A stretch of 64,000 nt of DNA from contig OZ287073.1 of the NCBI GenBank assembly GCA_965645245.1, forward strand, positions 1,488,001-1,552,000, given 5' to 3'. Numbering within the stretch: the first letter of the stretch is position 1; every line of letters starts with the position of its first letter. The notes under the pieces were generated by a model, which ran no database searches, had not been told where the DNA came from, and saw only the letters and a program-made list of their open reading frames with translations. Source of the stretch: Massalongia carnosa. Lineage: Eukaryota. Positions 1 through 64,000 of the stretch are shown one piece after another. The position numbers and the translations under genes were made by a program.

Positions 1-672
1 GATGTTTTCTTGGGTGGCAGAAAATGCCAGAGGGAGTATCTGGGCGTAGAAGGTGTCGAAAACGGGGTCATCCTTCAAGCCCGTCTACATATGGTTAGAT
101 ATTCGAACGGAGGGTTTGGGGAAAGGATGCACGTACGCCGGGCCATTGGGTGTGGAATCTTGCCTGATAGTAGCCTTTGTATTTTTCCGGAGCGGTGAAG
201 GCCCTCTGAGCGAGCTCGACTGTGCTTCCAACAAACAGCTGAGGGAAACTTCCTGAGCTCGAGCGGCCAACGCTCCAGAGGTCGACGAGAAAGACTTCGT
301 AGCCCTCGTTGAGGAAATACGATGCCCATCCTCTCCCGCCGTCGGGTTTGTTCAGCCATTGCTGGCGGGTGGTCATCAAAATTGGTTTAGGATTCCATGA
401 CTGGCTGTTTGGCTTACCGTGCCGGAGATGCCGCCACCATGGAGGAAGACAAGCGGGTATCGTTGCTTGATGCCATTGAGGGGCGTGAGCTGCTCCACGT
501 ACATCTGGCCTAGAAGGATCGTTCCGTTGAGGTGTACGTCGAAGTCATATCGGCCGCCGGCGTAGAACACACTGCGGCGATGAGGGACCTCGTCGGTCTT
601 GCCATTGGTGGTCAGAGACCACACCGAGAGCGTCCCGTACACAACAATGAGCGCCCAGGAAAAGATCAACAT
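1..672 (-). CDS. Secreted alpha/beta-hydrolase (lipase/esterase-like), 5' part; runs off the window edge
   Basis: ATG at 672 with hydrophobic N-terminus (MLIFSWALIVVYG), GQMYVE and PLVFLHGGG motifs, then QWLNKPDGGRGWASYF..VD..GRS after an intron; GT-AG introns at about 417-363 and 137-85. Confidence 0.8.
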
Positions 673-2297
673 TGTGCTGTCTGAAATCCGATGTTCCAAA
701 GTCCTGCAAATCCAACGCAATAAAGCAACTCGAGCCCTCTTTTGTACGAAAGGCAAGATGTTATGTGCGGGTCAAAGTAGGTGAGCATCTTGAAGTACTC
801 ACCCAAGCCACGAAGCGAGGCTGGTGTGCGTAGCCATGCAGATGTATTTCTGCTGTCTCGCAGACCCGGTTGCGATCCCGCAATTGAAGGCTTTTTTAAC
901 ATGACGGCTACCTTCCGATCGTCCTATCATCCAATGCCACTTGACGAGGAAGCGCAGGAGGCTTGGAGGCTTAGTTATCCGCACATATGTGCCTAGACAA
1001 GAGTCCTGCGTGCGTTAACTCGGCCGATCGCTAACAAAAGGGCTCGAGGAATGTTCACTTATGCATTCTATACCGAGTAGTTCGTACTCTATACAGAATG
1101 CTCCATCCTATGGAAGTATGTACTCTGTTCTCCATACTCCTGATCGGTGCAATGCTGATCCCATCATTTGAAGCGACGACGAAACAACGTGAGCACTGTG
1201 CATATTATTTCCCATATAAGTGCTGTGGTGACATCCACCAATGGCTTCTGCCGCAATTCAGTTGATCTACAAAACCGAGGCTTCCCTTTTCCTCTGCCGT
1301 CCAAGCACTCGGTAGAGTAGAGCTAGTGATGTACTTATTACAGATTCAACTACTCCATCCTCCATCCTCACCGGCCAAATACGAAGCTGGAGGAAACGAA
1401 CGAGAGCCAAAGCATTACAGATTGCCCTTTTGCCTCTTCGATACTCGCCAATTCTTCCCCGTAGTTCAGCTCATATGGCTACCTTGACACACTTGAGGCC
1501 CTGGAACGTAAAGGATGGTGATGGTGATGATGATGCATCGGCTGCGCCATATGGGGAGTGGGGAAATAGATAGATGCCTAGTACTCTGTACAGAGTACTC
1601 TATACATGTACATCGGCAGGGGAGAAAGGCGATTATTCCACATGAGTAACCGGAGTCCCATCCAGTCAGATCGGCTACGCATAATCGCGAGTACATATGG
1701 AGCAGATGACAAAATACCTATCCCCAACCTTGATCATTGAAGGTTATATATAGGATACTTGGCTAATTTTGGAGAGAATTGTGGGAGAATTGATTCTGTC
1801 ACGCGCCTCGTACAGAGTACTCAAGAACCACCCCGGGATCGACCGTCAAATCCCACGGTACGAAAGACGTTTGGTTGCTCGTAATGGAAATCCAAATGGG
1901 ACGGGAAAGCAAGAGTCCATACCGAGTCCATACCTACCGTCCTGACCCTGCCGCCTTACCCCCCTTTGCAGTTTTATCCAGCTTCAGCCCCAACGAGCAC
2001 ATACACAGTCGTGACAGTCAACCGGCCCGTGTCTCTACAGTAGTTATGACGTCGAGGATGGGAAGGTCAGGGTCTCGATTTGGGCGAGAAGCCAGCCATA
2101 GGGATGTGACCTGCAGTTGGGAACAGAAGGAGGAGCAACAAAATATTGAGGGGCTGGTGAAAGCAGAAAATGGAAAAGAAAGGGGAATGTTCAAGAATGA
2201 GAAAGACTTAAACTGAACGTGGAGAAAGAAGTTTTACTGTCACTTAATCCACTCTGCACGAACAGCGACGTTGCTGATCAGAATGAAATACGTTGTA

Positions 2298-4357
2298 CAG
2301 TGAACCCTGGTTAAAACGAACCTTTTTCCAACGAATTCGGCTTATAACGAATTTTTTTCATGGATGAGCGATTCTTGTATGTAAAATAACGAATGTCGGC
2401 CTATTGCGAATTCGTAAGCAATTTTAGAAAGTTTCTTAGTGATTCGCTATAACTAGACCTCGGCAATTACCCTTTTAGGATTAGCTGATAAAAATTCTTG
2501 ATACGTAGTACTACATGCTGCGCATCCTATCGATAGATAACATATCCTTTTAATAACCAACAACTCATCATGAATTCTTCCTCCAAAAAACGTCGTCGAC
2601 CTATCACAGATGCAGAAAACACGCGCTTCGTCAGTATGTTCAGAATAATTTCGTTAAAAGACCTTTCGGCAAAGCTCTTCAAGTCTGGTTTGAAGCTGAA
2701 TTCGGTCATACACCTTCGGAATCTACAATATCGGATATTCTTTCTCGAAAATACGATCGTTTAAATGAGAAGGAGACATTTCAACCTGATATCAAAAGAT
2801 TGAAAGCTTCTAAAAATTGAAAGCTTCTAAAGATTGAAAGCTTCTTTTTGGCCGGATCTTGAAGCGGCTCTTTTCGAATGGCAACAACGAATGCAGACAA
2901 AGCAGGCGACTGTGACGGGAGAGTTATTGAAGGAGATGGCAAAGAAAATCTGGACAAGACTTCCTCAATACTCTCATGAAGAAATGCCCAAATTTTCTAA
3001 CGGTTGGCTAGATGCTTTTAAAGCTCGTCATTCCATCTCCTTTCGTATTCGACATGGAGAAGCGGCATCAGTTGACAAGGAGACAGTGGAAGAAGAATTG
3101 AGGGACTTGAGAATTAAGTTGGCTCCGTACGATCAAGACGATGTATACAACATGGATGAGGCTGCCTTGTATTGGAAGATGAATCCGAATGGAACGTTGG
3201 CTACAGCTTCATCTGCTGGATTGAAGCTTGAGAAAGCTAGAATAACCGTTAATTTTTGCGTTAATGCAACGGGCACTCATAAACTTCCACTTTTGTTCAT
3301 TGGTACGGCAAAAACACCTCGCTGTTTTACGCGTGAGGGGATCAACGTTAGCAACCTGAATATGCTATGGCGAAGCAATAGAAAGGCATGGATGACGGGA
3401 GTATTATTTCAAGAGTATTTGCAATGGTTTAGTCGTCAAACAAATCGCAAAGTAGTCTTGCTAGTCGATGGATTTTCAGCTCATGTTGCTGGCTATCGTC
3501 AGTATTCAGAATCAAATCCTGAATCAAACGTTAAAGTGATATTTCTTCCTGCCAATGCTACAAGCATCTGTCAACCATTGGATCAAGGCATCATCAAGAC
3601 GTTTAAGGCTCACTACAAGCGAAAATGGCTAGCCTTTTTATGTGATCAGTATGATGCGGACAAAGATCCTTTTAAGAACATGCATATTTTGCAAGCTATT
3701 CGTTGGTCAATGACTGCTTGGGAGTATGACGTCAAACCCGCTACTATCGTCAACTGCTGGATTAAGTCTTTGGTATTCTCAGCAAATTACGGACCTACTA
3801 CGCAATTGCAAGCGAAGAAAATGGGCTGGACGAAAGAAAAGGGTTGGTCGAAGGCAGTTGATCAAGAGACGGAAGACTATAATCAACTAGTAAAAGAGAT
3901 GAGCACTACATTGCAGCAGTTGAAGAAGAATGATCGCATTCAAGACGTCATAAGTATTGAAAGATGTCTCAATCCCGCGGAAGAAATCATTGAGGATGAT
4001 GATGATGACATTCTTGATACTATTGTGGATGTATACGCCGAGGGTCAAATTGAAGAATCGGATGAAGATGAGATCGTCAAACCTACAGTGAAATACTCTG
4101 AAGCTATTCAAGCTTTGAGAATACTACGTACATTTCATGAGCAACAGGAAGATGGCGACATCGATCTGATTCAACGTTTGAATGCTTCGGAGCAGGTTAT
4201 GCTAAATGGGGAAATCAATACTAGAAAGCAGATGACCATTACCAGCTATTTTAGGTAGAAAATGAGATGTTTTCGTAGAAATTAAGGTTATAACGAAAAC
4301 TGGTTATAACGAATTTTTTTCATGGAATCATCGATTCGTTATAGCCAGGGTTCACTG
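2298..4357 (+). mobile_element. pogo/Tigger (CENP-B-like) DNA transposon, full length
   Basis: ~23-bp TIRs CAGTGAACCCTGG(T/C)TA(A/T)AACGAA, TA on both sides (2296-2297, 4358-4359), subterminal TTATAACGAATTTTTTTCATGGA repeats, internal DDE_1 transposase. Confidence 0.95.
2570..4258 (+). pseudogene. pogo/CENP-B-type transposase (DD37D), N-terminus disrupted
   Basis: HTH_Tnp_Tc5-like region (WPDLEAALFEW..FSNGWL..FK.RH), catalytic NMDE / LVDGFSAH / QPLDQG; apparent 1-nt loss near 2618 and a 17-bp triplication at 2795-2845 break the 5' end. Confidence 0.88.
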
Positions 4358-4931
4358 TACGTACTATTTACCTCTGTCAAAGCATACTACTCTAGAAACG
4401 ATCAGCTACGGCATGTTCCACCCTAGAGGCAGCCTCCCTGCTCGAACCATCAACCCATCCCGTATGCCTGATTATTTTCATGGAGAGGAGTCGAACACGT
4501 AAATTATGTATTCGACCGAACCTTCATCATGCCCCCGATGTGGAATCCAAAGGAATCAGCAGGCGATGGGCCTTCGTGGATGTACTCCGAATCCTCGGTT
4601 TGATGCTGCTCGAGAAGCTGTGCAGCCATGCTCATGTTGGTGACACACGGCTCACTCGCTTTGCTTTTGCGTTTCTCTCTTCTCCTCCCACACGTTTTGC
4701 ATTTTACTTTTGCCGAAGCAGATCCACGCCAAGACGGCTCTGCCGTTAATCTGGGGGAACGGTAAGGGACCGTTCCATCCACCCGATAAGGTGATCGTCT
4801 CTATGAAATGAACTTTAGTGGTTTATGTTCTTCAAGCTTTCAATGCTAGAATACAGTGGATACCTTCTGTTTCGTTTTAGCGAATCTTTTGGACGATTCC
4901 AGACTTCTGCAACAACTTTGGGCTACGGTTG

Positions 4932-6383
4932 ATGATGACATCGGCTTTATATGGGCATCCACCAAAGACGGAGGACGATTTGTGGCTTGTCAAAGGCTTG
5001 ATGGGCCTCTTCCAAGTTCCTGCTGGCAAGCTCGACCCAAGCAAAGGCTTTCCCTTGCGCGTTCATCCTCCACCGGATTATCAACTCGAAGATCGCTGTT
5101 CGAGGGAGATTGCATCAGTCTCCGTGGTCATAGTTTTGGTCATCCTCATCACTGGTAATCGTCTTGCTCTGCGATATTTTCGTCGCCGGTTGCGATGGGG
5201 ACCGGATGATTGGGTCATTATTCCTGCTACCGTAGGTGTTTTCTTGGGCTGCTCGAAAAGCCCTGCATCGATGAGTTGACGTCTGGTTCAGATCGGCACG
5301 ATCGCATGGATGGCCCTAACCATTCCCATGGTCACCAAAGGGGGTAGCGGAAGGCACCTTTGGGATATCACGTACATGGAGTATTGGTGGTATTTTAGGG
5401 TGAATCTCGCACTCCGAAGGATGACGAGATTCATGATTCTAACACGCTTGATCCCGATTAGATTGGTGGACTCAAGCAACTCATTTTCTGGATGACGTCG
5501 GGCTTGATCAAGATTTCCATCACGCTGTTCAACCGCCGCCTGACGGGCTTGACTTCTGAAAGGTGGGTGTACGCTCATAACGCCTTTCTGATCCTAGTAG
5601 TTTTCTACACCATCATTGCGTTATTTCTCAACGTCTTTCATTGCAAACCGGCCGCAGTGCAATACGATCTTATTAAATGGGGCCAACAAAAGGATCCCGT
5701 AAGATGCTTATCGTCAAGAATTATAAGCGACACCTTAATCACATTCCACGTGGTCTTTGATTTCGCCCTCCTGTCGGTCCCGCTTATCATCTTGTACAAA
5801 ATCCAGATGAACACCTCCAGAAAGATCCGCTTGGCCTTTTTGTTCTCGGTTGGATCGCTCTCATGCATCGGCAGCGCCATGCGGCTACACATTGAAGCAC
5901 AAGCCTCTCCAGATAGAACGTGTAAGTTTCGAGCTCTGTTGATCGGTAACACATTTATGCTCAAAATCCGTTTAAGGGGCATATGCCAAGCAACTAAACT
6001 GGAGCATCGTCGATCTCTTCTTCGGCATCACCGCCGCATCTCTCCCCGTCCTCGACTCCGCCCTTCCCAAGCGCTGGCGCTCCCCTCCCACCAACGACCA
6101 AACATTCGATACCATCCCCGCCCTCGACATCGGCGAGAAGAGATCTTCCGCGCGACCGTACTCCAAGGAACCCTCTCCAAACCGCGGTCGATCTCGCGAG
6201 CAGCTCGAGCTCAAGACGTACTCCAACGACACCCTGCATGCTCACGAGAAACGACTCACGAGAGACCCATCCGTCTCGCGCCCAGTCGAGTGGACCGATC
6301 CGGCCGAAGAACTGCAGCACCCCGTTCCCACGCATCGCGATCGGCTCTGGCGGCGCAGCAGTACGGACGATGACCCGGTGTGA
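4932..6383 (+). CDS. PTH11-like fungal rhodopsin-domain integral membrane protein (no CFEM seen)
   Basis: Exons ~4932-5231, 5292-5399, 5462-5921, 5977-6383; motifs WGPDDW, GSGRHLWD, LIKISITLF..RL, FDFALL..PL..LY.IQM, AASLP; seven-TM pattern. Confidence 0.88.
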
Positions 6384-7845
6384 AGCCGTTCGCTGGTTGT
6401 TTTTGATTCTGTGCCGATCTGGCGGGGGGTTGAGTCCAATCTTTGTGGATCTTTTGGGCCTGGAAACGAGTGATGGGTCTGGGAATGTAATGTAAATGTA
6501 ACATGAAGAAACGAGATGGTAGGAACGGCCACTTGATGTGTTCACATCTTTGGGTCTTTTTAGGGTGGGGGGTTTCTTGACTATACACCTCGAACACCCC
6601 CGCAGGCAGGGGCGCCTTGGAAAAACGTCTTGATTCTTTCTTGGGATTATTATTGTGTTAATGGCTATTTGAACAAGCCAAAGACTAAAAAGAAGAGCGA
6701 GGATCGAAAGCATTAGATTACATCCTACACGGCTGTAGTACCCCTTTCATTTATTATCTATATATATGTATCTCTACGTACCTACCTACCCACTTACTTA
6801 CCCTATTCCTATCCGTATTCACACATCTCGCCTCTTAATCCCTTCCCTTTTCCGGGCTCTCCCTCTCTCTTTCTCGCGCGCGCATTTTGCAACGCACGCA
6901 TTGCACGTAATGCGATAACCATGATATGGGATGGGTAAAGCGTGTTGTTAACTTTTTAAAAAGAAAAAAAGCCTGCGGGGGAGATTGTTTAATTTTGCTC
7001 TGGATCTCTCGGTTCTTGTTTCTAAATTATCGTTTGTCTTCGTGCTTCATTTCGGGGGGGGGGAAGTTGCTTTGATTGGAGCTGGAGGGAAGGAAAGGAA
7101 GAAAAATAGAAACGGAAGGATGAAAGAAAGGGAGTGGGGATGGAAGAGGGAAGAAAGGGTGGGTAGGTAGGTAGGCAAGCGTTGATGTTCTCTACTATTT
7201 CATTTGCTACTATACATGGTTAATACTCTTCCAGATCGCTAAATCTAGAGAAGTTGCTCGGGTTTGATGAGAACATGAGTGGTTTTTGCATGTATGTATA
7301 TTCGAATGGAAACAAGAGGGGGATTTTCTATAGTCATTCCCTAGTCTCGGCCTCTCTTCGCTCGCTGAAGGGTTTTTTCTTCTTGTTTTTTTGTTGGTAC
7401 ATAATGCTGAAAACATATGTTTTTCCATCTCATTTCACTTCAATTTTTTCTCATGAGCGACGAAGAGAAGAAGAGAAATGATTACTTTACGTTAATTACA
7501 TCATTGTCGTTGAGACAAACAATCGATAGTCAAGCTCGTATTCAAAATGCTTGCATGAATTCATTTCTTTCGTCAGTTGAGCAGATACCCTATCTAGGAT
7601 AAAATAGGTGGACTAGGCTTCTTATCAGGAGTTTTTACGACGACGACGACACAGTGAGGGATCATGCGGCTTGATGCCCGGATGGTTGCTTGTTGTTCCT
7701 GTTTCGTTGGGAATGAAGGCTGGAGAGAAAGATGGTGGGTTAGTTGTACAAAAACGACTATCAAGGGCAAACTCGGCAATGGTATGGTGGCGGTGAAAAT
7801 TACGTCAATCCAATCCAATCCACGTGATAATCACAAGCCTGCGTA

Positions 7846-10032
7846 CGGGATTTCCCGGTGAAACGCCGAACCCGGTGAAAACGCCGAATTTTAGAAAATT
7901 ACTCCGCACCACCTTACCCTCTTCAACCATGAATAACACTACCACCACCACGCCAATTGACCAAGCAATTGCTAATTTAGAATCGCAAGAGCGACCAAAT
8001 ATACTTGCAACTGCTAAGAAATTTAGCCTAGTCGAAAGTACTCTTCGGCGGCGATGGAAAGGCCAATCGGTCTCCCGACGGGAGGCTTCATCCACACATA
8101 AGCAACGCCTTACAACAGTCCAAGAAGAGGCTCTAATCTCACAAATCAATCGATTAACCGACAGAGGAATACCTCCTACCCCTACAATTGTGCGCAATTT
8201 GGCAGAAGAAATGATCAAGTCGTCAGTAGGTAGGAACTGGGCGGGAGAATTCACTAAGCGAAATCAAGATAGACTTAAAAGTCTATATTTACGCAACATG
8301 GACAGTCTACGCATAAAGTCTGAGTATGCACCTACATTCAAGCAATTCTATGATCAGGTCCTTAGTTTTGACAATATAACTGCCCCTAATTGCGTCGCAT
8401 TTGTGCCTAATAGTCAACATTTCTTCTAGTTGATCGCGGGCATCGAAAAATATAACATCACAGCAGATAACGTCTATAATTGGGACGAAAAGGGCTTTTT
8501 AATTGGCATGGCCTCTGCCGTAAAGCGAATAATGACTCTTGAAGCTCTAGAATCGGGGCGCATAACCTATGCGAGTCAAGATGGAAGTTGTGAATTCATT
8601 AGTCTACTGGCTTGCATATGCGCCAACGGTACCGCTTTACCACCCGCGCTGATCTATAGAGGCGATTCAAAGAAACTTCAGGATACATGGTTAGAAGATT
8701 GGAGTGTAGATCAGGAAGCTTTCTTCGCGGTCTCCTCCAATGGATGGAGTTGTGACCTGCTTGGTCTGAACTGGCTTGAGCGTGTTTTTGAACGATGTAC
8801 GAAGCATATGGGGCATAGAAGGCGGTTGCTGGTGGCGGATGGTCATTCTAGCCACGTCAATATGAAATTCATCAATAAATGCGATGAACTACGAATTCTA
8901 TTGATGATTCTACCATCGCATACTACGCACCGGTTGCAACCCCTAGATGTTTCATTGTTTGCCCCCCTGGCCCGGTATTATACGAATGGTCTCAATGATA
9001 TGATGTTTAACTCATTGGGCACAGTGAACATATCAAAAAGAGTCGTCTGGGGTGTTTTTTGGCCTGCCTGGCAAAAGGCCTTCAATGAAAAGAACATAAT
9101 CTCTGGGTTTGAGAAGACAGGCATATGGCCGTACAATCCAAACATCCTACTAGAAAAAATCACCAAATCGCCTTCACCAGAGGAGGAACCTAACGTCACA
9201 CAAGCACCCAAGACACCTATGACGGGACGGGCGGTTCGTCGCATACAAAAAGCCTACGTAAAAGAGCCAAATAGAGTTTTGTTGTCCAAGATATTTGCTG
9301 CAAATGAGCGTCTCGCAGCTAATCGTTCTATTGATCAACACGTAATTAGGGGCCTATGCGAGGCACTTAAAGAGGAAAAGAAACGACGAAAACGTGGTAA
9401 ACGCCTGAATTTGCTAAGTGAAGAAGATTCTGGGCCTCAATTTTCAGTCCGGGTAGGGTGGCAGCGGCCAGAGCCTATCAGGCTTCAAAAGATGACGAAA
9501 AGAGACGACGGCAACAGGATCTCGCTGAAAAACGGGCACAATTAGTTTTTAACAAGTCGCTGAAGGAAAAAGAAAAGCAAGAACGGGCCCTAGTTGCTAT
9601 AGAAAAAAAACGATTGATCGAGGAGGGTAGGCAGGCTAAAGCGGTCGAAAAGCAGGCCCAAAACGAATTGAAAAACGCAAGTACTAAGCCTTCTAAATTA
9701 TCGATGAGGTTGAAATCGACATCTACAGGGCCAAAGCAGGTGCCAAAGTGTCGAAAGCAGTCCCAGGAGCAAAGTGATGATGTCGAGGTGGTTGGTGGAG
9801 TGGAAATGATAATTTCTCGTACATCTAGGGGGAGAGAGGTGCGAAAGCCAAATCATTTTGGCGAATAGAACTTTTTTCTATACATCAAATTGGACATCTT
9901 CTATGTACATTTTACCAAAGCTTCAGTGTATCAATCGTGGTGGTTGTCACATGGTAGCAAAAAATAGCAAAGTGCCGAAATTTAGAAATTTCGGCGTTCT
10001 CACCGGGTTCGGCGTTTCACCGGGAAATCCCG
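7846..10032 (+). mobile_element. Fot1-like pogo DNA transposon, full length
   Basis: ~43-bp TIRs CGGGATTTCCCGGTGAAACGCCGAACCCGGTGA(A/G)AACGCCGAA with internal direct repeats; TA flanks at 7844-7845 and 10033-10034. Confidence 0.95.
7929..9868 (+). pseudogene. Fot1-type transposase (DD35D) with one intron and one late frameshift
   Basis: HTH (STLRRRWKG), LT..QEEALI, YNWDEKGF, DGHSSH, QPLDV; 72-nt GT-AG intron 8358-8429 with CTAAT branch; 1-nt loss near 9443 (QF-SPGRV). Confidence 0.88.
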
Positions 10033-10366
10033 TACCTGCCCAAGCTCCGGCTCGTTGTTCCGAGCCGCTTATGTTTGAAACCCTCGTAAGCAATTCCATT
10101 AAAGAAATTGAATAAATTAAATAACGTCACTGCCGTAAATATCCCGCTTTAACAAATTGCGTCAGACTTCCCCGAGTTCCTCAATCCCCCCCCATCAGAT
10201 TCTTTGACCTCCTTCAACCTCCCTCATTCCAGGTTTCAAGCCAGTACAGAACCCCTTCATCTTCTCCAAAGTTTGTGACGACCATCCTCCCTGCTTTCCC
10301 AGAAATAACCCCCAATCCCAATCCCAACCCCCCATCATCACCATTAACATTATCAACACCACCAAA

Positions 10367-11093
10367 ATGTCTACCGAATCCCTCGCTGCCCTGCGCAAAT
10401 CCACCCACAATGAGCTCTCCAAGCTGGCGGAGGAGCACTTGCAGCACGACTTGCAGCAAACGGACCGCGATACTCTCCGCAGCGCGGCGTCGAGGCTGAC
10501 TCGGCACGCGACCATAGGCTCGCTCCTGGGGCTGGGGCTGGGCGTGTTTTTGGCGTTTCGGCTGCGCTCCGCGCGGACGAGCATGTTCAATGCGTTTCGG
10601 GCTAGGGAGAAGCCGACGAGGGTGCTTTTTGAGGATGGCAGGACGGGTGGGTGTTGGTGATTTTCTTCATCCGGGATATACTCGTGTCATTCCAGTATCC
10701 CCTCACGTTCGTACAATGGCATCGTTTCACCCCTAAAAATGGCGGATACCCCCCTCGTCCGATCAATCGCATTTTAAGAGATTCGTTTCTTCCAAACTAA
10801 CATCCTTCCGCCTTACTAAATGGATAGAACATATCCCCGATATTACGCCCCTGCTGCAGCCCACTACGCTCGGTGACGTCGCCACATACCTGTTCTTTTC
10901 CGCAGGCGGCTTGTTCCTCGGTGGTGAAACCGGACTGGTGACGGGGTCGTATTCGGCGAGTAGGACTGTAACGCGGGATCCCGAGTCGAAGGCGCGGATT
11001 GAGAATGCCTTTCGGAAGTTTCGCGCCGAGGTGCTGAGGAAAGAGGCCGATCGATTGGATGGTGGGGGGAGTGTGTTAGATAAGATATTCTGA
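10367..11093 (+). CDS. Conserved fungal hypothetical protein with two hydrophobic Gly-rich segments
   Basis: Good ATG context (CCAAAATG); exons 10367-10646 and 10828-11093 join in frame (G|AA: RTEHIPDITPLLQPT); GC-biased coding pattern. Confidence 0.8.
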
Positions 11094-11359
11094 GTAAGGA
11101 ATGGGGTGTATTAATATAATTTGCGGGAGACGTTTATTGGAAAAAATGATGCTTTGAGGATTGATGGCGTCGAGAAGGTTTGGATAAGGTAACAGGATCT
11201 GAGGGTCCAAAACCTAAATTACGCGGACGAGCAGCTTGGTGATAAATGAGGTAACCCTTGCTTATACTAGCATATACATAAAATAGGTATCTATGAATTT
11301 GGCTACCTGCTAATTTTTGCATCGTGGAAAACTCAAGCTAACTAGTTATAGAATGGATG

Positions 11360-11580
11360 AACCCTAAGCTAGTTGTAGAACCCTAAGCTAGTTGTAGAAC
11401 CCTAAGCTAGTTGTAGAACCCTAAGCTAGTTGTAGAACCCTAAGCTAGTTGTAGAACCCTAAGCTAGTTGTAGAACCCTAAGCTAGTTGTAGAACCCTAA
11501 GCTAGTTGTAGAACCCTAAGCTAGTTGTAGAACCCTAAGCTAGTTGTAGAACCCTAAGCTAGTTGTAGAACCCTAAGCTA
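11360..11580. repeat. Perfect 19-bp tandem array (AACCCTAAGCTAGTTGTAG) x ~11.6
   Basis: Identical units read directly; no spacers; one degenerate unit just upstream. Confidence 0.97.
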
Positions 11581-14149
11581 AATTGGCGACTCTCCGCTGA
11601 TATAAAATTCAATCTCGACTTAAGATAGTTCTTTTCCACATCATGTAGTGGTTCAATCCACCTCAAAAATCTCTATCACCTTAGCATCGTTCACATCCGT
11701 CATCAGTAGGTTCCAGAAATTTCGGTCTGACGCTCGTGAGGGGCGGTACGACCGGAAATCAGAAATGTAACCATTTAGCATTGGACGCTATATGTTATTT
11801 TCAGGACTGTTGAGGTATTCACTCAACCACTTGTTCAAGATTTTTCTTTCCACGGGCTTCCCTTGCGGTTTTTTTCTTTGAACTGAAACACGAACATGAG
11901 TTCGTGATCTATTCACCGCAAAACTCTACTTTGAAGCCCAAGGCCGTTGTGAGACCAAGAACAAGAGTTCTGGAACACTTGATTAAGATTAGACGAGTGG
12001 CAATATCATTAAAAAATCAATTACACTACGGCAAGAATCCCTGGTACGCAGGAAGAGAATGTATCCTTTAGAGCCTTCAGTTGTGTCTATTACAATTTCC
12101 ATCGGTCCTATTCGCTTTTTTTGATACTACACTGACCATCGCTGATCAGAAAGTCATCAATATTCCTTTAGAAAACTTATAAATGTAATAGTATGAATTC
12201 ATGAAAACCCTTGTCATACAATTTGCGAAATTCAATTTTTTTTTAAAGATAGCGCTTCGAGATGTACCCAGTCTACAAAAAGAGTTCTCCACCATCCCAA
12301 AAATCCGGTTGGGGGAGTATTTGAGAAACTAATCATCGAGAGATAGCCAAACCAACTGTTAGACCTCGCTTGCTCATTAAAGTCATTCGACTTCATTCAC
12401 TCTTGGTCGTTCAAGCAGCGTCTTTTCAGTGAAACGATTCCGGACCGGACGTTCAAGCTTAGCAACGCTTGCAAACTCATAGAGAGTCGCTGTATCTTAT
12501 TGCAGAATCTGACTTGGCTAATACGTTATGGATAACCTGCTTTTGCATGGATGAATACAATAGAGTATGGTTAGAGTGGTTCTTCTTTATATCGTTGATC
12601 CGTTGAAGAAGTATCAAGGCTTTACTCCAAGAACAGTAAGAGATAATAAAGATTATTGCGCTTGTTCTTCTGGTAATCGTTCTGTTTCTTCTTAATTCAA
12701 TTGAAGAGATCTTCTTAAGCGTTTTGATTCACAACCCCGCTTAAAACCTGTGTTCCTAAATCCGTGCATTAACGATCAAGATGTGAGCGCGTTTGCTAGT
12801 TTCTATGCAGGATGCGAAGAAGTCTGGATATTAAGATATATGGTATGATCCGAGGTATTTATAGTTCCTAGATCTAACTTTGAGATGCACCAGATTCAGT
12901 TAGGAGAGAACAAACAGCAACAGTGCGTGCAGTTTACCCATCATGGCTTGCACCGCCTCTCTATCAGAGACGATCGATTAACATTGGATTTGCTAATCAT
13001 ATTTATTTATTGCTAGGACGCCTCAGCTTCCTCTATCAGCATGTTGAGAAGCTCCCCTGTATCAGCCTAATACCGTATAATTTGGCAAATAAGACCCTGA
13101 TCTTATGAATCAGTTGGTCGTCGGAGGGCTATTTGAAACTGAGTCTTATAACCAGAGAGGTCTTATAAGCAGGTTCCGTATGAGGACAGGGAAGAAATGG
13201 TTCAAATGGCTGTTTGGAACCTGTTCTTGTAGCTAAAAGGGGGGTTGAGCTAAGGAGGGGTTACTTACCAATTACTATGGTAGAGGTAGGTACAAGTTCT
13301 AGAAGTTTTACAGGAAAAAAACTCTGCCATCTTGAGCTAACCGCAATCTAAACTCCTTATAGAAAAATCTTTCAGTATATCATCCAAGCATCTACTATCA
13401 AAAACTAATACATACTGTCACAACGTTTGGCTTCAGAACTACAGAAGCCAGGATATATTGGGTGCATAAGTAGCCATGCAACAGGCTCTTATTTAAGAGG
13501 GCTGCAACGATTGCTCTAAAGTACCTGTGGATACTTTAGTGGCGAGTTGTTCATGTTTTCACATTACTACAAGACTATCTATTAGAAGCATGCTCGTCGG
13601 ACTGACCGGTAATTGAAATGGAAGAGTTTTGCAGATGTGAGAGCGAAGTATAAATCGGGACTTACTTGTTGATATTCGTTAATGCTAGGGTTATATATAC
13701 CAGATTTTACTTTCCCTGAACTTGACCACAGCACAAGCCTTTGGAATCCATAGTTTATGTTGAAGCAAGGCAAAATAGACCTTCTTGGGCTATGTTGCTT
13801 CTTAACTAAGCGCTTCCAATAAACAGTCACGGATCGATTAAGAGTAGCTAATGGCAGGTGCAGAAGAGGGCGTTAGAACTGCATGATTCTTTGCAATTCC
13901 TCATGACGTAGAGGTCGAGAGTAGACTTCTAACTTTAACGCCTTGTGTTGTGAAATCAATCTTCACTTATGCATAGCAGTCCATCACTTGAACGGTTGGT
14001 CTTTGATCCGAGCAATTAGATAGCCCCTGAACAACACTTTTGCTCTTCTTTTACTTGTCCGACTGTATTGGGCTACGAAAAAGCTACGATGACGGAAACA
14101 AAACTAGCTGAGGTATCTATCATCACAACATCGTTTTACTATCATTGAC

Positions 14150-15057
14150 ATGTCATACCATGGTTCTTTACCTACTCACATTGCTGACTTAAACCAGCTC
14201 CTCAGAATGCTCATCACAGCAAACCATATTCTGCATTATCACAGCGTAGTGGACGCATACGGCCACATTTCAGTCCGACATCCCTCCAACCCAGAAACCT
14301 TTATCATGTCGGGATATCTCGCGCCCGCCCTGGTGGAGTCGCCCAGCAACCTGATAGAATACCACATCCGAGACGCCTCCCCCGTGGATCCGCAGGCCGC
14401 ACCAGGCTACTCGGAGCGCTTTATCCATAGCGAGATTCTGAAGCGTTTCCCAGCCGTGAACTGCGTGCTACATAGCCATGCAGAAGCCGTTTTACCCTAC
14501 ACTGTCACCGGCGTGCCAATGCTGCCTGTATTTCATATGGCAGGGTTTCTCGGTACATGTTCTGAAAATGGGGTTTCTGGGATTTCATACTGCTAATCGC
14601 TGGTTCAGGTCAGCGCGTGCCTACTTTTGATATCGAACCTTTATATGAACCAGGCGAAGACCAAGATATGCTGGTTAAAAACGCGCGCTTCGGCTCTGCG
14701 TTGGCTGCGGAGTTCTCAGCTGTGCAAGGCCAGCCATCCACGGAGCCTGCATCTCCAGATTACAATGTTGTTCTGATGCGGAAGCACGGTTTCACAACTG
14801 TAGGGCCAGACATTGAGACAGCTGTCTACCGCGCCATTTATACGCAGACCAATGCACGCCTGCTAACAGAATCGATCGCCCTTCAAAATGCATATTGGGG
14901 TGATTCGGGAGGAGTCTCCTCGGACTGGGCAGTCAAGGGTTTGACTTTAGAGCAAACGCTTGGAAGCGCCAAGATGAACGAGCAGACGCAGGATAGGCCG
15001 TGGAAACTTTGGACGAGAGAAGTTGAGGCTTCGCCCCTTTATATTAACAAAGCCTAG
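14150..15057 (+). CDS. Class II aldolase/adducin-domain protein (possible decarboxylase)
   Basis: ANHILH..VVDAYGHISVR, SERFIHSEI, VLHSHA, VVLMRKHGFT metal-binding motifs; intron 14553-14608. Confidence 0.92.
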
Positions 15058-15599
15058 AAGTTTGGTTCTGATAAAAGCGCATGCGGCTGGGACGAAAATA
15101 CCGGCTATATTTATCTTGGGGCTTTTTAAAGCCGAGAATGGGGGGTTTTCCAGGCGTTCTGTAATTGGTGAGATGCTTAAGAATCAGTCTTTGTAAAGTT
15201 TCCTGTGTTTATCAAAACATGCAAGTATACGAGCAAGTCTTAGGAAGAGTAGTCAGCCTTAGGCTCTACTGGACCTGTGGCAAGTCTAAACGCTGGTGCT
15301 AGTCACCTTATCGCTTAGCTAGTATGTACCTGCCAGTGCCGCCTTCTTGCCTTCTTGCTGCCCCATCGCGCATTAATCGACTTTTCAGTCTTATATCTCA
15401 TGGTTGGATCGTTCTACGTTCTTGTTCTCGCTGCGTCGAGAAAAAGATCGAATGTCGAATAATACTTGCGCATGCTCAATGCGCTCAACCTGTTCTGGCC
15501 ATCGATTTTGTAACGTCGAGGCCTCATGTATGTAATTCGTTATAACTGCTTTAATTATTGTTCCCGATGATTTCATGACGTAACGTACACCTCTCCGAA

Positions 15600-17200
15600 T
15601 GTCTTGAGTTGTTCTTGATTCTGAAAGACTTACGAAGTGTCGTGCCATGGTTTGATTCTTTGAAGGAGTAGTGTGTTGTTGTTTCTTTCTTTCTTTTCTT
15701 TTCTTGCTGACCTCCTCTCTAGTGAAACGGGTTATTCAAACTCGTGAACGCCTTCCGGAGGAGCTTGGCTCTCTTTCGATTATGGCTTCTCTTCTGACGA
15801 AGCGCTTTAAATAGTCTTTCGCTGTTCTCGAGAAGTCGTCAAGAGACTTGACTGAAGTGACTAAAAAGTCTTCTTTCCTTACTCGAGCCTTGACCAACCT
15901 CGATCGGAGAAAGTCTCACCTCTTCCAGTCAGAAATTTTTATCAATAAGACATTGAATGAAGCTCACTCGTCTTCTATTCAGCTCTCGTCCTCAAAACTT
16001 ATCACGATATCCTCGCTTGATGGTTCGGCCCCCCATGGTCCCTCGACTTAAAATCCCTCATCGATATCGGATTTTGACTTTCTTTCGCCCTTCCTTTCGG
16101 ACGTTCATCAAATAAATCTTTGATCCTTTTTCAGTCTGTTCTGTTCCTAAAATTACATATTGTTGTGTTGATTGTTTTATCTTGAACGTTTTTTTAAATC
16201 ATTAAAGCATTGTTTCACACGAGAATGATCTTTCTCGTGAGCGTTTCTTTTCATAGGCTTATTTCTAGTTCTTAAACACGTTCGCTCGCCATGTAGTTTG
16301 TCTCGTTCTTGGCCTTTAAGATCGCCACTACTCTTAATTTTTTAACTGTCATCATTGCCAGGCGTGTTGAGCGCGGCGAGAGTACTTTCTACGCATCGTG
16401 ATGTTTGACGAAGCATGATGCAGCGTCATGGTATGCTAAATAAACCCATAAATATCTAAGCAATATGCTAAAGCGTACTATCAGGATTCAGAATTCAGAA
16501 TTTCATCAGACTCTTCGTCTACTTTCGATATTCTTGTGAATTTTGGCATGTCGGAAGGAATCACTAAAGAATATATTGCTGCGGCACTCGTCATAATCTT
16601 GACGCTCCCTGAGCATATCGTTAATGTTAATGATCCGACAATGCCCGAAGATCTTTCCGCTGTGACTGACGACAATTTGAAGTGATCAAGCGAGCGATGT
16701 CTTGACATGTGCTATGAGAGGGTTACCGCTCATCAACCTCTCAGTAGCGTCTTGGACAGAGACTTTACAATCCTTTCTACAAATAGGTTGTCACTCAATC
16801 GCCAATCGGACATGTTTCATATCACACACGTGTGAGTTTAGCTTTGTCAATCTCTTTAACACTAACGTCGTTGTGCTCTTCACAATCTCGCCGTCATTTG
16901 ATGAGACAACGATCTCGAATTAAAAGTGTAGTCAAAGCGCATTTGCCGCATAATCATCAATTTCTACGACATAGAGCATTTTAAATAGTGGAGACTATCA
17001 GCTCAACAGAAATCATCGAATAGAAGAGATGATAATGTGATGTGAGGAAAGTTGAACACAATGTGAAATGCTGACTTCTTGAGCATCTGCGCTTGAAAGG
17101 TGTAGAATTTGTGAACATCAGGAGGGAGAGAATAGGACGAGAGAAGAAAGAAAAGAATAATGTTTTGAGAAGTGACGCCTTCATAAAAGATGATTCCTCT
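15600..17200 (-). mobile_element. Heavily decayed pogo/Fot1-like transposase relic (boundaries uncertain)
   Basis: Minus-strand fragments resemble degenerate LLxxDGHxSH..LPxH motifs and a K/R/E-rich C-terminal tail (KRIKDLFDE, LSP..); many stops. Confidence 0.35.
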
Positions 17201-18182
17201 GCTGCTTAACTGGTCGTGCAATGTCGTACTCCGCCGTGGCTGCCACCCGCGCTACGGGCTCTTCTGCTTGGAGCATATCGCCACTGACCGATTCCACACA
17301 ATCTGAAAAAAGAGTAACCTCAAAGTCCGGTTGTCGGTTCGTGCTCTACACAATCACGGTTCGAGCTAGCTCCCCCCCTTTTTCCCTGTTCACACCCTTT
17401 CACAGGGTCCCAGCTTTCTCCAGATTTCACCCGGATGGATATTTGTTTTGATCCGATCAAAACGAGCAGTTATCTTCTCCTTCCGGCAACGCGTCCATCA
17501 TCTACAGTACAGGCACCTAACATTTACTCACACGGCTGCCTCATCCGACCTTGGACTTTGGTTTCTTTTAACGTACGCCGACAAGGCTCGACGCATTCCG
17601 TCACTCGTCGAAGCTTGCGTCATTTCATTGCAAGCGGTTTACATGTTTTATCTACGAGTGCGGATACCATATGTAGGATGGTACATTCATTATGAGGTAT
17701 TGGAACCTACAGCCTCATCAAGGGATATGTAATGTGCCTCGTTTTGAGGGCCTTGAAAAGTACATTCTAATTCCGGGGGGCCGTGAAATCTACAAGCCCA
17801 TAGAGGCCTAACCATGTATAGCAAGGCTTCGCAGTCGCTTTTCTAATGATGACCAAATCAAAGCACAACTAAATATGAACCACGAGTGTTCTACCGTGGT
17901 CCTTTAGTACTGAAGGTTGCCGCCCACTTTTCCTGACGTCTGACTTTGCTCTATCCCCGGCACTTGCTATGTTCTATCTCAATCGACCTTTTCAATCTTC
18001 TATTTCCTCTCAACAATTCGATCGGTTTTTTATATCGTTATCTATGTTTTTTTTGCTTCGTAGATTGACCGCAGAGTATCGCGATGTATCGACAACAGAA
18101 CTTGTTCGCGCTTTCGTTAGAATCTGATTCATCTCGTATGACGAAATGTGAATGCTTGTCGACAACACAATCTGATAATCCT

Positions 18183-18422
18183 TGTCACGATTCTACACGG
18201 CACGACCTCGGCACTCGGCACCGCCTAGGGCAATCGTAGATGGAACACGCAGGCACTTTCGATTTCGTTCCTGCAGTTACCAGAAGGTTCCATCACATGG
18301 GTACTAGCGCAGTAGAGGATATATAGGAGCAGGTTCGGGTTGTCGATTGTGTTTTTCCTTCTTTATCTTTATTGTATTCGTTTCTAGTGTTCCTATGACT
18401 TGTCTCTAGGTAGATCATAACA
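18183..18422 (+). mobile_element. Solo LTR of an LTR retrotransposon (240 bp)
   Basis: Starts TGTCACGA, ends TCATAACA; perfect 5-bp TSD ATCCT (18178-18182, 18423-18427); internal TATATA followed by a T-rich tract. Confidence 0.88.
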
Positions 18423-19343
18423 ATCCTCTTTCGTGTAATTTTTCAAGACGAATCATGAGGCGAAATGAAAAAGCTTGAGATTTAAGTCTTCTTTTAAGTC
18501 AGTCGTGTCGTCGAAATATCAAAAGATATTGTAGATTTAGAACCTTATCAGAAGACGGAAATTTTAAACAAACTTATCTTCTCGCACACGCGTTTTGCAC
18601 TTAAGGATTCATTCAACTTTTTCAGAGCAATTCATATGATCATCATGGAGCAACTCTTATAAAGTCTGTGTTCTACTCGTATCGAATTAAGCATGAAGTC
18701 AATGACTGTGAAAATATCGCCGGCTGAATCTACAAATAATTCCTTCGCTTTGTTTATCCAATTGTCATATGATTGACTCTTGATCACTTTAAGCTCAATA
18801 CTTGACATTTTTCACTTCCTCAAATCGTCATTGAGAATTCGATTAAAGATGCTTCACAATGTCGCTAGCCTTCGAGGATAAAGAGCTCGTATTGAAAAAG
18901 TCTTCGACATCGTGAATGTGACGGTTCAACCAGGATGTGGAATTGACTATCTACTGGGAAGCTATGCACTAGAAAATATCAAAGATGCAGAAAAGAAACA
19001 AGCAAAGGGTGTCCTCTCTAGGAGTCTATATAGATAATCGCTTGGCCCGATCCAGCTGCTTGTGTCTTCATCAATAATTGAACAGTTTGGTCAAACAGTC
19101 TTTCTGTCCTTTGTCCCTTTCATCCATTTGTATTTGCTTCAGAAGGTCGTTCCAATGCGTCCTTTTCAGTCCTTTCAGACCTCCGTTGATTGCCCCTATG
19201 ATTGCTTGATGGTGACCACCTACGGTTTCGGTAGAGGGAAATAAGGTTTAGCGTCCCGGAGCTTTCGGTCCCTATGACCGTCCAATCCACCGCTAAAAGG
19301 GTGAGTAACGGAAGCGGTTAGTGCGCCGGCAGATGCGCCTTGG

Positions 19344-20679
19344 CACGCGGGTGAAAAAAAAAGGGCAAGGTGAGCCGAAACTCCCCCACCAAAAATTACC
19401 TCCCCTTTTCCTTCCCCATTTTCTAACATTTCAAATGCCATCCCACTACGATACACCTCAAAAGGCCAAGGTGCAGAGAGCTTATGAATTTCTTCTTGCA
19501 ATTTTGCAAAAGGCATTTCCATCGATCCTCGAGAGATTTTTCAGCATTTTGGCATTCGAAGCGAGAGACAGGGCCATAAGATCATTCGAAACGGAGCATC
19601 TTTTAGAAGAAGACATCATTCAACGCTCGTTGAGACAAGCGGTCGCAAATCAAAAGTCACGGAAGCACAAATACAGGAGGCAGATCACATTCTACAAGAT
19701 GAGGGGCTACAGTTGGAAGGAAAATGATACACATGGGAACAATTGGCTATGGAGATTGGGGCCGACGTTGTCGGTCGTACAATGCACAATGTTATGTCGG
19801 CTGCTCTAAACTATGAGAAATGTCTGGCCTGCGTCAAGGGATGGCTGGCCGACCCACCTATGGAAAGACGGGTCAAATTTGCTCACATGATGCTAACCAG
19901 ATATCCCAAACCAGAGCAATGGGATCGCGTACGATTTAGTGATGAGATTCATTTTGGATATGGGCCGGAAGGACAGTTACGAATCATTTGTCAGCCCGGA
20001 ATATGATATCGTTGGGATTGCATAGAGCATCGTGACCCGCCTCCTGAGAAAGATCGAAAACGAAAACATTGCTGGGCTGCAATTGGCTACAATTTCAAGT
20101 CGGATATTATCTTTTATGACGTGCCGGGCAACAGCAATGGTAAAATGACTCATCAGGTGTATATTGAATCCGTTCTTGACCCCGTCGTCAAGCCCTGGCT
20201 GGAGCGTGGGGATGACTTCGTACTTGAAGAAGATGGAGACTCTGGTCATGGCACGAGCAAGACAAGAAATGCCGTCAAGAAATGGAAGGAAGATCATCAT
20301 TTAGAGCATTATTTCAATTGTGCCTCATTACCTGATTTGTCCCCTATAGAAAATTGCTGGCAGCCAGCGAAGCAGCATGTTCGAAAGTATCCTCATTGGG
20401 ACGATGTCAGCTTGAAGAAGCTGATTAGGGATGGATGGGAACGGGTGACGCAGGAATTCATCAATGAAAGAGTTCGATCAATGCCCAAACGATTGGAAGA
20501 GGTAATTAGGGCTGAGAGGGCGATGACTGGCTATTGAATAGAATGTATGTAGAATTTCAATGGTCATACGAATTGAAATGTTGAATGGGGAAGAAGATGG
20601 GGAAGAAAAAAGGGAAGAAAAGGGTAAGTTTTGGTGGGAGAATTTCGGCTCACCTTGCCCTTTTTTTTTCACCCGCGTG
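19344..20679 (+). mobile_element. IS630/Tc1-like DNA transposon with CACGCGG ends and 5-bp TSD
   Basis: 37-bp identical TIRs CACGCGGGTGA9GGGCAAGGTGAGCCGAAA extending imperfectly to ~57 bp; direct repeat CTTGG at 19339-19343 and 20680-20684. Confidence 0.93.
19435..20537 (+). pseudogene. Tc1-type DDE_3 transposase (DD38E), inactivated
   Basis: WDRVRFSDE, FVLEEDGDSGH, SLPDLSPIENCW; 8-nt insertion near 19500 and TGA stops at 19725 and 20004. Confidence 0.9.
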
Positions 20680-20707
20680 CTTGGGTGGATGTGGTTGAAC
20701 CATGACA

Positions 20708-21778
20708 TGAGGCATAAAAATATTACGACCGTTCTCGTTGAGAATGTGCCTCAGGCACCACGATACATTTATGGAATCACGCTTCATCTATTGGCTTATC
20801 CGTCTCTTCTAAACAGTTTAGGAATAGATCATACAACATTTCGGAAGCAGTTAGGGGTTACAGCCCCTAACAGCGCAATGGAGAGCCAGTTTACAGACTC
20901 AAATTCAATGGTGGTTGAGACTGATCTTGTATCTTTTCGATGTCATCGTGGCAAATTGGAAAGGCTGCTCCAAGAAGACCAACTGATAAGATGGGGAAAT
21001 GAGGTTAGAGAAGTCGAGACAGCTGCTGAAAAGATAGCCCTGCAGCTGAAGAATGGGAATATCATTAAGGCAGCATTTTGATTGGAGCCGACGGTGTTCA
21101 TTCCCAGATTCGCAGGTTATTGGCACCTGAGATCGAACCCAGAATACTACCATATGTTGTCTTCATTGGCAAGCGACGTATGGAAATTGGTATGTATCAA
21201 GAGATCTATGCACCGTATATGCAAGGCTTCACTAAACTCGAGACACGATACTATGACACATAAATGGAAATCTCCATTAATGAGCATAATGCAACAAACA
21301 TTACCCTAAGCTACACATATTCGCGTCCTGTCCGTTACAACGACGCACATCATAAGCCCAACTGGGCCATTACGGGAGCAGCTGATATACCAGAAGAGTT
21401 CTATGACGAAGTAGCAGAGCTTAATGAATTAACACAGCCATTCAAAGAGGTTTTTGATAGTAAAAAATCCGTCAAGACCGTCATCTTCTGCACTGGTTAA
21501 TGCGAAGTCTCTTGGTCAGTCCCACTGATATAGTAAGCCTTGCAAGTCGGGGAGTGCTATTAATCGGTGATGCCGTCCACGCAATGCCAACACTTGGTGG
21601 CGAGGGAGCTAACCTAGCGATCAAAGATGGGTTTGATTTGCCAGAACATATCGCCGCCAATGGTCCCCTAGAGATCAAAAGCTTCTCTATGGCTAGATAT
21701 GACAGCTGGAGAGTGACTGTTGAAAAGACTGAGAAAAGACTAACTGAGATGCACGAGCCGACCGCGTTCTCTATATAG
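20708..21778 (+). pseudogene. FAD-dependent monooxygenase pseudogene
   Basis: YGITL, HRGKLERLL, IGADGVHSQIR, LLIGDAVHAMP..GGEGANLAIKD motifs in three frames; frameshifts near 21078 and 21465, TAA at 21261; 5' end cut by the LTR. Confidence 0.88.
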
Positions 21779-24700
21779 CGGTAAAAAAAAATTAAAAACC
21801 TGCCTGCGGAGAATCGGAAAATCTTTGAACTTATTGATGAATAAGTTTCCGAGAAAACCCTGTCTGTGTACTAGAAAAACTTTAAGGGGGCCACAGCATC
21901 GTCGCTGAGTCATTTATCTCTCTGCTCAACCCTGCGAAATGAACGACTTTTCATTTTGAAAAAATTTTATCCAACCCGTTTGCTAGATATCGAGTCTCTC
22001 CATTGTACCTTTACAGCTGTATCATAGTTTCTTTTATAAAAATAATCCATAACGTCGACCCAGCAGTTTAAAAGACATTAAGTGTTAAAGAAATATGAAG
22101 CCCTTGAGAGAAATTGTGGTGATCATTTTACTAAATGCTGTGTTTGACTTCTTCGGCATAAAACGTCTCTTTATCTTTGCTTGTTACGTCAAGCATGATT
22201 TTCGACAGATCTGTTTTATGCTCAACCGCAAATCCAAGTGATCAAGGCGATTGACAATAGGTTATTCCAGTCAACCCACTTTACAAATACCAAGTAAGAC
22301 TTCATTCATCTTCCAAATAGGCCTTGAGTAAATAGGTTTCAATTCAAAATTCCTAAATAAAGCTAGACGTCTCCAAGCCAACTTCAGCGTTAGCATCTAA
22401 TATTTCTGAGTTGTTATTTTTCACGTCTCGTGGCCAATGTTTAAAGATTTGAATCTTCCAAAACACACAAATCCAATGAAGATATGCTCGAGCATGCTCA
22501 ACGCTCAACATTGTATAAGTTAATCAGAACATAAAACATACAGCCCCATCCCAGAAATCCCAGGCTAGTTCTTCTACCGTCGCACTTCATTGCTAGCACG
22601 CTCCTCGAACCCCTTCAAGAGCCCCTACAAACACATGAAGATGTGTTTTCCCCCAGATAAATGCCCTATTCTACTCCACTCCTATTTCTATTTCGGGGTT
22701 CACAGGACGAATACTCAGCGATATTTCAGCTTTCTCTCTCTGGCACAGAGACCACCCGCCCCACGTCTCAGAAATCTGCATCACCCAGCCCCTATTCTTC
22801 GCGTATCGAGATGTTCGTTCTCTGTCTGTCATGTTCAATTGACCTGGTTGTCTCCTACTCACCGTACCAGGAGTTCTGGAAAATCAATGGTAATACAAAA
22901 AAACGGAGTGGCTTCTATGCGCTAGGGAACGGTGCAATAGGAAAATGCCCGAGGGCTGGACTCCTACAAAGGACGGGCGAAATTTTCCTTTTTTCGCTTC
23001 AAGTAGGGAGCCAACAAGGACCGAAGAACGGATCCCCACTCCGCTAGCTGAGCTTCCTCCTTCAGAGGGCCGATATCCTTTTAAAAAAGGGTTGAAATAG
23101 GTTTAGAATGGATGCAGGGGTTAGTAGTGTATAGGATGGGCGGTTGCAGGAGCAGATTTCATACTGGTTTCAAGGGAGGGAGGGGGAGGGAGGGGGAGGG
23201 AGGGGTTTTTGGGAAGGGCCTTGCATTGCTGTAAGAGCGGGAAAGGTGTAAGATGGAGAGGGCAGGGGGAGAAAGAGATGCGGAGAGCCGATAGCGAGGT
23301 TTCGATGGGGCAATACTTCTGAAGTGTGCGGTGTTCTATTCAGGGGGTTTGTGATAATGAAAAACGAAAAATGGAAAGAGTCTATAACCTGGATAAACTC
23401 CTCCCCCCCCCCCTTTCTCTCGTTTTCGCGTTTCGTCTATTTTCCTTTTTTCCATCTTCCCCTTCCGGCCTTTCAGATCTCAAACCGCGAAAGCGAAAAC
23501 GAAAGACGACGACGAAGGAGAAAGGGGTTTTATTAAGAGGGAGGATTGGACTGGGGAAGGAAGAAGAAGAACGAGAGAAACAACTGAATCAAGGGGAATT
23601 CGAAAATTTTTTATCCACCCCCCCTCAAAAAAACAAAGAAACAGACAGACAGACAGACACACACACAAGAATCTAACCCTAACCCCGAATATGATTTACA
23701 AGATATTGTGGTTAGAAAACGCAAGCTCTCGGAAGTCTGTTTGTTCCGTCCCGGAAGAAGGCAAAGGGACTCATAAAGGGGATTCAGACCTCAGGATAGC
23801 CCATCAATCATTCTTTCTATGCAAAAAACACCTACAGACTGCCCATCGAGCAGTAAGTTCTCCCTTTTGTGTCCACCGTAGGCTCTCCGTGCCTAGTGCT
23901 GAGCCGTGCTTCGCACTCCTCTGCTCTCTCTACCTGCCCCAGGTCATCTGATTCGCACTCCCACCTAATACCCCTCTTCAATATGTAACCCTAGCCAAGG
24001 CAAATCCTCGTTAACCCCTCAACAACAACAACCCTTAGGGTCTTGTTCCCGGGCACAGTCCCTGATTAGAAAACGATGAACTTGGTAAGTACGTAGCCTG
24101 GGAAAAATTCATGCCTAAAGGTTCAAGGGGAGGGGGGGGAGCATATTTGGAGATTCTGGATGGAGGGGGATTTACTTGGGAGATTGGGTAGGTGAATGAT
24201 GAGGAAGAGGATGATCTACAGAGAATCGAAGATACAGTCATTGCACAGCCTCCCGAATTCCCGAGCAAGGAAGATAACTAGTGCTTTCTTGACGGACCCT
24301 AACATTGTACTTCTCCATCCTGCCCAAAGGAGAGTGAAGAAAAAGAAAATCGATAGATCTCAGCAAAACCACACGCTTGCCATCAAATTTGTGGATTGCT
24401 GCAAACTTTCTCTACGGGTTTAGCTTCTCTGCTGGTGGGAGAAAATATCTACACGAGTTATTTCGGGCGTTCTCGCTCTGAACATCGCGGTTGCGCGAAC
24501 CGGGGCTTTCTGCTCGTGAGAATTCTAGTTCTCGGTAGAGTGGAGGAGGAGGAGGGGGTTGGGGAACACATAGGTGGTGAGAAGAAATGCGATTGGAGTG
24601 AAGACATGTCATCTCATTGGAGGGAATAAGGTCTATGCCGTCGGAAAAGACAAAAGGCCGTGCTTGCCTGAGTACCACGTGAAGGTGTAGGGAGTTGGTG

Positions 24701-27700
24701 TTGACATGATTTCCGTTGTGGAATCCTGTCGAACGTGCGTGGACTAGCCACCCCAATCCATTGAAGAGCGTATTGGCAGCTCCTCAAATGCTGTATACTT
24801 CGGCGAAGATGACTCGCAAACCTGTAAGCGGGAAGCTGGTTGTCTAATTGAGTGAATGTCTCTACTCTGTAGAGCTAGAGGTGGAGGCCAGCCTAAAATA
24901 CTCAGGTCGTTCTTTGATGTGATTTGAATCCTCCCTTTCATGCTATTTTCACGCCATTTCTTCTTGCAAAGGCTAAGGTGAGCCAGGATACCCATATAGT
25001 TAACTCGTTCGTATCGAAGATTGAAGTGGAGTCAAGCAATGATTTGGAAGAACGAAAGAAACGAAATGACGAGTAATCGAATACCAGATGATATTCAAAC
25101 CAACACCGGATTTGGAATGAAACGATACAGCCACGGTAATGTCTCAGCATGGCTTACGCGAATAGAGATTGCAAACGACGGCATAGATGTTTCTAATTCA
25201 TGTGTAAGCTCAGAACAAGACCTGCCTCAGTAAGAGGGGAGGCGAATAACCGTATCAAGGTATTGAAACCTTGGCAGGCATCCGGATTCATCTAATCACA
25301 ACCAATTTGTGTCTGCGCTGGGCTTTGGGTTCGACCTTGTCTGGTTGTTCCCTGTCGAGCAAAGTAAAAAGTCAGATTAAGCAATCTTGATGGTGATTAC
25401 CTAAAGTTGACATCAATCAAAATGTGAGAACCTCCATCTTATCCTGGCGCTTTTCGATCTCGCCATCCCCGTCCCGTAACCGTTAGGACGTATCGCAGCG
25501 ATACGTACGTCCTTACTCCGAAGCGGAAAGCGCTGGGCGTTGGAGTCTTGTGTTTCAGACCTGGGCTAAGAAGCGGTCCGAAAACGGGAAGGACATGATC
25601 CGAAAGGAGAAAGTCGCAGATGGATCTAATCTCTGGAAGAATGATAATCTCGCTTGGCACGGCGAAGATGGAAGCTTCAATAAAGCGTCCAGAATCCGGC
25701 AAGCCGCTACAGGGTCTAGCATGCAGGAACCAAATATTTGCAAGAACCATTTGTGGAAACTGTTATTGTTAAAGCGATCCACAATCTCAATGGGGTTTGG
25801 TTGCTGGATCGTCTGATAAACCCCTGAATCGCTCCAAAATCGACACTGAAGGGTCCCATCGAGCCATCAAGGGACTTGTAAGATTTTCCCACTAAAAATT
25901 GAGATTCACACACTAGACAGCGACTCCCCGTTCTACGAGCTCGTGCAATGGAGAGGTGAAGCCACCTGCGTTGCGGAAACGTATCGAGCGCAACCAGAGA
26001 CTAAAATGGATAGCGGCTACCACTTGGCTCTTGTGGCGCCGGAATAACTCCATAGACCTTGTTCACTGTAGGAAGCATATGTTCTCTGAATGTTCTAGAG
26101 CCCAAGGATACGCCTGCCTTGAAGCCATGTACGGCATGCTCTCGAAACCCATGCAGAGCCTCACGAGACCTACGCACCCGCTCGGAGAGATTCAATTGTT
26201 TCAGCAGCAAAGTCGAAACATCAAGGGCGGATTATGGCTTGGCATATTTGATTCAAAGGCGAGGCGGCAACTGAGCAAAAGCTTTCCTTGTAAGATATCG
26301 AACATCCTGGGAGTGAAGCGACTCTGGCTACGCACCCCCGTGCATGACCGGGATAGCCGTTGATGGACAACGGCTGCTTACATGGTTTGAATCATGAACA
26401 AATTAAACGACATTGTCATCTCTTGAGGTGGTTACGTCGTAAATCTCTGCAAAAATAAAGCGCACTAGCATAGAAACCCATGATCGTTGTTGTATTCTCC
26501 GAAGAGTAACAGCAGGCGGCATGACCGAATTTGGCTCGTAGGCGGCGCTGACGGTTACGGGAGAATGTTCTTCGGTAGGATTTGTACAACGTTCCCCTAG
26601 GTAAGCAGTATGAACGGCACTGCGATCTGAAACGCCCATGCTTCGACGCGAGACTCAATGCAGGTATACATTTGATGCAGAGTGCAAGCCGCTGAGGCTT
26701 GGCGTAGTGCCATACGCCTATCATAACCTATCCCCGTGATGTGTAAAGGAGGAAGCGAAGCCTAATTGAGCTCCCTGTTCATACTATAAATGGCCTGCAT
26801 AATGCTGATAGAGATGGTACACCCGCTGATCTGTCAGGATTTAAGGGAAGCAACTAAGCTCTGACCAATGACCCTTGGGTATCCGAATCATACCTTGAAC
26901 AGCGGACCTCCCATGGAACTAAAAAGCAATTTGATGAAGTACACTGTACCCTGTCACCTAGGGATTTCCTGCAGGTCTGGCGCCACCACCAGCCTCGCAG
27001 GATTTGTATGGGTCCTCATGTGCCGTGTGAAGATATAATTTCTTCTTCCCTCCTTGCTGAGAATGTCTGTACGTCGAGACTGGATAGTTGGAGATTAAGA
27101 ACCTGACGGACTCGTCCTGTAACTGCAGCTGATATGATACGGTTCTCTCTATAGCCGGAAGTAGCTTTTGTTCTACTATCGAATCTCCTCAACAAGTTAC
27201 GGTAGAAAAGGGTCTTAACCATTCAGGTAGCCTTGGGCGATCTCACCTTGCGGCGCATCTGAAGATAGCCTTGTGCCCTGAGAAAAAGGAATGCGTGCTA
27301 CAGGCGACAAAGGCATTCGGTCTTGTCAAGAATCGAAAGAAGTTAAGAAAAAGTAAATATCTTATCAAAGGGTCTTATGCATGGAGATGGCAGCTGTTCG
27401 GTTAACCCTTGCCCAAGCAGCTTAGATAGGTACTCTGTACTCTGTAGTTTGATTCAGTATGCAGCTTGGAAATGATGTGGTGCAGCTTATTCAACACGCA
27501 GAACTGATCAGGCCCAAACGGGCTGTCTACCTAAAGTAGCATCTTCGGCGCCATTGACGAAGGTTAGAGCTCATCGATATGTTGTACAGAGTACGAACGT
27601 AACAATCATGAATTTAGGTACTATGGCCAACCCTGCTCATCCGCGTTCATGGGAGATGCTATCGCAAAAATAAAAATAAAAAGACCTGAAAAGTAAAATA

Positions 27701-29699
27701 AAGTCTTAACCACCTGATGGATCGTTTTTCCCCATGATGAAGATCTTCTACGTTGCCAAACGTTCATGAGGCATTAACAACTGGCTTCGCTGGTGTACAG
27801 AATAGGGTTTAAAATACCTAGGGGTAAATAGCGTAAGGCGAATACGTTCCCTTGCTGGGGTCCTCCGTCGTCGTTGTGATTGGCGGGCATATGTCCTGCC
27901 AGGCTAGATAAATCCCTTGCGATGATCGACAACGAAGAGAACCATGAGCCTTCCTGCCTTAGCGTCAATTACTTTGCCGTAGATTCCGTCATTTGGGTAA
28001 CGTGGAGCGTTCCACCAGAACCACTATCCCATGGCAGACAAACTGGTAATAGAAGTACATAAGATTAGAGACATCAAAAACAACAGCCGCTGGTAAACCA
28101 TCTCTCTGCCTAGATATTCAGGTAATTGTAGGGTGCGTCGGAGAAACATCAATATGCAGATCTTTAGCATCTAGACGCTATATTGGATTCTCCGTCGCTG
28201 TATACGTTTCTATAGTCTTTGTTTACATTGTACTCCGAAGCAGAATAACACTCCGAGCAAAGTAACTCCGGATGCTGCGTGTTGAATTTCAGATGAAAGT
28301 CATTTCCGTCAAAATTGAGGACGTGCTCCTGGAGATGAATTCGTTATTTCAGGGTCCATAACCGTTCGCTAGGGAGTGAAATATGTACGTCAGCCTCTCC
28401 TGGCCGCTGATCATGCAAGCGCCACAAGGATCGACCATGGGGAGAAGCCAATAACCAATCACCGAGTAGAAGTTGGAAGCGACCGACACTCATGATAAGC
28501 CTGGGGAAATCAACCAGCAAGACAGCATTATTGGGGGCAGGTTTGTAGATGAGTTCTGCGTACCTTGTAGCAACAACGGTTACTCTCTATCACCATCGTG
28601 GGCAGCTGGTGAGGGGAGGCAGATTTTAGCCGTAGAGCGGGTGAGAGTGACGCCAGAAGTCTTTCTTGGTCAGTCGTAGCGTGCTGTGCTAACCAGGGAT
28701 GACCCCCTTCTTCCAGAACCTATACGTAGCAACTAAAAAAGCCGCTTGATCGGCGCCGAATGGATACTTTCGAACAATTCGATGGTGTTTGTTGCTGAGA
28801 ATTGCATCGTTCGGCGTCTGGAGCAGCAGGCCGAATGAAAGCTTGCTCGATTCCTGCTTTGAGGGAACACAACCCATCAGTATCTTCTAGTCCTCAGCGC
28901 TCAAGCCATGGGACGGAGTGGTCCTGGAACATCTCCAAGTTTTCAACGCCTCCAACTTTGATAGTTGATGAACCACTTTCAGCAATATTACGGAACTCGA
29001 GTCGCTAAGGCTCTCGATGCCGTTACGCACCCCTTCCTTCCCGAGGGGTTCTGAACCCTGGAGTCTCAACCATTTCCGAACAGTCCCATAGAGCTGGTCA
29101 GGCCGTTTTTTTCTTGCGGAGCTTTCCTTTTGCGCTTTGGCATTTGACTAGACCCTTGGAGGCATAAAAAGAAAAGAAGAAAAAAACCACTGTTTGCTAA
29201 AGCTTCTCCAGCAACTCAAGGCATACCTGTATGTTCCAAAGTAGAAGACCCCGTACCTTCCGCGACTCCCAGGACTCAACTATCTCCCCATCCCCCCCAC
29301 TCACAGCACCTGCTTGTCAAAAGCCGCATGCATCCCACTTTCACAGATCCAATCCCACATAAATACTCTCGAACCAGATCGTTCGTTAGACATCTAGCCT
29401 TGTGTATATCCTGCCCAATTGATCACACCTACACAACGTCATTGCCGCCATCTCTTTCCACGACTAGACCATCTTGACCTTCAGATTGCCCTTGAACGCC
29501 CCTTTCCCCACGAGCGCTCCCACCCAATTAATTCCTGCAAAACTCTCATCCTTCATCGGCTTTGCTTGAAATTGATCGGGTTGTGGCATCAAAAAGTGGT
29601 CGGCGACGGGGTTATTGCGGTGCTGGTTGATAAATTGTTTCTCCGTGAATTGAAATCAATTTACTGGCTTTTGGGTGGTTAGGGTGGAAATCGGACACT

Positions 29700-30854
29700 A
29701 TGTACGGAGAAGACTCATCCGGGCGGAAAGTGTCGTTACTCAACAACGACGAATCCTCCAAGAAACCATCACGGCCACGACTGCTCAGCTACAGCCATAA
29801 ATCACGATCCTCCGTCTCGTCGTCGATGTCCAGGGAAGACTTTCACTCATTATCATCCTCCAGTAATTCCGTTTCGCCCGGCATCTCACCCTCGACGCCT
29901 CAGCTCTTCCACCTCGATCCCTTACCTGCTCTCGGTACGCGCTCCACACCGTCCCCCATGACGCCCGGCTATCCTTTTGATCCGATGGAGCAGTCGAAGA
30001 ACCCTTCGCCATACTACAGCTACCATCGCCCTCCCAGCGGACAGAGCTACCCGGCGATGCCGCAGTCGCAAGACCCCGTTGCGCAGCCGTATTACCACCT
30101 GGCCTCTCATCGTATGCAAGACATGGAAATGGACAGCGCGTACCCACTAAACAGAACAACTCTTCAGCCTCTTCAATCACGAATATCCTACGTTAATTCC
30201 GACCCCACCATCGCCCTCTCCCCGCCCACCTCGATAACCACGCCCGTAATTCCGCCCTCGGCCTCCTCCACGTCCACCGCCACCACTCCTACCAACGCCT
30301 CCTCCAAACCCACGAAGAAGAAGTATCCGTGCCCGCATGCTGCCCGCTACGCTTGCCGCGATACCTTCACCACCTCGGGCCACGCCGCTCGCCATGGCAA
30401 GAAACACACGGGCGAGAAAAATATCCTCTGCCCCACCTGCCATAAAGCCTTCACCCGCAAAGACAATATGAAGCAGCACGAGCGCACCCATAAACCCTCC
30501 CGCCTGGACGCCCCTTCGCCCACCGCGGTCACGGGAAAACTCCACACGTCTGCTTCCCGCCGCCGGCTTGCCGCGCCCCGGTCGCGATCCTCGTCGCAGC
30601 CACTGATGGATCATGAGCAGCAGCAGCATTCTCCCCGCCGTGGGGACCTCTCACTGCGGCAGCCCATGCAGTACCGCGCGGATATGGGCGACCTGATACA
30701 GAACGTCACACCGAGTATCGAGCTTGGGTCGGAACACCCAGCCCTCTCAATCCGCATGGGTAGCACGAGTAGCCGAAGCGATGAGGACGGCGAAGGCGAA
30801 AGCCCCGGGCTGGACGCGCTAGCCACGGCCGCGAGCGAAATGGTGGATGTGTGA
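29700..30854 (+). CDS. C2H2 zinc-finger transcription factor, Nrg1-like fingers
   Basis: Two fingers [50 protein letters not shown]; S/P-rich low complexity; C-terminal LDALATAA. Confidence 0.9.
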   Translation: [384 protein letters not shown]

Positions 30855-33800
30855 AGACATATCTATCGAATCTCGCAAGACGAAAATAACGACCTGAATA
30901 CCTTTTCCCTGCTCATTTGATTCTCGGTCTCCATCTCTCTTCCCCAACCCTAGGGACCTGATTTCTTTCCCGGCACTTGAGTTGGGATAAAGATACCCGT
31001 GCTTTGCAACTATTGTATATTTCCCTTTTTACTTCCTCACAGGAAACGGAGGGTGTGGGGGGTGGAGGGACTTAAACGCTTCTACTAGAATTTTGTGGGG
31101 AGAGGGTCTCAACGGCGATGGAGGCAGGCCCATACACATTATTTTTATTTTCTAATAGTGTGGTCTTTTTCTTTTTGTACAGAAAAAACACACCACAAGT
31201 ACACTGTTCCCCTCCTCCGAACCTACTTGCTTTCAGGGGGAGGCTTTTGCGGCCGAACCTGCTGAAGCGAAACCTTGGATATGCAGCAGCGGAGGGCGAC
31301 TGAAATACTTAACTTATAACGAATTTCTGAAAAGAGCGAAGACTTGCAATATCACAGTTGATCCTCATGTTTCCACGTGTTCCCAAAGACTTGTTGATTC
31401 GGAAATTACTAGTCGGCGGAACTGATATTTCTCCTCCTGGCTTCACCCCGCAGAGATTTTAGCTACTTAGCGTTCCTCCCCCCTTCCGTTTCTAGTTGCT
31501 TCAACGCCCATCTCTACGGAATATTCCTATACACGGAAAAAACCAGCTCCTTTTTGTCTTTTCAAAGCCCCCGAAGCTTGATTTGAAATCACCTAAAAGC
31601 TTGCCATGTCCTCCATAAAGGCAGATGCATATGTTCTCGCAATTCCCATTAACCCTACCATTGCACTGCGTAACGTGTCACAGAAAGCTAAAACTGATAA
31701 CTTCTACAACTGACAACTAAAAGCATACCCTTACGCCCGCCAGTGACCGATGCAGAAACCCCCTGTTTTGGCGCCCCTTTTGGAGGCTTAACTAGCCCCC
31801 AAGGGAAGCCTCAAGTCTTCTCCCCCAAGCTGGAGGAACAGCCCATTCTTGAGAACAGTTACATAAAACCCAAAGGGCACATCTACATGAACACGGGTCA
31901 TTGCTACAAGGAGGAGGGAGGCTGGCCGTTTCTCGCCATAATTGCCATGTCGTGCGAAATCGTTAGGCCAGATGCTGATCGACAAGGGTACTTCCCAGGC
32001 TCCATCAATTGCGTCACATCAGGCTATAGAAGCCTAAAAGGGGGGACCCTTGCGCGCCCGCCGCGCAACGACCTTCTCTCCGAAGAGAACGTGCGTGGAT
32101 TGCCAGTAAGGTATGGCATCGGCAGGCAGATACTTTGGCCCCGTGTGCAGGAGCCGGCAGCAAGGATGGCCCCACATTTGATATGTAGGTACAGACTACA
32201 AGAAGGAGAACAGGCCAGGGTATGTATGTAGGCAGTTGCGTTGGAGCTGTAGTGCCAAACCTTATTGTGTTTTCCGATGCTGCAGGTGGAGCGGCGCAAG
32301 ATGAAGAGGGCAACAAGGGACTGGGATGGTGATTGGACCTAATGGAACGAGCAAGCTGGTTCAGCAGGGTTGATTCGAGTATGGATGGGAGACTGGTGAT
32401 GGTAGTTTTCATGAAACGTCATGGAAGCGATATGGAAGGCCTGGAAAACTGAAGTGAGGTATTAAAGCTTGATCTTCAACTGAATTGATTAGTCGTAAGC
32501 GCGATCCTAGGTTGATTTTAGGCTACGCTAGAAATGGGTATGGGAGAAGGGGGCAACACGGGTGCCGGGTGGAAGGGGACGGAGTGGGATTCACTAGGTC
32601 CTGGCTTTTACCAGTTTCAGAGTGACTTATGTTTCCGTTTAGCAGATGGGATGAAGCCTGACAGACCCCAGCTCACTTCTCCATCACGAGTCTGGAGGGA
32701 GGCTGACTCTCCTTGTAGTTTACCTCTGTCTCACCATCTGGCCCTGAATTTTAGGCGGAAGAGGGTCTCTAGGTTTAAATTGAGTGCGCCGCTCACATGT
32801 TTGCTTTTTCCTGACTGGATCGTGTGCCGTGTTTACCCTTTTTCGTCGCAGTTTAATTGGCTGTTCATTCGAGGGGTCCGACTGATTTGCTTTTTCATAT
32901 ACAGCAAGATAATCTGCCTTGTGCAGATGACCTGCGTTGTCCAAAACCGCGAGTGAAAGCTTGTATTGGTCCTTAGGTTATTACGCTTCGGGAGTGCCAG
33001 CCAAAACTCCATTATTTCTCCTCGGCCTTATAACCGTCTAAGTAGTCCCTGCGCTCAACTTGCAATCCTTGGAATCTAAGCGCCATCGAGAAGAGTCAAG
33101 CGTCGGCAAGAATTTGTCCTATTTCTACGCTAGCAGCACACATCGTCGAAAGTCATGGAGCCATAAGCTGCCCCAACCTGATGAACCGATCTATCGCTAA
33201 GATTAGGGTCCATCGTCCGTTCGCTTTTCTTAGTAGTTGCGTTATTTATGCTCAACCTGAAGAAAGACAATCGTTCAATAACCACAAACTCCGTACTGAC
33301 GAGGGGTCCGAACGTCTTGACGGCAAAACGCCTGAGGGATGGTGAAAACGGCGCACGCCCAAAAGGTACATAATCTGCAAGGCACCACAGCATTTGGGAT
33401 GAGAGTTATGGACGTAAGAGGTGATTAGCAAATGCCGACATGGAGAAGCACACGTAAGCTCCAATTCTGTCCGCAGCTCCTCCTCTATGATGTGGGTCTC
33501 ATAGTAATTGATGTCAGGCCATAACGGTTTAATTTCTACCAAAGCCATGCTGACTAGTATTCGTCATCATGTCTTGAACGTCTCATAAAAAGATCTTCGA
33601 AACTCGAGATATGAAACTACTTTTCAACAGTTTAAGGTCTGATCATAAAGCTTAGGAAAACTTTTACCTGTTCAAATTATAGAAGCTCACGAAGAAATTA
33701 TAAACGAGGCAGAGCGCAGCAAGACAAGCTTTGGGTTACATTCTATGCGTTCAAACTGAACGAGAGAGAGCATGAAAGGCTTGACTATGAAAGGGAAAAT

Positions 33801-34817
33801 AATCTGTCAAAGCAAAGGCGAATAGTGAATGATATACAATACATAAGATGATCCAGCTTTTCGTGATTGCCGGAGTGGACCTGAAGTACCCACCAATTAG
33901 CACTAATGCTAATCGTGAACCCATGCTATGAACACATATTCAGTGTGAACAGAGAAGTCCTTGCAACGATGACAGTGAATGAAGCGTACCGAAAACTTTC
34001 AACGAAGTTTCAACGAAGCAAAAAGTCGTGAGAATTGTGACTTTAATCCTGCTGTAAGCATGCCTAAGAATTTCGGACGTTGTCATCTTATTGTTTTCGT
34101 TCGGGACGTTACCTTCCAGGGATCGTCGATGCTATCATAAGGCCACTGAACCCACGTTATGAGCTAGATGCAGGAGTCCCTTTACTTTTGCTCCAAGCTT
34201 GACTCGTAAGGTTACAGCTGCCTTGTACGATGCAAGGGACAACCATGCACAGTGGCAAAAAGGAGTGCTTGGGTTTATGTGGGAAAGCTACTCCGTGCAG
34301 CCGACCAAGATGAGCCGGATGCTGATGACTGCATGGTTAGACTCATCGTTAGTAAGTACACCATCGCGATCGATATTCGAATATTGCATCTATTATGGGT
34401 AGATGCTTGGGTGATCGTGATGCATACTTTCATGCCTGCTATGCCGTCCTGCATTTTGGTTACGCCAGTGCCAAGTTTTCTAGAATGAAATCGGTCTAAG
34501 CCTAATTATGAGGTTAGCTCTCAGGTCCACAAGGCACAAGGAGGTGTAAAGCACAAATTTACCAGTTACTCTTTGGGAAGGATTATGGCTGTGTCAAGGT
34601 GTCAAGGTGTCAAGGAAGCGTTTAGGTCAGTGAACAGAATGGTAGTTTTTGAAACAGAAATAGCCAGAAGGACAACTTTACGGCGCTAGCAAATTAGTCG
34701 TATTTTTATTATAAGGTAAGTTCCGAAAAGCTTCATGATCCAACAGCAACAAGCAGCTGTAAAGAATAGAGGGCCTCAGCTATTCGCACCTTAAGAGGCC
34801 ATAAAACATATTAAAGT

Positions 34818-36911
34818 ATGGAAGTCTCACGGGGCCCTCCGCGGGTCAAAAACAAGCAAGCATCGCAGGTACAGATTTCTGCTGAGCAGCTTCTGCGTGA
34901 GGCAGTCGACCGACAAGAGCCAGGACTTCAAGCACCTACTCAGCGTTTTGCAGATCTTGAAGAACTTCATGAATTTCAAGGGAGGAAGCGGAAGGAATTT
35001 GAGGACTATGTACGAAGGAATCGCATCAACATGAACAATTGGATGCGCTATGCGCAGTGGGAGCTGGAACAGAAGGAGTTTCGAAGAGCAAGGTCGATTT
35101 TCGAGCGGGCATTAGATGTTGATTCAACATCAGTGGTGCTATGGATACGATATACCGAAGCAGAGATGAAGACACGGAATATAAACCATGCCAGAAATCT
35201 TCTAGATCGAGCTGTGACAATTCTTCCCCGAGTAGATAAGTTGTGGTATAAATACGTCTACATGGAGGAAACTTTGGGTAATATCCCCGGAACTCGACAA
35301 GTTTTTGAGCGATGGATGTCTTGGGAACCAGATGAAGCGGCTTGGAGCGCCTACATCAAGCTCGAAAAGCGGTATAATGAATTCTCCAGGGCAAGAGCTA
35401 TATTCGAGAGGTTTACGATTGTGCATCCGGAACCGAGGAACTGGATCAAGTGGGCGAGGTTTGAGGAAGAGAACGGAACGAGCGATCTAGTACGAGAGGT
35501 ATTTGGCATGGCTATCGAGACGCTCGGAGATAAGTTTACGGATGAGCGACTCTTCATCGCATACGCTCGGTACGAGGCAAAGCTGAAAGAATACGAGCGG
35601 GCAAGAGCAATTTTCAAGTATGCCCTAGATCGACTTCCTAGATCTAAAGCGATGATCCTGCATAAATCCTACACAACTTTTGAAAAGCAATTTGGCGACC
35701 GCGAAGGCGTAGAGGACGTTATATCGTCGAAAAGACGAGTTCAATACGAAGATCAAATCAAAGAAAATCCAAAGAATTATGATATATGGTTTGACTACGC
35801 ACGTCTTGAGGAAAGCTCGGGGGATGCGGACAGGGTGCGAGATATCTATGAACGAGCCATAGCCCAGATCCCGCCAACCCAGGAAAAGCGGCATTGGCGT
35901 AGATATATCTATCTTTGGATCTTTTACGCTCTATGGGAAGAGATGGACAACAAGGAGGTCGAGCGTGCTCGTCAAATATATGAAGAATGTCTCAAGCTGG
36001 TACCGCATAAGAAGTTCACATTCGGCAAAATCTGGCTAATGAAGGCACAATTTGAGGTACGAAAAATGCAACTGCAAGCAGCCAGGAAAACGCTGGGTTT
36101 AGCTATCGGCATATGTCCGAAGGATAAAATTTTCAAGGGCTATATCGAACTCGAGCTTAAGCTTTTCGAGTTTGTGAGGTGCCGCACTCTGTATGAAAAA
36201 CACATTGAGTGGAACCCTGCAAATTGCCAGGCGTGGATCAAGTTCGCGGAGCTGGAAAGAGGCTTGGACGACCTAGAGAGAACGAGAGCGATCTTAGAGC
36301 TGGCGGTTGATCAGCCGGTCCTAGACATGCCGGAGCTCCTTTGGAAAGCGTACATTGATTTTGAGGAGGAAGAAGGTGAGTATGAGCGGACTAGGAAGTT
36401 GTATGAGCGATTACTCGCCAAGACGGACCACGTCAAGGTCTGGATCAGCTATGCTCATTTCGAGATCAACGTCCCCGATGACGGCGAAGAGGAGGTGGAC
36501 GAGGAGCAAGAGGACAAGCCCATCAGCGAAGACGCTAAGCGGCGTGGCCGTAAAGTCTTCGAGCGGGCTTACAAGAGCATGAAGGAGAAAGATCTCAAGG
36601 AAGAAGTACGTCGCCCCACACCTCATTTCATCCCCCCGCGATTTGCTAACCATCTCTCTTATCAGCGAGTGGCCCTTCTAAACGCATGGAAGTCCTTTGA
36701 GAACACGCACGGCTCGGCCGAGGATCTGGAGAGCGTGGAGAAGCAGATGCCGCGGAAAGTCAAGAAGCGGAGGAAGCTCGACGACGACAGTTTCGAGGAG
36801 TATATGGATTACCTGTTCCCAGACGATGGGGAGTCGGCGGCAAAGAACTTGCGGTTTTTGCAGATGGCGCACCAGTGGAAGCAGAACGCTGGGGGGAACG
36901 GCCTTGTATAG
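34818..36911 (+). CDS. CLF1: Pre-mRNA splicing factor Clf1 / crooked neck (HAT repeats)
   Basis: [16 protein letters not shown]-terminus, many HAT repeats, [17 protein letters not shown]-terminus; 60-nt intron 36606-36665. Confidence 0.97.
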
Positions 36912-38101
36912 ATCTGGGGATGGGGATTGGAGCAGACTATGCTTGGTCTACCCAGTTTATTCGTGGTGCATTGAACAAGACGCATCGGCCATGTAGTCAT
37001 TACAATAGCCCCGGCTCTTCCATTCTCGAAAGATATCTCCCGCCCCCAAGACCCCACTCATTGATTTATTCATTCATCCACCCTACCCCCTAATTAATTT
37101 CCCAGAATCCAAACCCATTTCCCTCTCCGCTTTAGAGGAAGGGGATTTGAGGGTAGTGGTAAGGTTCTGAAAGGTTTGGGATGGATGAATGGATGAAGTG
37201 GAGGAGTCATATGAAGCTGGGATTTGGTTTGGCTCATCAAAGGGGGCAGAGCGGAGGATGCAGAGAGTAGAGAGAGAGTGTGAGAGAGACTCTTTTTTAC
37301 CATTCATTCATCCACTAACTCCCTCCATTCTCCCATTCCCGCTCACCAACTTACCAGAGAAGAGAAAAGGGGGGGAACCACCAAAAAACTAAACCATCAA
37401 AATAAAGAAACCCCCCCGAACAGGACGAGTGAAAACAGGGAGCAACTAGAAAAAGGCAACAGAAAATCTCCCTTGTGATATATAGTTAACATAGGTAAAA
37501 AGGAGGTTATCCTCGCTTTATCATTTATCCATTCAATATTTCCTTTTCTCGTTTCTTTTCTTTCAAAAACCAAACCCCCATAACTCAACTCATCAACCAA
37601 CCCCCACCTTACCCAACTACTTAACTACCTACTTACCTACCTTGACCACCTACCCAGCTACCCAGCTGAACCCCATCTCCCCTCCCCCGTCCACAAATCC
37701 ATCCGAACGTAGCCGCTCGCTCCATAAAACAAAGCGGGGAAATTATATATGTATGGGTAAAACAGGCAGAAAAAGAGGACTTGGACGGTCCTCGTCCTGG
37801 CCGGTTCTGTTATCGATTAGAGTGTTTGGCTTAGGGATCTTGAGGGGGAGTGGAGTGGGAGTGGGAGTGGAAGTTGAGGGAGTTGATGGGGTGTCACCTT
37901 GGGCTGGCTACCTTCGGTCACTAGAGAGAGGTTAGGGATTCAAATAGGGTTCGTGGTCTCTCATTACCGTGATTTCCTAGAATGCTTTCCGCACTCGAAT
38001 AAAGCTTGAGTTGGTACCAACGCCTAGGATCTTCTGTAGAATCAATCACCGAACATCCCCCTATCTGTCTTTTGCGACCGAACCCAAGCCATGACTGGAA
38101 C

Positions 38102-40128
38102 TCACTCCATCAGCCCATCTCCCGCTCCTTCCCCCTCATCCTCCTCCTCCTCCATCCCCTCCTCCCCCGCACTCTCCCGATCCTCCCTGAAAACCTGGCC
38201 CCCAATGCCCGCCTCCTTTAAACGCGCCTGCATCTCCTCACGCTTGGCCGCCTGCCAGCGCTCTAGAGCAGCAGCCGCATGCACACGAAATCCGAACACC
38301 TTAGGCTCGTAGCGACGGATCGTCTTCTCCGGGATGAGAGCTGGATAGACCTGGAAAAGGATGTTCTGGAACGAGGTGCCGAAGTAGGCACCGTCGATGT
38401 TGGCGTGGCGGCTGGACTTGGGGTTGTAAAGGTCTTCGCATTTGCCGCAGTAAAGTTTGACCGACTGCACGGCGGCAACGTCGGACATGCCGGTTGGGAG
38501 GAGGGGGTGCGCGGAACACATAACACGGGGACACTTGCCGAAATCGCCCTTTTTGTACTTTTCGAGCTAGAACATGTCAGTTGATTGTGATGATTACGAG
38601 GGATGAACTTGAAGCGAAAGCCGCAACTGACCATCTTAGCTAGACCCCGGGTAGTAGTGATGTAGCGTGCATGGACGAGGCCATAGAGGTGGCGAGCAGA
38701 CTTTTCGATTTGTTCGCGCATGTCATCATCGCAGTCCAGATCGAAGACGTCGGTGACGAGATCCAAAGCGTATTGATAGTATTGAACCTCGGTATTAAGA
38801 CCGGTCAGGTTAAAGCGATCGGTAAGATAGTCTTCGTCGATTTCGCAAAAGTACTCATTTCCTCGAGAGGAGATGAACTTGTATACCCAATCCAGCATTA
38901 GCATGTTGAAGTCTAGATGCGATCAAAATAGGCATGAAGGGATGCGGAAGAAGGTTAGACCGAAGAAGAAACAAAGGTGGAAAGGAAAGTAAAAGAAAAC
39001 GGGAAAATATGGCGCGACAAGAAGACGCAGGACAATAGTGTTGAAGAGGCTAAAGAGCGTTTTGCCTGATGATCGCGAAGTTCTCATAGGGGCATTCTTA
39101 TTTAGCAACAGCAGAACTCGGTGAAACCCGCTGCGACAACTCAAAGGCGGCGGATCGAATGACAACAGGATAGGCCCACGATATGGTTGATGCGATGACA
39201 TACATGGTACACCCAATAAAGAACACTTTCGGTATACATTGGTGTCGTATCCTCATGAAATTCGGAGTGAAACTTCATTGGAGGCTCGGGAGTACTCAAA
39301 TCTGACAATTGCTCGTCATTCTCCCCCTGGACTGAAGCAGGCCGCACACCCAAAATGCCACCTTGATGCTCCCGGTTCCATTGGGAATACGAATCCATTG
39401 GTAGAGATGGAGAGCGGCGATGACGGTCACGACGTTTCTTTTGCTGTGAGTATTCCTTGGCCAAGGATTGGTCATCATCCTTTTCTGATTCATTCCACTC
39501 ATACAAACGCCCGGGTCGACGGATATCTGTTGCGTAACTCGGTTCGGTATCAGGCGATGACATTGCTGAGCAGCTCGCTTCATTTGTGCTTGTATGATAC
39601 GGCTGAAGGCCTTTTTCTACTGAAGACACGGAAAAGACGGTTCCATAAGATGCTTCCTGCTTGGCGAGTTCTCGTGCAGCAGGATTTTCTAGGATAAACC
39701 TGGCCTGAGGAACTTGAAGGGACGAGGTCCGATATGATGGAGTTAGAGTTTTTCGATCCTGGCCTTCCCCTGCCTCTGGTTTTCTACCTACTGATCGTCC
39801 CTCAGCCAAAATGCAGCTTTTACGAAGCGCAGCTACCTCTCGTCTTGTTTTCATAGTATTGACCTGACCTTGGTTGCAGGATTTCACCATGAGAATTCTA
39901 TGCAGCTCTTAAGATATTGCCCATGGCGGTATCGGAAAGAATAACAAATCAACAACAATATATCGTCTGCGAAGGTGTTGTTTATGACGGGAAAGAACAA
40001 CAAACAAGTGGCAGAGGACAGCGATTATCGGATACAAACAGAGAAACACAGTTAGGAAAAGAACAACCTACCCAGTCTCTCCAATAGCTCGTATAGTCAC
40101 TATCGGTCTCGCTGTTGAAGTCTTCCAT
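38102..40128 (-). CDS. CKB2: Casein kinase II regulatory subunit beta
   Basis: Exons 40128-40072 (MEDFNSETDSDYTSYWRDW), 38877-38632 (FISSRGNEYFCEIDEDY..LYGLVHARYI), 38566-38102 (FGKCPRV.C..VKLYC.KC..IDGAYFG); ~1.2-kb first intron. Confidence 0.95.
39204..39563 (-). CDS. Candidate alternative first coding exon of CK2 beta (120 codons)
   Basis: Open frame inside intron 1, ending YWVYH at a GTATGT donor in phase 0, compatible with the FISSRG exon. Confidence 0.55.
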
Positions 40129-40562
40129 ATTGTTTACTGAGCCGATATTGAGGTTTCCATAAGGAAGAATGATCAAAATAGCTTGAGAGCCTGATAGGGC
40201 ATAGGCGTGGGCTGAGGGGCCAACGAATCAGTATTTCAACGTCCATTCGTTAAGAGAGCGCCGCTAATCTCTACCCGTTCTTCTGAGTTCACAGATGATC
40301 CGGCTTTAACTTTTTGTCAAGAGGTCCATCAAGTCAGGTCAAGCCTTCAGAAGGTTTAGAAAATCCTCTAGCAGAGATGTAAAGGTATTAAAGTACAAAA
40401 TATGTAGCCTTATCTCTCACATACTCTATAACTAGTCATATAACGAGTATTACAGGTATTGCATTGAAATATTAATACATACAGAGTAGAGTATACGTAT
40501 GATATAATACTAACTCAGATGGAACTTTTTGCTCATCTTGATGAGTGTTAAAAATGTAAAAA

Positions 40563-40680
40563 CATACAACAATCGGGATTCGCTGGTGGTCACCCACCCA
40601 ACTACTAATCGATCGATCTGAGTCTTCAGTACGGCAGAGCAGACGGGATACCCTGTTTACCTCAGTCTGTGGTCGTATGT
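40563..40680 (-). rRNA. Dispersed 5S rRNA gene
   Basis: ACATACGACCA...TTAGTAGTTGGGTGGGTGACCACCAGCGAATCC...GTTGTATG, 118 nt, followed by a T-run Pol III terminator; upstream TATA-like element; paired helices (CTGAG/CTCAG, GATCG/CGATT). Confidence 0.96.
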
Positions 40681-41179
40681 GATACAATAGTTCACAGTTA
40701 ATTATATATACTTATGTAAATTATTATTGTTCCTTATGATGGGTCTGGCACACACCGTTCTCAGCCCAAAACATTTCCTCCAGCCCGTGCGCCAACCATT
40801 GGCTTTGCTTCGCCAAAAACCCGATAATGCCAAGATGCTTGCGATGAGAAACAATCAATCACTACCCAAAGGGCAAGCGCCACAATGGTTAGCTGCTGTC
40901 ACGCAATTCTTGGGTAATGGTCTGATGGAAGGTTATCAGTGGCAAAAGTGTTTGGATGGGAGAAGAAGAAAAGATGCGCAAGAGGGAGCAAGAGCGTGAA
41001 AGAATAAAGCCAGCTTGTTGATCCCTTGCTTCTTAAGACTTGCTTTCATCAGCACTTCTCCCTCTTCAACTGTTCCTCTATCTACGATTAAAGTACTCTA
41101 CAATAGCAGCGAAACCTCGCGCCCCATCTCAACTTCAACCTCGCCCATAAATCTACTTCAATCTGAGAACTACTACTCA

Positions 41180-41581
41180 ATGCATCACTCCCTGCTCCCT
41201 TTCCTTCTCTTCCTCCTCTCCCTCCCCTCCGCAGCTCCAGTCTCCCTCCCCATGTTCTTCCTCCGCCAATCTTCCTCCCCTCACTCACAACCCCCTCCCG
41301 TCGTCTCAGCTCAAAAAAACCGTCTGGCCTCCATCCTCGCTCAAAGACCAATGCATACTACCGCCCTCCTCGCCGGCGCTGCGATGCCCTCACCACTACC
41401 TGTTGGATCGCATCCGCTGGCTGCCATTGTCGCTGTGGAGGATTGCGAGGATTGGGAGAATCAAGACCTGAGGGAGGAGTTTGAGGGTTTAAAGGAGGAG
41501 GTAGAGGTTGTGAGGGGCGAGATGGAAAGATTGAGGAAGGAGCATAAGGAGCTTGAGCATGGAGAGCAGGAGACGAGGTGA
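41180..41581 (+). CDS. Putative small secreted / coiled-coil hypothetical protein (may continue after a GTGAGT donor near 41578)
   Basis: Signal-like MHHSLLPFLLFLLSLPSAAP; heptad-like acidic segment LREEFEGLKEEVEVVRGEMERLRKEHKEL; no recognisable family. Confidence 0.4.
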   Translation: MHHSLLPFLLFLLSLPSAAPVSLPMFFLRQSSSPHSQPPPVVSAQKNRLASILAQRPMHTTALLAGAAMPSPLPVGSHPLAAIVAVEDCEDWENQDLREEFEGLKEEVEVVRGEMERLRKEHKELEHGEQETR

Positions 41582-43192
41582 GTTTCCATGGAACGGTAGT
41601 GAAGAACCGTTTTACAAGGCGCAATTCCTGACAAAGGACTCAGCTCAAGATTAGATTTGTGATGATGGAGACCCCACGATATACTAAAGGAACGGGGATA
41701 CTTGACAAAACTATTATTACAAGCGGAGAGTATCACCACTGAGCATAGGAGGATTCGCAGCATCAGGACGAGCTGTCTAATGCCACGTTTTACAAGGCCG
41801 ACTTCAATCAACTCTGAAAGCAGCGACTAGATGCCGCAAAAGGAGTCTACCTACCTTGGCAAATCCAAACCAACCCTAATCAGCCCGAATCTCGGGATTC
41901 AAATCGACGTCAATAGAGAAAGGCGCGCAGCCAATTAATATAACTATTATTTCCCCCCCCCCCTTTTTTTTTTCTCACCCAAACTCCTCGACAATTACCA
42001 AATGCAAATTTTTTTTAAACAAACAAATCCCCACACATCCCAAATCCACTAGCTCTTTCCACAAGAACAAGCAAACCCACCCTACTCACGCATATTGGGG
42101 TTTCCCTTCCCGCCGCCTCTCCCTTGTGGTATGTAGCTGATAAGCAGGTAGGTGATTGGTGGTTAACGGCAAATTCAAGATAACTCACCTTACTCCAGCA
42201 AACTAATGGAAAGAAAACACTCCCCTATCTATCTCTCTATTCTCGATATCAGCTTAAAAAACCCCCCTTCTCTCCAATCAATTATCATTCCTCGTGCTCT
42301 ATTTGGGATATCCCCACCTAACCCAACCCCTTTCCCCCATAAAACTCAGTTAGGGATAGGATAGGTAAGTAAGTAGGTACCTATGTAGGTAATAAAACCT
42401 AGATATATATATAGTTACACCATGCAGAGAAAAAAAAAACCTTCGAAATAGATACCTAGAGTCGTTTCGTACTATGTAAATACCGTAGGTATGGGTATAA
42501 CCCAAACCCTCCTTTCCCCCTATTTCCCTCTTCTCTTCCCGCTTTCCATAAACTTACATCATGTACCACTAACCCACCCCCTGACCCATATATACGTGTT
42601 CCATTACACAATAACAACCACAACGACAACAGTCAAGAAAGGAACTTCCATGTGCAGGAGTCCAAACTATCTATGGTTTTACCAGAGGATGAGAAATTGA
42701 TAATGATGTTTTGTCGGAGATAGGATGGGAAGGGCTGAGGATGTGGGGTTTTTGAAGTGGAAGGAGAAGGGAGGAGAAGGGGAAGGAGGGGGGTGGAAGC
42801 AAAGTAGGGGGAGAGGGAAGAAGAGAATGAATATTCATGAATGACTCAAAAATCTCATGCATCCCCTCAAACCTCCGTCCTAGTCAGCCTATATATTTCC
42901 TACCTCAATTGTGAACATCTCACCGCATCCTTTCCTTTTCTTCTCATTACCTGTCGAGACGAAAAGAAAGAAAGAACAAAGGGTTGAAACACCTTGCATA
43001 CCTGCTTAAGTTTGGGGGGGAAAGCGATAAACCCCAAAGAAAAAGATTTTGTTCGGGGATATATGCCCCTGACTATCTAAGTGGTTGATCCCAACTACCT
43101 GCAATCTTGAGATGTATGGATGCATGTTCTCAACTTCCCCGCATCCCTGCCCTCCCCGTCAAAACCGCAAACGGCGGGAAAACCACCTCAGT

Positions 43193-46100
43193 TCACCTCA
43201 GTCCCCGCCTTGAAGAAAAGTAATCCTCATTTTCCATACTCCCCGCTTTTGTACCCCTCTCCTCTCCCCGTTCCGGCGATCCGGATGCACTACCATTCGA
43301 GCTAGCGGACTCATCATGTTCTGCGACGTCGTCCAGTGTGCCAGGTCGGCCATTTGGCCTCGGGTTCTTCAATCGCACTAAGTTTTCCTTACGCGGGGTG
43401 TTATCGTTAGAATTATCTCCACTAGCAACAGCGGAGGAAGCAGATGATACCGAAGCTGACGAAGAAGCGGCAGAAGCTAGTATCGGCCGAATTCCCATCC
43501 TCTCCACCGCCTTCCTAAGCTCCTCCCCAGACTCATCTAGCGCCATCAAGAATCTGGCCAGCTCCTTACACAAATCCCAGTCGCCAGCCTCCTTCGCACG
43601 CTGCAGCAGGCGTACGCACTGCTCGCTGCCGGAGCTGGACGACGATTCGAACGTGTGCAGTACGAGCAAGTACCCGCCCGCGGTTTTGAGCATTCCATTC
43701 TCAAGCGCCGATTCGAAGAGAGACTGCGGCGGGGGAAGGTGGGCGAAGAGGGTGCGCCAGGAGCGGGCTTCAGTCTTGCGAGTGCATTGAACAAGGATAT
43801 CAAGATAAGTGGGGAATGACGAGAGGAAGGCGAGAATGGTAGGGAGAAGAGCTTCTGCAGGGTTGGTGGAGGGGTGGTCGACTTCTTCGTCGAGGACTGT
43901 GTGCAGTAGGATTTCGAGGGCGTGTGAGAAATAGGGAAGCGCGGCGTAGCTATGGGAGAGACTCGAGGCGGCGGCTGAGTCGTATGTAGAGAGGTAGCGG
44001 TGGAGGATTTGAGGAAGGAAGAGTTGTGACTAAAGAGGTAATGTGTTCAGCAGTTGCTTGAGAAGTTAGAGAGAAGAACTACTTACTCTAATACCAAGAC
44101 GGAAAAGAGCAAAATTCACATCTCGGCGTTGAACGAGATCGGCGTCTACTCCGAGCACGATTCCCTTATCAAGGATTATCGATGAAGGGTAAAAGTCAGT
44201 ACTTATTGCCACTGTCTGAGGTAACTCCCGATCATTTTCTGTGGAGGCTGAATATAGCAAATCTTCAACGTCCAACCAGCATTGAACACTATTGCCATCA
44301 AAGTACCACAAAGAGTCCTTGAGCCCACGACCGCTCGGACACTCGGTGGGTGGGCTGTCATTCAATGGAGAATCAAGGAAAGGACGGCCCTGAGCGTTAA
44401 GTGAGGGCTGCTGATCTCTAATCAAATCAAAGTATTCGACGTTGTTTGCAATGACTCGCATGTCATATTTGAGTCCCCTGTCATTATCCGTGGAGGACTG
44501 TAGCAACACTAATTTGGCATCTACCAGAAATATCACCGAAGCATGAGCAACGTCCTGAGAAGGGTCACCGTCGCCTTCTTTAGGTCAGTCGTATCTTAAT
44601 TTAGAAGGCTGATGATGAACCTACGCAATTGATGGTCAGGCACTATCCAGCTTACTGATCGTACTCTTGCTGGAGCTCGGACGATCCCATTAAGTGCAAT
44701 TTGGCCAACCTGGACGAGAGTTACAGTCGCGCTTGACGCGTTGATAATGAAGTGATAAAGTATGTTTTCATGGGTATAAACCAGCAAAGAATCTTGTCCA
44801 CTAATTGATATTACCACAGCCGCCGAAGGAAGCTTTTTGGCAAATACAAGGGAGGATTTATCAAGACCAAGTTCGCGTGAATAGAGGCGTAACTATTGTC
44901 GAGTTAGCAGCAGAAGAGACACTTTGATTGCATATCATACCTCATAGCTTTCACTCGTCTTCACGGCCGCAATTAAGATATGCTGATACCAACACATGCC
45001 ACCTCGAACAACAAAAGCATTCTCAGCTTCACTATCGCTAAACGTCTTCCATCGCCCACTACTTAAACTGTAATGCGCAAGTCCACGCCGTCCAGCAATC
45101 GCTACATACCGTCCGTCAGAAGATATCACAACGCAGCGAATGGGTTGCTGGTTCATAAGAAATGTGTTGGGTATTTGAACGTGACGCCAGAGAGAAGCAT
45201 CAATGGAGATTGTGGAGAGAACAGGCAATTCGTGACCACGATGTATCATCAAGCTTGAGCTTGTCAATAGAACAGTATGAGATACGTTGGCTGCGCAGAA
45301 ACATCCGGTTACTGCGCTCTTCGCCATTTCCATAATCCATATTCGATCATCATCCATGCTTGCGAGTATCATGGCTGATCCGTCCGTGAGCCAACATCCC
45401 TCAAGAATGCCAATCAGCCATCCCTCGGAGTTCTTCTCTGACAAGGTGCGATCAGCCGCGAATGCACTTCCTCCAGGCTTGCCATAAACACTCCAAAACG
45501 CCCAACCTCTCTCGTATCCAGCAAAGAGACAGTATCCATCCGGGGAATAGCTTAGAGATGTGATTGAACCGGTGGTAGACGGTGATGCTGGGGATTGCAA
45601 TTTGTGCGAAAGCGGTATGCTGCCTACGTAGTCCTTTGCGGTGTATACCCAAATACATCCTGAAGCACACCCGACGGCTAGCAACGAGAACTTTGCGTTG
45701 ATCGCTACGTTGATGGCATGATCATCAGTATTCTCAGGCGCATGGAACCCATATCCATGAAATAGTCTCCTAGGGATATCTGGTTCCGTAGCCAGTCCCA
45801 TAACTCTTTGCACAGCATAAGCTTTCCCGTCATTTGTGATCCATACGGCAAGGCTCATGCCCCTATCGTAGATCATGTCTACTACGTTGGACTTTTTCTG
45901 TACCCAGGTCATCCGGCTCAAAAGTTCCGTACTGTGTTGGCTACCGGAAGCGTCAGGAGCCCAACGAATGCATTGCACAGCCGCAGGTTTTTCCGTCGCC
46001 ACCACAAGCTCATCATCGAGAGCGAGTGCCTTTCCAATCCCAGCGTCGATCTTGATGACCATACGAAAACGTACACTAACTTCTGGAACTCCATTTCGTT

Positions 46101-46604
46101 CTTCCTCAGCTGCAACGCGTTCTGCGACACTTTGCCTACGATTATTTCTACCATCGTAGAGCTGCCTATATACCCTTGTAGTAGGGTCTGTGTTAATAGT
46201 GTAGGTGATGAGAAAGCCTAACTTCGTTTGTACGACGGCAACCGAGGAGTCTGGTCGGAGGAGGACAGCGATATTTCGGCCATAATTTCTCAATGACTGC
46301 GGAGAGCGTGTAACTGATGCAAGGACTACAACTGGCTGTCAATCAGTCAGAACCATCCAATGCACTGCATCCAACCACCTACAAAGGTTTGCCAGATGGC
46401 TAAGGCATTGGCTGTGATCGTAGCAAAGAGATGTCCATTGCGCGAAACACGTATGCCAAGGAGCGCCGAGGGGTTTTCATTCTGAGTCCCTTCGTCGTCG
46501 TCGTCATCATCAACATCCTCGTCATTCCCGCCGGCAGCCTTTATTGGTTTTCTTCGATGTTTGGTTGCAGCGTAAATCCGGGGCGCGCCCAATGGCCAGT
46601 ACAT
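43193..46604 (-). CDS. RIC1: RIC1-domain protein (Ypt6/Rab6 GEF complex subunit)
   Basis: MYWPLGAPRIY start, beta-propeller region, AIAGRRGLAHYS..WK.F, GGMCWY, YFSHALEILLH.VL, LKTAGGYLLVL, WDLCKELARFL; exons ~46604-46383, 46335-44941, 44892-44625, 44574-44087, 44029-43193. Confidence 0.93.
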
Positions 46605-47348
46605 TGTTCATGTTGACAAAGACATAAAGAATTTGGGAGTGACGTCGAGTCTACCTAAATGCAACCCTAAAAATACGTAATGATTCTGATCTCGCACAAC
46701 AATGTTCTACTACCCTTTGGGTCTTTTGATCTGTTGACTGCAGATGCAACTTTGAAGGTCTTCAATAATAGTTACTAATTAGGCTTTGTACGTACGACGT
46801 CAACTTTGTGGATGATATCCTCATGCTATGAATTGGGTTATCTATCTTCATACGGAGTAGTGTAGAGTATATTTAGTACAGACACTTGGCACGAATATCA
46901 GCTACTGACTGTTTAATACGTACTAGAAATAAACTAATAAATGTCAGAACTTCATACAGTGTACCAATCAAATTTTCTCTTCCAAAGCACAAAAGCGAAA
47001 TGTTGTTAGTTCAATCATTGCAACCATTTCTTTCAACAGGGATCGCGAAAGGAAAAGGTTGAAATCTTTGGGACTCGGCTTAGAAAGGAGCTATGCCAGA
47101 TAGAGGCCTATGTGGAAGATGATAGCCAACTTTCTCGTGATGGCAAACTTTACTCCGAGAGGCATGAGCTGATGCTAGAAACGTTTAACAAAAGCAGCAG
47201 TGTTTGAGCTGAAAAATTCCGAATCTATCTACAACAGCAGCGACGAGTGGCGAAAAGACATTTCGTTGGTTCTTCATCGGGGCGTATAGCTTTCATATTC
47301 TTACCTGCAACAAGCACGGCATAAAGATCCATCGGAAAGCAAGACATA

Positions 47349-48001
47349 TCAATCAATTGTCAATTTCCACAATCCATCTCCTAGATAATGACCGGTATCC
47401 ATCACTACCCCTTTCTTTTTCTCTTTGATCTCCTCCGTCCCCATTCTTAATTGTCCCACTAAACATGCTTCTTCTTTACCCTCTGCTTCCACTACTACCA
47501 CCTCGCCCTCCTTCAACGCAGCATCCGCCTCGGGCAATCGACCCCCGGCAGAGGTCAACCCAGGCGCCATGAGCGTGGCTCCAGCCAAAACAAACCGTAT
47601 AGCCCCCCGGTCGATCCCTATTCGGGGAAAGCAGGTAGGGAAGGCATGCACGACGCGGAGATGCGGAATGAGAGGATCGTCCATGTGCTGCCAAAAGAGA
47701 GGGTCATTATCCAAGGCGTACAAAGACACTCGATCCGGGCTAATATCGTTAGTCGAATGGAGTTATCGGGCTTCTCCCGGAGGCATCACAGTTTGAGTAG
47801 ATCCAGTTGAGATTTTTTGGGTATAATTTCTTCAATATGAGGGGCAAGTAGAGGGTATGTTTCAACCACTTTGGTTCGGATGGCTCTTTGAACCGAGGAT
47901 TTAACTTTGGATTTTGCACCCGCCGATATACTGATAGTCGTATTAGCAAAGTCATGGCGAATTGACTTCTCATAACGTTAGACTGACTCTTTCTTGAACA
48001 T
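47349..48001 (-). CDS. TMA20: Translation machinery-associated protein 20 (MCT-1, PUA domain)
   Basis: MFKKD..KSKVKSSVQRAIR, IPHLRVVH, DRGAIRFVL.GATLMAPGLTS.GG, HYLGDGLW; exons 48001-47988, 47930-47790, 47739-47349. Confidence 0.95.
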
Positions 48002-50230
48002 TGTTGTTAATTTCGTATATTGCAGCTATTCAAACTCGTTGCTGTGGTGCTGTTGATTTCAGCTAGTTTACTGATTGCAAGTCAGAATGTGGGATCGAAT
48101 AACTAAGTGGGGTAACGGATACCAGTAACTTATGTATCGGTATTGATACCTACCTTAACTTAAGGTCTGGTAAAATTTAATCTGAAACTGACAATTTGCC
48201 CGATGTTATGGTTCATCTGTTCATTTTCTTTTCTGTTTGTGAAGTATTTCATTGCATCTTTCGGCAAGAAAAGTAAAGTTATTGCCATACAAAATCCAAT
48301 CTAGCTGAAAATGCTACTAATTCGATGATATTGCTAACTGTTTGACTGCGTTGTGCTTGCGCTCAGCTAAAAGAAGGTGAACTGCACGTATCAAAATACT
48401 TGTTCTCAATTCTCCTGTGTACAGTATATTCAGAGTGTGAAGAGCTTCAAAGATGTTTGTAACTTAAGGCGCAATGGAAAGTCAAAGCACCAAATTGCAT
48501 CTAAACTCTTCCAATTGAGAAGCACGAAGGGAGGAGAACGATGTGACTCTACATATGAAAATATGTCCAAGCAAGATCCATATATATATAGGGCTTTTAT
48601 CCTCGCCGTTTTCAGATTTATTCGTTCCTCGTTCTTGACTCAAAGTCAGGCAACTACACAGCAGCCGGCGATTCTAAGGCAATGTTATCCTGCGCGGCTG
48701 TGCACTTGCTATTGCAAATGCACCTTAACCTAAAAAGCCAAAGAGTTAGGAAGCGTTCTATTAGATTCTGCCATTGAAAGAAGAAATAAAATAAGAGAGT
48801 CCTCTGACGTCGATGTTTGTCACCAGATCGCATTAATGGCCAGCAACACATCTTGATAATTTCCTTCTTGACACAAGAGGGGATCTCACCCTCCATTACT
48901 GTCATGGGTACAATCCGTGTCTTGGGGCAGACATCCGGCCATTGTACACTATTACTCCGAATGGTGGAAGACGTCAGCGGGGGGGGTTAAATGAAGGTGG
49001 CATCAGATACGAAGGAGACGCAGACAAAATACAAAAGATAAGCAGCCTTTAAATTCACCTGGCGTGCATACAGCGCCGATGAGACTGATATGGATGAGAA
49101 GAGAAGTCAGGAAGAGGGTGGGAGGGCGCATATTGATTATGAAATTTGAAGTTCAGTCGGGTTTTTGGCTGTAAGTATTGATTTGCCAAAAAGGAAATAA
49201 TCGAAAGACGATATACTGCGAGCCCTGTCTTCACTCTCAAATGCTAGATCAAGCAGAGAAATATTATACCGAGAATTTATGCTGTGCAACTCGCCTCTCT
49301 ATATCCATTCATCGTCGAAAAAAGCAAAACAACACCAGCTCAGAACTGGTTACGCGTGGACCCCACGATTATGGAGCACATATTCCATAATCGCTTAAGG
49401 ACTCAGCAAGAAATCTAGTGAGGTTACATCGATCATTTTAGCATAGACCTAGCATGTATTCAAGACATCAACGGCTGGCTTTCGACGGCAAAGTCATACG
49501 CTTCCAAAAATTTGATTCCAAATTGGGATATCTGATGAAGCCTTCGGCGAATCCACATCAAATCAGTATGAAAGCAGGCCTTAGTTTTTATCCTCAATTC
49601 CACAGCCCCCAAGCCTACATGATTCGCTCTCGCTCATTTCAATGTATAGATTATGCCAAGGAGGAAGAGACTTACCTCAGGGTAATTCGGAAAGGAGCAA
49701 AGGCTTGAACTTTTAACAAAGGCTATTCAGTAACTATATTTTTCGACTACCATGATACATCTAATGTTAGTGGTCATTCTTTATCTATCTCCCGCCCATG
49801 ATGACGTTGCATCCTATTCTCAATTGATCAATTCATTACAACAATTATCCCTACAAACCCATTCTCACCTCCTACATTTATTTCTGTCCCTTCTCTCGCT
49901 TTTCTCGGCTTTCTCGGCTTTCTTCCACTTTACCGTAATTTCTGCCGCCAGTAAATTACGATACGATGTTGAAGATCTAGTGATATGAGTAGGTGACATT
50001 ACAAATAAGTGGGAACAAAGAACGAGGAGCAATGCGTACGATCATGCGAGATTGAAAGATAGGAATTACAGAGAAACCCAACTTTGCCTTTTCCAGTTAT
50101 CCAAGCGAAAAACCGAGTTGCTGAATTTTTATTTTGGTCATTTATATGATTTTTAATTTAATTGAACGGCACGTATAATTCAAAGTCTATTTTTCAAAAA
50201 TCAATTGGCTTTCATCAACATGCCCCTATC

Positions 50231-51080
50231 CTACGTCAATGCTTTCCTAAACCCTTCTGCTAGTTCCACCAAGTACCGTGCTAGCTCGTCTGGCCGACTT
50301 AAAAACGGCGAATGGCCTGTATCAATATCTCGCATCGTCCACCGCACCCCGCTTTCTCCTAACATCTTATCTTGCAACTCTTGGGTTATACTTGCGTCCC
50401 GCAAGCAACGGACATATGCGCGACAACCCTCGTATGCAGCATCGGACCAAGCGCTAGGGGGACTAGGCGAGCCGAAGGGAATGACGGAATGGGGAAGGAG
50501 AGCCGCGATGGAGGTGAGAGTAAGCGTCGAGGGCACATCGGCGTAGAAAGCCGGCGTAGGATCGGTGATTGTTGAAAGATGTGTTTCTAACTTTGATTGG
50601 GAGCAGTAGCCACGGTAAGCCATATGTTTTACAGATGAAGTCGGAGAGCTTTCGACTTACGTCTACAACTACTGAATGATCGACCTGTCCGCCCATTTTA
50701 TCTATCAGCGACTGGCCCTCGCTTGTCACTACTGCAGCCAGGTACACAAGCCCAATGATCCCCCCTAAATGACTATCGAGACCTCGCTCCATCTTGCTTA
50801 GGCCTTTCGCAGCCGCACTACCTGGAACTCCACCGTATGAATGCATGACCAGCACTACATCTTCCCCTTGATCGAGCAGGGGCAGTAACAATTTCTCGCG
50901 TATGAAAGTGACATCAGTAACAAGGTCAGCGGATTGCGGCTTGGCAGGGTTAAGGCTGGGGAGTGGGAGAGAGAAAGTTGGATATCTGGCTTGATGAAGT
51001 CGGGAGTTTAGCTCGGAAAAGTGGGATGGTGAGTGCCATGCCCCGGGAATGAGCACAAAAGTAGGATTCGAGATGGGCAT
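50231..51080 (-). CDS. Alpha/beta-hydrolase (Abhydrolase_6, methylesterase-like)
   Basis: VLIPGAWH, MHSYGG nucleophile elbow, VYLAA, DTGHSPFLSRP; intron ~50660-50591. Confidence 0.92.
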
Positions 51081-52306
51081 ATTTTAGGGACCCGCGTTGA
51101 GAGTACTATTTGAAAAAGTAACAGGACAAAGCTCTTTGAGTTTGAAGTTAAAGAGAATCTAAAAGGTATGTATGCGTCAATCAGGTGAAGGTTGCGCTAA
51201 TGGCAAAGAAGCCGTCAAACATTATATAATATTGAAGTATATCAAAGTACCAAGTTACCTTCGTTCTGAGGAGTTTCAAAGAGTTAGGTTGCGCAGCGGG
51301 AGCCGGAAAGTGCTGTCTATCTACTCCCTCACCTTTCCCGTTCACATTGGCTCTCGGGAGGCCGTAGGCAACCGCACAAGCTTGTGAAGGTCCACATAGG
51401 AAAACCCGACGAAGGATTCTCCTGCAGCTATTCACTCCACTCATGTTTCTCTCTAATCCCAACTTCGTAGAGATGAACTACTAGTGTTGAATATCCAATT
51501 CCTACCAGCACAATGAACACCTATCAGTACAATGAACATAGCACCTACGGCTGCCCTAGATGGACAGATCATCTACGGAAACCGTAGATGCCGCATTAGG
51601 CTTAGTCCCAAGATAAGATAAGATCACCTCGCTTAGAAGGGGGTGACCAGTAATAGGAAAAGATTGCTGCCTAGCAACTCTAACATCACGGTCATACATA
51701 CCTTTATTATTACATAGCCATATAGCCATAGTCATATACCTATTTCAACAACTAGCGAAGACCCCTTTTAATGAGGGACCACACTAGCATATCCTCTCAA
51801 CTATGTCATTTCATTCGTAGTTGGTATTTTATCCCATTATTTAAAGCAGTAGAAAAGGGGGAAAAGTGAGATATGGCTGGAAAACATGGTTCTTGTAACT
51901 ATGGAGATGAATGGGAAGGACTCAAGCCTTGTCTGAAGTATATGGAGGAATTTGAGGAGGTTTCGATTGAATTTGACACGTGATTCAAATTAATCAGTTA
52001 AGCTACTTTGGGAGTTTTCACTTCACGTTTGTTGAACGGCCGTCTAACAAGATAAAGATGAGAGATGATTTCACATTTACCAAGCTAAGCAATTTCTGGG
52101 TTTCTATCGGTTTTCACTGAACTGCCCACTCGCGAACTTGAACCGGTTGGAAAATTGGAATGAACGTCATATTCAAACCTTCCGAAGAAACTAAACTACT
52201 TTAAGTAACTCGTCGTAAGCCTTTTCCAGCGCCTTCTCATATTGAGAGTCGACGTTAAAGACGTCCTTCAGATCCAGTTTCATTCCAGATCCAAAAACTC
52301 ACTGCA

Positions 52307-52974
52307 ATGGATGCTGTAACAGCCTATACATACAGCACCGCCGCCTGGTTTGGTGTTCAAGCTGTTCCTCTCCTCCTATTCCCCAAACTTATCACTGCCA
52401 TGCTCTCTGCCGAAGCCCGTCGACCTACTGGTACGTTAACGACTAGTAATGACACTCCCCGCATTATCTTGGAGGATTTAAGCAGCACAAACAGCTGACG
52501 AAATCTCATATTGCAGCTTTAGAGGATTACTTCTGCCGGTCTTTATCCCTTACACTCCTCACGCTAGGCCTTGTCACCCTTGTCCTTACCGGCTCCTTGC
52601 CGCTAACATCTTCCCTCCCTGAGAGTAAACTCCCCTTCCCATTCCCCTTATTCACCCAGGCTAACGTTAGGACCCACTGCCTAGCCTCTGCCTCACAATC
52701 CCATCCCCTCGCCCTTCCAATCCTAATTATTACCACAGCCTTTCACGCCGGGACCGCCTTCTATGCATACATGCAATACACAACGACTTCCCAGTTCGCG
52801 TTCGCGCTTAGCTGTACCGGTTCTGGCATGTTGGCTGCAATGGGGGTATGGTGTTTGCTTTTTGGTGGTAGTGCCGGGGGGACGAAGGAAAGAGTAAGCG
52901 GGTGGCCGTTTCGGAATGAAGAGGTGGAGAGGAGGAAGAGGGAGAAGAGGGAAAAGTGGGAGAAGAAATATTGA
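52307..52974 (+). CDS. Conserved fungal multi-pass membrane hypothetical protein
   Basis: Exons 52307-52430, 52517-52624, 52685-52974 join in frame; four hydrophobic segments; C-terminal SGWPFRN and basic tail. Confidence 0.82.
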
Positions 52975-53878
52975 GGGAATCTTCCATGGAGATTGTAAAA
53001 GATGATGAATAACTTATTCACTTGAAGAGGAGGGAACATGGTGGACCAGGCAAGAGAAAGCGACACTATTAAACGGAAGTGTGCGAGCAGTCGCGTTCGC
53101 CCCTGACTTTCAATATCAACCTATACACATTATCCCTACCACTTTCCCGAAAGCTAGCACCTCCAAACTGGTGCGCCCCAGCTCTGGAGACCACACCCGA
53201 GGATATATTGCCTTTGCTGGCTTTTACCTCACACCTCAAACTCATCCCCTCCTTCTGTCAAAGGATAAGGGGTAAGGATTTTTCTGTGGGTTTAAGGGAT
53301 TTCGTTGCAGTGTCAATGATGATCAGTAGGACGGCATATGCCTGCTTCTAAAAAGTTGAGAAGCTTGAGAATTTAGCCACTGGGGCCCAGCGAAAGGCAA
53401 GTTGGAAATGAAGGTTATGGCGGCTAAGCAGTATCTGCCAATAATGGTCTGAAAGAGACGAGCCCGGCGACGAGCTTTTTGTGCTCGTATCTCATGGTTG
53501 GAAGGGTTGAGAAAGAAGGAACCAGATGCTTCTGAGGCGCATTAGTTTCCCAAGGTCATCAGGAAAGCGGATGGGAGGTATGCCGTTGTGAGTTGGATAC
53601 TTTGGAGGATACCTATATTGTCTTCGTTTGCATATCATTGTATGCAATAACATGGTTTTTTTTTACTTCTAATGAGGCATACTTGATGACCGAGCCTGCG
53701 CTCAAGTTCGGAGTATGGATATTTAGTTATCTAACTAGGAACTAGTGCTACAAATGATTACAGAGTAGAGAGACTGCATACTGTAGTGACGATCACGTGA
53801 GAATCCATACCATATCACCTGGGTAAACACCAATAAACTAGCCACTTGCTACTTCAAAGAACCCTAGCCTCGGACAAG

Positions 53879-54943
53879 ATGAAAAGCCCCCCCCTAACCC
53901 AAACAAAACTTTCATCCTTCTTCCCCGCGCCCACACCCCGCCGCCCGCCCTCCCCGCCCATCATCCCACCCGCAAAACAAAGCGCCAGCTCCTCCTCCCC
54001 TCAACCCCCACCCCAAAAACCATACCTCTACCCCGAACGCCGCGCCCACCTCCCGCAGCCCTCATCGCCTCCCCTCCCAACAACCCGCAGTGCGCCTCTC
54101 GCTCTCATAGCCACAGAAACCAAGTCCCTCCTTCCCGCCCTCCTAGCCACAACCCCGCACGCGCCCCCGCACGGCCACCTGCACCACCTATCCAGCCTCC
54201 CCCCTCTCTCCCCCAGCGCTTGCCCCCTCCTGCCCCCAACCGCGATCCAAGTGCTAAACGCCGACACCCTAGACGTCGCTCTCGCCCTCGCCACCGCCTC
54301 CTCAACCACAACCACAACCACAACCACCACGACGTCCCCCTCTCCCCTTCCCCCTCAACCCCCCCCGCTCATCCTCAACATGGCCAACGCCCAACACGGC
54401 GGCGGCGGCTGGCTCCGCGGCGCGCTCGCCCAGGAAGAAACCCTCTGCTACCGCTCCAGCCTCTCCTTCACCCTAAAGCGGCGCTTCTACCCGCTGCCCG
54501 CCCTCAGCGCCATCTACAGCCCAACGGTGCTAGTGCTGCGCTCCTCCCTCGCGGCAGGCCACGGCCTGCTCGACCTCTCGCGCCCCGCCGCCCTCCCCGT
54601 CATCAGCGCCGTCAGCGTGGCCGCGGAGCGGAACCCGGACGTGGTCGGCGGGCTTTATCGCCGCCCCGCCGCCCGCGAACAGATGAAGGCGAAAATCCGC
54701 ATGGTGCTGCGCCTTGCAGCCAACAGGGGTCATCGCACGCTGGTGCTGGGCGCGCTGGGCTGCGGCGCGTTTGGGAATCCGACGGCCGAGGTGGCGCGGT
54801 GTTGGCGGGAGGTGTTCGCGGAAGGGGAGTTTGCCGGGGGGTGGTGGGAACGGGTCGTGTTTGCGGTCATGGGGGAAGGGGGGAGGGACGGAGACGGCAA
54901 TTTTGGCGTGTTCTGGAGGGGGTTGGGCGGGGTGGTGGTTTAA
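53879..54943 (+). CDS. Microbial-type PARG-like macrodomain protein (TIGR02452/DUF2263-like)
   Basis: LNMANA..GGGWLRGALAQEETLCYRSSL (GGG-x-QEE), IYSP.V, LVLGALGCGAFGNP, VVFAV, N..VF. Confidence 0.88.
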   Translation: MKSPPLTQTKLSSFFPAPTPRRPPSPPIIPPAKQSASSSSPQPPPQKPYLYPERRAHLPQPSSPPLPTTRSAPLALIATETKSLLPALLATTPHAPPHGHLHHLSSLPPLSPSACPLLPPTAIQVLNADTLDVALALATASSTTTTTTTTTTSPSPLPPQPPPLILNMANAQHGGGGWLRGALAQEETLCYRSSLSFTLKRRFYPLPALSAIYSPTVLVLRSSLAAGHGLLDLSRPAALPVISAVSVAAERNPDVVGGLYRRPAAREQMKAKIRMVLRLAANRGHRTLVLGALGCGAFGNPTAEVARCWREVFAEGEFAGGWWERVVFAVMGEGGRDGDGNFGVFWRGLGGVVV

Positions 54944-55483
54944 GGTTCTGGGAAGGTGAAGGGGGGTGGGGTTTCTTGCATGTATATCATTTTCGTCGTC
55001 GAAGATACCTAGCTAGGTACATACCTACATATATACCCCCAGCTAAGCAATCCTTTCATGCTTTTCTCCTTTCGTCCAGCTAGGACCATGTCGCAATATA
55101 AAACGAACCACTCGTCCCCCAACATAGTCAAGATCTATCAAGACCCAAGGCCTCCGACCAACTACCCGCTCTTTTCTATTTATGCTTCAGCGCAGTAGCG
55201 AGGAACGAAGCCACTCTGGTGAACGAACACGCTCAGTTTTATATCCTTTGTTTTACAATGAAGTGCACAACCAAGATGGTTAAAGAAGCGAACGGGAGAA
55301 TGTTTGAAGATGTGGATCGGCCGAAAGGATAATAGCAAACTCCTCTTTGTCAATGTCGAAAACACCACTTAAAACGCCGGAAATAAATAATATCCATTTT
55401 GTTCCCCCATGAATTTCCTTCATAAAAATACCCAAGCCCTCACTATCAGGTCCTCCTTAACGTTCCCTAGCGGCGCTATCAGA

Positions 55484-56757
55484 TCAAGTACCCTGCGGCT
55501 CCGGGTCTACTACCTCGGGCCCGGGAAGGCGATACCACGGCGGCTGCCCCTCCATCGGCAGCATGGGGTGGGGCAAATCGTCCTGGAGGTTGATGAAGTT
55601 ATCCATATTGACGCCGCGATCAACGGCATACGCCAACTCCGCCTCCATCACGTTTGCGAGCACCAGCTCTTTGGCCTGCCATTCCTCCTTTCGTTTCGCT
55701 TCTAGTGCCTCAAGCTCATCGCGCAACTCTGCCCCATCGTCTTCGGCCCAGTGCACCCGTCGGCGAAGCAACGCGAACAACTGGTCTGGGCGCATGGACA
55801 GCTCTTCCGAGGTGAATTGAACGTCGGGTGGGTATTCAAAGGGGACGGAAGAGGTTAATGGGATGTGGTCCAGATCAAGGGAGGCGCTGGTGCAAATTGT
55901 AGCATCATCGTCGATGGAGGTATTGCCACTGCCACCGCCGCGAGAATTGGAGTCAGGAGGAGGTTTTGAGTTGACGATAAGTTTTAGACGTTGAGGTTTA
56001 GAGGGGGCACTGGAATGATTGCGGGGGATAGGATCGGAGGGACGGAGGGCTTCTGTTTCGTGGACGGTCCGCATGTGTTTCGCGAGAGCATCGGACCGTG
56101 TGAATGAGCGATCGCATTCTGTCAAGAAAGTAGTTAGTATCAGGGTTCGAAATATTCGAGAGGTAAAGCTTGGACATAAGGCTTACCAGGCAAGGCACAG
56201 TAAAACGGCTTCTCTCGGGTGTGGCTACGCATATGAGCCTTGAGGGCATAGCCGCTAGCGTGATTCATGTTCAGTCTCGGACAACCTTCCCATTCACAGA
56301 CGTATTTCTTTTGTCGTGTTCCGATGTGATCATCATGGATATGTTGCACTAAAACATCCATGTTGAGCAAATCGCCAGCGGGGCAATTGAACCATTTGCA
56401 GATCGTGACTTGTTCTACAGAATCGTCGTCTGGCATTTGCGAGAGCTTCTCGCCTGGTGGGGATCCAGGCACATCCCCTAAAGTGTCGGACGATATGTCG
56501 CCAGGATCTTCCCTGGGATCATAATGTGAGAGAGGGGTGGATCGGTGAGAGAATGCGCCGGTTCTTTGCCGCTTTGCCGGAGGCATCAAAAGCGTATCGG
56601 CATGATCTGGAAGAGCATCTAAGCTTGGTTCTCTCTCTTCGGTTTTGACATCGTCGGCGAACTCGCTGGACGCATGAGACGAAAGCGGGGAGGCTGAGGG
56701 GGAGTCAGCCATGACCCAGGATTGTGATTGCGATTGAAGTTGTGAGTAAGTGCTCAT
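55484..56757 (-). CDS. C2H2 zinc-finger protein, INO80-complex Iec1-like
   Basis: CKW..C..LVQHIHDDH, CEWEGC..ALKAHMRSHTREKPFYC..PECDRSFTRSDALAKHMRTVH; C-terminal coiled coil W.AKELVL; intron 56186-56119; start may be 56713. Confidence 0.85.
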
Positions 56758-57897
56758 TGATAAGCCAAGTTCGTCGGTGACTGGAGGGAGTCAATATAAG
56801 AGAGACGTAGGGGGAGGAGAGGGGAGGAGAGACAGGAAGCTGGGGCGGGCTGAATAAAGAAGATGAGGAGGGAGAGGGAAATATAGGTTGGTTTGGGGTA
56901 GTGGACTTTCGGGGTTCAAGAGAAGAGAGTTATGCACTGACTAATGAGGTTAGACCGATAACCTAAGCGAAGACGGCCGCTAGTACAGAATACAGAGTAC
57001 CGAGTACAGAGTATGTACAGAGCCCTCCGAGGCCCTCGGGGAATTTTCTGCTTCTTTGCAGGAAATACTCTACAGTATTCTTTGCAAGTTTTCATGCTAC
57101 ACCAATGGCCACACACCTTAAATACGCTATAACTATCAGAGACAGAGAGTGAGAGTGAGAGAGAGAGACACAAGATTCGTCCCCCGATCGCTCCGCTATG
57201 CCCCCAACCTTTGAGGATGACGTCGAAGCCTACTATCAAGCCAAGGAAAGCTACATAGACTTGCTACTCGAATCTGCCGCGGCTGAACCGGTGACGACTG
57301 AAAAGCCGAAAGGCCATCCTATTGGAAGCGACAACAGGATTGGACATTGGTTTCCCTCGCCAAGAAGCCACGAGTACGCAGCTAAGGCTCGTTCGAGGAT
57401 CGATGTCGCTGCCATCATCGCTACATCAACGGCTCCGAGTGGTGAACCAGCGCCCGCACAGCCAAATGGCCAGTCCAAGCCCAAAGGAAAGAAATGAACA
57501 AGCCATGGTTTTGTGGCGCAAGAGAGGAGAGCCCAAAATTTTGGCATAAGACCGTTTAGATTAGGGACTGGAGGTAACTAAACGTCCGTCGAAATCGCAA
57601 TCGGCACTTGCTGTCTCCTACATTCCGTTTACTTGCTGTGAGCCTACCCATCCCGTGCCTACATCCTCAAGCTATTGGTATGATGAACAAGCTCAAGAAT
57701 TCTGCAATTCGGACGGTTTCGTCTGGATTTGAAGCCGAAGGTCGACACCTTGAAACCTACACTTGATCTGACACCAGGCGACTTGAATGAAATTCCTTTA
57801 GGCCAATATGATGTTTCAACCTCGCTAATGAGGCACCCTTATATAGTTTATACTTTTTCTGGTTCCTCGCAAAGAGCCCAATCTAATGACACAATAT

Positions 57898-59027
57898 TCA
57901 CCCGTTCATCAGAGCAGCCAAAGCACCTCCATACCTACCTCCAACAATCTTTATGCTCTTCAAGATCCGATTGATTTCCTCCAGATCTGTCTCATCCAAC
58001 CTTACCTCTTGCATATTTTCAACCACCTTCTTCTCCGTCACCGCACCAGGAATCGGAATGATCTCTGGCAATCCCTTCTTCCCGCTCAACTGCTTCACCC
58101 ACGCCAGCGCTAATTGAGCAGGTGAACATCCTTTTATCTCTGCCAACTTTTGCAACTCCTTCACTATCTCAAAGTTCTTCTCAAATACACCCGGCAGGAA
58201 CCGCGGCTGGGACCGCCTGAAATCGTCCTTAGGCAGGTCATTCAGCGACTTGATTTCCCCAGTTAAAAACCCTCTCCCAAGTGGCGAGTATGCTACCACT
58301 GGGATTCCCAGCTCCGCACACGTCGCTGCAATCCCATTCTCCAGAATATCCGTCGCCCACAACGACAGTTCGAGTTCCACACTACAGATGGGATGCACCT
58401 TGTGTGCACGGCGGATCGTCTCCGGCCCGACCTCGGATAGGGAAATGCCCCCCAGCTTGCCTGCCTTGACATAATCCGCTAGAGCCGCTATGGTCCTCTC
58501 AATCGGCGTGCTGGGATCCACGCGTGCGCACTCGAACATGTCGACCGACTTTTTCCCGTCCAGCGTTTTAAGTACGTTTTCGACACTCCTCCGTACCCCT
58601 TCCTCGCTGCCGTCAGGGTGCATCTTGGCGTTCATCCCGCCCTTGATGCTCAGCACCACCTTCTCCGCGTGCTCGGGGTACTTGCTGAAGTATTTCGCCA
58701 GGATGTGCAGGGAGTTGTAGGTGGGGGTGCCGTAGAAGTCGCCGCCGTTCCAGAAAGTGGCCCCCTTGTCGTAGGCCACTTTCATGGCCGCAAGAGCTTG
58801 TTCTTCGGTAATGGGCGTGGCGCGCCATGTAAGGCCTGTTGTCCTTGTAGTTAGCCGGGAAACTGGATGGGCGTTAAGGGGGTAAACTATGCCGAATATC
58901 TCATGGGCGTTTCCCCCAAGGAACTCGACGAGGGACATCTCAAACACAAGCAAGAGAAAACCACCACCAACCTACCCATAAGCCCATACCCCACCGTCCC
59001 GACCTCCTTCCCTAAGATTCGCACCAT
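57898..59027 (-). CDS. Aldo-keto reductase (pyridoxal reductase-like)
   Basis: GYGLMG|LTW, WNGGDFYG, LSIKG, FECARVD, ISLSEV, AYSPLGRGFL, IPIPG; exons 59027-58976 and 58835-57898. Confidence 0.93.
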
Positions 59028-59541
59028 GACGACCTCCGGTTTAGTTTTGACAAGTCGGGTACCTATTGAGGTATTCCCTCAATATAAACCGCGAAGTTGC
59101 TAGAAAAATATACGCTCCTGTTGCTCTGTTTTCAGGCGAAGGTTGCTAGATGGATAGATACCTAGGTCGGGAATGTGTAGAGGATTCGTATCGGACTGGG
59201 AGGATATTGTATGTGTTTTGTAGTTGATTCCCGCATCTCTGCACTTTTAGCTTCTCCTATATATACATACATACACATACCAAAAGGTATCTTAAAACTA
59301 AACCCACCCCATCTACCCATCTATCTATCTACAGGGTACTCTAATGTAAAATAGACCTAGCACGAAGGAAGAGGGGGGAGCCACGCAATCAAGGTACGAG
59401 TACATACTGTGGGTGTAAGCATGTAAACCCCGAGTTCCGGGTTTAGGGTATCTCCGTCCGTTTTTTGCTTTAGAGAGACGAAAGCTTACTTAGTTACCCA
59501 AAGGGGCCAAAGGGGACCCCAGTACGGAGTACTGTAACCAA

Positions 59542-59933
59542 CTTTGTAACCCCGTCGGGTATTACCCGGGTAATACCTAGGTAAATATCTGAATACGGGT
59601 ATCAATTTTCGAGTATCCGAGTTAATACCCGGGTATTTATATAAGTAAAATACATGAAAAATCTTTCATGAAATCTTCTAAATGATTCGAAATCTTTGAA
59701 AATTTCAAGATAAAAATTTATATTCTTCATTTAAAATACCGAAAGATTATACTATAACTGAAAGCTGATCGTTATAATCCAATTTTAATATTATGTAATC
59801 ACAAGATTACAAATTTAATTACTAAAAATTTGATATTTTTTGATATTTAGCTGTATTACTAAGGATAAAAATTACCCGAGTACTACCTAAGTATGCTGAT
59901 AAAATACCTGGGTACGGCGGGTTTATTACAGGG
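59542..59933. repeat. AT-rich decayed non-autonomous element with TACCCG/CGGGTA subterminal repeats
   Basis: Clustered TACCCG motifs at both ends, 20-bp palindrome at 59558-59577, very AT-rich core, loosely inverted termini; no TSD found. Confidence 0.4.
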
Positions 59934-60424
59934 CGCCGTTGCCTACGTAGTTATCTCCAGGAGGGGTAAGAGAAAGTTTTGGTTGGGGAGGGAGGGGTTG
60001 GTTACAAATCACGAATTAAATTAATACCTACTCTGGAACAAGGTACATAATGCGTTCAACAAAGATTGGAGAAATTGTTGGGGCAAATCTAAGCTAACTA
60101 GGCTATGGCTATGCATCGTAACAAGAACCCTGTCACTAACTATCTAAATCGCTTCTGTGTTGTTGTTTCTGGCAATCGTTGAGGGATGCCGGAAACGAGG
60201 GCTTGTCTCTTGTGGATAATGACCATCTAAAAGGGAGCTAGACCCGGCCTGGAGATCGTTTGTTGAGATGATTTCTGGCCCGGATAGCGGAAAATATGGG
60301 GAAAGCGCATGAACGTGGAAAGCGCCGTTGAAGGACATCATGCTTTTGTGGGTATCATCTTTGTCGTGACTCGTGTTGAATGGATGGACGCTCTGATGAA
60401 GGGGCTTTCGCCGCGAGGAAAAAG

Positions 60425-62057
<1,633 letters not shown>

Positions 62058-62250
62058 TTTCACAGATACTTTTGGGGAGATTTGTGAAGAGAGTAGAGAA
62101 CAACGAGTTGAATGGTTGATTGGACTTTATTCGGAGGTCTGTTACAATGCTTGGTGGAATTTTAGAACCTGAGACTGTAAAATAAGTCGCAGACAGAGAA
62201 AAGGCCGGCGCAAGGATTTGAGTGTGGAAGTCAATTCCCAGTTAGGATTA

Positions 62251-64000
62251 GCTAAAGCAGAAACTGGGCAACGGGACAACGGGACACGCGGTGCGAAAAA
62301 TAGTTGACACACCAAAAATATAAAATAATTATGATAGGCTACATCGTTAAGTAATTGAATTTGAACACATAACTCTATTACTCTATCAAGTCTGTTTTAC
62401 TGGTTCATCTGTTGTTGATTTTCTATATTATGTTGAAGCTTTGATAGTTGTGTAGTTTTATGCGTACTGACGAGTTTCAACTTTTTTTCGCACCGCGTGC
62501 GGGACAACGGGACAAACTGGGCAACGGGACTAAGTAATTCCGAAATCATTACTTTTTGTCCACTTTAGATGATGAAGCCATACATTTTACATACAAATTC
62601 AGCTTCAAATATCATAGTAGATCATATTCATCATTTTAAAACGTTATAATCATGGGTGTTGCTAACAAATCACCTCCCACAAGACGTTCACCCCTTCATG
62701 TTTTCACCCCATCTCCACCTATCAACAACGATTGTAATCAGCCTTTTTGGCCTGGAAACAGGCCGATGGAGCTCTTTTCATTACGAAGGCAGCATCTCGA
62801 TATGCTGTTTCAAAGTCTACCCTTCATGCCCACATTCAGGGCCGTCAACCACGATTTAAATCTGATCAGTTTAAACAACTGCTGACACCCGAGGAGGAAG
62901 ACGCTTTGAAGAACTGGGCTTTACAACTGTACGCTTGGGGCTGGCCTGCTAAAATCGCTCAGTTACGTCAGATGGCCGTAGAATTACTGCGAGCAAGGGG
63001 GAATCATACTGTGCTGGGAGTCAATTGGCAACAGTATTTCTTACATCGTCATCCCGATTTGCAGGCTGAATACAGTCGCACACTTGATCAAGAACGATTA
63101 TTCGCGGAGAATGAAGAGATATTTCAGCACTGGTTTGAGCTTTTTCTCTCTACCAAAGAAAAGCACGAAATTCATGATAAAGACATCTACAATATGGACG
63201 AAAAGGAATTCATGATGGGGGTAGCTGGCAGTGCTAAAGTAGTAATTTCTAAGCACGAAAAGCAGGCCTTTTCATTCAGCACAGTCAGATAAGCGAGAAT
63301 GAGTGTCATTGATCGAGTCCATTTGTACTACCGGTCGAAGTTTACCTCTTTTCGTCATCTTCAACGGAGTCAACAAGCAAAAGGCCTGATACGATATTCT
63401 GAAAGACATTTACAGTGAAATCGCTACCAGCAAAACGAATGAACAGACAATGAACTAGGTCTTGATTGATTGAAGAAGTGTTTTGAACCTGCTACTGCAA
63501 ATTATCTACACGGTGAATATCGACTTCTTATAGTAGATGGTCATGCTTCTCATATTTCTACCGAATTCATCAAGTTTTGCAACGAAAAGAAAATAATTCT
63601 TTTGTGTCTACCTCCACATACTACTCATATGTTACAACCTCTAGACGTGAGTGTTTTTGGGCCCTTATCACGTGAGTACAAAAAACAATTGAAGGTCGTC
63701 ACTCGATTCAACGTCTGTTCAGTCGATAAGGTGGATTTTCTGAAGATCGTTCAAAAAGCAAGTAAAGAAGCAATCAACACAAAAAACGTGCTCACTGCAT
63801 GGAGAGCAATCGGATTAGTATAATACAATCCGTCATCAGTTCTTCAAAAACTCACTAATAAACAATCGGTGTTGCAAAAGACTAATAGCATCATCACCAC
63901 TATCACCACGACGAATATCACTTCGTCCTCCCGTTCTAACACTCCGACAACTCTTCAAAATTCTCACGAGGTTATCGTTGAAATTGAAAAGACACCTGCA
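62251..64000 (+). mobile_element. Decayed Fot1-like pogo transposon; runs off the window edge (left end approximate)
   Basis: Terminal AAACTGGGCAACGGGAC / CAACGGGA repeats; transposase fragments STLH, LTPEEE, YNMDEK, DGHASH, QPLDV with multiple stops. Confidence 0.9.
62285..62499. mobile_element. 215-bp MITE with CACGCGG ends and 5-bp TSD
   Basis: 23-bp TIRs CACGCGGTGCGAAAAA(T/A)AGTTGA; CGGGA duplicated at 62280-62284 and 62500-62504; AT-rich non-coding interior. Confidence 0.92.

What the first reader, a model, noticed from the sequence alone, without database searches (positions are those of the whole stretch)
19339..20684. Tc1/IS630-like transposon (DD38E) that duplicates 5 bp instead of TA
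Seen: 37-bp perfect TIRs starting CACGCGG, a CTTGG direct repeat on both sides, and a Tc1-type transposase with 38 residues between the second D (EEDGDSGH) and the E (SPIE). Established: Tc1/mariner elements normally duplicate TA and are typically DD34E/D. From memory only, the Beauveria element hupfer was described as IS630/Tc1-like with a 5-bp duplication; this needs verification. Inference: this is a poorly characterised fungal ITm lineage with altered target cleavage geometry.
Basis: partly seen in the sequence, partly recalled or inferred. Interest (0 to 1): 0.75.

Follow-up and report, generated by a model that had tools for sequence, protein, structure and literature searches.

The report
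Fungal Tc1 transposons duplicating five bases
A widespread group of fungal cut-and-paste jumping genes of the Tc1/Sleeping Beauty family copies five target bases on landing instead of the family's hallmark TA pair, yet still favours a TA just outside the cut on each side, which offers a natural test of how such enzymes set the spacing of their cuts.

Summary
The 1,336-bp element (37-bp perfect TIRs, CTTGG on both sides, dead DD38E transposase) sits in a Ty3-type solo LTR whose other copies carry CTTGG once. In this genome 43 of 59 two-ended elements have an exact 5-bp duplication and none has TA; relatives in metagenome contigs give 17 of 29, none TA. Tc1 relatives in the same genome duplicate TA and fall outside a 100/99-supported clade. 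New here: the preferred target is TA-N-[CCWGG]-N-TA (TA at -8/-7 in 82 of 235 ends, 12 of 235 at a control offset), and excision footprints TSD-CACGTG-TSD (6 of 22 sites, control 0 of 18) fit Tc1-type cutting 3 nt inside the ends. DD38E is not the marker (spacing 37-43). The hupfer precedent could not be checked; ten paper searches found no description, but Repbase was not searchable. The scan noted one such insertion before in another genome (e1-7639546). Verdict: new variant of a known kind.

The parts
18917..19338 (+). 5' part of a solo LTR (starts TGTGACGGTTCAACC) of a Ty3/gypsy-like retroelement; host of the insertion
   Evidence: 73 matches in own genome; copies with TG..CA ends and their own 5-bp duplications; two direct copies around an integrase ORF in L319
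19339..19343 (+). left copy of the 5-bp target-site duplication CTTGG
   Evidence: single copy in empty LTRs L032, L034
19344..19380 (+). left terminal inverted repeat, 37 bp perfect (CACGCGGGTGA, A-run); imperfect match continues inward
19435..20537 (+). Tc1-type transposase gene, broken in this copy (364 aa in intact sister copies such as L002/P0002); triad codons at 19941, 20232, 20349
19496..19503 (+). 8-bp insertion that shifts the reading frame; in-frame TGA stops follow at 19725-19727 and 20004-20006
   Evidence: alignment with three sister copies; translations
20232..20276 (+). loop after the second catalytic Asp (DGDSGHGT..RNAV), at the place of Sleeping Beauty D244-N-D-P247-K248-H; candidate target-contact surface
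   Evidence: alignment to PDB 5cr4; conservation in 58 relatives; PMC8934666 and PMC6943129 passages
20643..20679 (-). right terminal inverted repeat, 37 bp perfect
20680..20684 (+). right copy of the 5-bp target-site duplication CTTGG
20685..20707 (+). 3' end of the solo LTR (ends TGGTTGAACCATGACA)
   Evidence: (pair I5)

Best explanation
A dead copy of an autonomous cut-and-paste transposon family that belongs to a distinct, widespread clade of Tc1-type elements of filamentous ascomycetes. The roughly 365-aa transposase (two N-terminal helical DNA-binding domains, RNase H-like DD(37-43)E domain) pairs the TIRs and excises the element in the Tc1/mariner way, leaving about 3 nt of each end behind (footprint TSD-CAC-GTG-TSD). 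It then joins the two 3' ends to target phosphates 5 bp apart instead of 2, so repair duplicates 5 bp. The target is a loose 11-bp palindrome, TA-N-[CCWGG]-N-TA: a G+C-rich core with a weak central pair, and a TA step one base outside each cut. Shown: the 5-bp duplication, the target preference, the footprints, the clade. Inferred: the 3-nt stagger at excision (a 4-nt overhang joined through CG microhomology gives the same CACGTG); that the two TA steps are bending or reading points; and that the wider stagger comes from changed target-contact loops (D-S-G-H after the second Asp, KGW in place of KP[FL] in the linker, YFNC in place of the WP motif, an NGKM loop) together with a TIR tip 2-3 bp shorter than in two TA-type relatives.
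For: Empty site with CTTGG once. 43 of 59 two-ended elements of several families with exact 5-bp duplication, 2 with 4 bp, 0 with TA; young family B 18 of 20; cross-pair control 20 of 6,844. Metagenome relatives 17 of 29, 0 TA. TA-type Tc1 families in the same genome: ends preceded by TA in 14 of 22, 15 of 15 and 2 of 2. All 17 rows labelled 5-bp lie in one clade, UFBoot 100 / SH-aLRT 99, the three TA rows outside. TA at -8/-7 in 82 of 235 ends against 12 of 235 at -10/-9 (p 9e-17) and in 18 of 60 metagenome ends against a 5.6% background. Footprints: 6 exact of 22 sites TA-N6-CACGTG-N6-TA against 0 of 18 with GTGCAC and a 0.25% background; one has a paralogue that lacks exactly the 11 bp (L322 vs L240); L022 carries GCAAC-CACGTG-GCAAC where paralogous sites have GCAAC once. 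The model matches Mos1, SB and SETMAR structures first. SB and Mos1 cut 3 nt inside the ends (PMC7827188, PMC5481204, passages).
Against: 14 of 59 elements have no duplication (7 of 20 in this copy's own family), and 12 of 29 metagenome elements lack an exact 5-bp one, one having 7 bp (L090). This window's own site has no flanking TA, and 19 of 43 sites have it on neither side, so TA is a preference, not a requirement. One of the six footprints is low-complexity (TGTGT); Fisher p against the 18-site control is only 0.019. A long Gly-rich loop after the second Asp also occurs in the TA-duplicating DD41E family, so loop length alone cannot be the cause; the CxxC/CxxC pair is shared with TA relatives too. 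The TIR-tip comparison rests on two TA families of one genome. 39 of the 56 rows in the clade have no confirmed 5-bp label, and no named reference element is in the tree.
Confidence: 0.85

Rival explanations
1. The ends are mis-drawn: the element has a 38-bp TIR and a 3-bp duplication (Zator-like length), or the repeat pre-existed in the LTR.
Against: The base outside the end is G in only half of 106 ends; copies with AGTGG, AGAGC, CGAGT, CCTCA duplicate five bases; exact 3-bp duplications were 0 of 59; empty LTRs hold CTTGG once.
Confidence: 0.01
2. The clade and its 5-bp duplication are real but already catalogued (hupfer of Beauveria, or fungal Mariner entries in Repbase), so only the target consensus and footprints are new.
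Against: No paper among ten searches describes it; recent ITm papers give TA as the rule and name TATA (Sailor) and 3 bp (Zator) as exceptions; the proteins are annotated as 'HMG box protein' or hypothetical. From memory only, hupfer is 3.3 kb, against 1.25-1.45 kb here, and may duplicate TA.
Confidence: 0.35
3. The wider stagger is set by DNA shape and TIR geometry rather than by changed protein contacts: a shorter TIR tip rotates the two 3' ends apart, and any target that kinks at two TA-like steps 9 bp apart is accepted.
For: GGGTGA box starts at position 6 of the TIR in 5-bp families, at 8 and 9 in two TA families; TA is preferred but not needed; Mos1 deforms the target rather than the protein (PMC5481204).
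Against: Several target-facing motifs change together at the base of the clade; C is almost absent at -7 (2-4%), which looks like a specific read-out; the tip comparison has two families only.
Confidence: 0.3
4. The elements are moved by a Transib/RAG-type enzyme (CAC ends, 5-bp G+C-rich duplications) and merely carry a Tc1 gene.
For: CAC ends, 5-bp duplications with 64% G+C resemble Transib (PMC1131882).
Against: Each family's TIRs go with its own Tc1-type ORF, intact in 10 of 20 family B copies; many relatives start CAAG or CTCG; footprints keep element bases as in Tc1/mariner; a survey of fungal genomes found no Transib (PMC5751038).
Confidence: 0.02

Closest known systems
Tc1 family of the IS630-Tc1-mariner group (Sleeping Beauty SB100X, PDB 5cr4; Tc1; fungal impala)
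   Same: Single ORF between TIRs, about 1.3 kb; DDE_3 domain; best PDB sequence match SB100X (E 2e-20 with the profile); C-terminal helix and SPDLxPIE motif; 3-nt-type excision footprint.
   Different: 5-bp duplication instead of TA; G+C-rich target core with TA one base outside each cut; D-S-G-H plus a 3-9 residue insertion in place of D-P247-K248-H; D with G at SB positions 246/248, a pairing not among those described in PMC6943129 (D/K or A/other; passages); D-E spacing 37-43.
TA-duplicating Tc1-type families of this same genome (L237 DD41E; L242 DD34E; L143 DD34E)
   Same: L237 and L242 share the CxxC and YCxDC motifs and a GGGTGA box in the TIR; L237 is the nearest branch with a known duplication.
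   Different: They duplicate TA, mostly in GTAC, keep KP[FL] and WPP motifs, and have 7-8 nt between tip and box, against 5.
Intruder (DD38E/IT)
   Same: DD38E spacing as in this copy; Tc1-derived.
   Different: Reported only from animals, 1.5-1.7 kb (PMC7731502, passages); listed among TA-duplicating families (PMC8533490). The shared number is most likely convergent.
Transib / RAG1
   Same: CAC ends, 5-bp G+C-rich duplication; some families prefer cCAWTGc (PMC1131882).
   Different: Unrelated transposase superfamily; no RAG/Transib structure among the listed fold matches; element bases remain in the footprint.
hupfer (Beauveria bassiana); recalled, not seen
   Same: Recalled as a fungal IS630/Tc1-like element.
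   Different: Recalled as 3.3 kb with 30-bp TIRs; my recall of its duplication is split between TA and 5 bp. Neither paper nor sequence could be fetched.
Zator/TP36 and Sailor (ITm relatives without a plain TA duplication)
   Same: Show that duplication length can change within the ITm group: 3 bp and TATA.
   Different: Separate superfamilies; the present clade sits among TA-type Tc1 elements.

Membership tests
Tc1/mariner superfamily, Tc1 family | RNase H-like DDE domain of the DDE_3 type, nearest to Tc1/SB | tested here: met
   Pfam DDE_3 42.2 bits, cut-off 28.6; SB100X best PDB match; Mos1, SB, SETMAR top fold matches
Tc1/mariner superfamily, Tc1 family | Single transposase ORF between TIRs, 1.3-2.4 kb | tested here: met
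   1.27-1.41 kb elements with 364-367-aa ORFs
Tc1/mariner superfamily, Tc1 family | N-terminal paired-type helix-turn-helix domains | tested here: inconclusive
   Model shows two three-helix blocks and some relatives carry PF01498, but P0002 and P0001 themselves do not match it
Tc1/mariner superfamily, Tc1 family | TA target-site duplication | tested here: not met
   0 of 59 in own genome, 0 of 29 in metagenome contigs; empty site. It works like a Tc1 but is not filed as a canonical member
Tc1/mariner superfamily, Tc1 family | DD34E spacing | tested here: not met
   37-43 residues in 51 relatives; a few more distant clade members have 34
Tc1/mariner superfamily, Tc1 family | Excision with staggered cuts 2-3 nt inside the ends, leaving end bases as footprint | tested here: met
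   TSD-CACGTG-TSD at 6 of 22 sites, control 0 of 18, one with a paralogous empty site; 3 versus 4 nt not resolved
Intruder (DD38E/IT) | Fixed DD38E in an animal Tc1 sister clade, TA duplication | tested here: not met
   Spacing varies, hosts with names are fungi, duplication is 5 bp; no Intruder sequence was in the tree
Prokaryotic IS630 | Match above the NCBIfam IS630 cut-off; close prokaryotic relatives | tested here: not met
   47.6 bits against 100; prokaryotic hits partial, best E 1e-18 at 28%; none in viral contigs
Transib | RAG1-like transposase | tested here: not met
   Sequence and fold searches give Tc1/mariner proteins
Transib | CAC ends and 5-bp G+C-rich duplication | tested here: met
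   but relatives start CAAG or CTCG
hupfer-type elements | Same clade as the hupfer transposase; its duplication length | not testable with these tools
   paper and sequence not held

The most novel reading that the evidence does not exclude
An undescribed family-rank clade in which a Tc1 transposase re-gauged its target stagger from 2 to 5 bp in one step of evolution while keeping TA recognition, now displaced outward so that each subunit reads its own TA one base beyond the cut; with CAC-like ends and G+C-rich 5-bp targets it converged on Transib/RAG behaviour. With TA-type sister families in the same genome and intact young copies, it would be a natural pair for finding what sets duplication length in DDE recombinases, and a source of an integrating vector with a G+C-rich target preference.
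Probability: 0.45. Interest if true: 0.8.

Novelty: new variant of a known kind. Interest (0 to 1): 0.67.

Why it matters
TA duplication is used as a defining mark of Tc1/mariner elements in classification and in annotation pipelines, so a whole fungal clade that breaks it is likely to be missed or mislabelled (its proteins are called 'HMG box protein' in Pyrenophora and Rutstroemia records). Mechanistically, the Mos1 structure explains TA specificity by one sharp bend and base flipping at the TA; here the same fold cuts 5 bp apart in a G+C-rich core with TA steps outside. Near relatives of both types and intact copies make the long-standing question of what sets the stagger of a DDE transposase testable by swaps.

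Tried and rejected
Literature: ten searches found no description of the clade; 'hupfer' alone returned author surnames; three look-ups by recalled identifier were not held. Passages of the Pyrenophora genome paper, Epichloe MITEs, Sordaria, Paracoccidioides Trem elements and S. osmophilus gave no match; supplements were not opened and may list such families. Prokaryotic or viral origin: rejected. DD38E as marker: rejected. Loop length or the Cys pairs as cause of the 5-bp stagger: rejected, both occur in TA relatives. Sequencing runs: no RNA holder listed; four contig sets laid on L028 showed no empty allele or informative joint. First footprint hunts were inconclusive: spacer counts in held DNA, paralogue look-up (which held the L022 case that I recognised only later), pattern TA-N-CCWGG-N{0,4}-CCWGG (dominated by another repeat; direct and inverted zero-spacer hits 4 and 4) and follow-up of seven candidates without paralogues. 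One-sided footprints (GTG at L021, CGTG at L293, TG at L294) remain unconfirmed. Search of earlier findings by sequence and by place returned nothing. ESM Atlas gave only Tc1-like clusters without names. No complex prediction was run.

Full report
Observation. The window holds a 1,336-bp element at 19344-20679 with ends perfectly inverted over 37 bp (CACGCGGGTGA followed by an A-run) and CTTGG on both sides. [quoted passage not shown] This copy is dead: an 8-bp insertion at 19496-19503 and TGA stops at 19725 and 20004. It lies inside a solo LTR (18917-20707); the LTR has many copies and belongs to a Ty3/gypsy-like element with an integrase ORF. Uninterrupted copies L032 and L034 carry CTTGG once, with the same bases on either side, so exactly 5 bp were duplicated.

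The family in this genome. The genome (52 Mb, 25 contigs) has 235 exact CACGCGGGTGA ends against 4 for the reversed pattern. A first tabulation gave 31 of 46 two-ended elements with an exact 5-bp duplication. The final one, over all own-genome loci that I had fetched (chosen by similarity or listing order, not at random, and missing a few elements that its pattern did not catch), gave 43 of 59 exact 5 bp, 2 with 4 bp, 14 with none and 0 with TA; by family A 13 of 20, B 18 of 20, K 6 of 7, others 6 of 12; unrelated flank pairs matched in 20 of 6,844. Family A, to which the window copy belongs, has pairwise identity 97-99% and 4 of 16 copies with an ORF of 355 aa or more; family B is 98-100% identical with 10 of 20 such copies. 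The copies without a duplication are a real minority. At least some look rearranged after insertion: L301 and L313 on different contigs share 93 identical bases upstream, and the right ends of L313 and L315, 14 kb apart, carry the same GTTAG in opposite orientation. I did not explain the others.

Beyond this genome. P0002 has 393 homologues at E <= 1e-5; those with names are from Pyrenophora, Bimuria, Clathrospora, Botrytis, Rutstroemia and Colletotrichum, several labelled 'HMG box protein'. A profile finds 486 cluster representatives at E <= 1e-30. Of 80 metagenome loci, 31 distinct ones had TIRs by the anchored pattern; of the 29 with both flanks 17 had an exact 5-bp duplication, one had 7 bp and none TA (L064 was mis-anchored there, and it and L085 show 5-bp duplications). 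Their ends start CAC, CAA or CTC. Prokaryotic genomes gave only partial matches and viral contigs none; the NCBIfam IS630 model scores below half its cut-off. The only clear PDB sequence match is Sleeping Beauty SB100X, and the AlphaFold model (mean pLDDT 83) matches Mos1, SB and SETMAR first.

Internal control and tree. The same genome carries Tc1-type families that duplicate TA: ends preceded by TA in 14 of 22 (DD41E family, L237), 15 of 15 (DD34E, L242) and 2 of 2 (DD34E, L143). In a maximum-likelihood tree of the catalytic region (67 rows, 244 columns; five rows left out, four as too short and one as badly aligned) all 17 rows labelled 5-bp lie in one clade of 56 rows with support 100/99, and the three TA rows lie outside it, the DD41E family nearest. 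Two labels are weak (C_L018b rests on a family member, I_L257 has one mismatch), 39 rows of the clade are unlabelled, and no named reference element could be included. D-E spacing in 51 of 58 relatives with an intact triad is 37 (23), 38 (18), 39 (2), 40 (4), 41 (3), 43 (1), so DD38E does not define the group; the published DD38E family Intruder was found only in animals (PMC7731502, passages).

Target preference. Symmetrised over 43 sites the target reads T(0.60) A(0.56) N C(0.50) C(0.49) W(0.84) G G N T A, with 64% G+C in the duplicated bases. Genome-wide, 82 of 235 ends have TA at -8/-7 against 12 of 235 at -10/-9 (Fisher p 9e-17); metagenome ends give 18 of 60 against a 5.6% background. 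It is a preference: 19 of 43 sites, the window's among them, have TA on neither side. One repeat was hit at the same base by families A and K (L019, L022, L026, L307).

Excision. Early footprint searches were inconclusive. L022 then showed GCAAC-CACGTG-GCAAC beside a re-inserted element, where paralogous sites have GCAAC once. Among 22 genomic sites of the form TA-N6-CACGTG-N6-TA, 6 have an exact 5-bp direct repeat around CACGTG (one of low complexity) and 2 more differ by one base; with GTGCAC as spacer 0 of 18 do; the background is 0.25% (p 2e-11; Fisher against the control 0.019). For L322 a paralogue lacks exactly those 11 bp. CACGTG is the first three plus the last three bases of the element. 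SB and Mos1 nick 3 nt inside each end and leave such overhangs (PMC7827188 and PMC5481204, passages). A 4-nt overhang joined through CG would give the same string, so the number 3 is inferred.

How it most likely works. Donor cleavage is Tc1-like; target capture has changed. In Mos1 the target is bent 147 degrees at the TA and the adenines are flipped (PMC5481204, passages); in SB, P247 and K248 just after the second Asp shape target choice (PMC8934666, PMC6943129, passages). The 5-bp clade has D-S-G-H with a 3-9 residue insertion there, KGW-type residues in place of KP[FL] in the linker, YFNC in place of the WP motif and a conserved NGKM loop. A long loop and the Cys pairs also occur in TA relatives, so neither alone is the cause. 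The shared GGGTGA box begins at TIR position 6 in 5-bp families and at 8 or 9 in two TA families, which would rotate the 3' ends relative to the DNA-binding domains. I infer a complex that holds the two ends 5 bp apart on a target bent at two TA steps 9 bp apart. Which change is the gauge, and whether TA is read by bases or by shape, is untested.

Comparison with what is known. Passages of recent ITm papers give TA as the rule, with 3 bp for Zator and TATA for Sailor as exceptions (PMC10045372, PMC8533490, PMC7325037). Transib shares CAC ends and 5-bp G+C-rich duplications (PMC1131882, passages) but has another enzyme and was not found in fungi in one survey (PMC5751038, passages). Ten searches of the held library found no description of a 5-bp fungal Tc1 clade; most subscription journals, Repbase and supplements were not searched. 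Of hupfer I saw nothing; what I say of it is recalled.

Verdict. It works like a Tc1 transposon but fails the TA criterion, as a clade. New variant of a known kind; about one chance in three that the 5-bp trait is already catalogued. Interest 0.67.

Noticed in passing
window 18912-18916 and 20708-21081: The solo LTR's own flanks (GTGAA / TGAGG) do not form a duplication, and its right flank continues into a FAD-monooxygenase-like gene fragment (Pfam FAD_binding_3 at 21464-21775) that seems to lack its 5' end; probably a deletion or recombination between LTRs.
   Followed up: no
window 19496-19508: The 8-bp frameshifting insertion has the form TTGCA-ATT-TTGCA, a 5-bp repeat around three bases that are not element ends; origin unclear.
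   Followed up: partly
L019:2748, L022:2772, L026:1500, L307:1649: Elements of two families (A and K) inserted at the same base of one repeated sequence; L022 re-inserted beside an old excision footprint. A target hot spot.
   Followed up: partly
L007:1501, L044:1602, L051:1603: Some copies have two extra bases (CA or TG) between the end and the duplicated 5-mer, perhaps from abortive excision and repair.
   Followed up: no
L090:668-2024: A clade member in a metagenome contig is flanked by an exact 7-bp duplication (CCCAGGT); single case.
   Followed up: no
L060:301-548, L010:197-439, L238:2647-2894: MITEs of 243-248 bp with the same ends and 5-bp duplications; a TA-type Tc1 element is nested inside one such MITE in L143.
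   Followed up: partly
L018, L025, L030, L052, L237, L238, L257: Tc1-type elements of different families often lie within tens to hundreds of bases of one another; clustering not tested against chance.
   Followed up: no
P0063, P0087 (public records): Clade transposases are annotated as 'HMG box protein' in Pyrenophora tritici-repentis and Rutstroemia; a propagated mis-annotation.
   Followed up: partly
G000, many places listed: A high-copy repeat containing TACCCTGGGGGCCAGG, probably the end of another transposon family.
   Followed up: no

Follow-up and report, generated by a model that had tools for sequence, protein, structure and literature searches.

The first intron of the CK2-beta gene of Massalongia carnosa contains a long open reading frame, which lies on the same strand as the gene and runs into a consensus splice donor. 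The question raised by this locus is whether the frame is a hidden alternative first exon, as proposed in the first-pass annotation, a gene of its own, a relic, or a frame that is open by chance. The window analysed here is the whole stretch of 64,000 nucleotides (contig OZ287073.1, positions 1,488,001 to 1,552,000). Coordinates are those of the window, and all the features lie on the minus strand unless stated otherwise.

Structure of the CK2-beta gene

Three exons of the host gene were placed, and its identity as CK2-beta was confirmed by Pfam matches to PF01214 (CK_II_beta). The exon 2 product scored 88.9 bits (profile positions 6-88) and the exon 3 product 124.5 bits (profile positions 90-182), with a cut-off of 27, and alignment of the host product to solved structures recovered the human CK2-beta chains (E 1.5e-26). 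In translation, canonical exon 1 (40072..40128) supplies 19 codons, MEDFNSETDSDYTSYWRDW, which end in YWRDW at a GTAGGT donor. Exon 2 (38632..38877, 82 codons) begins with FISSRGNEY; its start was set by alignment to the solved chains (1qf8, 1jwh and others), which equates its first residue with human F13. Exon 3 (38102..38566) comprises 154 codons and the stop. Intron 1 (38878..40071) measures 1194 nt, in agreement with the length of about 1.2 kb reported earlier, and intron 2 (38567..38631), the single other intron examined, is 65 nt long, within the claimed range of about 50-180 nt for the remaining introns.

An open reading frame within intron 1

The same-strand frame (39141..39908) is open for 255 codons from stop to stop, with its first ATG at 39890 and a TGA stop at 39143-39141. 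Starting at ATG 39890, it contains the 249 codons previously described, 229 of them before the donor, and both peptides cited earlier, SYATDIRRPGRLYEW and KKRRDRHRR, are found in its translation. The final pre-donor codon is CAT (39206-39204), followed by GTATGT (39198..39203) in phase 0, as at the end of exon 1, so that the donor is in phase with FISSRGNEY as had been stated. The spacing of the junction is also as claimed, with ..LYWVYH|FISS matching ..SYWRDW|FISS. A later start, ATG 39854, has an A at -3 and corresponds to the start methionine common to the relatives described below. The proposed alternative first coding exon (39204..39854), counted from this ATG up to the donor, therefore has 217 codons; it opens with a start codon, contains no stop and leads into a consensus donor that is in phase with exon 2. 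Read past the donor, the frame reaches its stop after 20 further codons, and the product from ATG 39854 to the stop at 39141 would have 237 aa.

Open frames of such length arise by chance at a low rate, and the scanning of very many windows is bound to meet some of them. Among 20,000 dinucleotide-preserving shuffles of intron 1, six contained a same-strand frame of at least 255 codons and 15 one of at least 235 codons. Within the window the frame tied for the 11th-12th longest among 42 stop-to-stop frames of at least 150 codons. Its codon-usage log-odds score was unremarkable and did not discriminate (0.072 in frame vs -0.075 to 0.151 in the training frames), and its GC3 (0.42) was below that of exon 2 (0.56) and exon 3 (0.73).

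Searches of the surrounding sequence for other features were negative. Pfam gave nothing above cut-off for the intron frame, and a transposon or introner origin found no support in a transposon family match (Pfam) or in a second copy of the frame in the window. Repeats were short and resembled chance matches, and an Rfam scan of positions 36000-43000 detected a 5S gene only. An antisense frame of 168 codons (39191..39694) was set aside, having no family match and a codon score below that of the sense frame. A hairpin around the GTATGT donor was likewise rejected (z = +1.26), since 179 of 200 shuffles folded as well or better.

Relatives of the intron frame in other assemblies

Single-sequence word-index searches, at near and at longer lengths, returned the window's own frame alone. 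An exhaustive HMMER search across all lengths detected P0003 (E 1.6e-7) and P0005 (E 3.6e-6), and a profile search returned ten proteins, of which eight were new relatives (P0009-P0016, E 1.6e-100 to 1.9e-44) and the other two were P0002, the window's own frame, and P0003, which was part of the query. The relatives thus number 11 (P0003, P0005, P0007 and P0009-P0016), all from other assemblies and 23-33% identical to the frame studied here. Every one of them matched the window solely at 39162-39956, in the phase of the intron frame (E 1e-9 to 2e-19), and residue 1 of P0009 aligned at 39854.

When these 11 sequences were aligned with the window's own frame, 16 columns were invariant and 21 nearly so, the core was colinear and the start methionine was shared. 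Tryptophan, serine and acidic residues are found among the invariant columns, and the core motifs, at approximately 39291-39632, are intact in the M. carnosa frame. The N-terminal third aligns poorly with the relatives.

Several other candidates were discarded. P0004 (E 4e-7 in the exhaustive search) was a sea slug tandem-repeat protein matched in six stretches. A metagenome scan gave a single locus, L001, which is spurious: it has 65% G+C, its frame is broken by a stop, exons of CK2-beta are absent, and just 17/41 residues near the pattern that seeded the match are identical. An eight-codon upstream frame with ATG 39924, considered as a frameshifted ancestral start of the M. carnosa frame, was dropped at about 2 sd above shuffles. 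Prokaryote genome contigs scanned with a profile of the frame family gave no match, and the ESM Atlas gave no usable match to P0003.

Since 11 relatives with a colinear core map to this locus and to this frame only, the intron frame is very probably a real coding sequence. The existence of homologues, with their shared start methionine and invariant Trp, Ser and acidic columns, refutes the reading of a chance open frame with no coding history, which we regard as extremely improbable. What is new here is that the frame is not an orphan, and on the alignment belongs to an unannotated family in related fungi. The relatives are gene-caller ORFs from unnamed assembly calls and are presumably located in CK2-beta introns; because only called ORFs were available, copies with a broken frame escape detection, which is an ascertainment bias.

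The family evolves very rapidly, with 48-65% identity among the lineages of relatives in addition to the low identities to the M. carnosa frame, and two isolates differ at one residue of the frame (L/V). In lineage C, whose tail is shortened, within-lineage changes avoid the conserved columns (4/56 vs 23/90, Fisher p 0.0076), and its core has lost 4 residues at one place and 8 at another, both in frame. No measurable avoidance was seen in lineage D (8/54 vs 15/92) or lineage A (9/59 vs 16/83). The speed of this divergence could suggest a relic, that is, an ancestral exon or gene now unexpressed or unneeded, and open only for lack of time. The poorly aligned N-terminal third, a GC3 below that of the host exons, the L/V difference between isolates and the tolerance of tail-breaking mutations in at least two lineages agree with this explanation. 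However, about 650 nt without constraint at 23-33% identity should show stops or frameshifts, while the M. carnosa frame remains open for 255 codons, a length reached in the six shuffles mentioned above, and keeps the invariant core motifs. We therefore consider a relic improbable.

Conservation at the splice donor and the end of the frame

If the frame served as a first exon throughout its family, the open run should reach a donor in the proper phase. An in-phase open run to a donor-like GTNTGY was found in four of the 12 sequences (the M. carnosa frame, P0003, P0009 and P0015). In P0011 the tail is one base off: six of eight residues fit the +1 frame, a level reached by 39-126 of 2000 shuffles. 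The other seven sequences end before the donor-like site. P0013 and P0014 have a frameshift about 20 codons upstream of it (11/12 residues fit, 0/2000 shuffles), P0005, P0007, P0010 and P0012 have their stop about 20 codons before it, and P0016 is shorter still. As judged from these sequences, the counts (4/12 in phase, one off, seven short) argue against a general fusion role across the frame family.

The V-C codons of the donor are kept in P0003, P0009 and P0015, and probably in P0011. A tryptophan at -4 from the junction, the position of human CK2-beta W9, is kept in the M. carnosa frame, P0003, P0009 and P0011. Conservation extends past the donor: the next 15 nt (39183..39197) read as HRINH, alignments to relatives continue to 39162, and the donor with these 15 nt (VCHRI.H) is the best-conserved stretch between M. 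carnosa and lineage A. In purely intronic sequence such conservation would be hard to account for, and a translated, unspliced tail fits it better.

This pattern would also suit a stand-alone gene nested in intron 1, with its own promoter in the 5' part of the intron and a reading frame that extends from ATG 39854 to the stop at 39141. It would not be fused to CK2-beta, whose transcripts would splice over it. The 237-aa product would be disordered and phosphorylatable, possibly a CK2 substrate or regulator encoded at the same place as the regulatory subunit of the kinase. Such a gene would account for the conserved start methionine, for the stop 20 codons past the donor, for the translated appearance of VCHRI.H and for C-terminal ends that vary, with the tail lost in 7-8 of 12 members around a colinear core. 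The constraint on the core of the truncated lineage C, which also tolerated in-frame deletions, points the same way, as it suggests a function of that core which is independent of fusion. The sequence upstream of the frame (39891-40071) is pyrimidine-rich, with 63% C+T, and AATAAG is found about 35 nt past the stop, both of them compatible with separate expression. Against this, few genes nested on the same strand in introns are known from filamentous fungi, with no relevant case in the literature searched, and lineages D and A do not avoid changes at conserved columns. Moreover, the in-phase consensus donor, the CK2-beta-like tryptophan at -4 and the likeness of the end of the frame to the sequence before exon 2 would all be left as coincidences. 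We consider a nested gene somewhat less probable than an alternative first exon, and more probable than a relic.

The likeness just mentioned concerns the 3' tail of intron 1 (38878..38922), which has no stop and reads in phase into exon 2 (SHLDFNMLMLDWVYK|FISS). The branch-like CTAAT (38901-38897) and the acceptor AG (38879-38878) fall within this tail, as do two ATGs, one at 38904 and one at 38898. The tail is similar to exon 1 and also to the last part of the alternative exon, and the latter is identical in register to the sequence immediately upstream of exon 2 at 13 of 18 nt. Further upstream lies a pyrimidine tract of 136 nt (38925..39060, 78.7% C+T). An origin of this last part of the alternative exon as a DNA-level duplicate of exon 1 was rejected, as the alignment score was matched by 138 of 500 and 1241 of 2000 shuffles.

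Predicted properties of the encoded polypeptide

The first-pass annotation had described the encoded N-terminus as disordered, with acidic serine sites and a basic patch. Disorder is borne out by prediction: AlphaFold2 gave a mean pLDDT of 50.5, and the polypeptide is predicted to be disordered apart from a single confident element, a helix at residues 225-244 that crosses the junction. Because this helix runs through the donor position, it can also be counted in favour of the nested gene. The acidic serine sites fared less uniformly. At three columns of the alignment, 11-12 of the 12 sequences have Ser or Thr followed by an acidic residue at +3, and the invariant sites include HTS and WN(D/E)S, but the total of S/T-x-x-D/E sites in the M. 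carnosa peptide shows no enrichment (6 vs a shuffle mean of 5.9). The KKRRDRHRR patch is present in the M. carnosa translation but is not conserved in the relatives.

In the solved animal CK2-beta chains (1qf8, 1jwh and others) the N-terminal helix, human residues 7-12 (VSWISW), aligns just before the exon 2 boundary. Compared with it, the alternative exon keeps a Trp at W9 and has His at the position of W12, and the acidic, auto-phosphorylated extreme N-terminus would be replaced.

A proposed model for the locus

Fused proteins were sought directly. None joining the frame to CK2-beta was present among 1396 longer candidates or among the 104-447 aa proteins of the profile search, a range wide enough for the fusions predicted for P0003, P0009 and P0015 (411-443 aa). 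None was found either in the exhaustive search across all lengths. Together these absences are weak evidence, as the clade may have no RNA data or annotation. No run recorded as RNA was listed for positions 37900-40400, and the four runs placed on this stretch were genomic contigs that contained no splice joints. The lack of a fused protein is in keeping with a nested gene. For the second CK2-beta isoform proposed in the first-pass annotation, the conserved coding frame, the in-phase donor and the tryptophan stand in its favour, and the lack of a fused protein and the in-phase arrangement in only 4 of 12 sequences stand against it; fusion to CK2-beta is, on this comparison, half supported.

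The reading that we favour, with a probability of about 0.4, is that the frame is an alternative first exon which in M. carnosa gives a 453-aa CK2-beta isoform. The intron 1 frame would encode a fast-evolving, disordered polypeptide rich in Ser, acidic residues and Arg, representing the small unannotated family of related fungi. Transcription would start inside intron 1, at a putative promoter upstream of ATG 39854, where translation would begin, and splicing would join the GTATGT donor at 39203 to exon 2 by way of the branch site and acceptor (38878) already in use by exon 1, with removal of an intron of 326 nt. The resulting protein would carry 217 disordered residues, with invariant CK2-type S/T-x-x-D/E sites, in place of the 19-residue acidic N-terminus. 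The CK2-beta fold should stay intact, since the Trp that corresponds to human W9 is still present at the junction ..LYWVYH|FISS.. of the new protein. On the model of plant CK2-beta, the extension may be auto-phosphorylated and may tune the activity, stability or location of the holoenzyme. When the donor is left unused, the same mRNA could yield the 237-aa stand-alone protein.

A broader and improbable view, to which we give about the same weight as to a relic, holds that a disordered family bearing CK2 sites, located in intron 1 of CK2-beta in a fungal clade, switches between two evolutionary states. Some members would have been cut loose by a stop or a frameshift and would act in trans, and the origin of the arrangement would be marked by the exon-1-like relic that adjoins exon 2. 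If this were true, a single polypeptide would act as modulator of the kinase, either in cis or in trans, and a natural gene fusion and fission would be recorded at the locus.

Comparison with known systems

CK2 is an essential kinase that is active constitutively, and little is understood of how it is regulated. The N-terminus of CK2-beta is one of the few places known to control it, by auto-phosphorylation and, in plants, by a specialised N-terminal domain. A conserved frame in an intron of a fungal CK2-beta gene would mean that the gene has a second, long isoform or that a new small protein is linked to it genetically. In either case it is absent from the annotations reached by our searches, as all the relatives are unnamed assembly ORF calls, and long fungal introns merit checking for conserved frames. 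In the literature searched, no report was found of an alternative first exon or an intron-nested gene in fungal CK2-beta.

Alternative first exons and promoters are a general source of N-terminal protein isoforms. As in such genes, intron 1 offers another start codon, together with a donor of the right phase, and the acceptor of exon 2 would be shared. The difference is that start and splicing are putative here, and that about half of the related sequences are unable to fuse.

For the mammalian CSNK2B-LY6G5B pair, chimeric and intron-retaining transcripts are reported (PMC3626593). The resemblance is that transcripts of a CK2-beta locus can carry coding sequence beyond the canonical protein. 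The mammalian case reportedly involves 3' read-through into a downstream neighbour, in contrast to the 5' exon within intron 1 considered here, and the sequences are unrelated.

A further parallel is plant CK2-beta, for which an N-terminal extension of about 90 aa is reported, with short motifs that include autophosphorylation sites; this domain lowers holoenzyme activity and stabilises the subunit (PMC3137599). The fungal frame would likewise place a long extension before the conserved fold, with no similarity to known domains, and its product is predicted to combine disorder with short conserved motifs, CK2 consensus sites among them. Unlike the plant extension, which is constitutive, the fungal one would belong to an optional isoform, would have 217 residues and would be encoded by an exon that lies concealed within intron 1. 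The normal N-terminus would also be replaced, not lengthened, and the fungal family as a whole does not conserve the fusion. The likeness between the plant and fungal systems would be one of function, and a relation in sequence is not expected.

The CK2-beta host gene

The CK2-beta gene is an ordinary three-exon gene on the minus strand. Exon 1 (40128..40072) has 19 codons, ending in ..SYWRDW before a GTAGGT donor, and is followed by a 1194-nt intron 1 (40071..38878), exon 2 (38877..38632), a 65-nt intron 2 and exon 3 (38566..38102). The products of exons 2 and 3 matched Pfam CK_II_beta with 88.9 bits (profile positions 6-88) and 124.5 bits (positions 90-182), against a cut-off of 27 bits. Their alignment with solved human CK2-beta chains (E 1.5e-26) puts the start of exon 2 at human F13.

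A complete 5S rRNA gene (40561-40680, minus strand), which scored 63.2 bits with Rfam RF00001 over model positions 1-120 (gathering score 38), lies on the same strand as CK2-beta. It is a dispersed copy within the presumed promoter region, some 430 nt upstream from the start codon of CK2-beta. The acidic Glu/Gly-rich C-terminal tail of CK2-beta (38118-38170, minus strand) is low-complexity DNA; in each of the four runs it drew in numerous unrelated contigs, and this accounts for the depth spike and loose ends found there. Short low-depth contigs from run X4 (organism B label, second study) were identical to 38318-40393, with no other letters, suggesting that the same fungus was present in that sample.

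An open frame in intron 1

Intron 1 contains an open frame on the strand of the gene (39908..39141, minus strand), with 255 codons from stop to stop and 249 from its first ATG at 39890. Directly after its codon CAT (39206-39204) comes GTATGT (39203-39198), in phase 0 as at the end of exon 1, so that splicing to the acceptor at 38878 would read ..LYWVYH/FISSRGNEY... The first-pass annotation, which proposed an alternative CK2-beta N-terminal exon here, was right on the frame, donor, phase and junction in each detail that coordinates and translation allow to be checked.

Among 20,000 dinucleotide-preserving shuffles of intron 1, a same-strand frame of at least 255 codons arose in 6, and one of at least 235 codons in 15. 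The codon-usage score of the frame (0.072) was the best of the six frames and inside the range of the window's long frames, while its GC3 was 0.42 versus 0.56 in exon 2 and 0.73 in exon 3; codon usage does not decide its coding status. A frame open by chance is very improbable.

A second donor-like hexamer, GTAGGT, is found inside the frame at 39791 (minus strand), in phase 0 and 21 codons past ATG 39854. An antisense frame of 168 codons (39191-39694, plus strand) covers the conserved core. It scored below the sense frame on codon usage and had no family match, and it most likely just shadows the sense frame.

Relatives of the frame

Word-index searches with the peptide alone returned nothing beyond the window's own frame. 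Exhaustive HMMER searching of 1.84 billion representatives yielded four proteins: the window's own frame (P0002), two true relatives, P0003 (E 1.6e-7) and P0005 (E 3.6e-6), and P0004, a sea slug tandem-repeat protein that matched in six stretches and was dismissed. A profile of the first relatives retrieved 10 proteins from 3078 candidates, eight of them new (P0009-P0016, E 1.6e-100 to 1.9e-44) and the remaining two being P0002 and P0003; this search was not exhaustive, since P0005, part of the query alignment, was not returned. Each of the relatives is an unnamed ORF call in a Logan or ENA assembly, and no Pfam domains were detected in them. A locus from the metagenome scan was discarded as spurious.

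Eleven relatives were aligned with the frame, leaving out P0002, P0006 and P0008, which are identical or nearly so to included rows. Six lineages were grouped by pairwise identity: the window's frame itself, A (P0003 and P0009), B (P0015), C (P0005, P0007, P0010 and P0012), D (P0011, P0013 and P0014) and E (P0016). Identity was 23-33% between the window's frame and its relatives, and 48-65% between the lineages of the relatives. The alignment contains 16 invariant and 21 nearly invariant columns, clustered in a colinear core with three motif areas: HTS-acidic; Y-A..R; and W-N-(D/E)-S, followed by an acidic run and R-x-SPS. The start methionine is common, as residue 1 of P0009 aligns at ATG 39854, and the M-K-T-R.. 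of the window aligns with the methionine of P0007 at 4 sd above shuffles. All 11 relatives matched the window solely at 39162-39956, in this frame (E 1e-9 to 2e-19). Judged from sequence conservation, the frame is very probably translated coding sequence, or was until recently. Because the relatives are gene-caller ORFs, the searches would have missed any copy whose frame is broken.

P0002 differs from P0006 and the window at one residue near 39290 (minus strand; ..EQ-L/V-SDLS..), a non-synonymous polymorphism, and the P0002 and P0006 assemblies seem to come from one species.

Relation of the frame to CK2-beta

The most likely reading, to which we assign a probability of about 0.4, is that the frame is an alternative first coding exon of CK2-beta in the window's genome. 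Transcription would start within intron 1 from a putative promoter, translation would begin at ATG 39854, and splicing would run from 39203 to the shared acceptor. The product would be a 453-aa CK2-beta carrying, in place of the acidic N-terminus of 19 residues, a disordered stretch of 217 residues with conserved CK2-type sites.

Several features favor fusion. The GTATGT donor matches the consensus hexamer and has the phase that exon 2 needs, and the V-C codons that it spells are at the same place in P0003, P0009 and P0015. A tryptophan at position -4 relative to the junction, matching W9 of human CK2-beta, is kept in the window's frame, P0003, P0009 and P0011, and the tail is predicted to be helical, like the start of the CK2-beta fold. 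However, the frame is open in phase up to a donor-like site in only 4 of the 12 sequences. Behind its glutamine, the tail of P0011 fits the +1 frame of V-C-H-(R/H)-I at 6 of 8 residues (reached by 39-126 of 2000 shuffles), implying that the frame slips by one base at the donor. In P0013 and P0014 the tails fit the +1 frame of P0011-like DNA at 11 of 12 residues (reached by none of 2000 shuffles), implying a frameshift about 20 codons upstream and then a stop. All four lineage C sequences end about 20 codons short at one common column, and P0016 ends about 60 codons short, at what may be a stop or a contig end. None of the RNA runs on record contained this DNA; the four runs that match it consist of genomic contigs without splice joints and bear on the fusion in neither direction.

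Changes within lineages D (8/54 vs 15/92) and A (9/59 vs 16/83) gave no signal of avoiding columns conserved elsewhere. In lineage C such columns were avoided (4/56 vs 23/90, Fisher p 0.0076) and both deletions are in frame, and thus the core seems to work there without fusion.

A stand-alone gene nested in intron 1, encoding 237 aa with its own stop, is a somewhat doubtful alternative to the fusion. V-C-H-R-I-x-H, covering the donor and the 15 nt behind it, is the best-conserved block between the window and lineage A; these 15 nt (39183-39197, minus strand; read H-R-I-N-H) are nearly unchanged in lineage A and partly kept in P0015 and P0011, and no other block of the frame-wise alignment is as well conserved. 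Such conservation would be expected of a translated, unspliced tail, while an intron need not keep such a block. No protein search returned a fused CK2-beta protein, although lineage A and B fusions (411-443 aa) would lie inside the length range of the profile search; this negative result is weak, as the clade may have no RNA data. The points in favor of the CK2-beta junction stand on the other side. A relic without present function in the window's genome is improbable. Mixed or regulatory readings take up the rest of the probability. One mixed reading, in which a single mRNA yields spliced and unspliced products and some lineages show fusion while others show fission, is consistent with all the data.

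Predicted product and CK2-type sites

AlphaFold2, run with the 12-row alignment, gave a mean pLDDT of 50.5 and a pTM of 0.19, and the product is accordingly predicted to be largely disordered, in agreement with the disordered N-terminus of the first-pass annotation. The sole confident element is a predicted helix at residues 225-244 of the stop-to-stop frame, which spans the donor (mean pLDDT 86 for residues 231-240). The peptide (12% Ser, 10% Glu, 9% Arg) had no family matches above the cut-off and no match in the ESM Atlas search.

Serine or threonine with an acidic residue at +3 is the CK2 consensus. At a pair of neighboring Thr/Ser columns and at a single Ser column, 11-12 of the 12 sequences carry such an acidic residue at +3. 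The peptide has 6 S/T-x-x-D/E sites in total, which is not above shuffles (mean 5.9), and the weight rests on the invariant positions only. The basic patch KKRRDRHRR, noted in the first-pass annotation, is not conserved, the relatives having R-R-P-x-S-P-S there.

The 3' end of intron 1

The last 45 nt of intron 1 (38878-38922, minus strand) are open in frame with exon 2, as SHLDFNMLMLDWVYK followed by FISS, with ATGs at 38904 and 38898. The translation, ..L-D-F-N-M-L-M-L-D-W-V-Y-K before FISS, extends the HMMER alignment with human CK2-beta into the intron, placing L-D-W-V-Y-K over V-S-W-I-S-W (human residues 7-12). The tail and exon 1 have an exact 11-mer in common (D-F-N), read in the same codon phase in both, and 74 of 2000 shuffles reached a local score of at least 11. 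Of its last 18 nt, 13 match the final 18 nt of the alternative exon in register, a figure reached by only 6 of 127,966 other 18-mers of the window, although free local alignment of the two junction regions was unremarkable (54 of 6394 window segments scored as high). These clues are suggestive only: the tail may be what is left of an N-terminus that once ran directly into exon 2, or may provide a third start.

Between the stop of the frame and this tail lies a 136-nt tract with 78.7% pyrimidines (38925-39060, minus strand), longer than a usual polypyrimidine tract. Pyrimidine tracts of this kind occur in core promoters of filamentous fungi.

Comparison with known systems

Literature searches turned up no fungal CK2-beta gene with a conserved coding frame in its first intron, and the frame is absent from the named protein records among the search matches. 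The conserved hidden frame is well supported, and its link to CK2-beta is putative. Alternative first exons are of a known kind, and N-terminal extensions of CK2-beta are known in plants. The plant CK2-beta N-terminal domain is reported to consist of short motifs that include autophosphorylation sites, to reduce the activity of the holoenzyme and to make the subunit more stable (PMC3137599).

What the first reader, a model, noticed from the sequence alone, without database searches (positions are those of the whole stretch)
62280..62504. Independent CACGCGG-ended MITE with a different 5-bp TSD
Seen: a 215-bp element whose TIRs begin with the same CACGCGG heptamer followed by an A-run, flanked by CGGGA. 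Two unrelated insertions with different pentamers (CTTGG, CGGGA) argue that the 5-bp TSD is a real family property. Inference: an autonomous plus non-autonomous system. The TIRs diverge after base 7, so the mobiliser is probably a sister family rather than the 19-kb element.
Basis: partly seen in the sequence, partly recalled or inferred. Interest (0 to 1): 0.7.

Follow-up and report, generated by a model that had tools for sequence, protein, structure and literature searches.

The report
MITE of 5-bp-duplicating fungal Tc1 transposons
This small jumping-DNA element is a young, multi-copy passenger of a widespread fungal branch of Tc1/mariner transposons that duplicates five variable, GC-rich bases when it lands instead of the "TA" that defines the group, so it offers a natural model of how a transposase changes its target geometry.

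Summary
The 215-bp element is real: a young MITE (full form 243 bp) with over 20 copies in this fungal genome. The family makes 5-bp duplications (15 of 20 two-ended copies). The window copy is weak evidence by itself, because its host repeat also fits a 13-bp duplication.

The surprise is the enzyme. Elements with the same CACGC ends, including the 1,336-bp one at 19.3 kb, encode Tc1-type DDE_3 transposases (DD37E/DD38E; closest solved structures are Sleeping Beauty and Mos1), not Transib/RAG. Across 95 CACGC-ended elements (MITEs and coding ones), 69 have exact 5-bp duplications and none has TA. Metagenome relatives agree (18 of 38; no TA). Targets are GC-rich, with TA favoured one base outside the duplication. 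The 5-bp elements form one supported branch; a distant relative in the same genome still duplicates 2 bp, mostly TA.

No transposase lies between MITE-type ends. The best candidate mobiliser is family I (TIR 28-29/33 identical), not the 19-kb family (16-17/33). Ten literature searches found no description; Repbase and Dfam could not be checked.

The parts
62285..62499 (.). MITE, 215 bp (copy of a 243-bp family, with 20-bp and 8-bp deletions), non-coding, about 33% GC
62285..62317 (+). left TIR, 33 bp
62474..62499 (-). right TIR, cut short by an 8-bp deletion
62280..62284 (+). left 5-bp direct repeat CGGGA (inside a 13-bp repeat, 62272-62284)
62500..62504 (+). right 5-bp direct repeat CGGGA (inside a 13-bp repeat, 62500-62512)
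62261..64000 (+). host: decayed Fot1/pogo-type transposon, normal 5' end missing; the MITE sits in its subterminal repeat array
   Evidence: HTH_Tnp_Tc5 in ORF 62738-63292; 52 genome matches; intact ends of other copies
19344..20679 (+). family A element, 1,336 bp, CACGCGG ends; a broken copy of an autonomous sister family
19435..20537 (+). family A Tc1-type transposase gene, interrupted in this copy (two TGA stops inside the match; residues 1-20 not in the matched frame)
   Evidence: DDE_3, E 1.6e-9; start codon read
19339..19343 (+). left 5-bp TSD CTTGG of the family A element
20680..20684 (+). right 5-bp TSD CTTGG of the family A element

Best explanation
The element is a non-autonomous MITE moved in trans, by cut-and-paste, by a fungal lineage of Tc1-type transposases that has switched from the 2-bp TA target of Tc1/mariner to a 5-bp staggered cut at loosely specified GC-rich sites. 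SHOWN: copy number, 5-bp duplications, shared terminal sequence with transposase-coding elements that make the same duplications, the Tc1-type domain and fold, the target consensus T-A-N-[S C W G S]-N-T-A, and one supported branch for the 5-bp elements. INFERRED: (a) the mobiliser is family I or its sister I2 (or a lost member of that subclade), about 60%; (b) the paired N-terminal HTH domains bind the 33-bp TIR and a dimer attacks target phosphates 5 bp apart, by analogy with Mos1; (c) the wider stagger comes from remodelled target-binding surfaces. Candidates are an invariant His three residues after the first catalytic Asp (the Mos1 W159 position) and a longer loop after the RYCxxC motif; this step is a hypothesis only.
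For: 69 of 95 paired CACGC-ended elements have exact 5-bp duplications, 0 of 95 have TA/TA, and shuffled flank pairing gives mean 0.29, max 3. Empty sites give 5 bp for two MITE copies and for seven other elements (one of those also had hits at 3). Transposases hit Pfam DDE_3, the SB100X sequence (E 2e-18 with a profile), and Sleeping Beauty, Mos1 and SETMAR as the top 15 fold matches. Metagenome relatives: 18 of 38 sites exact 5 bp, one 6, one 7, none TA; control mean 0.3. TA lies one base outside the TSD at 48 of 128 half-sites vs 6.4% background, and at 14 of 36 in metagenomes. Tree: 13 rows labelled 5-bp (12 with 5 bp, one with 7 bp) on one side of a 99/94 branch against 3 TA rows. TIR identity to the MITE: I 28-29/33, I2 24-27/33, C and D 22-23/33, A 16-17/33. 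Family I has 5 of 7 exact 5-bp TSDs and a complete 383-aa ORF.
Against: No transposase lies between MITE-type TIRs, and the MITE interior has no convincing similarity to any autonomous element, so the partner rests on TIR likeness alone. 26 of 95 genomic and 20 of 38 metagenomic sites lack an exact 5-bp match (decay, rearrangement or chimeric contigs presumed, not shown). The window copy fits a 13-bp duplication better, and single 4-, 6- and 7-bp cases exist. The Cys motifs first suspected of explaining the switch also occur in 2-bp family M, so they do not. His at D+3 also occurs in rows P0253 and P0262, which lie outside the 5-bp branch and whose TSD is unknown. The tree is midpoint-rooted with long TA branches. 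No transposition was observed.
Confidence: 0.85

Rival explanations
1. Same enzyme clade, different partner: the MITE is cross-mobilised by the most intact family in the genome (family C), or was spread by an autonomous parent with exactly its TIR that is now lost from this strain.
For: 25 of 28 hits at 54-56% identity to the family A protein are stop-free; nine of these that were fetched carry family C ends with exact 5-bp TSDs. C shares the terminal heptamer and the inner ACACCAAAA box. Two unrelated MITE interiors share the same 33-bp TIR, which differs from family I at four positions, as expected of a common lost parent. A metagenome element (L237) has a TIR 28-29/33 identical to the MITE's.
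Against: The C TIR matches only 22-23/33. Family I is present, 97-99% alike between copies, has a complete ORF, and one MITE has hybrid MITE/I ends (L077).
Confidence: 0.35
2. The MITE belongs to a Transib/RAG-like (or other CAC-ended) superfamily, and its likeness to the Tc1-type elements' ends is coincidental.
For: CAC termini with GC-rich 5-bp TSDs are the Transib signature (recalled; PMC1131882 seen only as a search listing). The MITE itself encodes nothing.
Against: The coding elements found with these ends encode the Tc1-type protein family. The MITE shares 28-29 of 33 TIR bases with family I, and TA one base outside the TSD occurs at similar rates (10 of 30 half-sites vs 38 of 98). A survey of fungal genomes reports Transib as absent (PMC5751038, passages).
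Confidence: 0.03
3. The true ends are mis-set and the elements are ordinary TA-targeting Tc1s, or the 5-bp repeats are chance or host-repeat artefacts.
For: At the window copy the repeat is confounded by the host's 8-bp units.
Against: Flanks differ from copy to copy immediately outside CAC...GTG. 0 of 95 have TA/TA. Empty sites hold one copy of the pentamer. The same TIR-based inspection shows TA or 2-bp duplications for families M, N and Q in this genome.
Confidence: 0.01

Closest known systems
Tc1 family of the IS630/Tc1/mariner superfamily (Sleeping Beauty, Tc3; fungal impala and its MITE mimp1)
   Same: About 1.3-kb element, one ORF of about 360-385 aa, TIRs of roughly 30-70 bp, HTH plus DDE_3 domain, SPDL.PIE motif, Sleeping Beauty/Mos1 fold. 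MITE moved in trans as for mimp1/impala (title seen in the reference list of PMC3227409; details recalled).
   Different: Variable GC-rich 5-bp TSD instead of TA with a 2-bp stagger (PMC5481204: 'with a 2 bp stagger, strictly at TA'; PMC10045372: 'TA in general'). Ends CAC, CAA or CTC. DD37E/DD38E spacing. His instead of the Tc1 Lys at the Mos1-W159 position.
Intruder (DD38E) and the DD37E groups (TRT, Mosquito; the 'impala' group scored as DD37E by Dupeyron et al. 2020)
   Same: Same D-to-E spacing class.
   Different: Intruder DD38E hits were reported only in animals (PMC7731502, passages). No 5-bp TSD appeared in the passages read. Whether the 'impala' group of PMC7325037 includes proteins of this clade could not be seen (supplement not read).
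Transib / RAG transposons
   Same: CAC ends, A-rich subterminal tract, GC-rich 5-bp TSD (recalled features).
   Different: Different transposase: DDE_3 with the Tc1 fold, no RAG1-like match among the top fold hits. Reported absent from fungi. The resemblance is convergent.
Unassigned fungal MITEs with 5-6-bp TSDs (two families in Zymoseptoria tritici, PMC4522978; PdMLE1 of Penicillium digitatum)
   Same: Short TIR elements. 5-6-bp TSD stated for the Z. tritici families.
   Different: No transposase was assigned in the passages read; their end sequences were not seen. For PdMLE1 only a review's mention (PMC8471628) and an AI note were seen, so any link is untested.

Membership tests
MITE | short, non-coding, TIRs, TSD | tested here: met
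   215/243 bp, 33-bp TIR, no ORF of 100 aa in the window copy, 5-bp TSD in 15 of 20
MITE | multiple copies of uniform size | tested here: met
   22 near-full matches; median pairwise identity 98.3% in 16 copies
MITE | mobilised in trans by a related transposase | not testable with these tools
   inferred from TIR identity
Tc1 / ITm superfamily (autonomous partners) | DDE_3 catalytic domain with DDxE triad and Tc1/mariner fold | tested here: met
Tc1 / ITm superfamily (autonomous partners) | N-terminal HTH DNA-binding region | tested here: inconclusive
   helical N-terminus in the model and HTH_Tnp_Tc3_2 in many homologs, but no Pfam HTH hit for families A, B or I themselves
Tc1 / ITm superfamily (autonomous partners) | TA target, 2-bp duplication | tested here: not met
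   0 of 95 and 0 of 38 TA/TA; 69 of 95 and 18 of 38 exact 5 bp
Tc1 family sensu stricto | DD34E spacing | tested here: not met
   DD37E or DD38E in the 10 clade proteins scored
Intruder (DD38E) | phylogenetic grouping with animal Intruder transposases | not tested
   no Intruder reference sequence was available from a tool; reported as animal-only
Transib/RAG-like | CAC ends and GC-rich 5-bp TSD | tested here: met
   TSD GC 66%
Transib/RAG-like | RAG1-core-like transposase | tested here: not met
   coding elements with these ends are DDE_3 with the Sleeping Beauty fold; the PF12940 genome search was blank but uninformative because its controls were blank too

The most novel reading that the evidence does not exclude
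An undescribed, Pezizomycotina-wide lineage of Tc1-type transposases has abandoned the TA/2-bp rule and evolved a 5-bp stagger, with CAC-type ends and a weak 11-bp palindromic target, converging on Transib/RAG-like ends and integrase-like target geometry. It deserves family rank within ITm, may account for orphan fungal MITEs with 5-bp TSDs, and sits beside a 2-bp relative (family M) in the same genome, which makes the switch dissectable.
Probability: 0.55. Interest if true: 0.8.

Novelty: new variant of a known kind. Interest (0 to 1): 0.66.

Why it matters
The TA duplication is the textbook diagnostic of IS630/Tc1/mariner elements, and the Mos1 structure explains it by a 2-bp stagger with flipped adenines. 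A broad natural clade with the same fold but a 5-bp stagger and loose GC-rich targets shows that this geometry can change. It gives a direct test of what sets stagger length in DDE enzymes: complete ORFs of both types lie in one genome. It would also correct annotation. TSD-based rules would not place these elements or their MITEs in Tc1/mariner, and some of the proteins are filed as 'HMG box protein' in plant-pathogen genomes. A compact Tc1-type enzyme free of the TA restriction could be useful as a fungal tagging tool.

Tried and rejected
Autonomous element with the MITE's exact TIR: not found. The long TIR-bounded spans that were examined were MITEs carrying nested insertions; C16:630003-634300 was fetched but examined only in part (L076). 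Direct deletion-derivative origin: no internal similarity to autonomous elements among the loci held. Cys motifs as the cause of the 5-bp stagger: rejected, because family M has them and duplicates 2 bp; those segments are also low-confidence in the model (pLDDT under 50 at 142-152 and 195-214). PF12940 (RAG1) search of the genome: blank, with blank controls, so no evidence. Viral contigs: no relative. Plasmids with the family M protein: no match. Sequencing runs: no RNA holder listed. Contigs of four runs showed no joint across the MITE, so no empty allele was seen; X1 and X2 cross the left junction but may be the source of the assembly, and X5's contig stops just before it. In one search the family I TIR comparison used a wrong offset; it was redone. 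One search timed out and was redone. The 82-row tree finished only as a quick tree; 13 of 20 metagenome proteins were left out of both trees because no stop-free frame over 250 aa was found, and the careful tree used 31 rows. Metagenome tally: 80 loci kept of 257 relatives, 58 with a TIR call, 20 dropped (13 without symmetric ends, 5 duplicates, 2 short flanks), 38 counted. The PdMLE1 primary paper was not held.

Full report
1. The observation. Window 62285-62499 is a 215-bp element that begins CACGCGG, ends CCGCGTG and has CGGGA on both sides. The window lies on contig C7 of a 52-Mb, 25-contig genome; its genes and transposase homologs are fungal. The heptamer alone is at chance level in the window, but the 15-nt end occurs 69 times in the genome against 0 for the control pattern. 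Of 54 DNA matches, 22 cover at least 190 of 215 nt. Full copies are 243 bp. The window copy equals the majority of 16 aligned copies apart from deletions of 20 and 8 bp; median pairwise identity is 98.3%, several copies at different sites are identical, and no C-to-T excess stands out. This is a young MITE. At least seven copies share the same flanks, so they are passive duplicates of one insertion and independent insertions are fewer than copies. A second MITE subfamily has the same 33-bp TIR and an unrelated interior.

2. The target duplication. Of 20 two-ended MITE-type elements, 15 have an exact 5-bp duplication, one 7 bp, one 4 bp and three none. Empty sites in other repeat copies give 5 bp for L005 and L016; L006 sits in the last five bases of another element's TIR, which appear once in other copies. 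The window copy is the awkward one. It lies in the subterminal repeat array of a Fot1/pogo-type host, its flanks match over 13 bp, and host variants L296 and L297 fit the empty site only if 13 bp are removed. It is either a 13-bp duplication or a 5-bp one with slippage of an 8-bp unit.

3. The autonomous relatives. The '19-kb element' is a 1,336-bp element at 19344-20679 with a CTTGG duplication and a broken transposase. It is one of more than ten families of about 1.3-kb elements with CACGC ends in this genome. Over all loci fetched, 69 of 95 paired elements have exact 5-bp duplications, none has TA on both sides, and shuffled pairing gives 0.29 on average; these loci are a sample, not a census. 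The duplicated pentamers are 66% GC, and the symmetrised consensus over 64 sites is T-A-N-[S C W G S]-N-T-A. TA stands one base outside the duplication at 48 of 128 half-sites against 6.4% background. The proteins hit Pfam DDE_3 and the Sleeping Beauty catalytic domain by sequence; the AlphaFold model (mean pLDDT 75) matches Sleeping Beauty, Mos1 and SETMAR best. Spacing is DD37E or DD38E.

4. Breadth. 389 proteins match at E at most 1e-10. Named ones come from Pyrenophora, Clathrospora, Bimuria, Botrytis, Rutstroemia and Colletotrichum, some labelled 'HMG box protein'; their TSDs were not examined. Among 80 metagenome loci, 38 distinct sites had symmetric ends (22 CAC, 12 CAA, 4 CTC): 18 exact 5 bp, one 6, one 7, none TA; control mean 0.3. 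The same offset TA preference appears there (14 of 36 half-sites). The 5-bp habit therefore extends well beyond this genome.

5. Where the switch lies. The genome also holds more distant DDE_3 elements. Family M (28% identical, DD41E) shares the Cys motifs, has CAAGG ends and shows a 2-bp duplication in 7 of 10 two-ended copies (5 TA, 2 TT). N and Q are TA-flanked, one copy each seen; Q is DD34E. In a 31-row tree the 13 rows labelled 5-bp (one of them a 7-bp site) lie on one side of a 99/94 branch, with M nearer to them than N and Q are (similar in the quick 82-row tree). The root is not fixed and the TA rows are long branches. Since mariner and IS630 also use TA (PMC5481204 and PMC10045372, passages), parsimony favours 5 bp as the derived state; that step is inference.

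6. The mobiliser. No transposase was found between MITE-type TIRs, and the MITE interior matches no autonomous element. Ungapped identity over the 33-bp TIR is 28-29 for family I, 24-27 for its sister I2 (five copies with well-kept ends), 22-23 for C and D, and 16-17 for family A. Family I has a complete 383-aa ORF, 5 of 7 exact 5-bp TSDs and 97-99% identity between copies. One MITE has hybrid MITE/I ends (L077). I put about 60% on the I/I2 subclade; cross-mobilisation by family C or a lost parent remains open.

7. Mechanism. Shown: the products (ends, duplications, target bias) and the enzyme class. Inferred from Mos1: a dimer binds both TIRs, excises the element and joins its 3' ends to target phosphates, here 5 bp apart, with repair duplicating the pentamer. 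In Mos1, W159, R186, F187 and K190 hold the bent target and the TA adenines flip out; Tc1-like proteins have Lys at the W159 position (PMC5481204, passages). In this clade that position (three residues after the first Asp, by motif count) is His in all 45 aligned proteins, against Thr, Ala, Ser and Thr in M, N, Q and R, and the loop after the RYCxxC motif is longer than in M. These are candidates only: His also occurs in two rows outside the 5-bp branch whose TSD is unknown. The flanking TA bias may mark flexible steps for bending or a relic of TA reading; neither is tested.

8. Known or new. It works like a Tc1/impala element with its MITE, but it fails the TA/2-bp and DD34E tests, so it should not be filed as an ordinary Tc1. 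Its ends and TSD look like Transib (recalled), but the enzyme does not, and Transib is reported absent from fungi (PMC5751038, passages). Ten full-text searches turned up no Tc1/mariner group with 5-bp TSDs. I read keyword passages of PMC2817418, PMC4522978, PMC10085805, PMC11544213, PMC7325037, PMC3227409, PMC5576322, PMC4188875, PMC7731502, PMC5481204, PMC5751038, PMC10045372, PMC8471628 and bioRxiv 2024.09.03.611062, and the first fifth of PMC9977792; no supplements. PMC4522978 notes two fungal MITE families with 5-6-bp TSDs, with no transposase named in the passages read. The library lacks most subscription journals, Repbase and Dfam; the proteins are already labelled Tc1-like in databases, and the clade may sit inside the DD37E 'impala' group of PMC7325037. 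The claim of novelty concerns the target duplication, and is provisional.

9. Verdict. The MITE itself is ordinary; its value is that it points to a widespread Tc1-type lineage with a non-canonical 5-bp target geometry. New variant of a known kind; interest 0.66.

Noticed in passing
window 60474-62057 (- strand): S-adenosylhomocysteine hydrolase gene (Pfam AdoHcyase); its ATG at 62057 lies about 200 bp from the truncated pogo host and 228 bp from the MITE, so the insertions sit in its likely promoter.
   Followed up: partly
window 2297-4358 and 7843-10035: Two further pogo/Fot-type TIR transposons (DDE_1, HTH_Tnp_Tc5). The TIR of the second serves as the empty site for a family I insertion elsewhere.
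   Followed up: partly
L006 1501-1748; L288 2093-3367: A MITE and another CACGC-type element have each inserted at the terminal five bases of the family M TIR, suggesting a recurrent landing site; many CACGC elements lie beside or inside one another (L040, L048, L060, L102, L144).
   Followed up: partly
L180 1501-2851; also L032, L066: The family I copy with the complete ORF has flanks that are inverted (12 of 12 bp shown) rather than direct repeats; near-inverted flanks occur at a few other copies. Possibly products of rearrangement or aberrant transposition.
   Followed up: no
L272, L273 (family M): Family M duplicates TT as well as TA (2 of 7 duplicated sites), with a G-TA-C bias at TA sites: a relaxed 2-bp specificity in the nearest TA-type relative.
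   Followed up: partly
L015, L016, L017, L022, L023, L025/L029, L027/L028: Seven MITE copies share one insertion site in a repeat found mostly near contig ends; MITE-free versions lie at C6:48174 and C18:58654.
   Followed up: partly
L297: A copy of the Fot1/pogo host carries an expanded tandem array of its 17-bp subterminal unit.
   Followed up: no
window 11302-11637: Tandem array of a 19-bp unit, about 17 copies.
   Followed up: no
run X5 (lichen metagenome), window 61500-63000: A diverged relative (about 98% alike in the flanking gene region) also carries the MITE at many times single-copy depth.
   Followed up: no
L149 420-681; L155 426-688; L157 400-655; L161 499-1103: Other CACGC families have their own short non-autonomous derivatives with 5-bp flanking repeats.
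   Followed up: partly
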